This document shows, piece after piece, positions 1-64,000 of a stretch of DNA of 64,000 nt (position 1 is the stretch's first letter; every line of letters starts with the position of its first letter). A program made the translations under genes and the position numbers. The DNA comes from Trichoplax adhaerens (taxonomy: Eukaryota; Animalia; Placozoa): NCBI RefSeq assembly GCF_000150275.1, contig NW_002060949.1:2415836-2479835 (forward strand). The letters are read 5' to 3'. Below the pieces are notes generated by a model that made no database searches, was not told the DNA's origin, and saw only the letters and a program-made list of their open reading frames with translations.

Positions 1-655
1 TACAACATTTAAAATAAAAAAAATCGAAATAGAATCGATAAAGCGGATAGTAAAACCATTACAAATGAGTAAAATCATGATACAGCAAGCTATATCCACA
101 ATTTTACAGCTATGCATTAAAATGATTGGACTTCCTGTAGGATAAATCATCATGATTCATATTTATCTTGAATTACAGACTAGTTTTTATCAAATTAAAG
201 ACAAGTAATAAAGGCGAATACAAGATTTAACTAGACATAAAGTTCACTTATGTTTTAATAGAGTTTAGTCTATGGTCGGGGTTAGCATTTTAGAAATAAA
301 TGGATGTTAAATTATTAACGCTAAGCAAGCAAAATGGAACTGATTTTAATTCTTTCAAGTGATTTTTCTCACTGGGCTTTCCCGTTGAGATTCAATGATG
401 AATTGGCAAAGGATATCATTTATTCATTTGCCTACTGATGTAGTAATTAATGAAATATTTCCTCCTTTGCTGGTCAAAATTTGCCTAGGGGATTAACACT
501 ATTTGTAAGATTGGTTGAAAATGATCCATTTTTATTTTTGTTTATTGCGCTACGGTAATGTGGGATTCCGCTTGATTAGAGTATCTTTCGAATAGATTTT
601 CCGTCTTGATTTCATCCATTTTCTCTCTCTTTACTTTATGATTTATTGTAATGTA

Positions 656-3600
656 TTAAAAATCAAATGTAGAAGCGCCTCCTGGTGTACGAGCACCTCG
701 TCGAACAAGTTGAGTAGCTTCCGCTCGTTTACTATTGGATGGTGATTTTACGGAAGCGGATGATGTACTTCTTTGCTGGCTTAATGGCGTAGATTGTTGA
801 GGCTTAGTTTCTTTGGCTTTTTGTACTGGTGTCGATGGCAAATTAGGATATTTAGCTTTCATTTCATTGGATCTGGCAAAGGCATTGACTCTACCCTGTA
901 CAAATGGACTAGTATAACTTGATAATGGTGTCTTAGTAGGCGATGCACTCGATCGATTTGCATCAACATCATTCACTTTAGATCTTATTAACGCTGGCTC
1001 TGGTGTTTTAGGCAATGGTAATGGAGGAGAAGTACTAGGCATCGATGGCGGCGTTGTTTGCGATTTTGGTGATGGCTTTGTCGGTCCAACATAAGAAGGA
1101 CGATTAACACCAGCTGGTGTTGTCGCATTCTCATAGAATCGTTTTGGTTCAACATATCGATCACGGGTTTTTACGTTGGATGGACTTTTACCAATATTGG
1201 ATAAATTACTAGTTGAACCACCTAATTTTGTCATGGGTAGACGTGATTTTGATAGTGTATCATTGCTTGATTTATTGGGTGATGAAGTTCGTAACGCGAC
1301 CATCGATTCACTAGCATTCCAAGCTGATGGCGATTTAGCTCGATAATCGGATTTAGTTGGCGAATTTAAAACACTTTCCGACACGGTCGGTTTCAACGCA
1401 TTATTTAATGGTCGTCGTTGATTACTACTATCATAATTAAGTGGACGCTCAGGGATTAATGGCGATTTTCGAGCAGTAGTATCTTGTGCTTGTTGATGAA
1501 CTTGTTTTTCACGCACTTCTTGTTGTAATCGTTCAATATTTCGAATTCTTTCTTCTAATTCTTGCTTTTCTTGTAATCGTCGTTCATGATCTAATCGACG
1601 TTTCCTTTCTAATTCTAATATCTCTTCTTCCTTTCTTTTCTCTTCTTGTAACCGTAGCTGTCTTTCACGTTCCAATTTTTCTTCCTCTAACAATTTCTCC
1701 TTCATTTTTAACTCTTCTAGGCGTTTTTCTTGCTCTTGTCGACGTCGTTCTTGCTCAAGTAATTCTTCCGATTTAACTTTCTCTTCCATAGTACGCAATT
1801 GCTTCTCATAGTCAAGCCGTTGGTGCTCGATGCGGGTTTCTTTCATGCGTAATTCTTCCATGCGCTTGATAAATTCTTGTTGGCGTTGTTTCTCTAATCC
1901 ACTTAATTCATCCTCTTTGACTTTTATTTCTTTCTCCCTTAGATTACGTTCATTATCTAGTTGTTGCTCTTTCAATCTTAACTGACGGCGTAATTCCAAT
2001 ATCTCTTCATACTGATCATTGCGTTTTTTCTGTTCTGTCAGTAATTGGTCATGTTGTTGTTGAACAACTTTTTCAATGTCTTCAATGCGTTTACGCAATC
2101 GAACCGTTTCTTCTTGCTCATTAAATTGTATTTCATACTTTTTATGCATTAAATCGCGTGATCTTTCCTCGATATCATGCTGTATTTTCACCAATTCATC
2201 GCGCTGTTTCTTAATATTTAATTTTTCATTCTCGATTTTTTCACGCGCTTCCAATAATTCTTGTTGTGCGCGTTGATCGACGTAGGATTTTTCTTGCGTT
2301 AAATATTTCTGCTGCATATCTACTTCTTTTTGTAATAGCTGTAATTGATTGGCTTTTTGTTCAACAGCAGCAGCTTGCTGTTGTAATTGCTCTTCTTTTT
2401 GACGCCAATAATGTTGTTGTTGCTGATTGTACAGTACTTGTTCTTGATCGCGTTTCTTCAATTCTAAATCTTTCTCACCTAATTGTTCTTGTTGACGTTG
2501 TAATTCTAATTGCCTCTCGGTTAATTGATGTGTAATTTGATTATGTTGTTCTTGCATTTGATACCATTGGCGCTGTAAATCTTGTTGATTTTGTTCAACA
2601 ACTTTCCATTCGCGTTCTAATTGTTTCTTTTGCAATTCGAGCTCACCAAGTTGTCGTCGCCGACGTTGTTTCATCAGATGGACAGCATATTGGTCGTGTT
2701 CATCATGATTAGGGTTGCGATCGCCATCGATATGATTTAAATTTTGCCGACTTGATCGCCATTGGTATGTTGCAGCCATCCCTTGTTGTTCCAATTGTCT
2801 ATCCTGCTCGAAAGAAGTCGATTGATGAGTATTAATTGATTAATTAGTGAATTAATCCTTACACAATTAATCTGTCAATATGCAATGAAGGTGCAGTAGC
2901 TAACTAAAATTACTCCTCTCGTTTCAATTGCTTATCCTACTCAAATACAGTGATTCGTAAGTATGAATCGATTAATTAGGTATTAACTCATGCATAATCT
3001 ATTAGTATACAATTAAAGTACAGTAGCTAACAAACTCTTCTCGTTCTAGTTGCCCATTCTGCTCGAATGAAATCGGTACATATGTATGAATCGATTAACT
3101 ATGACATTAATTCTTTAATAGCCGATCTATCATATGCAATTAAGGTAAGTAGCTAACGAACTCCTCTTATTCTAGTTACCTATCCTACTCGGATGAAGTC
3201 AATGCTTAAGCATGAATCGGTTAATTAGAGATATAAATTCTTCTATAATTATAATCTAACTATTACCAGTAACTAAGGTAAAGTAGATAACTAAAATTAG
3301 TCCTCTTGTTTTAATTGCCTATCCTCCTCGATTGAGGTCGCTTTATGAATTTGTATCAATTAATTCCGGTATTAATTCTTATATTATATCTATGTATCTA
3401 ATCTAACTATCACGATCGATTTAAGGTACAGTGGCTAGCTAAAGTTAGTCCTCTTGTTTCCATTGCCTATCCTACTCAAATGAAGTCGATACATGAGTAT
3501 GAATCGATTCATTAGAGCATTAATTGTTGTGCAATCTAGCAATCGCTATATAATTAAGGAATGGTAGCTAGCTAAAATTACTCCCATCCTAGTGTTTAAT

Positions 3601-6600
3601 CCATTTCTGTAAATCTATCTTAAAATTTGAATGATAGACTAACCACATCATGATGAACTTGTTTACTTTCGTTGTACAGCTGTTGCTCTACTTGACGATT
3701 CATAATATCATTGGTATACTCGTTCATTTGCCTTTTAATGCGTTCACTTTCTTCTGATTCTTGTTGACGTAAATTTAGCTCTCGTTGCTTAACACTTTCA
3801 GCTAAATCATTAATTTTTTGCTCATTTTGAAGCACTTCATCTCGATGTTTAGTAAGCTGAACTTCATCTTCTTTTAATTTACGAATCCTTTCATCCAGCA
3901 TTCGTTGTTGTCGAGCTTCTTCTTCGATTAACTGAGCGACATCTTGTTGTCGTATACGATGCTCATATACTTGATAGAGTTGCCTGTTATCGTTTTGCAA
4001 ATGATCAAATATTAGTAACGGCAGTAGTCATAATTCAAAATTTATTTACTGCTCAAAATTTGAATTCCAAATCATTCGTTATCATATTAGGCTAAAACAA
4101 TCCATAACTTACTTTAAGTATAAAATAACACCATAGTTATCGTGGCCACTCGTAACATCCCATGAGTTAACTTGTTTAGGAATAGACAATTCTCGTTCAG
4201 CAGTATCGAAAGCTAAATTGCATCTTTCAATGGGTGTAAGTATATCTAATTTCTATTTTGTAAAAAAGTAAAATAGTAAATGAGAATGAATATACTAGCA
4301 TCTAAAAATTGACAAAAGGTAACTGTTTTTCGAGAAAGTCAATAGGGAATGAGAGAATTTAGATCATCGAGACTAAAAGCTAATAACAATTAGTAACTCT
4401 TGCAGCTGTCATTTAAATTCAATTCTTACCTCTTTTGGTATTGAAGTACCGCAAATTTTGCTGACCACTTCATAAAGAATACGACCATCATAGAATCTAA
4501 TTGAGATTGAAAATGATTGAGTAATATTCTATATCGAAAGTTAACGATGGATCATTATCATTATAAATGTATATTAAAATAAATTAAATTAAGCCGCCAT
4601 ATGAAACACGCTAGTCAACGTTTCTATTCAGAAATTAGTTATTATGATGGCTTTGAACTAAATCAGCATCAATTGTACTTTAAATATAATGAATTCATAT
4701 TTAAGCTTGGTTATGAAGTAAAATTTTAATTTAATTAAATGCGCTGGGCAATCGGATCCCGCCTACATTAAATGTAGTACGGAATACTGAAGATAGTATT
4801 TTAAAAGATAGAAATCTGCTATTGGACCTGTGACATTGATAATAGTTTAGTACGAAACTTAAAATTCTAATCTAGGAATTATGGACAGGATATATAGGAT
4901 AACCTGGATTAAAAGCCGAAAGAAAGCATACAAAACTTCTTACTGATTATAACTTTGGATTGGAATCCCTGTAAGGCCTGTTACCCATGATAAAACGGAC
5001 AGATCTTCCTTGTCTAATGTAGTCAAATCTGCTTGACTTCCAGCCAAATTGGATTGACTGCTATTAATATAGCTATTACTAATGCCTGCCGATGGAGGTT
5101 TATACAATGGTGGATAGCCTATGCAACAAATAGATATTGATAATACGCATCAATTATTTGAAATTATATTCATTTTTTTCTTTTGTATCAGGATAGCATC
5201 GACAAGATCAAACCCGGGCTATAACATACCATTTTTGACATTTGCTTCAACTCTCAATCTTAGGAGATGGCACATAGTTAACATGGTCTTGACATTTCCA
5301 GAAGCCAATTCTATCACAAATACACCAGGCAATCCAAATTTGAGAATCAGTATATTATAAATTATCATTCCTAAGATTATTTATAAATAATCAATATTAC
5401 AAGAGTAATAAAAAATATACCTTCAGCACGAATTCCAGTCACGTTAATTCCTCTCTCAGCCATGAAATTAATACATTCTTTAGTGTTTTCAATCTTTTGG
5501 ACCCTTAGCTTGGGTAGTGTATAATACTTGGCTAGGCGTTCACCGGCTAATAAAGAGTTGGTGATATATATGATCGGGGTAGTTAAAAGTAATAATAAAT
5601 TAGGATTTAATGATACAAATCGCCCTTATTATCTCTCGATATACGAGCGTAGTAGTAATAATTTACCTAACGCTTCTAAAAGTTTAATTAGAGTTAAGCC
5701 ATCTGAGAGTTGCTCTTCAAGATTAACAATCAGAGGATGCCCGGTTTTAGAAATGTAGCTATTAATCCATTTCATACATTCCTGATGATAAAAGAGAATA
5801 AAGCTATTGGTTAAAAGTCTACCTCTATATAAAATTAGTAATAAGCTGCAGATGATACAACATTATGTTATATAGTATACTCATTAACTGAAAGATTGAA
5901 AAGATTAATTCAATTCTAATACTATAGCACTGCTAGTGAATGCAAGCTGCATGTGATATGATATTTATTGGCAAAGACTATAGTCTAGAAAATGTATCGA
6001 ATCTATTCATCTTAAATTCTACTTTCTAGTTCTTTTAAGAAATACTTTATATTTACTTGTTTGTCTTGTTCAATAGATGCAGCAGTCGAACCGTCGGAAT
6101 CAGGAAGTTTGCCGGTTGATCCGTAGTAGTATTGCAAGTGAGGCAACGAAGAAGCAGCAAAATTGGCATTGTTTATTCCTCCTCCGGTGCTGCCGGAATT
6201 CATGCCACCAATACCACCGTTGGTAACTATTCCGGTTGAGCTACAAGATTTCAAATTAAGGTTTAAAATAAGATATTGAAATGGATTTGAAACCATTTAT
6301 CCTAACTATGGCCGTTATAATTTCATTTTACTTATAAAATTAGGATGATAGCATTTTAAATTTATATCGTAAATGATTAGCCAGTAAATTTTGTTACAGG
6401 AAAGAAAAGATTTATAACAGTATTAAACGGATGATGAACGAAGAATCTTTCTTTGGAATATGTGCTCTGATTTATATTAGATATTCGTACAAATAAAATA
6501 GAAAGGAGATAAAATATTATTATTCCACCTCTGATAACTAGAGATTTTAAAACTATATTTTGTACTGCAACATTTACATTTTATACTATATTTAGCGTAA

Positions 6601-9031
6601 GGTTTAACGTCCCTGTTTCCTACCAAGGAAATCATACTATGGATGTATAGTAATAGTTTAGTTTGATATTATGATATCTGTGAAGGGAATCAGACTTAAA
6701 AAATAACTTGAAAAAGAAGTTTATAAGACTAATCTTTCAGACTATAATGATTAATCGTTATTAACTTTGCTGTGCTGTAATAAATTGAATCTTGCGATAG
6801 TCATAAAAGGAAAATTAGGTTTATATTAATTATAAGAGCTCAAAAGAGCTTCAAGGGATGAAATAATGATAACTATTGCTATCGTGAACTTAATTATAGA
6901 CTCTATTAGAGGGCACAAAATAATGAATGTCTCGTGCAATTCACTTAATAGCTTTTAGATGAAAAGAGCCAGTACAATATATTATTTTTTGTGATCTTTA
7001 ACTTTTCAGTATTTCTTTTCTTGCATTACTGATATTTTAATAGATATGAGCATTGACTGTGATGGCGGTAAGTAACTTTATCAGATTAATAGTTTTCTCT
7101 TAACGTAAAATAATAGCGCAAGAGTCATAAATGGATGTAGTTACTTTAAAATTGACATATATCCGAGTTACTGGTTTGGGTTTATATAGCTGACATTTTT
7201 TGGACATTTTCCCTCATTATTTTATTATAAGCTAAATGATTTCGTAATATACGCTTAATTATATTATACAATATTAAACCGTTAGATTTATTTAACGGTT
7301 AAGTTACTTGTGTTATTCATTTTTTTAAAGTGTGTCATCTAATGAAACAATAACAATAACGGATAGTTTTATGATGTTGGAAATGATAGTATTTACATTG
7401 AAAACATTTCAACTTTATTTAGTAGTGATCAAACTTTGACTATATTTTTTTATTTGGGGTATAACTGATGTATGCGTACTATTTTTGCTAATGTATTTAA
7501 TATTAATATGGTGCCATGCTAATATGAAAATTAATACCTAGTAGAATATTGTACGTGCAGAGTCAGAAATGCTTTCTAATAATGTAGCAATTCTTCTTTG
7601 ACCTCAAGTATGATACAATTATTTGCACTAAATGCTAGAATTTTATCTGACCAGATCTATCCTCAAAATTTGACTAATTAGTGGTTCGATAGATATACGT
7701 ATTTGTGAGACACATCATAACACTAGCATCAATCTATGCACTCGTGTTAAAATAATAAAATGTTATTTATCTACTATACGTTAGATTAAAATACAATTAC
7801 AATTTTTTACGAGGTTAGATGGATATTTCAATGGCTCTTTGACAAATATCAGGATCGATTATGATCTGATAATAAAATATGAACTACTTACTATGTACTA
7901 AATTGAGAAGATCTATTTCCGACTTTTAGAAACGGCCAGATAGATCTTTCATAGCTATTTAATAACGTTAGTATCAATTCTGGTTTGATGATATGAAGTT
8001 CATTATCTACTGAGATGCGTTATCGCTAATATCAATTCTGCTCCGATAAGAAGGTAATAAGGGTAACGGTACTATATACGTATTAGTCGAAGATCGCCTA
8101 TTTATGTTTATACTTATAATCGGGTATATAGATATATTTGAAGATATTTAATAAGGCTAGTATAAATTCTACTGCAATGATAATTATAACCAAGTTATTA
8201 CTATCTAAGTTGTCTTGAAAGATCTAAATTTGATTTGTATTAACGGTACGATAGATATTGTCAGAGATCCTTTTCTAATACTAGTGTCTGTTTTGCTCTG
8301 ATGTCAATTATGTGAATAAATGCGAAGTTTATTAGTTTAAATAAGGTCTATTTTTAGTATATAAATGAAGATTAATGATGTTCAGATATGTTTAGTGTGA
8401 GTAAAAAATGGTTAGTTCTATTTATCAAAAGTCACGTAGCGATACGATTTAGAGTATATAACTCTGCGTCGTCAGTGATTGCATTAATATCCATGCTATT
8501 GCTTTCTTTTCTATATTGCAAGTGCTGAGATAATTTATCGTCCATATTCTATTCTTCAATTTCTTACTTAGTTCACTCTTGATGTTATAGAAAAGGAAAA
8601 TATAAGGGCTATAAAAAATAGTTTTCAATTTTATATTGATTTGGATAAGGATAATTATGTCGATGCGTTTAAATCCTGATAGGTATGATCAGTAAGGTTA
8701 CATCTACGATTCTAGCGCATAAAATTGGATTATCTTCATTGATTCTATGACCGATTAAGCTATCCCATCGAGCCAATGTACTATATATGGATGGATATCA
8801 TGATCATTTCTCAATAAATGGTCGATGCTATACTGTTTAAATTGGATAAAATCGATGCTCTTTATTGATTGTACTCCCGCCATTACCCTCATTATTATGA
8901 TTAAAATGGGGCCAATTTAATATTCAACAATTTAGCGAATACAATTTGCAATTTGGCAAGCCTCATCGTCCATACTTTGCTACCCACTATCGTTCTAGGA
9001 TGTTAGAAATTTCTTACCTGGCTCCATCCAT
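656..9031 (-). CDS. Tandem CH1-CH2 actin-binding-domain protein with a long Q/E/K/R coiled coil and an S/P/T-rich tail, about 1129 aa, 10 exons: 9018-9031, 6057-6240, 5667-5781, 5421-5546, 5230-5310, 4944-5118, 4430-4496, 4113-4252, 3644-3983, 656-2803
   Basis: Manual splicing; all introns are GT-AG with matching phases. CH1-like: ECMKWINSYISKTGHPLIVNLEEQLSDGLTLIKLLEALAGERL...QKIENTKECINFMAERGINVTGIRAEELASGNVKTML. CH2-like: SVLSWV...FYDGRILYEVV...ERCNLAFDTAERELSIPK...VILYLKQLY. ORFs 3620-4000 and 656-2794 supply the coiled coil and tail. The 14-nt first exon (ATGGATGGAGCCAG|gtaag) is the least certain part. Confidence 0.85.
2795..3595 (-). repeat. Degenerate tandem repeat (period about 117-148 bp, 5 full copies and 1 partial) of the intron end, acceptor and first ~8 codons of the terminal exon
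   Basis: On the plus strand, AAGGTACAGTAGCTAAC...CTCCTCTTGTT...ATTGCCTATCCTACTC...GAAGTCGAT...TATGAATCGATTAATT recurs. Copies match the real junction cag|GAT AGA CAA TTG GAA at 2803. Confidence 0.85.
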
Positions 9032-10530
9032 TTCTTAACGGTAATAATTAGGCAATAAAGGCCAATCAGTCCGTGAATTTATCGCGTGATTTTATTAACG
9101 AAAAGTGATGACTGTCTGTGTTAGCGATGGGCGTCGAGGAACGCTTGATTTTCTTGTCAACGACGCGGTTAAGCTTGGAAAATTGAATGCATAGAGGTAA
9201 CGTGACTAGGATAATACGCAGGCGTAGAAATACATTTAGTGGATTTTCAATGGAGAATAATTGCCAACAGGCCAGGTAATAATGGGGGACTATCCGTGAA
9301 AGTAGGAGGATAGACTATGAGAATGAGTTATTTTATTATAGAACACGATGGAACGAGGGTTATCCATTGAATATTGTGTCCATGAAGTATAATCTTGGCA
9401 GATCTATAGATTTTATGAGATGGCCTACACTTTGCAAGTAGAAATAGAGCTGTTGTAACGATTTGCTTTCTAGCTAGATTACGGGTACATCGTATATATA
9501 GGAATATACCGTTATATATATCTTTGATAGTGTATAGTAATATTATTTTCAAACAAGTTATGTTGATTATAATACCCTTGTAATGATCTTTACATATATG
9601 CTGCTTACTGTATGGCTCCATTTGCAGCTGATTGCTGGCTTTGATAACTACAGTCGGATAGCTAGGGTTACGAGGAAGCATCATAAAGGGTTTATCCGTG
9701 AAAGTACAACAGTAGACTCCAGGGACGTATGAATTCGACGCGATTCTAGAGAACGCACAAGTTATCACAGTGTCGATTTATTATGATCTTATTTAAACTA
9801 TTGTTTTTATAATGTTCTACTCTTTCCAAGTAGAATTAGAGTAACCATTTACTTTCTAGTCTAACTACATGTAGCTCTGATGATATCCGGCTAAACTTTC
9901 ATAGGATACAGTAAAGTCGCTGTATCCAAGGATACAGTTGATAGTCTTTATACGTTGGCTATTGTATCGCTGTATCTCCAGGTGATTGTAGCTTTTATCA
10001 TCGTAGTGTTAGGATAGTTGGGATAGAACAATATTGACAGAGTGATGCTTTAATCGTTCTAATTGAATTTAATTAAAATATATCGTTCCTTAGTTCAAAT
10101 TCAATATGGATCTAGTATACTGTTGATGGTGACTAGTACAGTAATTTAGAGTAAGTGGTGCAGCATCGAATAATCTGCAATAATAACAGCATGGGTACAC
10201 GCATCGTACGGTATTCCCTAAAGAAAGTAAATTCTAGAAGTTGAAGAAGACAGCTGCCCTCTACTCTACACAAGACAGGCTTAGTGCTCAGCATGGAGGT
10301 TAAAAACGGAAGATGTATAATAGTTTTAAAATGACTAAAAAATAAATACAGGATCACTTTTGCAGCAATCTTCACTGTCGTTCCATTCGAAGAAAGTCGT
10401 CTGTAGCCTTAACTCGGCGTGCATCTATTGCAAGAGGGAGTAAAGCTGAGAGCTAGTATATAAGCCACCTGCACTAACGGGGACCGCTATCATTGGCTCA
10501 GAATATACTAGTGGATTCTCACTTTCACTT

Positions 10531-11770
10531 GTACTGTGCCTTGATTTTACGTAAGATCGAGCCTCTAGTCATGGACTTTGTATAAAATAAAGTTAGCTTT
10601 CTTCTGTAGTCCATGACCTGAAATGTCGTAGTACTATCGTAGTACTGTGCCTTGATTTTACGTAAGATCAAGCCTCTAGCTATGGACTTCGTATAAAATA
10701 AAGTTAGCTTAGTACTATCGCAGTACTGTGCCTAGATTTTACGTAAGATCGAGCCTCTAGCTATGGGCTTCGTATAAAATAAAGTTAGCTTTCTTCAGTA
10801 GTCCATAGCCTGATCTGTCGTAGTACTATCGTAGTACTGCGCCTTAATTTTACGTAAGATCGAGCCTCTAGCTATGGGCTTCGTATAAAATAAAGTTAGC
10901 TTTCTTCAGTAGTCCATAGCCTGATCTGTCGTAGTACTATCGTAGTACTGTGCCTTAATTTTACGTAAGATCGAGCCTCTAGCTATGGGCTTCGTATAAA
11001 ATAAAGTTAGCTTTCTTCAGTAGTCCATAGCCTGATCTGTCGTAGTACTATCGTAGTACTGTGGCTTAATTTAAACGTAAGATCGAGTCACTAGTCATGG
11101 ACTTCGTATAAAATAAAATTAGCTTTCTGCAGTAGTCCATGGCCAGATCTGTCGTAGTACTATCGTAGTACTGTGCCTTAATTTTACGTAAGATCGAGCC
11201 TCTAGTCATGGACTTCGTATAAAATAAAGTAGGTTTTCTTCAGTAGTCCTTGGCCTGATCTGTCGGAGAACTATCGTATGATCTGTCGTAGTACTATCGT
11301 AGGATTATGCCTTGATTTTACGTAAGATCGAGCCTCTAGTCATGGACTTCGTATAAAATAAAGTAGGTTTTCTTCAGTAGTCCTTGGCCTGATCTGTCGG
11401 AGAACTATCGTAGAATCTGTCGTAGTACTATCGTAGGATTATGCCTTGATTTTACGTAAGATCGAGCCTCTAGTCATGGACTTCGTATAAAATAAAGTAG
11501 GTTTTCTTCAGTAGTCCTTGGCCAGATCTGTCGTAGTACTATCGTAGGATTATGCCTTAATTTTACGTAAGATCGAGCCTCTAGTCATGGACTTCGTATA
11601 AAATAAAGTAGGTTTTCTTCAGTAGTCCTTGGCCTGATCTGTCGTAGTACTATCGTAGGATTATGCCTTAATTTTACGTAAGATCGAGCCTCTAGTCACG
11701 GACTTCGTATAAAATAAAGTTGGTTTTCTTCAGAAGTCCATGGCCAGATGTGTCGAAGAACGATCGTAGT
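10531..11770. repeat. Tandem array of about 11 copies of a ~111-bp unit with an internal inverted repeat
   Basis: The anchor ACGTAAGATC recurs near 10549, 10660, 10741, 10852, 10963, 11075, 11186, 11320, 11454, 11565 and 11676. One copy has an internal deletion; two have a ~23-bp internal duplication. Confidence 0.95.
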
Positions 11771-12505
11771 TACTCGTGGTAAGGACTTGAGAGTGTGTAT
11801 CATACAAAGGAGAGTGTGCTATAAACGGGTATCAAGCAATTACTCAGTATTAATACAGAAGTAACTGATTCAGATGGTGATGAGAAATGTGTATCAACCA
11901 AGACATATGGCATCGATTTTGAGCCTACTATCACCAGCATTAATGGGGGTGAAAAGTGTTAATCTTCAATGGTTGCGCTATAGATCATAATGAGTGTTTA
12001 GATTATACTTCGATTCTGCAATTTGAGATAGTATGGATCGCATAAGAGACTTTTTGGAAGAATCTGCCATAGTCAAGAGAGGAGTGAGTCCGAGATGACA
12101 GTACACTTGTTATACAAACACTAGACAACTTCCTTGGTAAAGGGGTAGTACAGTGGCTAGACGAATCAACGATTTACTGTTCCATGTAGCGGTACAGAAG
12201 TCATACTGTAACCTTTAATCTTAAGATACAGTAGGATACTTGGCTCATTTCACCACAAGTATAAACAACAATCATAGTAACAGCGCAGTGCTCGAATACT
12301 GCACGACCATCTCTCGCCATTTTGCCTTTTCCGATAAATGAATTAGCCAAGATTTTAGCTAGGAAAGGAAGAAGATGTACAGCGATAGAAGTCTTTGAAC
12401 ATAGGTTGATCCAAGGCACAAGAACGTAAGACAGAAAAGTAATAGCTGGAATTACTATGTAGATTTATCGCATAAAAGGCTAGTGTAGTTCATATGAGAA
12501 TGGCA

Positions 12506-13135
12506 TAAACTCTTGCTGCAATCTTAGCTAGATTTGAATACGATATAAACTGTTGCTGCAGTCTTTGCTAGACTTGAATACCATATAAACTCTTGCTGCA
12601 ATCTTCGCTGGACCTGAATACGATATAAACTGTTGCTGCAGTCTTTGCTAGACTTGAATACCATATAAACTCTTGCTGCAACCTTAGCTAGACTTACACG
12701 GTATAAAGTTACTGAACCTCTGACAGGTCTACTGAGTACGACAAATGGTAATACTATCTGTTAAATGAGCACATTATCGTAAACCGTCAGCAAAGCGACG
12801 GGAGTTTGCACTAGTAAACTCTTAACTGCAATCTTAGCTAGACTTGAATACGATCTAAACTCTTGCTGCAATCTTAGCTAGACTTGAATACCATATAAAC
12901 TCTTGCTGCAATCTTTGCTGAACTTAAATACCATATAAACTCTTGCTGCAATCTTTGCTGGACTTAAATACCATATAAACTCTTGCTGCAATCTTCGCTG
13001 GACCTGAATACCATATAAACGCTTGCTGCAATCTTAACTAGATTTGAATATGATCTAAACTCTTACTGCAATCTTAGCTAGACTTGAATACCATATAAAC
13101 GCTTGCTGCAATCTTAGCTGGGCTTGAATACCATA
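12506..13135. repeat. 40-bp minisatellite in two blocks (about 5 and 8 copies) separated by ~120 bp of unique sequence
   Basis: The unit TAAACTCTTGCTGCAATCTTAGCTAGACTTGAATACCATA repeats at a 40-bp period over 12506-12695 and 12815-13135. Confidence 0.95.
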
Positions 13136-13931
13136 CGATATTGAGTAGTTAGAGAATGAATGGATGATAATCAATAGGTACATACGAGTACAGAAGCATC
13201 ATTTCAATCGATTAAATTGACTTTCTTCTTCTTTACAGTCGAGTTATCAAATCGCGATACTGTATCAGCTTTGATGGTGGAAGAGATTGATTAGGTGTCA
13301 AATCAGATGTTAGCTTGTACAGTAAGTAGCAATGTATCGCATGGACTATTTATAGTCAGTAGCTGTATGATTCTTTCTAGACCAATAGATTCAAATTTAT
13401 TTCCATATTGACTTTCTACATTACACTTTCATTCATATTTAGTCATCTATGGTAGCTCATGTATTGCCAGTACATTGAATAATATCTATAAATATTCCAG
13501 TTATACAACGTGCATTCAGATTTGTCATATATGGTAGTCTACATGCTGCTAGCTCGTTGAGTACGTGTTAATAAAATACTGTGTTCAAGTTACTACATAT
13601 TTATGTTAGTCATATACATACTTACAGTAGATTGCTGACACACTTGGCACCGGTGAACATTCCAAGTTATATGCTGTATACTCATACTATTCATCCGTAG
13701 TAGCTCATACATGCCAGCATATTGAGTAGCTGAAAATATTCACTGTATTGTATGCTCGTATGTCCTACACACTGTACATCCAATTATATAATATCTACGT
13801 AATGGCATAGAAATAAAAGGAAATATTACTAAATCAAGGTAGATATTGATTTGAGTAAGCCAACTGTTTTGTACTTACTCTATATTTTACTCTTCATCAT
13901 TCACAGCTGGAACTTTGACAACTAGAATATC

Positions 13932-16900
13932 ATGGATGATATTCACAAATGGCGATTTAATAGCGAGAGGACCGGGATAACATGGCTAATACTAGATTTG
14001 CTCGCTTGGACTTTATCTTTCTACACGTGTTTTCATTTAATATTGTTGACTTTTTATGCGCACAGAAGTTTTGTCATCTTTGGTAGGTACAATTATGTGC
14101 TCGTAGTGCAATGGTTCATAAGCAATCGCTTTTTAATGTTCTAGCAAATCTTATGCGCTGTTATTCATCAATAAGAAAATACGTTATATTAGCATTCAAT
14201 TTTAATGATTGTTTAGTAGATTTTACTACATTTATAGGTGTATTTCTATATTATTATGCTAACGTTAAAAATGACGATAACAATATAAACTTGGATATTT
14301 ATATGGATCGCTAGTGTAGGCTAGCGGTATTGCTAGATTGTTATAAGTTGTATCGTTACATCTACCTAATGCCTATCATGTACAATCTTTTACGACCTGG
14401 GTTAATTTGATCGATTCAATTTGTAATTCTTCAATATCTTCCTAAGTAGAATATGAGCTACAGTAGATTACATTATTACTATCATTATTCCTTCAACATT
14501 TTGTCACATTGACCCCATTGTCCGACTAGTGTGTTAATTTTCTACGTATTGCGCTTCAAAAATGACATTATGTAAATAGTAATATACGTATTATTTTATC
14601 TACGATCCATTACTGTTTGCATGCTTTGTACTGTGTGCATGACAGCTTTCAGACATACAGGTATAAACTTCTAAGTATACATCTGATTCAATTGCACGAC
14701 TGTTGATGTATACGACATTCGTTAGCTGCATCTATCACTTTTATAAGATAATGCTACATTACTTATAGAACGTCTAGTAGTGATGTTGGTAAGTATAGAC
14801 TTATTGTACTAATTGTTACTCTCCTGTTTATACTCCGGTCTGTAGGATATGCCTTAGTTATGCTTTTATTGTTATTATCGTTGATACATGTCTCACTGTC
14901 GGATCCGGGCTGTCTACCACCGCCAACTACTGATGAAATTGCGGCTGACCCAAGTAAGCTAATATACCAGTAATACATTGATATCGCAGCATAGTAACAA
15001 ATAGTGTTTATGTCCTGTATTCCCAATAATATCATTTCATTGTAATTCTGGTGTTGTACAGTATGTGGATAAGGGCTTTATCATCATAGTATAAAAACCG
15101 TTACCAAGCGCCAAGTGTATACTGACCAATCAAACGTATTTACAACACAATACAGCCTATTAGATATCATTTCCTCAATAATTAACTTTCGTTAGTAAGA
15201 ATATTTCTCGAGCATGAAGGGACTATAACAGGCTAATTATATGTATACTGTTATAACTGTTAAGCTGTTAAAATTACTTTTACGAGCTACACTTTTATCT
15301 ACCTGCGCCCAGAGACGTTAGCATTCGATTACTGCCAGTTGTGCAAGGTGAGAAAACCGCTAAGGAGTCATCACTGCAGGGCGTGTAAGCGTTGCTTTCG
15401 TAAGCTGGATCATCATTGCAAATTGTAAGTCAGCATGCTAATGAACGTCAAACTTAAGACATTTAGTGCTATGTTAAAATCTATTGTTATTATTCGATTG
15501 TAAAAATTCTTTCTTACTTGTATCTATGTATGCAATTCTAAACATGACCATTTTATACATTATAATGAATATTCCATTCAAAGTATCAATAACTGCATTG
15601 GAGAAGACAATCAGGGCTTTTTTATAACTTTCTTGGTTTATTGTATTGTCGCTTCTGCTATAAGCGGTGCAATATGCGTATGCAGGTTATATTATATAGA
15701 TCCGAATCAATGCACCAATTGTGGCTATATGGTAAGTAAATCAAATATCACTTATGATTCATAGTAACTTGGAATAGTGTACGTTAAATATATACATACT
15801 AAGAACGAAAGGATTCTATCCGTGATATAACATGCATAAATTATTCCGTTTAACTCGTTACGGAATAATTCTCATTTTTCTTGTCGATAGTCGAAGAATA
15901 ACTGGATTGTTTATCTCGTTACCGCCCTATCGGGAGCAGTTTGGCTATTTACCAGCATGTTATTACTCAATCAAACATTTAATCTGATGTTGGTAGGTTT
16001 TTACGTAGTAGTTTTATCATCACTTCAGCTGTTAAGATATATAAAAGTAGGTAAGATAATGAAATTAATGTTAGTTATTAGTCAGTAAAAATTTGAATTT
16101 CAGTTTGCTTCGATACTATACATGATGTATGAACACCATCTGTAATGATGACAAGATCTATTCTTTATTTATTACCTTATTAGATGATTTAAATGTATTA
16201 CAGTACCACTTTAATCTTAGTCGACGTGTATGCGTATAACGAACTTTTTTACATATTTATAACACTTTATTATATTTGTTCTCGCTATTTGTTAAATTCC
16301 ATTGTTAAATCTGTAGTTTGCTAATTTATTATGACACATTTTAACGTTCGATTTAGTCTGCCGTTAAACATCCTGATTTAATAGTAATTATATAATTGTT
16401 GATTATTACTTGAAAATTTTTATATCTAATAATGAGTTTGTCATATAAATATAAAATGATATAAAACGGATTATTATTGCAATATTCCACATACGATACA
16501 TTGTATTTACAGTATATATCGTACGCATCTTTTATTAGTAGTAAATTGTACTGTATACTTTGTATTCATCTTGTAGCCTTCAATTTCATTTCTTGTGTCC
16601 AATTTTTTCCATTTCTTGACGCCTCTTACTGTACTTGTTATATTATGAGATATTTTTCTAGACATACTTTATTCTAGAAATAGTTCGGCATTTAAAAATT
16701 TCAATTTTCGTTCAACTACTATTGTTTATTAAACATCTGTCACCTCTTCATGACTTTTTCCTAATTGTTTATTTAATCTATATATAAGAACAAGACTACA
16801 GCAGAAAGGATTAAAGCTCGCCGAGCGGGCAAAGGAGGCCACAACAATTATTATTCCTCCAGGTACTCTTATTAATAATGACAGTATTGTCGCATCTATT

Positions 16901-19900
16901 TATGGTATCAGTTTATTGATTTTTAATATTGTGTGCTGTGCATTTCCTATATGGAATAACTGTGGTATCAAACTCTGTATCTCATTACGATACTAGAACG
17001 AGGGTATAATTGAAAGAAATTGCAATTTTATGATTTGTTATCCATTTCCCAGACTGACAAATTATATAATGTTTTTTTGTTGATTTTACTGATGATGGTA
17101 TCAAATATTATGAAAACTTTGGACGAGTAACTTTAACAGCAGCTATGAGCCGATAATTGCAGACCTTACAGATATTTCTATCACAATTGATGGCAATTCT
17201 GATATAGCTACATTTTGATTATCTTACATAAGGAGAAATGTAGCAGCATTTAATCAACAATATTATTGTTCATGGCTAGATAATCTTAGCAAAAAGTAGC
17301 GAATATGGTACGTCTTACAGATTGTAAAACTCTCGATAAGATGAAGTATATTCATCTCTAATTAGGTCTAATAATCAGATTTTGGTATCGAGACAGACTA
17401 TAACTAGACTATGGAGATCGCAAGTCGTCTGACTTTTGACTTGACCTAATATCGTATATCTTAGCAAATTGGTTTATTAATAACGTGGCTTATTGACATT
17501 AATTGAGGGATTAATATGTAGCGGTTGACAAAGTTGAGACGTGTGCCGTCAATGTGAAAAAACAAGGAAGCTGTTATTAATTATTTGTACTGCAGTATAA
17601 TGATATCATGATGATGTTGATTATGAGACATTAGTAGTACCTGGGATCCTGAAAAGACGTATTATTGGAGGCTTTCACGTCTTTTCGAGTAAAAATTAAA
17701 AAATTATCGTGAATGGGAAGTGATGAACCAATACTCTTATATAAGCTTATACAGTATTATATACTGGTATTTGATATACATGTTGACAGATAGTTACACA
17801 GTGAATGAAGTATTACTAGTTTCTTTAATAAGTGATCTGTAAATTAATGATCAAGATTGACTAGATCTATGAAAATCTATTGTTATGATCGTTATAGTAC
17901 AATACGTAGCTTTTACAAAGTAATCATTTAAATGACGATTTTATACGGTATATTTTTTTTATTTTTACCGACTAAATATCATTATCTTAGGTTCTCTCGA
18001 ATCACGAAGACTACATTATTAACAGTGTTATTACTTACGGTTGCGTAATGAAATAAAAGAAAAATTATGACAAAACTTTTGAAGTAAACAGTCTGATTCA
18101 CAGTAGACTATACTATCTTTGATATCAGTTTAATAAACAATAAGAAATAATGCAAGTATCAGTCAATATATACCACATATGCACTCGTATGAAAACATTA
18201 CCGGTATCGCCTGACCATGCTTATATAACAATCATAATTACATACGACAGAATTAATCATTCCGTTGTTACCGTGCGTGTTAATGAAATTTTTAACGGTA
18301 GGTGATATTGGTGTGCATTAGCAGGAGTATGATATGCAATAATTGCGGGTTATGATAAGCAATGTCTTGCTATGGTATTCTTTCTGTTCTTTTTCAATTA
18401 CTAATACGTCTACTTATGAAACTTTTGGAGGTATTAGCAAGGAGGCGCTAGGTGTATTAATACGGTATATGATACGATATCGTAATGATAGAAGATTGTA
18501 GTAGGCAATATCAGACTAGAGATACAGTTAAATGGGAGTTTATTTATTATATTTAGTATATGAGCGTTTGCCATCATGTATATTATTCATACCAAAGTTA
18601 TATTAATGAATTAGCAAGATAATACCAACAGTTGGGATAGCGGCTATATCCAAGCAAACATGCTATATGCGTATAAGGACAAATTATATCCGAGTAGTCT
18701 GCAGCTTTCCCTGTTAGGTAAACATTTAAATCCAATTTTTAATTCGATGTACAAATATTATGCCAGCTACAGACTATACGGATTTATTTATTTCTTATTT
18801 GCTCTTGCGATATATTAGAATATAATCATTTTACGTATTTGGCAAATGTCAAGGTTGGATGTCGAGAATGTTTAGTCTTTGTTTATTTAAATGATCAGAA
18901 ATATCCCCAAATTGGGGTATATTTGCTTAGTGGAAACAATAACCTCAGAATTAATATTTCTATCTCATGAGATAATTATATATAGTTCTAACGTAACCCA
19001 CATCAGCTGTCATCAATGTGATAACGTAATGTCTAGAAATCTCTTCTTATTTACTTTTCTGATATTCTCATGTCAACATAACATGAAATTAATAAAATGT
19101 TGTCGTTATTTCGTGTATAGTACATAGTACGTGGAAATAGTAATGCATATGTATTTGTTCTGTAATATGCTGTATATTATGTAATAGCTTGAAGAAAAAA
19201 ATCGATAATAATAACTGTGAATTTCCATGATCGCGAGAAACAAACAAATATACATGATGAAAGATAAATAGTATATCGTATTATGGAGCCAATAGTCTCT
19301 ATTTATACCTGATAAGTATTTATTCATCATCCAGATTCTTTATTTAGTTATAATAATTGATGGATATTACCTACTATGCAGTGAGGTATAATTCCTAAGG
19401 GTAAATGTTATAGTTTATGTTTATTCGACTTGGTATTGGCTATTTTTTAATTCAACGAATTCATGGTATTTTTCAACATGATATGATGATAGCTTACTAT
19501 TCGTGAATAACATCTTGAATATTTAGTCTTTATACTTATTAATTTGCTGAATTTCCTTCTTCCACTTCGTTGAATCTTTTCTTGGAAATAGACCGGTTTA
19601 GATTACTGTTGCTAGTCTAGCCGCGTATCTATGTGTGATTACAATTATAGGATGGCATAACTGAATATGACATATAGTGCGAGTATGATGTATTATACAG
19701 TTGCACATCAGATATAATTTTAGTTGAATGGGATAAAATTAATTATTTAGACGGCTATGTACTCATAAATTATTACCTAGTGAAGTTGGACAGGAGCTGT
19801 ATAATTATAAGCATTTAACGTTAAAGGGTTAATAAATAAAACTGCTCGATATAACCGCTAAATATTATTTGGATTTAAGATAACATTGTTAATCAATAAC

Positions 19901-22900
19901 ATAATCTACCAGATCTAATTTCGTCAAGCATATGCTATGGGGTATTCTGCAAGCTGGCAATTATAAATCTGGTACAACAGCATTAAGTGATTTAGCTGAG
20001 ATCTTTTAAAGTATGACTATTTTCATAATACAGATACTATAACTTAACGCGTGGTTAGGAGATTACGACTTATAGAATAGAGTATAACACTGTATTATGA
20101 CTTGATTATATATTATCGCATTCTGGATATTCTGCAGAAGCAATTTTGATGTCTCTTCATCTTAAAGGGCAATTGTTGTTGGATTTAAGGCAACATTGTT
20201 GATAAATAACTTTATCTGCGCATATATTATTATCAGGTGTATCCCATCTACTTTTTATGGGCTTGTAATTATCTTCATCCATCTCATAGCTGCATAAATT
20301 AAGATAATTAAACTGACATAAATTAAGAGTAAGAATGGAAGTCTTATAGAATTAACGTTATTGCGCTCTACACATTTCTGTTGAAATAGCTTTGATGTCT
20401 CCTCGTATTGAAGGCAATTGAATCCCAATAGGCCGTAGACAATGTTTGTGTACGTTGTATACGGTGTTTGTTGACTTATTTTTTTTACAACAATCCATCT
20501 TGTTTATTGTAGTACCGTTCACTAAGGCTGACAGCTAGATTAAACAGGATCACAGCGTAATCACTCGTCAGTCTCTTAATTATAATTTATATTAATTATC
20601 AATATTAATATGAATGTTGACGTTCACACTTGATAGTCTAGCTAGCGTCTAGAATGCACTTGCCTTTATAAGGCGCTACATCGGATTGTAGCAACTTACG
20701 GCTTTTCCTTGGGCAATTCTGCAAATATTTAAAGAAATTGGCATCCTTTTTGTTTTATAATTTTACCACTGCCCTATTCAAATGCTATTGGTGACTGTAA
20801 TCATGGCATTATAAAAAAAGGAAAGAGCAGATCCCATGGGGTATATTATTGCGCTAATATTTTATTCCTTTGTGATTTAATTGCTATCGCTATTTCCGAC
20901 AGATATTCTACCCGTACAAAGATAATATATTACATTGTAAAGATTTTTGCACAAAGACATAGCACTTCCTCTTTACATTGATAGAAACTAGAAATCTAAT
21001 AATATAGACGTAAAACTCATGAATTATTTTCAAGCAATAAAATGTCAAGCAGGATTGTCCTATTCAATATGTGCACTGCGTCTTATTATTTTTACTTTTA
21101 TAATTCCCTTGGATATGATTTTGACTCTCAGTACCTCAAATTGACAATTATTCCATCATGCAATACTGCACAGAAGCAATATCCTCTTAATGTCTAGAAA
21201 TACAATATGGAACATCAGAAATTCTGTAGTACATTTACATAAGCTTCAAATCATTCTAAAGGATTACTTATCAATGGCACAAACGTTAAAATCATGATAC
21301 CGGGCGATGTAATATGAACAACACTTACTTGTATACTTATCTATATATCACTTTTATTTGAAGCGTGATAATTTAATCTACCTACAGTGTTTTCATCATT
21401 ATATGCCTTGGTGCTTTGCTAGTGTACAAGAATAGTTACTAAAATTTATACGGTACTATTTTTATTTAATTATTTATAGCCGTTAGGGTTATTACGTATT
21501 GGAGGTTACCAGGTCATTAGGTTTGTGAAAGCATAACAATAATATGACCGTTATAGGGGTGTGATAGCTAGCAGATGCAACCTTTCTGACATTCTACCTT
21601 CTCTGCATGGAGTAGCTATAATATAATTACCAATTATTTAAAAATTAATTGTATTAATTATCATTATGTGTTATTAAGCTCTTCGTATAGTACCATTAAT
21701 CTAGTCTAAACAGTGTCCAGTACTGATGCAGACGTAAATATGGCTCTCTATTTTTCGCACTAATTTCATAATAGTTACCATTTTACGTAAGATGGCTAAA
21801 ATTTAATAGTCAGTCACAGACTTATTGATTTTCACTGTTAATATTGAAATTGAAATTAATTGCAATCACACCTACATTGAATTAATACCGAAAAATGTAG
21901 GATACTGCAATGTCTACACCCTAATAGTATTCCAGACAGCACCGTATTGTAAAACGCCGACAATTTGCAATGTGTAAAATAGATTTTAATTTTTTTAATT
22001 TCTTCAACAAACACAATCTTAATTAACGATTAGATTACCCTATAGGGAAAATTAAAGCTATTGTTAATGAAAAACTTTCGATATATTTTTAGCATTGTTT
22101 GTAAAATTTCGATTTTTTTGACAGCTTGTTTCAGTAACAAGAGAAAGTTTTTTTAACTTATTACAGTATTATCGTTATCAAGTATATAGCCTCTCACTAT
22201 ATTTTTATAATAGCTAGAATCTCATAATATGAGATGAATAAGCCACCGAACAGTATTATTAAATAATATGATTTGCGCCTTTCATTATGCATTCGTATTT
22301 TGTATTAAAGAGCATTTCACTGGTGCAGACAAATTAAACAAACTACGAGAAAAAATTTCAATCATGATTTTTGACCGACAATGATAATTTTCCAACATCA
22401 TTTTTATGTTATTGAAGTTCTTATTACGTGTTGTTATATGATTATGTTTTTCATTGAAAATTTGTAAAAAACTAGTATAATCTAGTGTAAAAGATTTCAA
22501 CGTGAGTTAAAATAGGTCTAGAGAATGGTATTTCTTGAGTATGGTATAAGAATAAACAGTGACTTGAAATATCTTTAACGAATATCTCCTAAGATCTGTT
22601 GGTAAATAGGATAAGTTTTGGAATACTACGATGAGCGCTGCACTGTCTGTTTTACAGGGTCTTAAAACTATATTGTAATCCGACATCAGGACACTATTGT
22701 AGTGCTAATATTTGCTATTATATCACGTAAGTCCGTTAGAATTTTTATAACTTATTTTCTAATGATAATACGAGGAATAATACGTGGGATTCTATGAGAA
22801 GTAATAATTGCTTCTATCCGTCAATTTTTATTCTGCTTAAAGGCAATATAAGATCGTCATATTTTGTATCATTATATGCTGATTTTACGTTGAACCTTTA

Positions 22901-25900
22901 GCCGTGATATTTTCTCAGTGAGTGCGGGATCAGTAATACCAAATCACAATTATTCCTATCATGCAGTATGTAGTGATTGATATTGCTCACTGCACCACCT
23001 TTTCTTCTACAGTTTGCATAATAATTCAGTTTGTATGGTAAGAATTAAAATGGGCTTAGGTAGTATGTCGTATTCTTAAGTCTTTTAGACATTGCAAATG
23101 ATATATTAGAGCAGAAAAACAAATTTTAAATAAAGGATAAACTGATGTACTCGACAGAAAATGCGGTTATCACGAACTCAAATCTTTCATTACTACCGTA
23201 TGCGTACTAGAAAATGGACGATTAATCTGCAATTAATATTACTGTAATTATGCGCATAATTTACCTTCGATAATATCTTGTCTATTTATCATGGATATTA
23301 TGTTGTGTTATGGGTATTTTCGTTTTTATTACAAAAATCTACAATTTTTTGGCTAGCCAACTTGATGACATTGGATAGATGATGAAATCTTAACAGGAAA
23401 AAAAATTGGATACTGACTGCTTTGTATAGAGAAAGTTTAGTATAATATATCAATGTGTATCAACATATTGTATAATCATGGAATTTATAATCTAATTTGC
23501 TTTTGGGCTAAATTCCGGTGGTTCTGATGAATTTGATAGCAGTAGTAATAAGTCTACACCCTTTTGTGCACCTGTAATGGGCTAGATTTGAAATGGAAAG
23601 ACCATAACACCGTTATGTATAATCAATTTTGGATATTGTAGCCTGAGAGTAATCATTTTTGTTTGTATATTGACCGGCACTTAAAATGTTAGCCATCTGA
23701 ACTCTCTGCAAGCTGCGGCGGGTAAACATGGAAGTTGGATGTGAAAACGTCTTTTGTTTTAATCATGTACACTAAGAATTTGCTACGTCGTCGAGTGGGC
23801 AATGACCGTAATAATTATTATGATAATAATTACGGCATTGATCGGCGTACCCAGACAGATTGGCGCCGCCAATCCTATCGTTTGTCCAATGATTAACTAT
23901 TTTGCTAATAATTATACTGTAGTAGCCGTTAAGCCGATAATACCCAAATTAATAATGAAATTAACAAACAACTGCCTGAATTCACTTATTTAAGTGTGTA
24001 GTCAGATGTCTTCAAGTTTAGTTGTTGCTACTTTAGCTGCAATACGCATAAATGATAGAATAATCGTAGTTTTGGTTAGGATTTCACTAATCTTGGCACT
24101 GGTCATTTCTTGAGAATTATATATTTATTTCTCCTACATTCTGCTCCAGCCAGAAGTGTGATAGTGGCATCAACATTCATCGGGTAGGTGATGCTTTACA
24201 TCGATTCAATTTGTCAGCTAAGAGGAGTTTGTTCGCAGCTAATCCATTTTATTCATTAATATTTACGGTAGAGTACTTAATAGCATATGACAGCAAAAAA
24301 AATTGTACACAATAAAAAATTAATGCTAATACTTTAATACTCTCGAACTGCAGTTGTCATCAAATGTTGCATAATTACCTGCTGTGTATTAGTAGGGCAG
24401 CTTTACTTCGTCTTCAACACGATATTCATTCAATTTTATGATAGCTGTATCGAATTGATACATATGTTGCACACTGTTGGATACCTTTTGCTACGAAACA
24501 TGTGCAAATGTAGCGCAATCAATATTCGATTGCATTACATAAAATATACAATCTACTGCATTCATACATGTCGGCATTATATCGTAACATTTAAAGTACT
24601 AAGTGAACGCATGAACCGTTAATAATTTGTACTACTATTTTTAATGGTATTTGGAGAAGTAATACTGGCATATTTTAATAGATGTACCTGTATAAATTTA
24701 AACATATACCAAAAAATATTTTTTTATTATTTTTTAGTGATCTGAAATTAAAAATTTGAATTACCAGAATCAAGATCCTAACTGGCTTGTTCATATCTAG
24801 ATATTCTATATAACATACAAACATTCACATACGCTCACATAGACATCTCGTGTAAAATATCCCGACAGAGAATTGTTTGTAAAATCCAGTTAAAATAGAT
24901 TTTATTCCTTCAATCTATTGGAATTTAAACGAATGGTTAATAGTAGTAATTATCACAATTATTTAGCATCACGCTGCGAGTTAACTGACAATATGAAAGT
25001 TTCCTTCCCTTCGCCAGCTACAACAGAGAAAGCTAATGCGACAGTGATGACTAATATTGAGTCAGGGGATAATGATATCGCTGATAGCCATTGCAATAAC
25101 ATCCATCATGACGACGTTGATAATATTACTCGTCCAAATCATCCATACAAAGTATTGATCGCGAAAGCTATCTTGAGTAATTGCGATAGGAAATTAGTTT
25201 TAGCTGATATTATAGACTACATCGCTAAAAATTATCCTTATTATAAAGTGGAAGATAGCAGTTGGAAAAATAGCATTCGCCATAGTTTATCACTCAACGA
25301 TTGCTTTATTAAAGTTGGTCGCAGTAATCGAGGCAAAAGCAATTACTGGTCTATTCACCCATTGGTCTTTAAAGATTTTGAGGAAGGCAATTTCCATAAA
25401 CGACATCCGAAACAGAGACTATCACAAAAATCGAGAAATTTTTTAGAAGCTCACTATAAGACTGGTGATAGAATGATAAATGTTTCTCCTCGGCGTATGC
25501 ACAATAACCCTCTCTGCTCAACACCGCCATTTGTTACCGCTAATCCAATTCCACCTAATCGTACCGGCATAAATGCTTCTTCGACGGGCTATCAATTCTT
25601 ACCTAACATGGAAAACATTTGCAATAATTATCCAGCCTATCAGTTACCTACACCTTTAAACCATTTCGCTGTTAATAACTTTGTCCACGGTGAACGAGAT
25701 AACTTATACGTTACCAATTCCAATTACCGTCATCATCACAACCAACCTTTATTAAAGGTTGGCAATGAAGGGTTTCTACGGGATTGCCAGATGCCCACAG
25801 CCAATATGATGACTTCGTCGGTTACGCCATCTTGTTATAACTACTGCTACTCCAATAGTGCTTATCCTCAGTACCATGTTGCTTAATTTACGACAATACT

Positions 25901-26567
25901 TGATCTCTATTTTGCCATACATATTATCAACTTAAAGTGACTTGATTATAAATTGATTCGATATATGTACTCAGAACTTTATTTCTAACAGCAACCTCTA
26001 TAATTTTATCACCAGTATGATGTAATATCTCAAGAAATATGTATTTTTAGATTGCGTGTATGATAATTACAAAAAAAAATAGATTTATTTATGGTTGTCA
26101 ATTTGGATGAAGTTGTCAATTAAAGGATTATTGCCTATTTTAATGTTGCGTGAAATTGATTGATTTCTTTTCAATGGTTTTTTCTCTCTACTTTCCTTGC
26201 TCATGTATTTTTAGATATTGTAATGGTGTTAACCTATATTGATTTAATACTACGATATGCGTATTGCGTTTAATATCTATTTCTGTTTTATCATTACGAT
26301 ACACTCTTTATAGTTTAACAAAATCCATGTCAGAGTTCATCAGTATATTGCTATAAATTTGATCTTATATTCCTTTATTCTTTCAGAGTAGCTCGTCCTA
26401 TTTGTGATATCCTTCGCGATACTTTCGGAGACGGATATTTTATCTGGTGGCTTGTGCCATTGCGACGTCGAATTGCTAAAGTAGAGCTATATTATAGCGA
26501 TGATTTGTATCAACAAGAAAATGATAGTACTAGTGATTTAAATGAGAAAGATAAAAATGTTCATTAA
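13932..26567 (+). CDS. ZDHHC21: DHHC palmitoyltransferase, ZDHHC21-like, about 291 aa, 7 exons: 13932-14082, 14846-14953, 15313-15424, 15584-15731, 15891-15992, 16789-16862, 26387-26567
   Basis: The spliced translation contains a DPG motif (SLSDPGCLP), the Cys-rich domain [44 protein letters not shown], four hydrophobic segments, TTxE (NKTTAE) and a C-terminal [18 protein letters not shown]. Phases are consistent. The subfamily call rests on recalled similarity (GEDN after NNCxG; FG...W..P.R tail). Confidence 0.85.
24933..25886 (+). CDS. FoxQ2: Forkhead transcription factor, FoxQ2-like, single coding exon, 317 aa from the first ATG (the ORF track starts at an upstream TTG)
   Basis: Forkhead domain [16 protein letters not shown]...KLVLADI...[33 protein letters not shown]...DFEEGNF. 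KLVLxDI, CFIKxGRS, YWxIHP and DFxxGxF are FoxQ2-type features. A TATA-like TATATAA lies near 24806. Confidence 0.85.
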   Translation: MVNSSNYHNYLASRCELTDNMKVSFPSPATTEKANATVMTNIESGDNDIADSHCNNIHHDDVDNITRPNHPYKVLIAKAILSNCDRKLVLADIIDYIAKNYPYYKVEDSSWKNSIRHSLSLNDCFIKVGRSNRGKSNYWSIHPLVFKDFEEGNFHKRHPKQRLSQKSRNFLEAHYKTGDRMINVSPRRMHNNPLCSTPPFVTANPIPPNRTGINASSTGYQFLPNMENICNNYPAYQLPTPLNHFAVNNFVHGERDNLYVTNSNYRHHHNQPLLKVGNEGFLRDCQMPTANMMTSSVTPSCYNYCYSNSAYPQYHVA

Positions 26568-29094
26568 TGTACAATGCGGCGATTTTTGCAAAAGGTCATT
26601 GGGAAGTTGAAAGTATCATAGATATTAATAATTCTAATGTAATAATTATAATAAACTCTTTCCAAACGTAAACTTCTCATTTCTTCGTGTCCCAGAAAGT
26701 GTGTCAATCTACGCTGGTATAATATTGGATATGATAAGGAAGGTTATCGATTATAAAGCTACGGTAAACAATAATATTAATCTGAGATGAGATTACAATA
26801 TATAATCTCTAGATTTGCTTCGTATAGTCATTAGACTACTTTATCGCTATATTTACACGTCAATGTCACTTTCGAGTAATGACTATGAAATAAAATACGC
26901 ATTTTGTTCGAAAATTTTGTCTTAGCTTGCAAGTCTCAAATATCGCTGGCTTTTTAGTAGTGCGATAAGTGGACAAGCATTCGTTAGTTTATTAATGTTA
27001 TGCTTATGTGCTATGACTTGAGTCTTGAATTTAAAACGTAATTCAGCGCTCATATTATGGGTTTATACTCGTATGATAACTTTACATGGATTTGGAGTTG
27101 TCTGAAAGCTGTGTAAAATCGCTAGACAAGTAGTAGCCACTGATTAGAATACGTTAGCTATCCTTATGCGTTGTAGATAAAATTTTGAATATAGAATACA
27201 ATCCTGTGTAAAGTGTACGAGTTAATATGCGTATTATAGCTGTACTGTACATACGAGATATTTAAAGTTATATGGACGGCTGTATGAGTTGCTAATGGTA
27301 GCATAACATGATGAGTAGGGATTGCATGCTTAAAAATTTTTACCCCAGGTACCTGCTTACTGATGAGTTTCCTTTAGGATTGTATACTTTCGGTATACTC
27401 TGGAACGAACTAATTACTACCTGTTTGTATTTGCCATTCAGTCATGTATGAGTTAGTGTGTGTTATGTTAATTATTAGGGTAGCTAGGGCATTAAAATTT
27501 AAAGTAGAATTTTCGACTAAAAACATTTTACTTCAAGCATGATACGGAAAATCGTCAATATGAGGCCAACAGGGACAGTTCTCAGCTTAGAGCACAATCT
27601 TATTCGCGTACACCTCTATCATAGATAGTAGGATTTAGATCTACTTGCTACGCATTTTTGCGTATCGATATTGGAATATAGCAGCATGGACATTGATTTC
27701 AATGTCGTATAACAGATACATCAAATGACTCATGATTGCGAATTCTTATTAACCTAGTGCCATACTCATCTTCTCTTATATTTAATAAGCCGAAAGTTTG
27801 TAATTGTGAATACTGACAAATAAGACCTTGAAATTAGCGCAATTAAAAATTGTCTATGCCGATTAAAACGTGAAACTTAAGCACTGTAATTGTGAATACA
27901 GCAGTGTTGTTAAAACTCCTCCAAATGTGTCGTATACTTGCTTGCCTGAGTTTATAGATATAGTGGAAACAGTACCATAGTCGTCATACGTGTAAGTACC
28001 TGTAATAAATGACATTTTGGCTGCCTATACCGTAATTAGATACCTGTGCAGAGTAAACTAAAGCATGCCGTCACAATTGTAACAATCTAATAGGGAAATT
28101 CGTTTAATTTTGAAATATTTAAGAGTGGACATCTTAGTCCACCGTTAGATAAAGTTTCGCTGATATTTTAAAATAGGTATTAGCTGACATTATATTTTTG
28201 TAATAACTACAAAAATGAATATGAAAGGACTGCTATTCTTTCATATATTATAAGTGAAAAATCAATAGCGAATCGGAGATGCAGCGCAATATTGTTTTAT
28301 TTTGTTTTCCATGGAAATTTAGCGTACACTATTGCTCAAATATGATCAGCATTTACAGGAAAGTGATACTATTTAAAACAAGTGAGATTATTACAGCATA
28401 CCACTTGATAAGAAAATATTACATAATATTAGACCAGTGTTACAATATGCTGTCATACACTGTATTATTAAATATAGCCGTATTAACAAGGTTAATGCTA
28501 CCCAAGCGCATCCGTGCAATATAATTATTTATTTGTTGAATCGGATAAAATTTACAATAATTATAACCATTCGTACGTACACTGTGTCTGGTGTATTAAT
28601 CGGCTACTCTACAGAAGTGCAAAAAAGTAATATTTAGGCTAGTTTTTGCTAGTACACATACACTTATTCATCAGCATGACCTGAAAAACTACTTATATAT
28701 ATACATGGCTTAACGACAGTAATTGCTAAGTATAATCTATTAGATTTGATATCGAATATCAAAATTAAAAAAATTTTAAAGAATCTAAACTATTTTGAGT
28801 CGGCTTCGTTTATGATGACTGTAAACTGGTGAAAACTCTCATAATATTAGCTTGGTTGAAGGCTTATTGAGTCTTCTCTAATATTAAAATATGTTATATG
28901 ATGGGCAATTAATTACAATGTTTAGTTTTACTGTCGTAATTACTATATATCTTAGCTATACAATGCATGCGTTAGGGCAAATATAAATCTCCGGTAGAAA
29001 ATTTGAGAATTTTGAATTAGTAATTAATTCCATTCCTTAACATAGTGTCATAATGATTACAGTTGTACAATATACATGAGTAGTTTTCGTTACA

Positions 29095-31710
29095 CTATTT
29101 GACACTAAAACTTTCGCCACAACCACAGGTACCAGTAATATTAGGGTTGTTAAATACAAAACCGCTATCCAAGATATTTGAAGTGTAGTCCATTTCCGTA
29201 CCAAGTATGGTTAATTGAGCCTTAGAGTCGATGTAAATCTTGACACCTAGAAGTATAGCAACATAATTAACATACAGATGGTACACTATGCATTATACTT
29301 TTTTACTACTATGAGGAATTAATGCTTAGTGATAATGAAGTGAAGCAGATATCAAATACGCTATAAATTTTAAACAACCACTCGTTTGAAGAAGATGATC
29401 AATTATTACATCGTATAATCTGAGGTAACATTGCTTGATAAATATTATGTACATGCAGCTAAATTAGAAGGCAATGATAAGTGGCTATATATGCGTGGTT
29501 ATAATTTACGAGAGTTGGAAAAATTATCTCTGAGTACAATATCGCTAAGTATTTACCGTCTTGGCTGACTTCTTCGTCAAATTTCTTCTTTGTGTCTGCA
29601 TATTCAAGAGTATATTGAAGACCATTGCAGCCACGAGCGCGAACACCAATTCGCAACGCTGCCTGTAAACCAATGTAGTTATAGGTATAATTAATTGATT
29701 GATAGATTCAGACAATTTTGTTTCATGCTGTTAACGATTTTGAAGCGTAAACTAAAAATGCCTCTAATGTAGTCATCAAGTGCAGTATGGGTTAGCATTC
29801 TTTGGAGTTTCAAAAGATTCATGTTCATGTAAGTAGATTTAGTAGCAGCATGGACACTGAGCGAATAATTTGAAGTATATGATTACTACTTTATTATTAA
29901 TCAATAATGTACATTTTATATTTATTTGCGATTGTAGATAAGTAATTTACTAAAAAACACAATTCTAAAGCAATATCTGCCAGGATAACAAGGTGTAGCA
30001 AGCAAGTACGATCATTTGAGATTGCATTATTTGGCTGATAATTATCATAAGAAATAGTACTGTACTATAGTGTATCAAAGTAAAGACTCTTGTAACCTGA
30101 GATGTTTGATTGGCTTAAAATGAGTAGAAAGTATTTTATCTAGTATAATTGATAATTAAGAATACTCATTAGGACATCGCTGTATTAGCGTTGTAGACGT
30201 CCGGCTAATTTATATTTGAATTATAATATAGCAAGGAATAATGACTTTTTAACCCAATTCTATTTCCGTAAAACAGTATGAAGGCAAAAGGGAGCTTATT
30301 AATATTACAGACTAGCACAGGATTATAAATAGAACACTTACCATAGCAGGATTATTATTCATCAGTTCCATGACTTTATCGACAGCGGCCCGTGTCTGTA
30401 ATTCCAAAGCAAAACATAGCTACCGTTAATATAATGAAATGACGAGTGTCAGATTAAGCTATCTAGTTAGCTGCTCCATTGAATATAAGTTTAGTAGCAG
30501 TAGACTATCCAGTATCAAGTGATTACAAGCGGATAGTGGGTGCATATTTTGATAGCTTTATTACTGTATTTCTAAATTAGTGATAACCCTGTATATCTAA
30601 ATTTGTGTTATACAGTCGGCATAATTCATTATAATAGAGTACGCTGTAATTATATCTAGAAGGCATCACTAGTCTCGAGAGTACTGTATAGCCTACAGTG
30701 GTTTAGTGGGTACAGTATAGGATAAAATCATTGCCATCCAAGTTACGATTTTTGAATTGATCATCATTGTTGTATTTCCGCTGAGTCGAGTAACTGTCTA
30801 TACGCTGTAGTATAGGGATGAAATACCAACTGTGCTCGTATCTTTGAATAGAAATTTGAATTATAGTGATACCACAGCGTCAAAATGAAATGGTGGATGA
30901 TGGTCTATTTCCTCTTCAAGAGTGAATCCATATTTGAAAATTTACTTGAGTGTAGTCAGAGACTACAAAGAAGAAAATGTCAGCAGTCTCTGATCAAGTC
31001 GTAATTAGGGATTGCACCTGGGTACTCGAGTAATTTAAATGGTGAATAGTAATGTCTTTTATTTATTTAAAATGATACTGTACATTTACCAACACCAACC
31101 AATCCTATCTAATTCTGGATTGGTAAATTAGCGTAAGTCAGTCTTGAAATGATCGCTATTTTATATCATAGATGACTGTAACGAGTCGATGAAAAATAGA
31201 CATTGCAATTGGATGTTGTCATGATGAAAATGTAGCTAGTGTACAGTACACCACAGTATCATGTATCAGATTGACTTTTCCGACCGACATTGATCATTCA
31301 TCCTACCAGTACAGTAGAATAGTGAAGAAATGATGCAAGACCAAAGTGGAATACTCCTTCTCTTCGAGTCGAGTGGCGATGATCAAGAGTGAAATAGATG
31401 ATTGATTCTAAAGTTTGACAGTAGCTATATCGAAAGTGAAGTTGATACGAAGGCTAAAAAATAGGAATCAAGATTTTGGCCAGTTAGTAGAGTCTCCTTG
31501 GGCAATTTCCGCTAGTGTCAAAACATTCCATTGGAGTGACAGTGTGACCATTGGACTCGACTCCACTCATTCTGGCTCTTCTATCAATTCAATCTACTGT
31601 ACAGTCTACACAGTTGAACATTGTTCAAAGCTTACCAGAGTTAAAGCTGCTCTTCTTGGGATAGTATTCCTTTGGCGTACAACTCGAATGCTTGCTCGTA
31701 GTGTTGCCAT
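29095..31710 (-). CDS. ISCA1: Mitochondrial iron-sulfur cluster assembly protein IscA1, 128 aa, exons 31636-31710, 30342-30395, 29557-29662, 29095-29246
   Basis: Arg-rich presequence MATLRASIRVVRQRNTIPRRAALTLT, then IGVRARGCNGLQYTLEY, LGTEMDY and FVFNNPNITGTCGCGESF. Phases are consistent. Confidence 0.95.
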
Positions 31711-32512
31711 TCGCTTTTTTTTTTTTGCCAGATAGAACCTTAACTTAATCAATTCTGCTTTCGACCATTACTCGGTTTCAACGAGAGTCACGTACGCCGT
31801 ATCGGATCAAGGGATAATAACTGTTCTCAAGCCCAAACCAGTACAGTAGTATGTACTGTACGTCCCATGGAATAACGCAACTTTACACTGTAGACTGAGT
31901 ACTGTAGGTGGAGTTGTACTGTATCAACAGGAATGATGTCAGTCTGTACCGGTCTGTTAAAGCACTTTTGTTCTGGTTTGACCGGTTTTAGCCATGATGC
32001 TGAGCTGGCGACTGGAGTAGAATGCGGCCCATTGAATCAAGCGTTTTCTATACGGTACACCATTTCTCCGAGTAGTGAGCAAGTAAGCAGTATATGCCAC
32101 TTGAATAGAATTGATCCGAGACATTTCTGTCAATAATAATTTGCTGAATGTCTCAAGTGATCTAGTTATTATTATTATGATTCATCTGATGTGAGATGTT
32201 GATGAATTAAGCCGATTTAGTCCAGTGTACGATTGGTTATTGGCTGTAAAACAGTCTACAGTACAGTATATTTTGGAGGAACTAGACTTCACTATTGTAA
32301 AGTAGAGTACAGTACTGTACATACTCTACAGTGCGCTGTACTTGGCATGATATCATTACTGAGCAAGTAATTGCATAAAGTAGACACTATATCATTGTCA
32401 GTTACGAATATTTGGATTCAATAAAGAAGATATTCCATTTTTTAGATCATGGCAGCGGTGTAACATAATGCGTTCAATTCTTTTTTGTATGCCATTTTTG
32501 AATCAGTAAACA

Positions 32513-32587
32513 ATGACGTCATAGCTTATACTGTAATTCTCCAAAAAGCACTGTGGACCACCCAAAAATTACTGTAAAATGGCTGCC
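32513..32587. promoter_or_regulatory. Candidate CRE (ATGACGTCAT) and YY1-like (AAAATGGCTGCC) sites in the divergent ISCA1/PLPP intergenic region
   Basis: Motif matches at 32513-32522 and 32576-32587. A second TGACGTCA lies at 45608-45615 in another divergent region. Motif match only. Confidence 0.35.
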
Positions 32588-33601
32588 TCAGTAAAAATAA
32601 CGGTCCGCCATTCAAACGATTATTTTACTATCTATTGGCATAGTACAGTACTGTACTGTACGCTCATGTTATGATGAGAATCTATCTTCGTAGATATCCT
32701 TCTATGGGTATATAGAAATACTATACAGGAATTTCAACGGAATTCAACTTTGATTTTTTAACGAAGGGGAGACATCGAAAATAATCAGATTGTACTGTAG
32801 AGTTGACACTCAGTACTGTACAGTGTACAGTACAGTACTCTGCACCTGTGCTTCGGTCCTTTTATACAGTACAGTACTGTACAGTACGTACAGTACCATA
32901 GATGGACTGCTAGGAAAATACTGTACTGTACCAGTTTTTCTTCTCCAGCAGTCTATGACTACTAATTTCTGACCCTCTCCTGTTGGGATAAAATACTGCA
33001 CGGGGACTTCTCGACCGTATTTACTTCCCTCTACTCTTTCCTGTATTTTAATCAGGGCTCCGAACAATGATATTGTCCATTGTGCTCAAGCTGTTCATCC
33101 TAATATAATATTAATGAAATCCTGTATTTAAAATGCTCATAGTAGAGATAAAAAAAAAAAAAGGAAAATTTGTTGACTAGTTCTTGCAACTATCATACAG
33201 TACAGTACTGTATAGTGAGCGATGGACATCAAAAATTGGGTAGAAATTTGAAACGGGCAAAATATTTAGTCAAGTGCAGGATACTGGTATGTATGGTACT
33301 AATCCAGAAGTAAGGTTGTACCTCGTACCAGTTATCATCATTCGATTCGACTCAAAATACTGCAGTTGGAGAAGTTTCTTCTATCGATCATCAATTTGCC
33401 CTAACACAGCCGCCAAGGATCGCCATCAGGCGTTTCTTCAATATCCATGGCGGTACACTACGCAGAATTGTTAATCGATATCATATGTTTTTAATAGATA
33501 ATTCTGATTGGCCAGATGATTGAAAAATTAAGATGGGCCCATTGCATTATACAGTACTTCACTACAAATCTCTTCTATTAATAATAAGGTTCATTAATTC
33601 C

Positions 33602-33910
33602 GATACAGTGCAAGGGCAAGCTCTTGCAAGAAGAGAGTAATAACAATTCCGTGATAAAGTTATTATTAATGATACTATTATCAATGATATACATGCTATT
33701 ATTGATCTGATACAGTGCTAGGGCAAGCTCTTACAAAGAAGAGAGTAACAATTCCATGATAAAGCTATTAATGATATACATGCTATTATTATAATTATAA
33801 TTATTGATCTTATACAGTGCTATCACTGCTAAGGCAAGCTCTTACAAAACTGCTATGGCAAGCTCTTACAAGAAAGAGAGTAATAATTACATAATAAAGC
33901 TATTAATAAT
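33602..33910. repeat. Three degenerate ~105-bp direct repeats upstream of the PLPP gene
   Basis: ATACAGTGC..GGCAAGCTCTTACAA..GAAGAGAGTAA..ACAATT..ATAAAGCTATTAAT occurs near 33602, 33709 and 33811. Confidence 0.85.
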
Positions 33911-34380
33911 AAATAAATCCATTAAATGAATTGTTACTTGAATGATAGAATGAGATAGAATGATACAGTACACTGTACAGTACGTAGTACAATATTAATT
34001 AGGAAGAGGACTAATTGTAATATTGATATAGAAGTATAAACTCATCTGGTTTTTTAATTCAGTAATACCCTAAACATTATCCACTGTCCAGTATAGTGTA
34101 CTGTACAGTACAGTTCAGTAGCTAATCATCCTAATTTAATTTAATAGAAGACTTGCATAGCGTGATTGGAAAGTTACTGTACGGAGTCAATAGTAAATAG
34201 GCGTACACTAGTAGTCAAATGATGACAATATTGATTGTTATTGATAACATACTTTAGAAATTACACAGTTCGACCTCTATTTTATTGGATCGCTGCTCTA
34301 ACTAGGCCTTTACATTTATCAGCCAAATACGTTATACGAAGCGAGGGGGTATTCAACAAAGTGAGGAAATAATTCCAATC

Positions 34381-37300
34381 ATGAAATCGGAAAATTCTAA
34401 ACTTCTTGTCGATTTCTTGGTGACACTCGTGACTGGCTTTTGTATTTTATTCATTCAAACATTGGCTACTCCTAGTCATCGTGGGTTTTTCTGCAATGAT
34501 GATTCTATTAAATATCCATACAAGCCTCATAGTACTGTGCCCAATATAGTTTTAATCCTTATGGACATTCTCTATCCTACGATTATGGTAAGTTTGTATC
34601 TAGATAAACTTGACGTACAGTTCATCCAGTATACTGTGTTGAACGAGTAGTTCGTTATTCTCCCTTCCCCTGGTTCCCCCAATTTATCGGAAAATATCGA
34701 TGACCAAATCGTCATCGCTAGCTAGATAAGCTTAATCTTAAGCCGAAATTGTTTCTCTTTTAAAAATTAAAGTTGCTCATTTATCTGATAACGAAAAAGT
34801 ATTCATACATTTTATACAATAAAAATCATTGAAATAAAGCCTACCATTCTATCAAGTGTCTATCAGTATAAAGATAGACCTTTCTCTTCTTTTTTATTCT
34901 CAGTTTTACCTATGCGTAATAGTAATTAATTATCCAGATCAAACAGTGTTGTGCAATCTTTCTCAATTATACTGGTTCTAAAACTATTTTGCAATGTTTA
35001 TGAATTGTTTTGAATTACTTGTACAGTACTCTTACTGTATTTCATCAAGCTGTAGGATTAGTGTTCTATCTTGTGCATAGTAATGTAGTCGTCGGGGAAA
35101 AATTATATTCTATTGCAAACAATACATGAAAATACAGTACGTGAGAAAGTATGGCAGGCTATAAAATAGTTGAATATTCTGAAGAGTACAGTATCGACTT
35201 ATTGTTACAACGGTTGTTCCAGTAGAAAGCTGTATACGATTCATTTTTATCAAATTGGTGGAAAGTAAATAAATACAACTGAATGATCGAATTGGCATCA
35301 CGCCTTTTAAAGTTGGATAGAAGTCGAATCTGGATTTTGTTGTTTATTTTCACCTTGTGTTGCAATTTGTGGAAAAGTAGCGGCGATGCGGTTTAAATGA
35401 TACAGTAAATGCATGTGTATCTCGAGGATATTATAATGCACGTATGTGTTAGTGTTATCTCTAAAAACGAGAAAAAGGGACTGTCACACTCATTGCCGCT
35501 CCGCTACCACGTATAAACTAATCTTTATTCTTATCCTCTAGGAGATTTGTATGATTCATAAGTGTATCTGTTGATAGATCCGAACCGAAATAAAACTAAT
35601 CATAGACAGTCATACAACTACTCTTGAAAATGTATGAGACAAGTAGACTAACACCATACATGTGGTACCAAACAAACTGTAAACCGTAACAGTTAGTAAA
35701 GCACAAATGATGTCAGAAATTGACCTTTCTACATTAAATTAAATTTTTAGCAGTATTACAAGCGTTACTTGATGTCACTTCAAAGACTACACATTTCGGA
35801 ATTGTACCAAGATGTAAAATTGTTACAGAAATGTTGTTTAATATCAATAGCCAGCCGTGGGGCAGACGATACAATCAAAAGTATCAGGATTTATCTACTT
35901 TACTACAATGTTAATCTGTCGTTAGTTTAGCAATTGTTTTAATTTATTTCACTTTTCAAATACGTAACACAACAGGATAAAATTGGACTACTGTTTTTAT
36001 TCAACGTAGCAAAAACTAACATTACAACACATTTCAGTAATTGAGTAGTATTGCAACTTTCTGCAATGCTACGTAGTAAGATACGTAATTTCTCTAATAA
36101 TAGAATTGCAAATAAAATAATTTTCCATTACGGTAGGGATACGAGTATAACTTAAACCATTGATCCGTTAACTTTGTAAATTCCCCTTTTTTTTCATATT
36201 TCAGTATTTATCAATACGGTACTGAAAATGTAAATACAGTTAGCACAGTATGTGAAGACTGTACCAATATAATTGGACCGGATATTACAGCATAGTTACC
36301 CATAACAATACAATTAATGATTTCATTTTTAAGGCTTTTCACAATTTTAAGCAGCAAGCCTTTATTAATTAATTATTAATACTTGTTTTATCATTTTATA
36401 ACATTCTCTTCTGTTAATACATAATTATTACTTATGATTATCATTAGATTCTTACCTTCGAAACGCTTAAAAATAAATTCCCCACAAATTCAATGCCTGG
36501 TAACCCTCTCTCGGGACAATATCGATTTACGCGATATACTTGGAACCTGATCTTAAGCATGCTGTTTGGTTTGGCTACCACTTTCGTTTTAACTGATTCC
36601 GCCAAGTTTCTTGTAGGCAGTTTACGCCCAAACTTTTTGGCTCTTTGTCAGCCGGATTTTAGCAAAATTAACTGTAGTGTAGGTTATGTCACTCAATATA
36701 CTTGCTTGGGAACTCAAACTAGACAAATAAAAGATGCTCGGTAAGCAATGCTTTTAGTCTTTTGCGTACACTTGATAGATTTTTTCTCAGAATCGAGTAG
36801 TACAGTATACTGTACAGTAAGTAGATGCGTATACGCACCAGTTTACATTAAACGCACAATACTATGGTCATAGGGATGTAAGTAAACTATAGGTCTTAAA
36901 TATACACCACACCCACTATACCATACTATATACAGTATATATATCTTATTAATTTATCATTGAATTATTTCGCTTATGTTATAAAATCATATTGATCTGT
37001 TAGATTATCATTTCCGTCTGGTCACGCATCCACTAGTGCTTATGCTATGGTATTCAGTGCGGTAAGTTTTGTACAAAATGCCTTTCTTGAGTATTACTCA
37101 ACAGGCAACAGTACATGCTAAATCTAGTGCCAAACTGAAATTTAGAGATAGTAATCGCTGATAGCCTACGAACATAACTCCATCTAATCGATATGGTGCA
37201 AACTTTCAGATTTACCTAGAATCTGTTTGGAAGTGGAAAAATTTAACGGCTCTCAAGGGTCTTTTGCAAGGAATATCCCTCTTATTGACTTGGTTATGCG

Positions 37301-37933
37301 GGTTATCCCGTGTTCATGATTATCGCCATCGATGGATTGATGTACTGACTGGTTTTATTCTTGGTATATCTATTGCATTTTTCACGGTAAATACGTGATT
37401 TGTAGATTACATGCCATAACAATACAGAATGCAGTAAACTAGAGTCAAAGTGTGATTATAGTATAATACTAGTCCTCAATACGGTTGCTAGGTCATCGTC
37501 TTGTTTACTTTCTAATACATTGTATGCTAGACAGTATAATATTTATAGCGGTATATACTGTACATTGTATTAGTGGCTGTTAACAATTACGTTTTATAAC
37601 GAACGATGTGCATTATAGCCTTTAGGTATAACGTAGTTTGCAGGTAAATTAATATCTAGAATACCGTTTTTTAACTCGTAGGCATTTAAGGCTTTAAATC
37701 TGTTGCGTGATAGTCTTTAGGTATAACGTAGTTTTTCAGGTGACTAACTATCTGAAATACTTCTTCTTAAATCGCAGGCAATGAAGATTTGCAATTTAAA
37801 TCTGTTCGAAAACAATGGTGAAAAAAATAAGACTGAAGTTGATGCTATTACTTTCGTTGAAAGTAACCCTGTAGATTTAGAACGAAAACAAGCAAGAACC
37901 TTTGCCGATGATAACGATGAAAGACCAATCTAG
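34381..37933 (+). CDS. Phospholipid phosphatase (PAP2/LPP, PLPP1-3/wunen-like), about 296 aa, exons 34381-34587, 36448-36740, 37004-37061, 37210-37386, 37778-37933 (possible alternative last exon 37682-37720)
   Basis: N-terminal RGFFCNDDSIKYPY; catalytic motifs C1 KFLVGSLRP, C2 SFPSGH and C3 SRVHDYRHRWIDV are intact. Phases are consistent. Confidence 0.93.
37615..37806 (+). repeat. ~95-bp tandem duplication spanning the last acceptor of the PLPP gene
   Basis: TTTAGGTATAACGTAGTTT..CAGGT..TATCT..AATAC..TTAA.TCG(T/C)AG|GCA..AAG..TTTAAATCTGTT is present twice. Confidence 0.85.
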
Positions 37934-38453
37934 TTAGACTAAGAGAAACAGCTACGTTAGATGTCGTTTCTCTATATTAAATCTTAAAATCTAAATACAA
38001 AGAGTCGAGTACTTGCTATCTCATTAATGCCTCCGATATGATAACAGATATAGCAATACAATAACTTTTTCGCTCAACCATGTAATTACTTTTATTAATT
38101 GTACCTGGAATATTTATCTTAGCGGAGGTAAAAATTGATGCAAAGTTACATAGTTATAATGTAGGCATGTTTATTCCATTGCTTTAATAAAATTGTAATC
38201 TACGTAAATAGTTGTTCTGAAATCTTGTTCACTAAAATGCATAGTCGTATGCAAGGCTATAAGATCATACTAAAATAAATAAAAAATAGGTAGCAATTTT
38301 ACAGTTACAGTAGCACAATTACGAAATTTCAAAGATAGTCTCTTTGAATATAACTTTAGATCACAATTAGCTCTTTGTTGGAATATATCAATATCGAAAT
38401 ATGCAAGATTCGTCTAAATGAAATGGCTGTGTTGTGGATAAAACTGTTGTGTT

Positions 38454-40555
38454 CTATTCTTTGTTATCAGAATTTTTTCTCATTGCTCTTTTTTCCTCTA
38501 GCATTTTTTGCCTAAGCTCTTTCATACCAATATAACTACCAGGCAATTTCTAAAAATACCAATAACTAGTTTAATTATTTAGAAATAATATTGTTGAAAT
38601 AAAAGAATTTCAATAGTACTAATAGATGAGATAGAATATTGATTATTACCCGTCCTTCTTCTCCCAATTCATAAATCTTAGCCTGTAAGATATCGAAACA
38701 ACGTATCAATTTGTTTTAATGCAGTATCTTCAGCATAGAACAAAACTAATTATTTTGATAATGAAATTTGTTACTATATCTGAAAGTTAGCGAAAAACAA
38801 GTTATACGCGCAGCTACCATAATACAAATAATATCAATACTAATTAAAATGTGCAATAAATTGAAACATCTCTATGTATTTAATAGCTTCATTTTCAAAC
38901 GTTAACCGAATACTAGAAGATTAGAAGTAATTGATGTACATTGTACAGATGCATAGTATATGATTCAAAACTGAGACGTGCTAAATTGATTGTTATTTCC
39001 TACTACGTATGTACCTTAGTTGAAGAAATAATAGTACACAAATTTCTATCTTTGTATGTTAAAAAATAATTTTATAAGCTTCTGGCATCAATCCGAACTA
39101 TAATGGTTAGTATCCACTCATGCTGCATTAAAATTTAGTCTATGATAATTGCATGCTGTGCAATGAAATTTCTACAGCTGAATTGGCCTTAAATTATGTT
39201 TTACAGTATAATATTTAATACGTGCACTTTAAATTTCATTCTCACAAATTTACCCGTTTATTTTCTACCCATTTTTCATACCAATCAGGTTTATTAAAAT
39301 AGTAGAATATAGCAACAGGGAAGAAGACATAAATAGTCATCTGTAAAATAAAAAGCAACAAATTACATAAGTATCATATAGATGCTTTAAAATTTTTAAA
39401 CTGGTTTTTACCAACTTCGTAAACTACCTTACATAATAGCTTACGTTATAATCTAGAATCAATCGAAGACTTTCTACCTCCTATAAATTTACTATAGCGC
39501 TTTTCTTGGTGATACAATTATTTCAAAATTAAGGGAATACAACATTACCCGAAACAAGCTTTATCTTACTATGTTTATAGCGTTAATTAGATTTTCTCTC
39601 AGAATAATGTTTCACTTTATTACGTATGCAAGATTTGTAGTTAAAAGCTATTTACATTTTACTATCTCCTGTACTAGAGATTGTCTATCGAATGTTTCAA
39701 AATATTAAATTAATACCGATATATAAAAGTATAAATCGTATGATTTTGAACACTATACAGTAGATCCGGCAATTATAAAGTGATAACATAGGTTTTTAGA
39801 ATAATTTATGAGCATGATCAGTCGAATATTATGTATGATTTAGACGGAATAAGAGGTAGAGCATGGATTTGTGGTCTAAACTGGAATTTAGCAACGAGAA
39901 ATGAAACGCATACTAGACGGTATTATTACTGCAAAGAAGTTATACGCGTATATAGATTACTATTGATTTGCACGATTTCCTAGAAGTGATATTGCAGCTA
40001 AGCGCCTGGGCTGTAGGATTTGCAATTTCTTCTGCTTAGGATTATTCTAATTTAGAAATACGAGTATACACTGCACTGGCCTACGTATCTCCAGCTTTTA
40101 GCTTTCTATAACGCATACTCAAAGACATTAACGCCAGTTGGATACCTAAAAGCCTTGACTGAACTCTTATCTTAACATCATAAATACTGCACATGTAAGA
40201 CTAGTTTGATCATTGGTAAATTGCTTTCTCATGAAGTCACTGGCAGATCAATGTGTATCCTAACTAGCCACATGATTTGGTCCCTAAATGCACTTAAGAA
40301 CTAAATTTATTCTGTTGTACTCTACACGCACTAATGGAAAGTGTACGAAATTCACCGGCTGATATCATACCGTCAATACTATGTCCCTTGCCAAATACTG
40401 TGTAAGGATCTCTAGTCCATACTTTTCCAAAATCTACTTACTATATATATATAAGGATATACCATGATGGTTTATAGTGCTGCAAGTAATCAATGTAGCA
40501 TTACAGTATAATGGAAGGGTTTACTTACGCGAAATAGCTCAATCTTGTTTCCCAT
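38454..40555 (-). CDS. PET100: Cytochrome c oxidase assembly factor PET100, 80 aa, exons 40529-40555, 39254-39340, 38650-38682, 38454-38549 (absent from the ORF track)
   Basis: MGNKIELFR|MTIYVFFPVAIFYYFNKPDWYEKWVENKR|AKIYELGEEGR|KLPGSY... fits the PET100 pattern MGxKxExFRMxxYxxFPVAxF. All introns are phase 0. Confidence 0.9.
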
Positions 40556-42722
40556 ATTAATCTTGGTTCGATCTTCAGATAAGCTGTGCAAATTCTGATT
40601 CAGTTGCTTTTAGCCATGTACGCTTAATCTATTTTAAATTTAATTTTAGTTTAGTTTTATTGTATCTTGCAAAGCAATCACTCACAGTAATTTATAAATG
40701 GTCGATGTGGTTCTTCGGATGGCCTGGTGTACTGTCTGTACTTGACTTCAGAAAGGGACAGGACGCCACGAGAATAGGACAATCTGCTGTATTGCACGCC
40801 TGCACCGGCTGTATCGGTACCTCAGTATGGTACAGTATAGTATATCATTACGACGAACTGCACCGTACTACGGCTGCTATGGTGATAAAAGGTGATGTTG
40901 ATATTGATGCAGATTTGAGCTTATGATGAATTATTATTTATTTTTATTAGGCAATAATTTCATTAATTTCAAAAATCAGCTGTTTTAAAAGTTTTCATAT
41001 ATATATATATATACTTTAGTTCAGGTTCTAGAGGTATGGCATTCTACAGTCTTGCATGCATATCGAATACAGAGCGCATTTTTATTCCATATTACTGTAC
41101 TGTATATATTTATAACGGCACTTCGCAAATAAACCATGATGTTCCATAACTTACATTTATAAAGTAATTTCATTTTGTATTTACTTAACTTAACTTATAC
41201 TATCGCTACAAGATATTGCATTAATAGACCAGTGTAATGTAAGAGGTCCTGTATGTTTACGGACATATGATAGATAAACCTTCAGTGAGATCAGTGACAT
41301 ACGAGTGTACAGTACTGTACACTTGAGGTATTTGCGCAAAGAAGAACTTATTTATTGAGACAGAAGTGACCACGAGGAAGTTCTAGACAGGAGCAAGATT
41401 GCCTAGATAACGTTCACAGGCAAACAAGGAGATAATGAACGAAGGAATGATCAGTTACAGAAATGTACCCATACTTATAGTACATACGCACAGTATGTGT
41501 AGTACGATATTAATAATACAACACTGTACTGGGAACTATTTCGGAGTGAATAAGAAGGAAGATACAAAACGCTGCTATGAACTCTAAAAGTTATATCGTA
41601 GTTATAATTCAACACGTAATATTACAATTAGTATTTTATTAAAACATATATCCTTTAACGATCAAGTACGCGTACAATACTTGAAACTTAACAAAGCGAT
41701 TTACGACGAATGTGTGTTAAAATAAGCTAGCACAGTAGAAGGATTTCTTGCGAATCCAGTCTTTACTTAGACTTTATCTTATCCGATGCAGATCGAAGCA
41801 TAACTACAATATTCATTGACTTTCTACGTGTATGATAGATTACTAGCCAGACAACGAGAATAAATTGTAAGTGAGGGTTAAGAACATTTACTGTAAAGTG
41901 TCTCACTAGTATTTCATAATATAACAGATACGTACTGTATGCAGTAGTATATAATCGTATCTGTCTGTATCGGATCAGGCAGTGGTATCATCTTGATCCC
42001 CCAAAATTAGCGCTAATTTCATATAATGTAGTCAGAAGGTAGCTAGACTATTGATTACGGCATGATTTAAAAGTTTTATCAGGGTAAAGATAGGGCATAG
42101 CGCATCAGCATGGTTTATAGTTGAGGCTAATCTGGTAGCTTTGGTACAGAACTGCATGATCGTATAGGGATACAGCTGTACAATTATAAACGTACGAGTA
42201 TATATGTCACGGTCCATCGGTAAAAATTTTTATAGTTTTCATGAATAGTGATAAAAATCGAAATTTTGAAAAAATGTATGGAATACATTTTTCGTAGCGT
42301 AGATATAGAACCAGCCCTATTACTTTTTGAATGGGTCTTGTATATATAGCTCTGTCAAAATTGGTTAAATTAAATGATATGAGCGGATAATGATCTAGTG
42401 CCTCAGGATTTTAAGTTTGTGTTTATTTCATCAAATATCGATTTATGTCTTTATAGTAGCATTATCAAATTGCATATGCCCGCAGGAAGAATCGATAATG
42501 CAACAATGGTAGTAAGCAGAATCTATATATCCGTTACAAAAATTGCTATAAAAAATTGACATAAATGATTTTACAAGATATTTTGCAGTGATTCTCAGCA
42601 GAGTTATGTTAATTTTTCAATTACTTGCTTTCGGTAGTTTATGTTAACTAGTGAAGAAAGGAATAACGAGTAAAAAGTGATAAAATCAATTACAGCCATT
42701 TATAAAGCTATAAGAGATTTCG

Positions 42723-44256
42723 TTACCACTGTTTTTGAGATACCTTGTGGGCAATAAGATTTAAATCACATTTTTTTAAGGCTTCAATTAATTCGCCCTT
42801 CTTTGATGATGGCGCCGCATCTAACCACGCATCTCTCCAGGATAGTAACATTGACGTTCTTGCTTCAAGAATATTTCCACGATTATTTTCCTCACAATCA
42901 ATTATCTGTGATTCTGTTAAGTGGAGCCTTCTTCCAAGCATTTTCCATTTCTTACCCAAGTTTTTAGCAACAAACTGAATACAGTTTAACCAGTCTAGAT
43001 GACAAAATTTCAGATTAGTTTAATCCAAGGCTTGAAAATTAATTTAAAATTCTTTTGTATTATGTTACATAATTGAGAGCAGAAAGTACTGTACTGTAAC
43101 GATATGGTGTCAATTGTATATTGCATATGAAATTGATCGGTCTATGCTGTCAGATTATACATGGTGGTACACAGTAATATTACGCCTTTTAACGACATGA
43201 AGTATTTTATGAAGACTCGCACAGTAAAATCATACAAAGAGACTCAACCTGATAATGATGCCATGAGGACCAGAGATTTATATACATACGAGTAATGGAA
43301 TACATAATATACAATATATCATTAGTCAGTATAGTATCACTTGGCGATTTATTCAATATAGCATGTAGTTGACAATAGAATAAATGTCATAGTACGGTAG
43401 AAATCCATTGATCATTAACATATACAGTATACTGTACTCTTACAGTAATATAGTAGATACATTTAATAGCGTTAGCAATTTAATATTCTCAATTATCTTG
43501 GCTAAAATGCTTTGGTAGATTCCATGTTTCAATTTAACTTCGTCTGACTCGCAATAAAATAAATGATATAACAATCTAAAATGTCATAGCATATCTTAAG
43601 TGTTATAAATATCCCATCGGCATATCAATAAGAGAAACGAACTAGATAAGGGCATACCGTTACTAAGTACTAGTTAAGCCTCTAAATTCTATTTATTTAC
43701 GATGGTATTTCATTTTTGTGAAGGTAGAAACAAGTACTGGAAATGTAAATATTGCTACAAAATACAGTAATTTTATGTAGGATTGATCCGTTATTGGAGT
43801 CAATGATAATAATAATATTAATTTTAGGCACTGAGCAACTGTATTGCGCCACTATCGTCAGTGAGCTGGCTAACACTAGTAAATGCATTATACCGTACCG
43901 TCTTCATTCCATTCATCCTCTCCGGCGATGAGATCGGCTGTCATCTTCTGTTGCTGCCCATCCTTTTGTAGTTGGTAAGCTGTTTCTAATTTTTTTGCTA
44001 AGATATTTGCTGTAGTTTCAATACTTTGCAATGCGTCAATAAAAATACGAAAAATGTTGCTATCTGGGCATTTCATAACAATCGTTAGAATATAAGTATT
44101 TTTGTCATTCTGTGTTGAACATTTTTTCAATTCTTCCAAATCGTCGATAGCTAGTATTCTTTTTTGGATTAATCTATTGCTCATATGTTCTGGTGGCATT
44201 GATTTTATTAATTCCGTCCATACATCAGTTACTGCGTTCTTTTGATATTTGTCCAT
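42723..44256 (-). CDS. Two-domain CARD + death-domain adaptor (RAIDD/CRADD-like architecture), about 209 aa, exons 43899-44256 and 42723-42994
   Basis: Exon 1 is CARD-like: MDKYQKNAVTDVWTELIKSM...LIQKRILAIDDLEEL...TQNDKNTYILTIV...FRIFIDAL...LAKKL. Exon 2 is a death domain: VAKNLGKKWKMLGRRLHLTESQI...MLLSWR...LIEALKKCDLNLIA. The phase-1 join G|gtacgg...tag|AC is in frame. Confidence 0.8.
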
Positions 44257-44942
44257 TGTCGATGTTCGTGTTTTGATAGGTGCTAGTGAGATCACTTTGC
44301 TTCGGGTTGTTTGGTCTGTAGCTATAGGTATACCCGGTATATACCACCTGAACGGTTATGGATAAGTTTTCCACCTTTAATGTATAACCTAATTGTCAAA
44401 GTTGTAGCACTATATCAATTTTTACGTAATTCTTGATTTAAGGTTAAGGTATAATTGCGCCTGTATATCGCGTCGCTACAATTGCTTGATAAATACAGTA
44501 CATATCATATAGGATAAGCGCCAATTTATGTGTCTATACTGTATAGTGTATAGTATGCGCGTACGTACATGGAGATTAATCTGTTAACTTATGAGAGCTT
44601 TGTGAAATTGCCGAAATGTTAATTTTATTAACGTGACTGAATATCATTTGAAATAGCTAACGAGCATTTATTTGATCTAATGATCTTAATTTGGCGCGTT
44701 GTGCAATTATATTGATTCTCTTGTGTCTGTAATCAGTTTCATAGCAACAGCTGTCTAATAAGTACACATTCATATGTAATCAACTTTGAACAGTCTCTAA
44801 CCTTACAACGACTACAGGGTCTTTGGTATTTTACCTTAGTGGTTTCTCAGCCTGAGTTATGTTGGTGGTTACTGGCGTTTAATGTTGGACAAAATACTTT
44901 ACCAACTGTTGCTCTACTCTGATGAGTCTGATTGCGATTGTC

Positions 44943-45530
44943 TGTACAAAAAATGTCTGCATGTCTGTACGTTCTGTTGTACTGTATCTGTAGACTAATA
45001 CAAATACTTAATGCTGAGGTACAATGGTACAGTACAGTACAGTACAGTGGATTACTACTGTAAATGTATGTACTGTACACTGAAAGGTTCATCTGTGAGT
45101 TTCATCATAAAACACCAATCAGACGGACTTCGGAGTGACACTTAAACAGAAAAGACTGGACAGCGGGACAGTGTACAAAAAATGTCTGCATGTCTGTACG
45201 TTCTGTTGTACAGTACTGTAGACTAATACAAATACAGTACAGTACTTAATGCTGAGGTAGTGTACTGTACAGTACAATGGTACAACAGTACAGTACAGTA
45301 CTGTACACTGTACAGTACAGTGTACTGTACACTCACTCTACTAGAGTGTACAGTACAGTATAGTGGACTACTACTGTAAATGTATGTACTGTACTGTACA
45401 TGTAGACTGACCATGCCTGTTAGTCTGTTATTACTGTTCAAAGGTTCATCTATGAGTTTCATCGTAAAACACCAATCGGACGGACTTCGGAATGACACTT
45501 AAACAGACAAGACGGGACAGTGGGACAGTG
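44943..45530. repeat. Imperfect tandem duplication (~229 bp and ~357 bp); the second copy carries extra TACAG/CTGTA units
   Basis: TGTACAAAAAATGTCTGCATGTCTGTACGTTCTGTTGTAC...AAGGTTCATCT..GAGTTTCATC..AAAACACCAATC.GACGGACTTCGGA.TGACACTTAAACAGA...GGGACAG starts at 44943 and 45172. Confidence 0.9.
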
Positions 45531-46425
45531 CACCTATTGACTACCAGTACTAGTCACTTACTAACAGTCACCAGGAGTACTGAATGAGTGAACGAGCGAC
45601 GAAATCATGACGTCAATTCTAAATTTAAAATGGAAATCTGATGATGGATGAAAATAGAATGGTTGTATTCATCAATCAGTTCAAAAATAAGAAATAAGGA
45701 ATGAGGCAAAGATAAACAACCTTAGTATATTTTCCGAAGAGCAACTTGAAATGGGAATAAAATGCCATTACTTGTACTTGGTACCTCGTCGATGGGATAT
45801 TGTACTGTACTGCTGTCATGGAACAGGATGGAATAAATTAATTTAATTAATGAATTTGTGAACCGCTAGATTTTACTGTTGTACACTATGTTGGTGACAC
45901 AAGCGCCAGGTATCGTTTCAGTACTGTTACTCTCATACTGTAAATGATCGATATTGTAGAGTCTGTGCGTGTGCCCGCAGCGTTGACCCCCTGCGATTCA
46001 CGCGATACCGATGGTACGGTAATACTGTAGGACTGTACAGTACTGTATATTAAAGTGGTACTGTCTCACAATATTCAGCATCACGATCTGGCAAATTGAC
46101 GTTGAATTGTTGGCTAGTTTAGGCAAAATTGGAGAGGTAATCGGTAGCATAGAATTAGAATTATTATTGACAAGTAGTGTTGCTGTACTTACTAGTCAAG
46201 TGTAATCGGACTTGAGTGGAGTCAAGATTGCTGTAATAGTACTGGATATTTCTCTGAAGTGGAGAGAAAGCTAGACGTTATCACATCTTATGTCAGTTCT
46301 CGTCTTGGTAAAATAGGCGGATAGTGCTTTTGCCAACGACCATTTTACTTTTCCCCCCCATTGTAAGCAAATTTATTTTGGCTGATTTACACAGTGATTA
46401 CTAAAATCTTGAATTCATTTCAACG

Positions 46426-47265
46426 ATGTCGAGGAGCGGTTTTGGACGTGGCTTTGATGGTAGTGTCGGTATGGCCGATATTGGTAGCGATGCCAATGTT
46501 AACACTATTACCAGGAATGTTCAGAAAATCAATCAGAACATGTCCGCAATCGAGAAAATGTTATCCAAAATTGGCACATCTCAAGATGGACAACGCTTTC
46601 GCGATAATATGGAAAAACTGGAAAGAGATAGTAGTGACTTAATTAAAGAGACCAATAAAAGTTTAAGACAACTCAATGCTTCAGCTGCCTATGATAGTGA
46701 CCGGATGAAGAAGGCCCAAGTAGATCGATTAAGCAGCGAATTTGCTCAATCTTTGACCAACTACCAAAAGATAGCCAAAAGAATAGCAGAAGCACAACGT
46801 GAAAATGTTGAAAAGATCAGGGCCAGTAGTTTTGGACATAGTACAGAGCCATTAATTGATACCGGCGCCAACCAGCCCTATTCGGAATATGCACCTTCTG
46901 GAAATTATCCTGGTAATTCATCATTTCAAATGCAGGCTGAAGATGCTGTCGATTTAGAAATGATTGAAGAACGTGAAAAATCCATTAAGCAGTTAGAAAG
47001 TGATATTGTTGATGTCAATGAAATTTTTAAAGATTTAGCTACCATGGTACACGATCAAGGGGAGGTAATTGATTCTATCGAAGCTAACGTTGAAAGCGCT
47101 GGAATGAATGTTACCGAGGCTAACACACAATTACAAGCTGCTGTTAAGTATCAAAAGAAATCACGAAAGAAGTTGATTTGTATCGTAGTCTTATTGCTTA
47201 TTGTTGCCGCAATAGTTGGTATTATCATTTGGCAAACGGTACCTAAGCCAAAGACCAAGCCTTGA
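46426..47265 (+). CDS. STX7: Syntaxin 7/12 family Qa-SNARE, 279 aa, intronless CDS
   Basis: Habc region (IGTSQD), SNARE motif IEEREKSIKQLESDIVDVNEIFKDLATMVHDQGEVIDSIEANVE, YQKKSRKK and a C-terminal transmembrane segment. STX7 versus STX12 cannot be resolved by eye. Confidence 0.92.
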   Translation: MSRSGFGRGFDGSVGMADIGSDANVNTITRNVQKINQNMSAIEKMLSKIGTSQDGQRFRDNMEKLERDSSDLIKETNKSLRQLNASAAYDSDRMKKAQVDRLSSEFAQSLTNYQKIAKRIAEAQRENVEKIRASSFGHSTEPLIDTGANQPYSEYAPSGNYPGNSSFQMQAEDAVDLEMIEEREKSIKQLESDIVDVNEIFKDLATMVHDQGEVIDSIEANVESAGMNVTEANTQLQAAVKYQKKSRKKLICIVVLLLIVAAIVGIIIWQTVPKPKTKP

Positions 47266-49184
47266 AGATGCACTTATTTTCATTTCATGCCCGGGTAATT
47301 TGGGCCAGCAAATTATAATTCATGGTTAATTTTCATGTGCACAATAGAGAGATTTATCTTACTTTAAACATTGTACAGTCAGTATATTAAGAAGAAACGC
47401 AATTATGATGTAGTAGTTAGGCTTGGGATCTAAATTGCCGAGTGTGTGCTGTAATATACATTTATATATAAAATCACGGCGCTACAGTAATAGGAGCACA
47501 AACCAATATATATCGATACGAGTATGTATTTGCGTGTTTACATAGATTACAATAGTAAGATTTACGTAAATTTTATAGTAATTTAATGCCGACCAATCAA
47601 CTAAGTCACGTATATTAGCTGTAGTAACTGATTGATAGCCTTGGTGTAGTTAAATTTATTCATTAAAACTATGCTGTACATAAGTTGTAGGAATTATATC
47701 TTCCGTTATAATCCAGTATTCACAATTGCTGTTTGTTGGCGTTAATGGTGATAGTTTTATTACTTGATATTGCATTAAAATTAAAATTAACCACATTTTT
47801 GCTGCTGTAAAGCGCAAATATTAATTATTTTGCTGTCCAGATATCTGATTCTACTTCCTTGTAACATTCTAGCCACTTATATTATTAAAAATATAAATTA
47901 AATTGGAGATATAAGACTTTTTATGATAAGTCATGGACGATTAAGGTACAATCATACGTTTAGTAAACATAATATTGTACTATATGTCGAATATAACGTT
48001 AGCATTAGACAGCTTTACTGTTGAGCGCTTGAGTCAAAAGCGAATTTTTTACACGAATCCGATTTGAGTGATCGTTAACATCGTTATTGCACTTGCATGT
48101 AGCCTTTTCTTTAACATTGTTTTGAGGTAGGTAGGTAGGTGGGTATGGTAAACGTGGATACGTGATTCTATTACTACCGTACAGCACAATGCTAAGCCAT
48201 TTTGCATTTGAAATCATTACTGAGGCCAAAATAGGATTGACGCCCGCAAATAGTACTAAATACAGTGGGGAAGAAAATATTGTGGTATAATGTTGTAGTT
48301 CAAGGTACCGAATCATTCAAATGATTTACGCAAGATTAGAAAAGGAAAATCATTTCTGTTAGCTACACAATATTCTAATAGTACTTTATAATCGCTGAGT
48401 CAATCAAATACCACAAATTACGGATCGATGATAGTTGCAATATGAGAGAAAAAGTCAGTTATTGGATTATTCATCTACATTTTATTCTCTGAAAGTGCTC
48501 AACTGTTTTAGCAATATCTATAAATTTGTGTATTAGAACGTCACTACTTAAGCATACAGAATAGAACTATCTCAGTTTTTTTAGCTGTAATTTTTCGAAA
48601 GCATTGCATTACTCCGCTTTCAAACTACTACAGTAAAAAAGCAGCGTAACCAGACATTCCGGTTATATCAAAATCATCTTCGCATAACACGAAGAGTTAT
48701 GACTAACACTGCTAAATGCAATAAGGCGTCAAGTTATGAATATAAAACGATCCATTACATCACATTTTTGGCACCATATTGCCAAGTAAGCAGTTTTAAT
48801 TAACATTATTTAATGAATATTATTAGCATGTAGATAAATGAATTGTTTTAACAGCTCATATGCTTTTTCCTTATTAATAGATGTAATACTAAACAAAGTT
48901 CAAGATCTAGCCAGGTATAGTTATGCAAGCATGAAGAGCAAGATAGAAAGTTAGTAGAGTTTACAAAAGTTCTATACTCTATACTAAAAAACTGTCATGA
49001 ATATAACTTATTTGACGCTACTGAGACATATAATTTCTCCGTTCGTAATTTAATATTATTTCAGATCTTTGTTGCATAATTTACATGTTGAAAAATGAAT
49101 AGCAACGTTAGCTTCAAGCAATTTTAGACTAGGTTTTCAAACTTTGGAGGCTTTTTCTTAATTTTATTTCCAACAGCAGATTTG

Positions 49185-51940
49185 CTAAGCAGGTAGTTTA
49201 TTTCCCATACCAGACTTGCTAACCTGTTGGCATATTAGGGTAATATCAATTTAATATATCAACACTCCAATGCAACATTATACTACCAGCGGTAAGTGAA
49301 ATGGATTTTACAAACGAGTACAAACATACAGACCTGAATGATACCAATGATTACACCAAACAGTCCAATAGCACTACCAAAAATTTCCACGATAAGTACC
49401 TGTTACATTTGTGTATAAATATCGTGAGTACTACGACACACGGATTATGCTATGTATAAATCGTGTATCAAACCTTGACGAAAAGGGACGCGTTCTGAGC
49501 ATCAGCTAAGGCAGCACCGCTAATAAGAAAATTTATGAATAATTAGGTACATAGCTATTAAAAGCTTATTACAATGTCATTATGTCCTACTTTGATAAGT
49601 AAATTAATAATACAGTGATTATTAACTGACCTTCCTACGATACCGACACAAATACCACAGGCTAAATTCGATAATCCAACCGTTAAACCAGCAGCAAATA
49701 TGGAGTAGCCTAATAAAGTAAATGTTTAGTTACGATAGTATAAGAAAGCACTAAAAATTATTTCAAGCCAAATTCACGTTCGAATTTTGCTAGTCCTCCA
49801 TTGTAATAACGTGCTTACCTCCAAAATAATTTTGCCTTAAGATAGCACTTGAACCTGTAGTATCATAGGGCTATATAGGGGTGCGAAAAAATGTGCATTG
49901 AGTAAATTATGATATAATTGTCAGAAACAAGTCAACTTAGTTAACGAAATAACTTACAGCGATATTATTGCTCAAGACGATAGCCATAATGATTCCGTAA
50001 ATGGCAACAGCTTCACAGAAGATGATACTACAAATATATAAGTGTTTTGCCAAATTACACATTCTATCCTGTGATGGATGATTTGAGAAAGTATATGTCT
50101 TGTTGGATCTTATAAGTTGCATAATACATAAATACTTACCTGACAAGATTCTTAGTCTTGATACGAGGAGCTTTGACACCGCCACCTACGATCGAAGAAC
50201 CTGTTGCAAAGATACCCCTATGGTAACATGGAAAGGTGATAACCTATGTTAGATACTCCCATATTCGAACTAGCCGTAACATATAGTAGCTTCAAATTAA
50301 TATGAAAAATTGTATTGGAAGTTGACAGAATTTTAACGTGGCAAATCTTGATTATCAACTTTCAGTTATGTACTTCATACGAGGAGGGTGAGCACTAAAT
50401 AAAGTTTTTCTACTTATTAACTATGGTTAGTAAATAGCACAGGCCTAGCATATCGAAGTACGAGTTTTTTAATTCTAATTCTACAATATACTGATAGTAA
50501 GACTCATCGATAAATTCTATAGTTAAAAGAAAGAAAGCTAACATAGTACATTTCAAATAGCAGTGTTTTAATGCAGAAAAGTAACGGTAGATAATTGACT
50601 AATAAAGAATACAAGATGATGCAACCTACCATGCAGCGCCAACAACAGATAATGAGATGGCAAGACCAATCCCAAGATCAGCCCACATAAATGGTGAAGT
50701 AGATTCAAAAAACCTAGAAGTAGATGGCCAGAAAAAGTTCTGTGAATTTATTGATATTAAGCGCATTTTTGAATTCTTAAAAGTTGGTGCATTTCAAAAA
50801 AATATTTCATATCCCCTTAATTTACGCCAATTTATAAGTATCATTAAGCTTCAGAACGTCAGAAGAAGTCATCAAAATAGAAGTTATCGTAAATATTAAT
50901 AAGTGCCGTCCTGTCTTCAAATGGTTTTAAAAGTTACAAAGATTGAGTAAAAGCTGTGCATTAGTAATTTATCTGAGGGGATAGAATGGGATTATCATGG
51001 TAGAAACTTTGTTACACTATTGATAGAACTATTTTGAATGGTATAGTGAATATATACTACAAATACTGTTGAGTACTTTAGTTGTAGCGGCAGGTCATCC
51101 GTATGTACGAGTACTACAGTATACTATATTACACTGGTATTATAATTTCAGTCTCTTTATAAAATAGTAATTGAGATCTTTTGGATATAAGATTACATAG
51201 AACTTTCTAAAATTACAAATACAGTCGATCAATTTATCTTGCCAGTTAATTCGTCTATGCGTATGTAAGTCTGTGATGTTAACATATGTTATCCGCTAGC
51301 TCGTATGATGGCGGCGTGGTTGTTCTAATCGATATACGCTGCTACCACTGTAATCAATCGTATAACGGAAGCCAACATTCATCGATAATTATTACGATAT
51401 TGGACTAAGAGGGAAATCATTTTATAAATGATTTACTCCATGCCAAATTCTATGTGTATAAGCATATGTTATCGAAGAATCGAGTCGGTATAGAATAACT
51501 TCCAAGTGAATTATCAGTTTTGGAAACATGGTCAAGCTTGGGCGACGTACTGCAATAGCGACTGCAAAAGTAATCAGTTCCCTTGTACTTACCATCCTAT
51601 ATCAAAACGGTAGCCAAGACCAGATAGAATGTAGTATAACCCTATTTATATTCATAACGATAGAAAATAGTTACTTTATTCCATCAAGATACAGAAGCAA
51701 GAAAAGCATTACGGTTGATGACATTAGAAATATGCGAGTGCCATATTGGTTGCAAATACAATATACATGGTATTACTATAGCAAGAAGCGTCTTTCAAGG
51801 TGGCTATTTTATCGACATATTCATACTTTAATCGTCATTTTCTACAAGTTAAGATAGGTTAGTTACTTACCAACTATTAAAATTGCCAGATAGAAGATAA
51901 TGTAAAGCACAAAATGATATTTATTCGTGTAATAGGCCAT
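49185..51940 (-). CDS. ATP6V0B: V-ATPase 21-kDa proteolipid subunit c'', about 210 aa, exons 51871-51940, 51593-51641, 50630-50713, 50140-50217, 49958-50027, 49819-49870, 49631-49709, 49474-49519, 49334-49399, 49185-49223
   Basis: [60 protein letters not shown]...[50 protein letters not shown]. Phases are consistent. Confidence 0.96.
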
Positions 51941-52135
51941 TTTATTTCACGATACGCTTACTACAACTACCGATCCAAAGACTTGTTTTACGACGGCAAG
52001 CCCTTCCTTTCATCGAGTGATACACTACAATTTTTATGTCTCGGTAGACTTGTACTTTACCGTAGCGCATACACATCCTCTCTATCCGCGTGTCTGTCGC
52101 TCGGTTGATAATATAATATCATATCCTACAGTAGA

Positions 52136-52480
52136 CTTTTCAGTACAGTACTGCATCTCTAATGCAATACTGTACAGTACAACCAGACGGAGATGTCACG
52201 CACGTATGACTTCACTCCACTGCAAAGGGTACAGTACTATCATACTGTACAGTACAGTACCATGATGCTTGGACTGTACTGTACTGTACAGTACTGTACT
52301 GTACTGTATGTCTAGGGGGGTCTTGATTCATAAAATGTGAGAGTCACATGATAGAAACGCTTCATTGTACCAAGCATATGCGCCTATTGTATCGTACTGT
52401 ACAGTACAGTACAGTACTGTACTGTACTGTCGAGTGCAGTACTGTACACTGTACACTGTACGGTACCGTATGTAGTACCT
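52136..52480. repeat. Dense TACAG/CTGTA low-complexity tract between the divergent ATP6V0B and TMEM104-like genes
   Basis: Examples: CTGTACTGTACTGTACAGTACTGTACTGTACTGTA near 52274 and TACTGTACAGTACAGTACAGTACTGTACTGTACTGT near 52395. Confidence 0.85.
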
Positions 52481-53350
52481 GTCTGTTCGGCGCGGACAGG
52501 TCCGCAATCTCCGCCATCCGTGCTCATCTCTCATCACTCTGCTACGGTTTTTGCCTTTTTTTGGGTACAGTATATTATTTTTATTTCTATGGCAGGGGAC
52601 TTGCACGTGATGGCAGCAAATCCTTTGAAAAAACTAGGCTACTACTAGGCATACTACATCAACGATAAACTATACAATGTACTCTCAGCAGAGTACAATC
52701 ATGTGACGATGACAGCGTATAGAAGTCTGTACAGTACAGTACAGTACGGATGGTATCACTGATACTCCACATACCGTTAGCTAGTTATTAATTAATGTAC
52801 TGGGCTGTACTGTCAACTTAACTGATGTTATCCACGCTAATCATAGTAATTACCCGATTTAATTATACAGAATAGTATTTGTTTGTTAATAATTATACAG
52901 TAGGTTACAGTTAAATACTTTAATTTACTGTTAGTTTTATTTTGTCAATCGGTACTGTTTGCTATATACTGTGCGGTACTGCCAGCAAGTAATAGCTTCA
53001 ACACTGTGGAGATACATCGGTATTGAGATTCTGGTATAGGAAGAATAACAATTATATCTGAACTAGTTATAGTTAAGTAGCCGTCAGTCAATTAATCGTT
53101 GACGTAGTTGTTAACGTTTAAAAAAAAAAAAAAAATCATTGACCGTAACACGCTTGTACTAGTGTATAATAGAATAATACAGAACTAAGTAGACGAATCA
53201 TTCCCATTCTAGAACACACTATATCATACAGTGCTTTGCAGCTAGAAAATATTGTTAATTGCAAATATCTACTGGTAGTTATCGACTTAAAAGCGTTTTG
53301 TAAAGCGAGCTTCATCTACAGTACAGTACACAGTTATTTTAAAAATCATC

Positions 53351-55527
53351 ATGGCTGAAGAAGTCTCTGCAAAACCCAAGTCTTCCTATAGCAGCTATAC
53401 TGCTTTCTTCTTTTTAGTCAATTATATCCTTGGTACTGGATTTCTTGGCATCCCGTATGTTATGTACCACAGTGGGATAATTTCTTGCACATTTACGTTG
53501 ATGGTAATAACCGTCTTTAACTGCTTCGGAGCTCTGTGGATAATTGAAAGTATGGCTAGAGCTTATGTAAGTCTTGTCAATATAGACTACTTTATATGTA
53601 TCGGATGAAATTAGCATTACGCCTTACGTATTCGCAGGTGGTACTACAAATTGATTAGCGATGATGATTGAGGTATATGTGTATGCTATTAGTATTCGCA
53701 AGTGGTACTATAAATTTATTAGCGATGATGATTGAGGTATATGTGTATGCTTTTAGCTAACAGCAATAAGGATCACATATTATGATTTTAACATGATTCA
53801 TACGCTTAGATAAATCTTTTCCATTGAATTTACTTCTAAGCGAATAAGATATGAGCGTATTGTAGAGCTCACATAATATTGAAAACATCAAGGAGTAAAT
53901 CAGAGAGTGATTACAGCTTGCATAGAGGAGTCTTTATTCTAATTTTAACCTATTATGAGCGTATTGTAGAGCTCACATAACATTGAAAATATCAAGGAGT
54001 AAATCAGAGCGTGATAACAGCTTGCATACAGGAGTCTTTATTCTAATTTTAACCCATTCTATTTATAAGGCACTCGAAAAGCACTCTGAAGAAGATTCAA
54101 GTAGAAGATTAATCGATGATGAAAAACCGAATTATTCTACAATCGATTCGAAATTATCAAACGACGTTAGAAGTTTAAGTTTCTTATCAAGAAGAAAGTT
54201 CGAAATAACTGAGCTATGCGGCTGCTTTTTTGGAAAGAATGTAAAGTTACTATGCTTACTCATCGTCTACGTACAAATTACCTTAGCATCATGGTCTTTC
54301 ACCACAGTTGCTGCTAGTACATGGTCTTCAAATATCCCTTTCGGTAATACTACCACTCTACGTCAGTGTACACCGGAAGATTTCGCAGATAATGTAATTC
54401 CAACAGAATTGGGATGTTTAAATAGCTATCGATTATGTGTTGGCATTTATGGTGTTTTGGTAATAATATTGAGCTGCTTAGAATTAACCGAACAGAAAAT
54501 TATCCAGATAATAATGGGACTTTTAAGATTTTTTGTAGTAACTTTCATGTGTATCAATTCTCTATATGCATACGCTGTAGCTCATGGCAATAGTCATTCA
54601 GTTGGCAACTCGGTAGATATTGGTCAAATGAACAATCTTCCAGACTATAACACAACGTTAAGTAATGCAAATCCAGTTTTTTATAGCTTTGAAGGTTGGC
54701 TACAGGCTATACCAATATTTGTTTATGCTGAACTAATGCATTTAGGATTACCATCTATGCTTGAGCCAGTAGCCGATAAAAGAAATTTACACCGTCTCAT
54801 AGTTGGCGTTTTTTGCATAATGGGTTTCATTTATATATTTATCGGTATTACAATATCAATCCGATTCCAAGGAAGTGTAGCTCAAATTGCAACATTAAAT
54901 TGGATTCAATTTAGCAAAGAAGGAAATCCTACTTCACTTCGAGTAATGTCTTATATTGTTATTTTCTTCCCATCTCTTGACGTCTTATCTGCCTTTCCTT
55001 TAAGTGCAATAGCACTGTCAAATAATATTTACGCTGCTTTAACTGGCTACGACACAACAGAATTGGAAGCAGTTTCTCATTCACGAATGAAGCAAATTGT
55101 ACTTCGACTATTTGTAAGCGTTGTACCGATAACATGTGCATTCTTTGTTGAAAGTTTAGTCACAATTCTACGCTGGGCCGGTCTCCTTGGTTTCTTCGTT
55201 TGCTACTTCATGCCTATTGGACTTCAGTTTTTTTCTCGTCGTATGTATAGGCTTAAATTTGTCGATAACTGGAGTGCCCGTTATCAGGCAAGTACGGAAG
55301 AAGTTGTTGAAGAAAATCAAGTAGAACACACTAACTTAGTGTACAATAAGCCTATGGATACGCCCTACTCGTCATGGTTTAGTGGAAAGAAAACTCTTTT
55401 CGTCACTTTAATATATGCTTTAACGGCTTTTGGTTTCACTATTGCCGGTATCGTGATGTCATCAGGTGGTTCTAGCCACGCCAATAGAACTCATCTAGAT
55501 ATGACGGATATTGACTATGGCTATTAG
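53351..55527 (+). CDS. TMEM104: TMEM104-like amino-acid transporter (AAAP/SLC38-related), paralog A, about 557 aa, exons 53351-53566 and 54070-55527
   Basis: N-terminal FLVNYILGTGFLGIPY...WIIESMARA, RKFEITELC, FVYAELMHLGLPS, FFPSLDVLSAFP and many transmembrane segments. One phase-0 intron. Confidence 0.85.
53629..54053. repeat. Two adjacent intronic tandem duplications: 2 x 64 bp (53629, 53693) and 2 x 104 bp (53851, 53955)
   Basis: TATTCGCA.GTGGTACTA...GCGATGATGATTGAGGTATATGTGTATGCT occurs twice; ATGAGCGTATTGTAGAGCTCACATAA...GGAGTCTTTATTCTAATTTTAACC occurs twice. Confidence 0.9.
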
Positions 55528-56899
55528 AATACTGACCCGACCGTGAACGTTTCAATTAGATTTTTAATTGTTGCGAAAAGGTTTTTCGAGATTTTAGAAA
55601 TATTTTAGCTATACGCATATATTAGATTATAAGTTCTGATCTGAAAACTTTACTTGTTATTGCTGCGTTTTCCCTGTATTTATAAGAGTACTATGAATTA
55701 GCTGTTTAAGTGTGTGATTTCTAGCTGGTTCGAATGATAAATTACAATAGAATTATATGTTTGCTGTACGTTCAAAAGTAATTCAAAAATGTAAGGAAAC
55801 TCAATTGCCTCAATGTATATGCGTATGCAAAGACTGAATTTTACCACTGACTTCATACCACTGGTGTAGATATTGCGTGCAACATGAGCATGATACTATA
55901 GTAGAACAAGATAAAAGTTTACAAGTCAAATTTTACAGTCAACATGAATTAAATTTTTTTATTTTATTTCATAATTTTTCTACGTCTACTAAATCGTTTA
56001 TGAATGAATCTGAAACATTATAATAAAAAATATAATTTTTTTTCTTACATAATGTGTTGCATATGTATACGCATTAGATAGCTAGAAAGTAATTACTTGA
56101 AATAAGGATATTTATTCTGCAATAATATATATAATATAATGAACAATTATATTATTAACAGTCTATAGCTATTCAATACCCACAAATCTTTATAATACTT
56201 AGTAAATTACCAGTTTAAATGAACGGGAACATAATCTGCACTAAGCAATATATTAAAAGAAAATTCACAGCTTGATTATCTTAAGTACTCCTGAGCGTAA
56301 AATCAAGTCGTTTATTGCTTTGACTAATACGCATACATGTGCATATTATGGAATTAGTACGAAAATTTGTACTCTATCATCTAGCTGTTAAGAGGCTTTC
56401 ACTGGCACCTGAAAGCCCGAAACCCTTACAACAAAGTCCTTGCCAAATTCATGTAAATGATTATGTTACTCACTCAGTCCTTGATTTTAGCTAGTTCCAA
56501 TACCCGTACAACAGTAATTTGAGCAGTCTAGGATGCAAACTATTTTTATAAGCTTCAATCGATACCGTGCTGTTAACGTTTATGGGTTACTCAGTTCTAA
56601 AATATCCTAGTTCTATAGTCTCTAATCCCAACAGTAAGTAGCTGTACAAAGCAAGGAGATGAATGATAATTATTCAAATAAATTACAGATGCGGTATTTA
56701 TTCTATAAGAAAGTTTACATTCAGCTGTTAAGATTTTTACCCCTTCTCAGCATGCTTACAAAGAGTCTAGACAATATTAATGTCAAAGCATGCCGATACT
56801 TTGATTTTAGTCGGGGTTTTGCGCCACATACCCTTGCCAAGACAATTTAAGCCAAGTTTACATTCCGAAACTCCAGCAACCTGCAGTTAAAACTTTTTC

Positions 56900-57920
56900 A
56901 CTGATCTACAGATACTTACAAAAGGAACTCCTACAGTATCACCGACAGCGTAACCGATAGACCACTAAATTGTCCAATTTGCCACTTTCCATGGAAATAT
57001 GGAATACAGTAGTTTTAAACGTTGGTTCATATTTTGCTATAACGCAAGCGTAACCGATAGACCACTAAATTGTCCAATATGCCAATTTCCATGGAAATAT
57101 AGAACACAGTAGTTTTAAATGTTGGTTCATATTTTGCTATGAAGCAAGCGTAACCGATAGACCACTAAATTGTCCAATATGCCACTTTCCATGGAAATAT
57201 GGAATACAGTACTTTTAAATATTGGTTCATATTTTGCTATGACGTAAGCGCAACTGATCTACAGGTACTTAGAAAAGGAACTCCTACAGTATCACCGACA
57301 GCGTAACCGATAGACCATTAAATTGTCCAATATGCCACTTTCCATGGAAATATGGAATACAGTAGATTTGAATGTTGATTCATATTTTGCTATGACGCAA
57401 GCGTAACCGATAGACCACTAAATTGTCCAATATGCCAATTTCCATGGAAATATGGAATCCAGTAGATTTGAATGTTGATTCATATTTTGCTATGACGCAA
57501 GCGTAACCGATAGACCACTAAATTGTCCAATATGCCAATTTCCATGGAAATATGGAATACAGTACTTTTAAATGTTGGTTCATATTTTGCTATGACCTAA
57601 GCGCAGCTGATCTACAGGTACTTAGAAAAGAAACTCCTACAGTATCGTCGACAGCGTAACCGATAGACCATTAAATTGTCCAATATGCCAATTTGCATGG
57701 AAATATGGAATACAGTTGCTTTAAATGTTGGTTCATATTTTGCTATGACGTACTGTATGCGCAACTGATCTACAGGTACTTAGAAAAGAAACTCCTACAG
57801 TATCGTCGACAGCGTAACCGATAGACCATTAAATTGTCCAATATGCCACTTTCCATGGAAATAGGGAATACAGGAGATTTGAATGTTGATTCATATTTTG
57901 CTATGACGTAAGCGCAGCTT
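56900..57920. repeat. Compound array of 8 x 100-bp unit A and 4 x ~53-bp unit B, in the order B-AAA-B-AAA-B-A-B-A
   Basis: Unit A (GCGTAACCGATAGACCA...) starts at 56948, 57048, 57148, 57301, 57401, 57501, 57654 and 57812. Unit B (CTGATCTACAG.TACTTA.AAAAG.AACTCCTACAGTATC..CGACA) lies near 56900, 57253, 57606 and 57764. Confidence 0.95.
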
Positions 57921-57924
57921 CCTA

Positions 57925-58090
57925 CAGAACTGTACACTGTACTTGTAGTATTATGGTCAAAACGCCCATTCACGTGATAGCAATTTTTCAATACAGTATT
58001 CTACTGTATAATACTGTAATATACTGTACAGTACAGTGAAGTACAGTACTGTACAGTACAGTACAGTCTACAGTGTAGTGTTCACTGTAA
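57925..58090. repeat. TACAG/CTGTA-rich tract immediately upstream of TMEM104-like paralog B
   Basis: ATACTGTACAGTACAGTGAAGTACAGTACTGTACAGTACAGTACAGTCTACAGTG near 58021. Confidence 0.8.
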
Positions 58091-58231
58091 ATTGCTATTG
58101 TAATCCAAATTCAATCTTGTTATCCCAAAAGCTCAATCTTGAAAACAAGATCAAGGTAGAGTAGTATTGCCTTGCTAATGTGTTATCACAGTTAAAAGTC
58201 ATTATTATAGTAAAGCAAAAGAGGAAAGAAG

Positions 58232-60960
58232 ATGCCAGCTGAAGAAGCTAGTAATTACGGTGTTTTTATTGGCTATTTGTATCTTGTTAATTATATCCTT
58301 GGCACTGGATTTCTGGGTATACCCTACGTAATACATCATGGAGGAACCATAGCTGGATGTTTGACTTTATTAACAATCTCATTTTTTAGCTGTTTGACTT
58401 CGATCTGGACTTTAGAAACCATTTCAAGAGCACAGGTACATCGATAGAAATGCTTAAGTTGTGCTAATATCTGTTTCCCTTGCTATAAAGTACGATAGTA
58501 TACTGTATAGTTATATATAATTGTTATTCTGGACGCCAAATGGATCAAGTTGTAGTTTTTTTCCAATCCAGTTTTGGATGAACCTTTCATCATTATTATA
58601 CATTATGAACTACTAATCGATTCTTCACTTACTCTACGTACTTCGCGTGCTATAATGTACCAACTGTAATAATTATACCTTTTATTTTACATGTTATTAC
58701 TGACTCACTCACATTATATCAGCTTGAATTTATTGATTGAATTGGATTCCCGCTTACATTAGATAGGATTCGATTCTATTAATCAACTTCATATACAATG
58801 TATAAACATATACGCGTATACTGTACAGTATACAAGCATATATATATATATATATATATACATAGTACTGTATGAAGATCAGTCGTATACTACGCTACTG
58901 TACTTATTATTAGACGTACATATTCTTTATAAGTCATTTGACGTTAACTTCATCTCAGTAATAGTATCTTTTGGCTGTATTTTCCCTTTTAATTAGGCGA
59001 TAGAGCGTACATCGAGCGCCCAGGAGGAGGAAGTTACCAAAAAATTAATCAATGCTGAAGACTGTCAAGCTAGTTATGATTCTATCGAACAGTATCCCAA
59101 TAACACTACGAATAACAACATTATTAGTTATGGTCAAATGAGTCGCAGAAAATTCGAAATTACCGAGTTATGCAATTTGTTCTTAGGCGATAAAGCGAAG
59201 ATCGTATATATGCTTGTTCTGTTCGTTTACTTGGCGTTGGCTTGTTGGTCGTTTACTACGGTCGCAGCTAGCACATGGTCTTCAAACATTCCTTTTGGTA
59301 ATGGATCAAGTCTACGTCAATGTACACAAGAAGATTTTCAGGATCGAATAATACCTGAGGCTGGTGGTTGCCTAAATAGTTATAGGTTATGTGCTGGCAT
59401 TTTTGCCGTTATTGTATTATCGCTTTCTTGCTTAGAAGTTACAGAACAAAAGATCATTCAAATTATTATGGGTATATTACGATTTGTCGTAGTACTCTTT
59501 ATGTGTTTTAATTCAGTTGCTGATCTTACAAGCAAGGAAAATAAGCAAATTCCATTTAGTAATGTTAGCCACTTTGAGCTCATGGACAGCAAACACGATC
59601 AACCATACACTACTTTGACATACAGCTATACAAATCCGTTGTACTACAACTTTCGTGCTTGGGTACAAGCTATACCTGTCTTCGTTTATGCTCAAGTTCT
59701 CCATCAAGGTATCCCTATATTGATTGAGCCTGTAACACGAAAGCAACACTTGCGAACCATGGTTGTTGCTGTCTTTCTTACAATGTATACTTTGTACACA
59801 TTTCTTGGTATTGTTATTTCCTATCGTTTTGGTGATAAGGTCTCGCAAATATCAACACTAAATTGGGTGAGTTAAACCATAAGATTGAATTAAATTTGAA
59901 TTAAAAACGGAGTAAATTATAAGACAATATTTTACTCTTCAGTTTAAATTTGAGGCCTTGTATTATGATTTGTATTTCCTGATTTCAAACTTATTACAAT
60001 CTAATCGAGTAGAGGATTTTTTGCTCTTTGTCTTTCATAATTTATCATCGCGTTTTATGAATCCAGAATGGTTATGTTTGCGAGCCATAAATATACCTAA
60101 TAAACGATAACATATACCAAATAATCTACTCTAAGTTATCAGACTTGTCTTATGATTGTTTTACCTGCATTATATGATAAAGTTTCTATAGCATCCTCTT
60201 ATGTATTATAGTTTATACAACTAGAAAAGTTGTATGATTTTAAATTAATTTACACGTAGAGATGCTAGCAGTTTAATAATACTTTGTTTCCTTTTTTGCG
60301 TTATCAAAGAGTGATTTCACGAAACCTGGTAATCCTACTTCTCTACGTGTTATGTCATACTTGGTAGTATTCTTCCCTTCGCTAGATGTTGTATCTGTAT
60401 TTCCTATGGTGGCTGTTACTCTTGGTAATAACATCTTCACAGTCCTTTATGGTGGTGATACAACTACTGTTACTAACATGCGCTATCCTCGGCTAAAACG
60501 CGTGAGTATGCGCTTGATTGCGGCGGCGTTACCTATCATTGGTGGTTTGTTTGTTGAAAGTTTAGTTGCTGTGCTAAAGTATGCTGGATTACTAGGATTT
60601 CTGATTTCTTACGCCTTTCCTATCATCTTGCAATATTATTCACGCCGTCAGTATAAAACTGCCTTTAAAAATTTGCAGTATGATCGCAGAAAAAAGCCTT
60701 GGGACAGAAGTCCAGCTACAAGTAAAAGTGTAAATGACGATAATGAGGAACTAGATCAGAGTGATAACCAACACGAACAAGATGCTGTTACATATCAACC
60801 ACCCTGGGATACTCCTTATTCGACTATTTTAAGTGGGCGTAAAATGGTTCACCTTTCTGCTGTTTATACTATTGCCGTTTTTAGTCTAACGATAGTGGGA
60901 ATAGCTCTACCTACTGCGATGTCCCATAAACATAGCAATGTATCCGCAATATCATCATAA
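58232..60960 (+). CDS. TMEM104: TMEM104-like amino-acid transporter, paralog B, about 574 aa, exons 58232-58435, 58997-59866, 60310-60960
   Basis: Collinear with paralog A (LVNYILGTGFLGIPYV, SRRKFEITELC, WSFTTVAASTWSSNIPFGN, GNPTSLRVMSY, FFPSLDV). Both introns are phase 0. Confidence 0.85.
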
Positions 60961-62254
60961 AAAGTTTTTTTCTAGTTAGCACAATACCAATATAATGAAG
61001 TCACGCATATTATAATTTACTGTGATTGCTTTCTGATTGGAAAAACCTCAGATTAGTTGTCTTTACATCTGTAACAAACGACCATGTTGAGAAATAATCA
61101 AGATAATAAAATCTTGTAGTGATTTATAATATAGTCATATAATCGTACCGTTCTAATCTAGGAGTGCCAGTATAAACTACAGTATTATAGAGGCTTTTAT
61201 ATTTCGATCCACTTGATTGATTAATGAATTTCACAATAATCAATCACTAAAAAAGGTATTTGTTTACATGTATAATATGATCTTTGTTCATGAAATCCTA
61301 CTTGTTGATATTATTTTCTAATTGTCGAATTAATACTGTATAATGATGTTTTCTAAATCCGTATTAGTATGTAAAAAATGTCAGTATGCCTAAATTATCA
61401 TGTTGTGAAATATCAGATAAATTACGAAGTATGAAAAGGTCTGTATGAAGTTATATTTTCTTTACTTTTTAATCTACTATGTAGACACTATTTCAATGTC
61501 AAGATTGTGAGACCACTGAAATCTGATTAAATTAAATTCGTAATACTGTATTGATGCAGGACCTACGTATGCTTGAATCATAGAAATTATTCAAATTAAA
61601 GAATATTTTTTAACATTCATTTAGATTTATTCTTATGACCTATGCTCGTATAGCTACCAAGAAATTATAAAACCACTCAAAATTGTGTACCTTAAAATTG
61701 AGTTAGGTACTGGATGAGAATAATATCATTGTAGACCCTATCTTTAATACTTGTGGCAGAAAGCATTAGCAGCAGCGTCAATTTCGTAATTCAAAATCTT
61801 AATAACTGACAAATTCACTCTCTTACGCATATACAGTAACACCATAATATAATTGTAAAAAGTCTACTTAAGGAGAAGTAATAAGAGTTACAACGAACAA
61901 AAGTTCTAACTCCTTAAACGGTCTTAAAATTTTTATCGAATGATTTTCATAATCCATTAACAGAAAGCTAACCAACTATCCAATCAATAGTGTCAATTAT
62001 AACATCATACAAATCTCATTTCATCATGAAATAGAATAAATTTTGCATATTACCATTCTAGCCAAACAAAATTTAATTTTACAATTACTATGTCATACTG
62101 CGTAATTATAGATTTGCATAAGAGTATGCTACTCCTTATAAAGAAAACTTTGATTTAGTGTAGAAGTCTATAACAGTTGCAGTTACATCTTTCCTAATTT
62201 CCCGTTTAACATGAAGTCAATTCGATAAAAATAACTTAAGATTCAAGATAAAAT

Positions 62255-63950
<1,696 letters not shown>

Positions 63951-64000
63951 CTATACCAATTAAAAATATGTGAATACCGATGATTACGGCGTAAAATTAA

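Follow-up and report, generated by a model that had tools for sequence, protein, structure and literature searches.

In the placozoan Trichoplax adhaerens, we found a forkhead (Fox) gene that very probably occupies, on the same strand, part of the last intron (9.5 kb) of a gene for a DHHC palmitoyltransferase. The locus lies within the window, by which we mean the whole stretch of 64,000 nucleotides that was analysed, and its features are listed in Table 1. An earlier note had proposed that FoxQ2 is nested in the last intron of a ZDHHC21-like gene. The part of this proposal that places a forkhead gene, in the same orientation and along with its upstream DNA, within a DHHC last intron is upheld by several independent but indirect lines: a conserved terminal exon lacking a start codon, a phase match between it and exon 6, a motif like that of DHHC C-termini, the lack of any other conserved coding partner, and a downstream neighbour on the minus strand.

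In the model we propose, a seven-exon gene for a DHHC protein S-acyltransferase of 291 or 318 codons would span 13932-26567 (+). Exons 1-6 would account for the four transmembrane segments, the cysteine-rich DHHC domain that binds zinc, and the TTxE motif, while exon 7, 9.5 kb further on, would encode an LRD-x-FG...W..P-L segment and the stop codon, with a conserved AATAAA after it. The last intron would hold an independent forkhead gene on the same strand, with its own promoter-like region and conserved non-coding blocks. To produce the full enzyme, polymerase starting at the DHHC promoter would have to cross the whole Fox unit, and the spliceosome would join 16862 to 26387. The sequence features, the domain matches, and the conservation of exon 7 as coding sequence across lineages were observed directly; the exon 6-exon 7 junction, an independent Fox promoter, and any sharing of a poly(A) site are inferred.

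Table 1 Features of the DHHC-forkhead locus, in window positions
Feature	Position	Strand	Description
DHHC exon 1	13932-14086	+	First ATG of ORF at 13932; first transmembrane segment
DHHC exon 2	14769-14953	+	Second transmembrane segment, DPG motif; sequence reading
DHHC exon 3	15313-15424	+	Cysteine-rich domain to DHHCK; Pfam PF01529
DHHC exon 4	15584-15731	+	Third transmembrane segment; Pfam PF01529
DHHC exon 5	15891-15992	+	Fourth transmembrane segment (hydrophobic stretch); phase-0 acceptor and donor
DHHC exon 6	16789-16862	+	TTAE (TTxE motif); phase-2 donor CAG/GTACTC
Proposed last DHHC intron	16863-26386	+	9524 bp; inferred from exons 6 and 7; contains Fox and upstream blocks
Distal conserved non-coding block	20465-20547		83% identity with one other placozoan lineage; blastn E 8e-16
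Weaker conserved blocks	21614-21673 and 23226-23328		Alignment to other placozoans
Small conserved non-coding block	22013-22056		Alignment to other placozoans
Conserved Fox upstream region	23596-24325	+	68-73% identity over ~730 bp, two lineages
Candidate Fox 5'UTR intron	24184-24737	+	Conserved donor, conserved pyrimidine tract and AG
Forkhead transcription-factor ORF	24933-25886	+	317 aa, single coding exon; Pfam PF00250
Conserved 3' splice region of last intron	26345-26386	+	Three-lineage alignment
DHHC exon 7	26387-26567	+	Terminal coding exon, 59 whole codons and stop
AATAAA	26650-26655	+	83 nt past exon 7 stop, in conserved GCAATAAATTCTTTCCAAAC-like block

The first six DHHC exons lie within ~3 kb on the forward strand (13.9-16.9 kb), and the splice phases close at every junction of the gene. 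Apart from the last intron, the introns measure 682 or 763, 359, 159, 159, and 796 bp, so that the earlier statement that they are all shorter than 0.8 kb is borne out (159-796 bp). The donor of exon 1 is either G/GTAGGT after 14082 or AG/GTACAA after 14086, exon 2 has a shorter alternative start at 14846, and the frame is kept with exon 2 either way; the phase-1 donor of exon 2, CCAA/GTAAGC, matches exon 3. Against PF01529 (cut-off 28.7 bits), exon 3 scored 44.1 bits (E 2.7e-11, profile positions 6-37) and exon 4 scored 30.8 bits (E 3.4e-07, profile positions 39-89), and the two jointly in frame reached 68.3 bits in the genome search. The pattern HHC-x2-C-x2-C-x4-DHHC can be read directly in exon 3, and PDB sequence matches to exon 4 were zebrafish DHHC15, yeast Erf2, and human DHHC20. 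Across these two exons, the DHHC tetrapeptide of the active site and the Cys/His pattern that binds zinc are intact, with KF where PW is usual, and the TTxE motif of DHHC enzymes follows the fourth transmembrane segment.

The host gene shares with the ZDHHC3/7/21 group its four hydrophobic segments, the TTxE motif, a putative C-terminal FG...W..P, a size of 291-318 aa, and an intact Cx2Cx9HCx2Cx2Cx4DHHCx5Cx4Nx3F pattern, but differs from it in the core, DHHCKF instead of the usual DHHCPW. It also carries NNC-I-GE-D-NQ after DHHC, a signature of the ZDHHC3/7/21 group; the same residues are common to the host gene and two other T. adhaerens DHHC paralogues. Separately, a paralogous locus was found to be 100% identical to TRIADDRAFT_53375 of T. 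adhaerens.

The guest ORF matches the forkhead domain profile PF00250 with 100.1 bits and an E value of 7.9e-29 (residues 67-148). This domain is divergent, scoring 103 bits in a comparison in which the other Fox genes of the genome score 125-139. Two other placozoan lineages have proteins that are 85% identical, with an invariant forkhead domain and, C-terminal to it, an invariant HFAVNNFVH stretch that resembles an EH-I-like motif and could be one. As for the family, PDB matches comprised FoxD3, FoxL2, FoxK1, FoxC2, and FoxA, with no single Fox family standing out, and the Atlas neighbours were generic. The best database relatives were flatworm and sauropsid “orphan” Fox proteins whose automatic names are inconsistent, and the displayed name was Q2 for none of the 64 relatives listed. 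Exact look-ups from three start codons returned no record, and the protein collections searched held no identical or near-identical protein. With the FoxQ2 and FoxQD families, the ORF shares the character of a single-coding-exon, clade-I-type forkhead protein, and it differs from them by its divergent forkhead domain. Flatworm genes formerly called FoxQ2 are now assigned to FoxQD (PMC7859237), and a T. adhaerens gene called FoxQ2, for which no link to this locus was found, was reported to be centrally expressed (PMC13128682).

Examining the intron around this gene, we found its first 3.5 kb to be unique in the genome, which rules out transposon inflation of that stretch. The last intron contains one short tandem repeat, gave no Rfam match to a structured RNA, and holds no ORF with a Pfam domain except Fox; other coding content was ruled out by this result and by the lack of frame-specific conservation. 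An in-phase ORF behind the AG at 24150 was also rejected, as lineages differ by a 1-nt indel in the block that contains it. The conservation of the intron was followed among placozoan lineages only, from ~4.5 kb upstream of Fox through exon 7. The flanks of the distal block at 20465-20547 do not align, and tblastx showed no preferred frame in it. The conserved region directly upstream of Fox has GC-richer cores and three-way blocks of up to 77-82% identity, and includes GTAAACA at 23723-23729, CCAAT at 23886, TATTTAA near 23988, and a donor-like GG/GTAGGT at 24183/24184. We regard this region as a candidate promoter and non-coding first exon of Fox, with 24184-24737 as a putative intron in its 5'UTR. 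FoxQ2-type factors are markers of the pole opposite Wnt (aboral or anterior) in cnidarians and bilaterians, which makes the conserved upstream blocks candidates for enhancer tests.

At its other end, the Fox gene closely approaches the host's last exon, the ORF of exon 7 starting 500 bp past the Fox stop. The earlier note had reasoned that the host must either bypass the Fox poly(A) site or share a 3' end with Fox, and this point fits the sequence, since the 500-560 nt from the Fox stop to exon 7 lack an AATAAA in all three lineages compared. The AATAAA at 26650 is likely the host's poly(A) signal and possibly serves Fox as well. The latter option leads to a reading that would refine the nested model, not replace it: Fox and the DHHC gene would share one 3' end, the Fox mRNA reaching 26650 with exon 7 included in its 3'UTR. 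We see this as a plausible arrangement but would lean against it. The ATTAAA variants found between the Fox stop and exon 7 are at non-conserved positions, and the first conserved AATAAA is that beyond the exon 7 stop. However, given the base composition, AATAAA is expected to be absent from ~500 nt by chance about half the time, the three lineages are not independent, and variant signals, for example the ATTAAA at 26119, could serve. Were the 3' end shared, the host transcript would not need to bypass an internal poly(A) site. We consider it rather unlikely that the two genes are interlocked altogether, with the enhancers and promoter of Fox in the enzyme's intron, a shared poly(A) site, exon 7 forming Fox 3'UTR, and the pair locked since before the placozoan genera split. 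In that case, transcription of one gene would affect the other: a promoter could be occluded, splicing could compete with cleavage, or exon 6 could be joined to the Fox exon in chimeric transcripts.

The nested model joins exon 7 to the DHHC gene, its sole plausible splice partner, and is therefore very likely right. The boundaries read in the earlier note were both recovered: exon 6 ends with TCC AG/GTACTC at 16862 in phase 2, and the in-phase ORF at 26387-26567 follows the strong acceptor tattctttcag/A at 26386/26387 and closes with TAA at 26565-26567. The codon across the junction would take two bases (AG) from exon 6 and its third from exon 7. Moreover, exons 1-6 lack the segment found after TTxE in paralogues, and exon 7 would supply it in the form of the LRD-x-FG...W..P-L motif typical of DHHC C-termini. 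In a six-frame translation of the whole window, FG.{4,8}W.{1,4}P had a single match, in exon 7 (0.7 expected), a test that is partly circular because the exon was originally picked by its FG..W..P motif. A C-terminal profile of 19 ZDHHC22-like proteins ranked exon 7 first among 2907 window ORFs, its consensus lrdVFGkyWylafllPl aligning to a 17-residue segment of the exon, but with an E value of 0.33 that is not significant alone; with a profile of three paralogues, exon 7 ranked only ninth (E 3.6). A short motif is the basis for considering exon 7 homologous to DHHC C-termini.

Comparison with the paralogues revealed both differences and a common layout. Where paralogues usually have an Asn, five residues ahead of FG, exon 7 has an Ile, and the spacer from TTxE to FG is 31 residues in the joined model versus 21-23 in paralogues; as the spacer already has this length, no further exon is needed between the two. 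The arrangement recurs in one paralogue, where TTxE lies on a short exon and, after a phase-2 intron, the last exon carries FG..W..P. No rival partner was detected, as there is no other conserved coding block from 20 kb to Fox, and the next gene downstream, an ISCA-like gene, is on the minus strand. Searches with exon 7 itself yielded little: its profile recovered one spurious repeat protein and nothing real from 1.84 billion representatives, PDB sequences gave no DHHC match to it alone or as a profile, the Atlas gave no usable match, and a word search for the ORF among proteins of 45-143 aa gave no candidate. Aligning a full-length paralogue with two exon 7 peptides and searching proteins of 105-332 aa returned only that paralogue's ZDHHC22-like orthologues. 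In the public protein sets searched, we found no transcript, EST-based model, or annotated protein with the 16862^26387 junction.

Alternatively, the DHHC gene could end at exon 6 by intron retention (...YYSSRYSY-stop), and exon 7 could belong to another transcript, either as an alternative 3' exon of Fox or as part of a gene whose other exons lie undetected in 16.9-20 kb. As the earlier note had pointed out, read-through of exon 6 meets a stop almost at once (S-R-Y-S-Y-TAA, stop at 16873-16875), four codons past the exon. Of the donors in the DHHC gene, that of exon 6 (GTACTC) is the weakest, and no protein containing exon 7 was found in public sets. We nevertheless judge this alternative improbable. 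It leaves aside the DHHC-type C-terminal motif of exon 7 and its match to the exon 6 phase, the Fox C-terminus and stop are conserved, the first 830 nt past exon 6 have no poly(A) hexamer, and nothing coding was found in the intron. In structural work on DHHC20, the segment following TTxE is reported to pack against the transmembrane domain, and given this packing a truncated enzyme is unlikely as the main product.

The conservation of 26387-26567 shows that exon 7 is genuinely coding and terminal. Three placozoan lineages retain its acceptor, its reading frame, its stop, and the AATAAA that follows, with all indels being multiples of three. Over the first 44 codons, the NG86 estimates were dN 0.14 versus dS 0.68 (dN/dS ~0.2), and differences at the first, second, and third codon positions numbered 8, 5, and 13, most of them at the third. 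The ORF has no ATG in any of the three lineages and must therefore be spliced to an upstream exon. It is present as a single copy in the genome (105.6 Mb searched, in 1414 contigs). Conservation begins at 26345, after ~450 bp that barely align, and the 3' flank of exon 7 also barely aligns; the 3' splice region between reads CATATTGCTATA(A/G)ATTT ... ATATTCCT-TATTCTTTCAG. Between 16.9 and 29 kb, 3 of 595 AG sites combined a pyrimidine tract with at least 35 in-phase codons, and among these three ORFs only exon 7 was conserved as coding in other placozoans. Its shortness and its fast-diverging, acidic low-complexity tail might suggest that exon 7 only resembles coding sequence, being instead a relic exon or a non-coding or regulatory element under conservation. 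We consider this most improbable, given that all three lineages keep the frame open and show no indel that breaks it, and given the third-position excess, the low dN/dS, and the conserved acceptor, stop codon, and poly(A) signal.

Misassembly of the region is unlikely, because the window contains no N and is collinear with other placozoan contigs from ~20 kb to 34 kb. The order Fox-exon 7-ISCA is kept in three lineages, on contigs that cover ~20-34 kb. Scanning JGI metagenomes for further placozoan sequence, with exon 4 and with Fox, returned nothing.

For a reference animal from an early branch, the nested model would correct or complete the models of two genes, one of them for an enzyme that needs an exon 9.5 kb away. 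It offers a compact and tractable case of how a host transcribes and splices across a same-strand developmental gene, and raises the question of whether constraints like those of regulatory blocks already operate in a 100-Mb placozoan genome.

The principle of nested and bystander genes is well known, and the locus is a tidy but not unprecedented case, of local rather than conceptual value. In genomic regulatory blocks, reportedly described by Kikuta et al. 2007 and Irimia et al. 2012, developmental regulators and bystander genes are said to be held in conserved microsynteny. The locus resembles them in having conserved non-coding blocks, presumably serving Fox, within the region transcribed for an unrelated enzyme, which would tie both genes together. 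It differs in extent (less than 10 kb versus hundreds of kb), in that its conservation is shown among placozoan lineages and for the part from ~4.5 kb upstream of Fox to exon 7, and in the lack of a DHHC gene within 10 kb of the Fox relatives in Echinococcus or Trachemys. The regulatory-block idea of the earlier note gains the conserved blocks upstream of Fox; the two bilaterian spot checks for the microsynteny outside placozoans that the note had suggested looking for were negative. Other parallels are the nested intronic genes of animals, such as F8A/F8B in intron 22 of human F8 and many in Drosophila. Like them, the locus would combine a complete guest with its own promoter and a host intron far longer than its neighbours. 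It differs in that the guest is on the host strand, the rarer orientation among the nested genes of flies and mammals. The guest also encodes a developmental transcription factor and has several kilobases of conserved sequence upstream, and just 500 bp, lacking a canonical poly(A) signal, separate it from the last coding exon of the host.

The earlier note had proposed that a forkhead (Fox) gene is nested, on the same strand, in the last intron of a DHHC gene; each detail it observed in the sequence was confirmed. Our analysis renders this arrangement very probable, given the phase match between exons 6 and 7, a conserved exon 7 lacking an ATG, the DHHC-type C-terminal segment that this exon encodes, and the lack of any other partner for it.

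The window is AT-rich eukaryotic DNA with no N, and six of its plus-strand exons encode, on our reading of the sequence, a DHHC protein S-acyltransferase. Donors are GT and acceptors AG throughout, every phase closes, and the zinc-binding and catalytic pattern is complete. The catalytic core (15413-15600) reads DHHCKF-INNC versus the near-universal DHHCPW-xNNC; a T. adhaerens paralogue (L011) also has lysine after DHHC. Exons 1 and 2 can be joined as 14082^14846 or 14086^14769, both in frame and differing by 27 codons in the loop and the second transmembrane segment; these could be alternative splice forms, or one could be false. A paralogous DHHC locus of this genome matches TRIADDRAFT_53375 of Trichoplax adhaerens at 100% identity. 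The label "ZDHHC21-like" is provisional, its basis being the NNC-x-GE-x-NQ signature and protein size. As described previously, exon 6 ends at 16862, and the other host introns are shorter than 0.8 kb (682 or 763, 359, 159, 159 and 796 bp), the proposed last one measuring 9524 bp. Reading through exon 6 indeed yields R-Y-S-Y and a stop (16873-16875), as required for the suggested truncated enzyme; however, the first poly(A)-like hexamer lies 830 nt beyond the exon, which argues mildly against a major isoform retaining the intron.

Predicted features of the Fox/DHHC locus
Feature	Position	Strand	Basis or remark
DHHC exon 1	13932-14086, or end 14082	+	sequence reading
DHHC exon 2	14769-14953, or start 14846	+	sequence reading
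DHHC exon 3	15313-15424	+	Pfam DHHC match
DHHC exon 4	15584-15731	+	Pfam DHHC match
DHHC exon 5	15891-15992	+	sequence reading
DHHC exon 6	16789-16862	+	TTAE; ends TCC AG/GTACTC, phase 2
Conserved non-coding block	20465-20547		83% identity (L001, L028 comparison)
Conserved non-coding block	21614-21673		L001, L028 comparison
Conserved non-coding block	22013-22056		L001, L028 comparison
Conserved non-coding block	23226-23328		L001, L028 comparison
Long conserved block	23596-24325		L001, L028 comparison
GTAAACA, resembles forkhead site	23723-23729		in long-block cores
CCAAT	23886		in long-block cores
TATTTAA	near 23988		in long-block cores
Conserved donor-like GG/GTAGGT	24183/24184		in long-block cores
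Conserved pyrimidine tract and AG (acceptor)	24736/24737		
Fox ORF	24933-25886	+	317 codons; Pfam forkhead 7.9e-29
Exon 7	26387-26567	+	follows tattctttcag; TAA at 26565-26567
ISCA/HesB-type iron-sulfur assembly gene	29098-31711	-	convergent to exon 7

The exon 7 ORF continues in the phase left open by exon 6, as noted earlier: exon 6 leaves AG, and exon 7 supplies the third codon base. Fox-bearing contigs represent two other placozoan lineages (L001 and L029; L027 and L028), which share about 85% DNA identity and are collinear with the window from ~20 kb (L001) to ~34 kb (L027). In both, exon 7 lies ~480-550 bp 3' of the Fox stop, with an identical acceptor, an open frame and a stop at the matching place, and indels between lineages are multiples of three only. 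Over the first 44 codons, comparison with L001 revealed 10 that differ only synonymously and 11 with replacements (dN 0.14, dS 0.68, ratio ~0.2). The flanks, namely the ~450 bp that precede the splice region and the stretch beyond the poly(A) block, are scarcely alignable; a conserved GCAATAAATTCTTTCCAAAC block occurs ~85-150 nt beyond the stop in both foreign lineages. The ORF has no ATG in any lineage examined and thus cannot stand alone. Conserved and single-copy in the genome, it is therefore the terminal coding exon, at the 3' end, of a plus-strand gene.

Exons 1-6 end directly after TTxE, without the segment that DHHC enzymes have there, and exon 7 provides it. The FG...W..P segment to which the earlier note appealed is present in same-genome paralogues as NLAVVFGKYWWICFINPL, FKEVFGGSFSLLWFSPF and FMEVFGKKKWLWCLPVW. 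A profile of this region from 19 ZDHHC22-like proteins (consensus lrdVFGkyWylafllPl) aligned with the exon 7 segment and ranked the exon 7 ORF first among 2907 six-frame window ORFs, with an E of 0.33 that is not significant alone; nor is its rank of 9 (E 3.6) with a three-paralogue profile. The expression FG.{4,8}W.{1,4}P matched once in the window, in exon 7, versus 0.7 expected; the exon had originally been chosen on this same motif, and after correction the motif evidence amounts to about p = 0.03. The Asn five residues before FG in paralogues is Ile in exon 7. A direct join of exons 6 and 7 places 31 residues between TTxE and FG, compared with 21-23 in paralogues, so no further exon is missing. 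A ZDHHC3/7-like paralogue (L024) shares this architecture, its short TTxE-type exon being separated by a phase-2 intron from a last exon that encodes FG..W..P. Protein searches run exon by exon found no annotated protein containing the junction 16862^26387. Among 595 AG sites between 16.9 and 29 kb, only 3 combine a preceding pyrimidine tract with a long in-phase ORF, and coding conservation is seen in exon 7 alone. A partner other than the DHHC gene was rejected: conserved blocks from 20 kb to Fox show no preferred frame, host-intron ORFs contain no Pfam domain, the conserved C-terminus and stop of Fox are its own, and the next gene downstream is ISCA-like and on the minus strand. L027 and L028 contain conserved, collinear counterparts of the exons of that gene (...FVFNNPNITGTCGCGESFSV).

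The conserved non-coding blocks upstream of Fox fit the suggested regulatory block, at miniature scale. This comparison starts at ~20 kb, 16.9-20 kb lying outside the comparator sequence. Three-way alignment resolved the long block into cores of 77-82% identity, and 23596-24737 might comprise a candidate promoter for Fox, a first exon without coding sequence and a 5'UTR intron of 554 nt. The donor of exon 6 might instead be joined to the candidate acceptor of Fox exon 2 (24738); the chimera would read S-D-L-K-L-K-I-stop and carry the Fox ORF further downstream, on a transcript driven by the DHHC promoter. No second copy of the first 3.5 kb of the host intron exists in the genome, and the intron has one short tandem repeat and no Rfam match. 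Microsynteny beyond placozoans found no support in two spot checks, on Echinococcus granulosus and Trachemys scripta, where Fox relatives of uncertain orthology have no DHHC gene within 10 kb.

The host transcript had been expected either to bypass the Fox poly(A) site or to share a 3' end. The interval from the Fox stop to exon 7 lacks AATAAA in all three lineages, which is compatible with sharing and of small statistical weight. ATTAAA variants are present there at a different position in each lineage, and the first conserved AATAAA comes at 26650, 83 nt beyond the exon 7 stop. Use of one poly(A) site by both genes, which would put exon 7 inside the Fox 3'UTR, is conceivable, although we lean against it; the host transcript would then have no internal cleavage site to pass.

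Logan and ENA assemblies contain a protein 84-85% identical to Fox. In one sample of the L001 lineage, the product called at L029:334-1434 has 366 aa versus 320 aa, from DNA that is 99.9% identical, owing to an in-frame upstream extension. The exact ORF, tried with each of its first three ATGs, is absent from the protein collection, and no protein at least 90% identical was returned, though other T. adhaerens proteins are included; Fox may lack an entry in the public protein set. The name FoxQ2 given in the earlier note is provisional. The forkhead domain is divergent, PDB relatives spread across FoxD3, L2, K1, C2 and A, and the best-matching database proteins come from flatworms and sauropsids and bear inconsistent automatic names. 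Flatworm genes formerly called FoxQ2 are now placed in a family named FoxQD (PMC7859237). A gene of T. adhaerens called "FoxQ2" is reported to be centrally expressed (PMC13128682); it may or may not be the window gene.

The locus would gain in interest only through evidence of a shared 3' end or of deep microsynteny. The Fox/DHHC locus very probably adds a further case to phenomena already known, namely a same-strand nested gene and a bystander-type arrangement.
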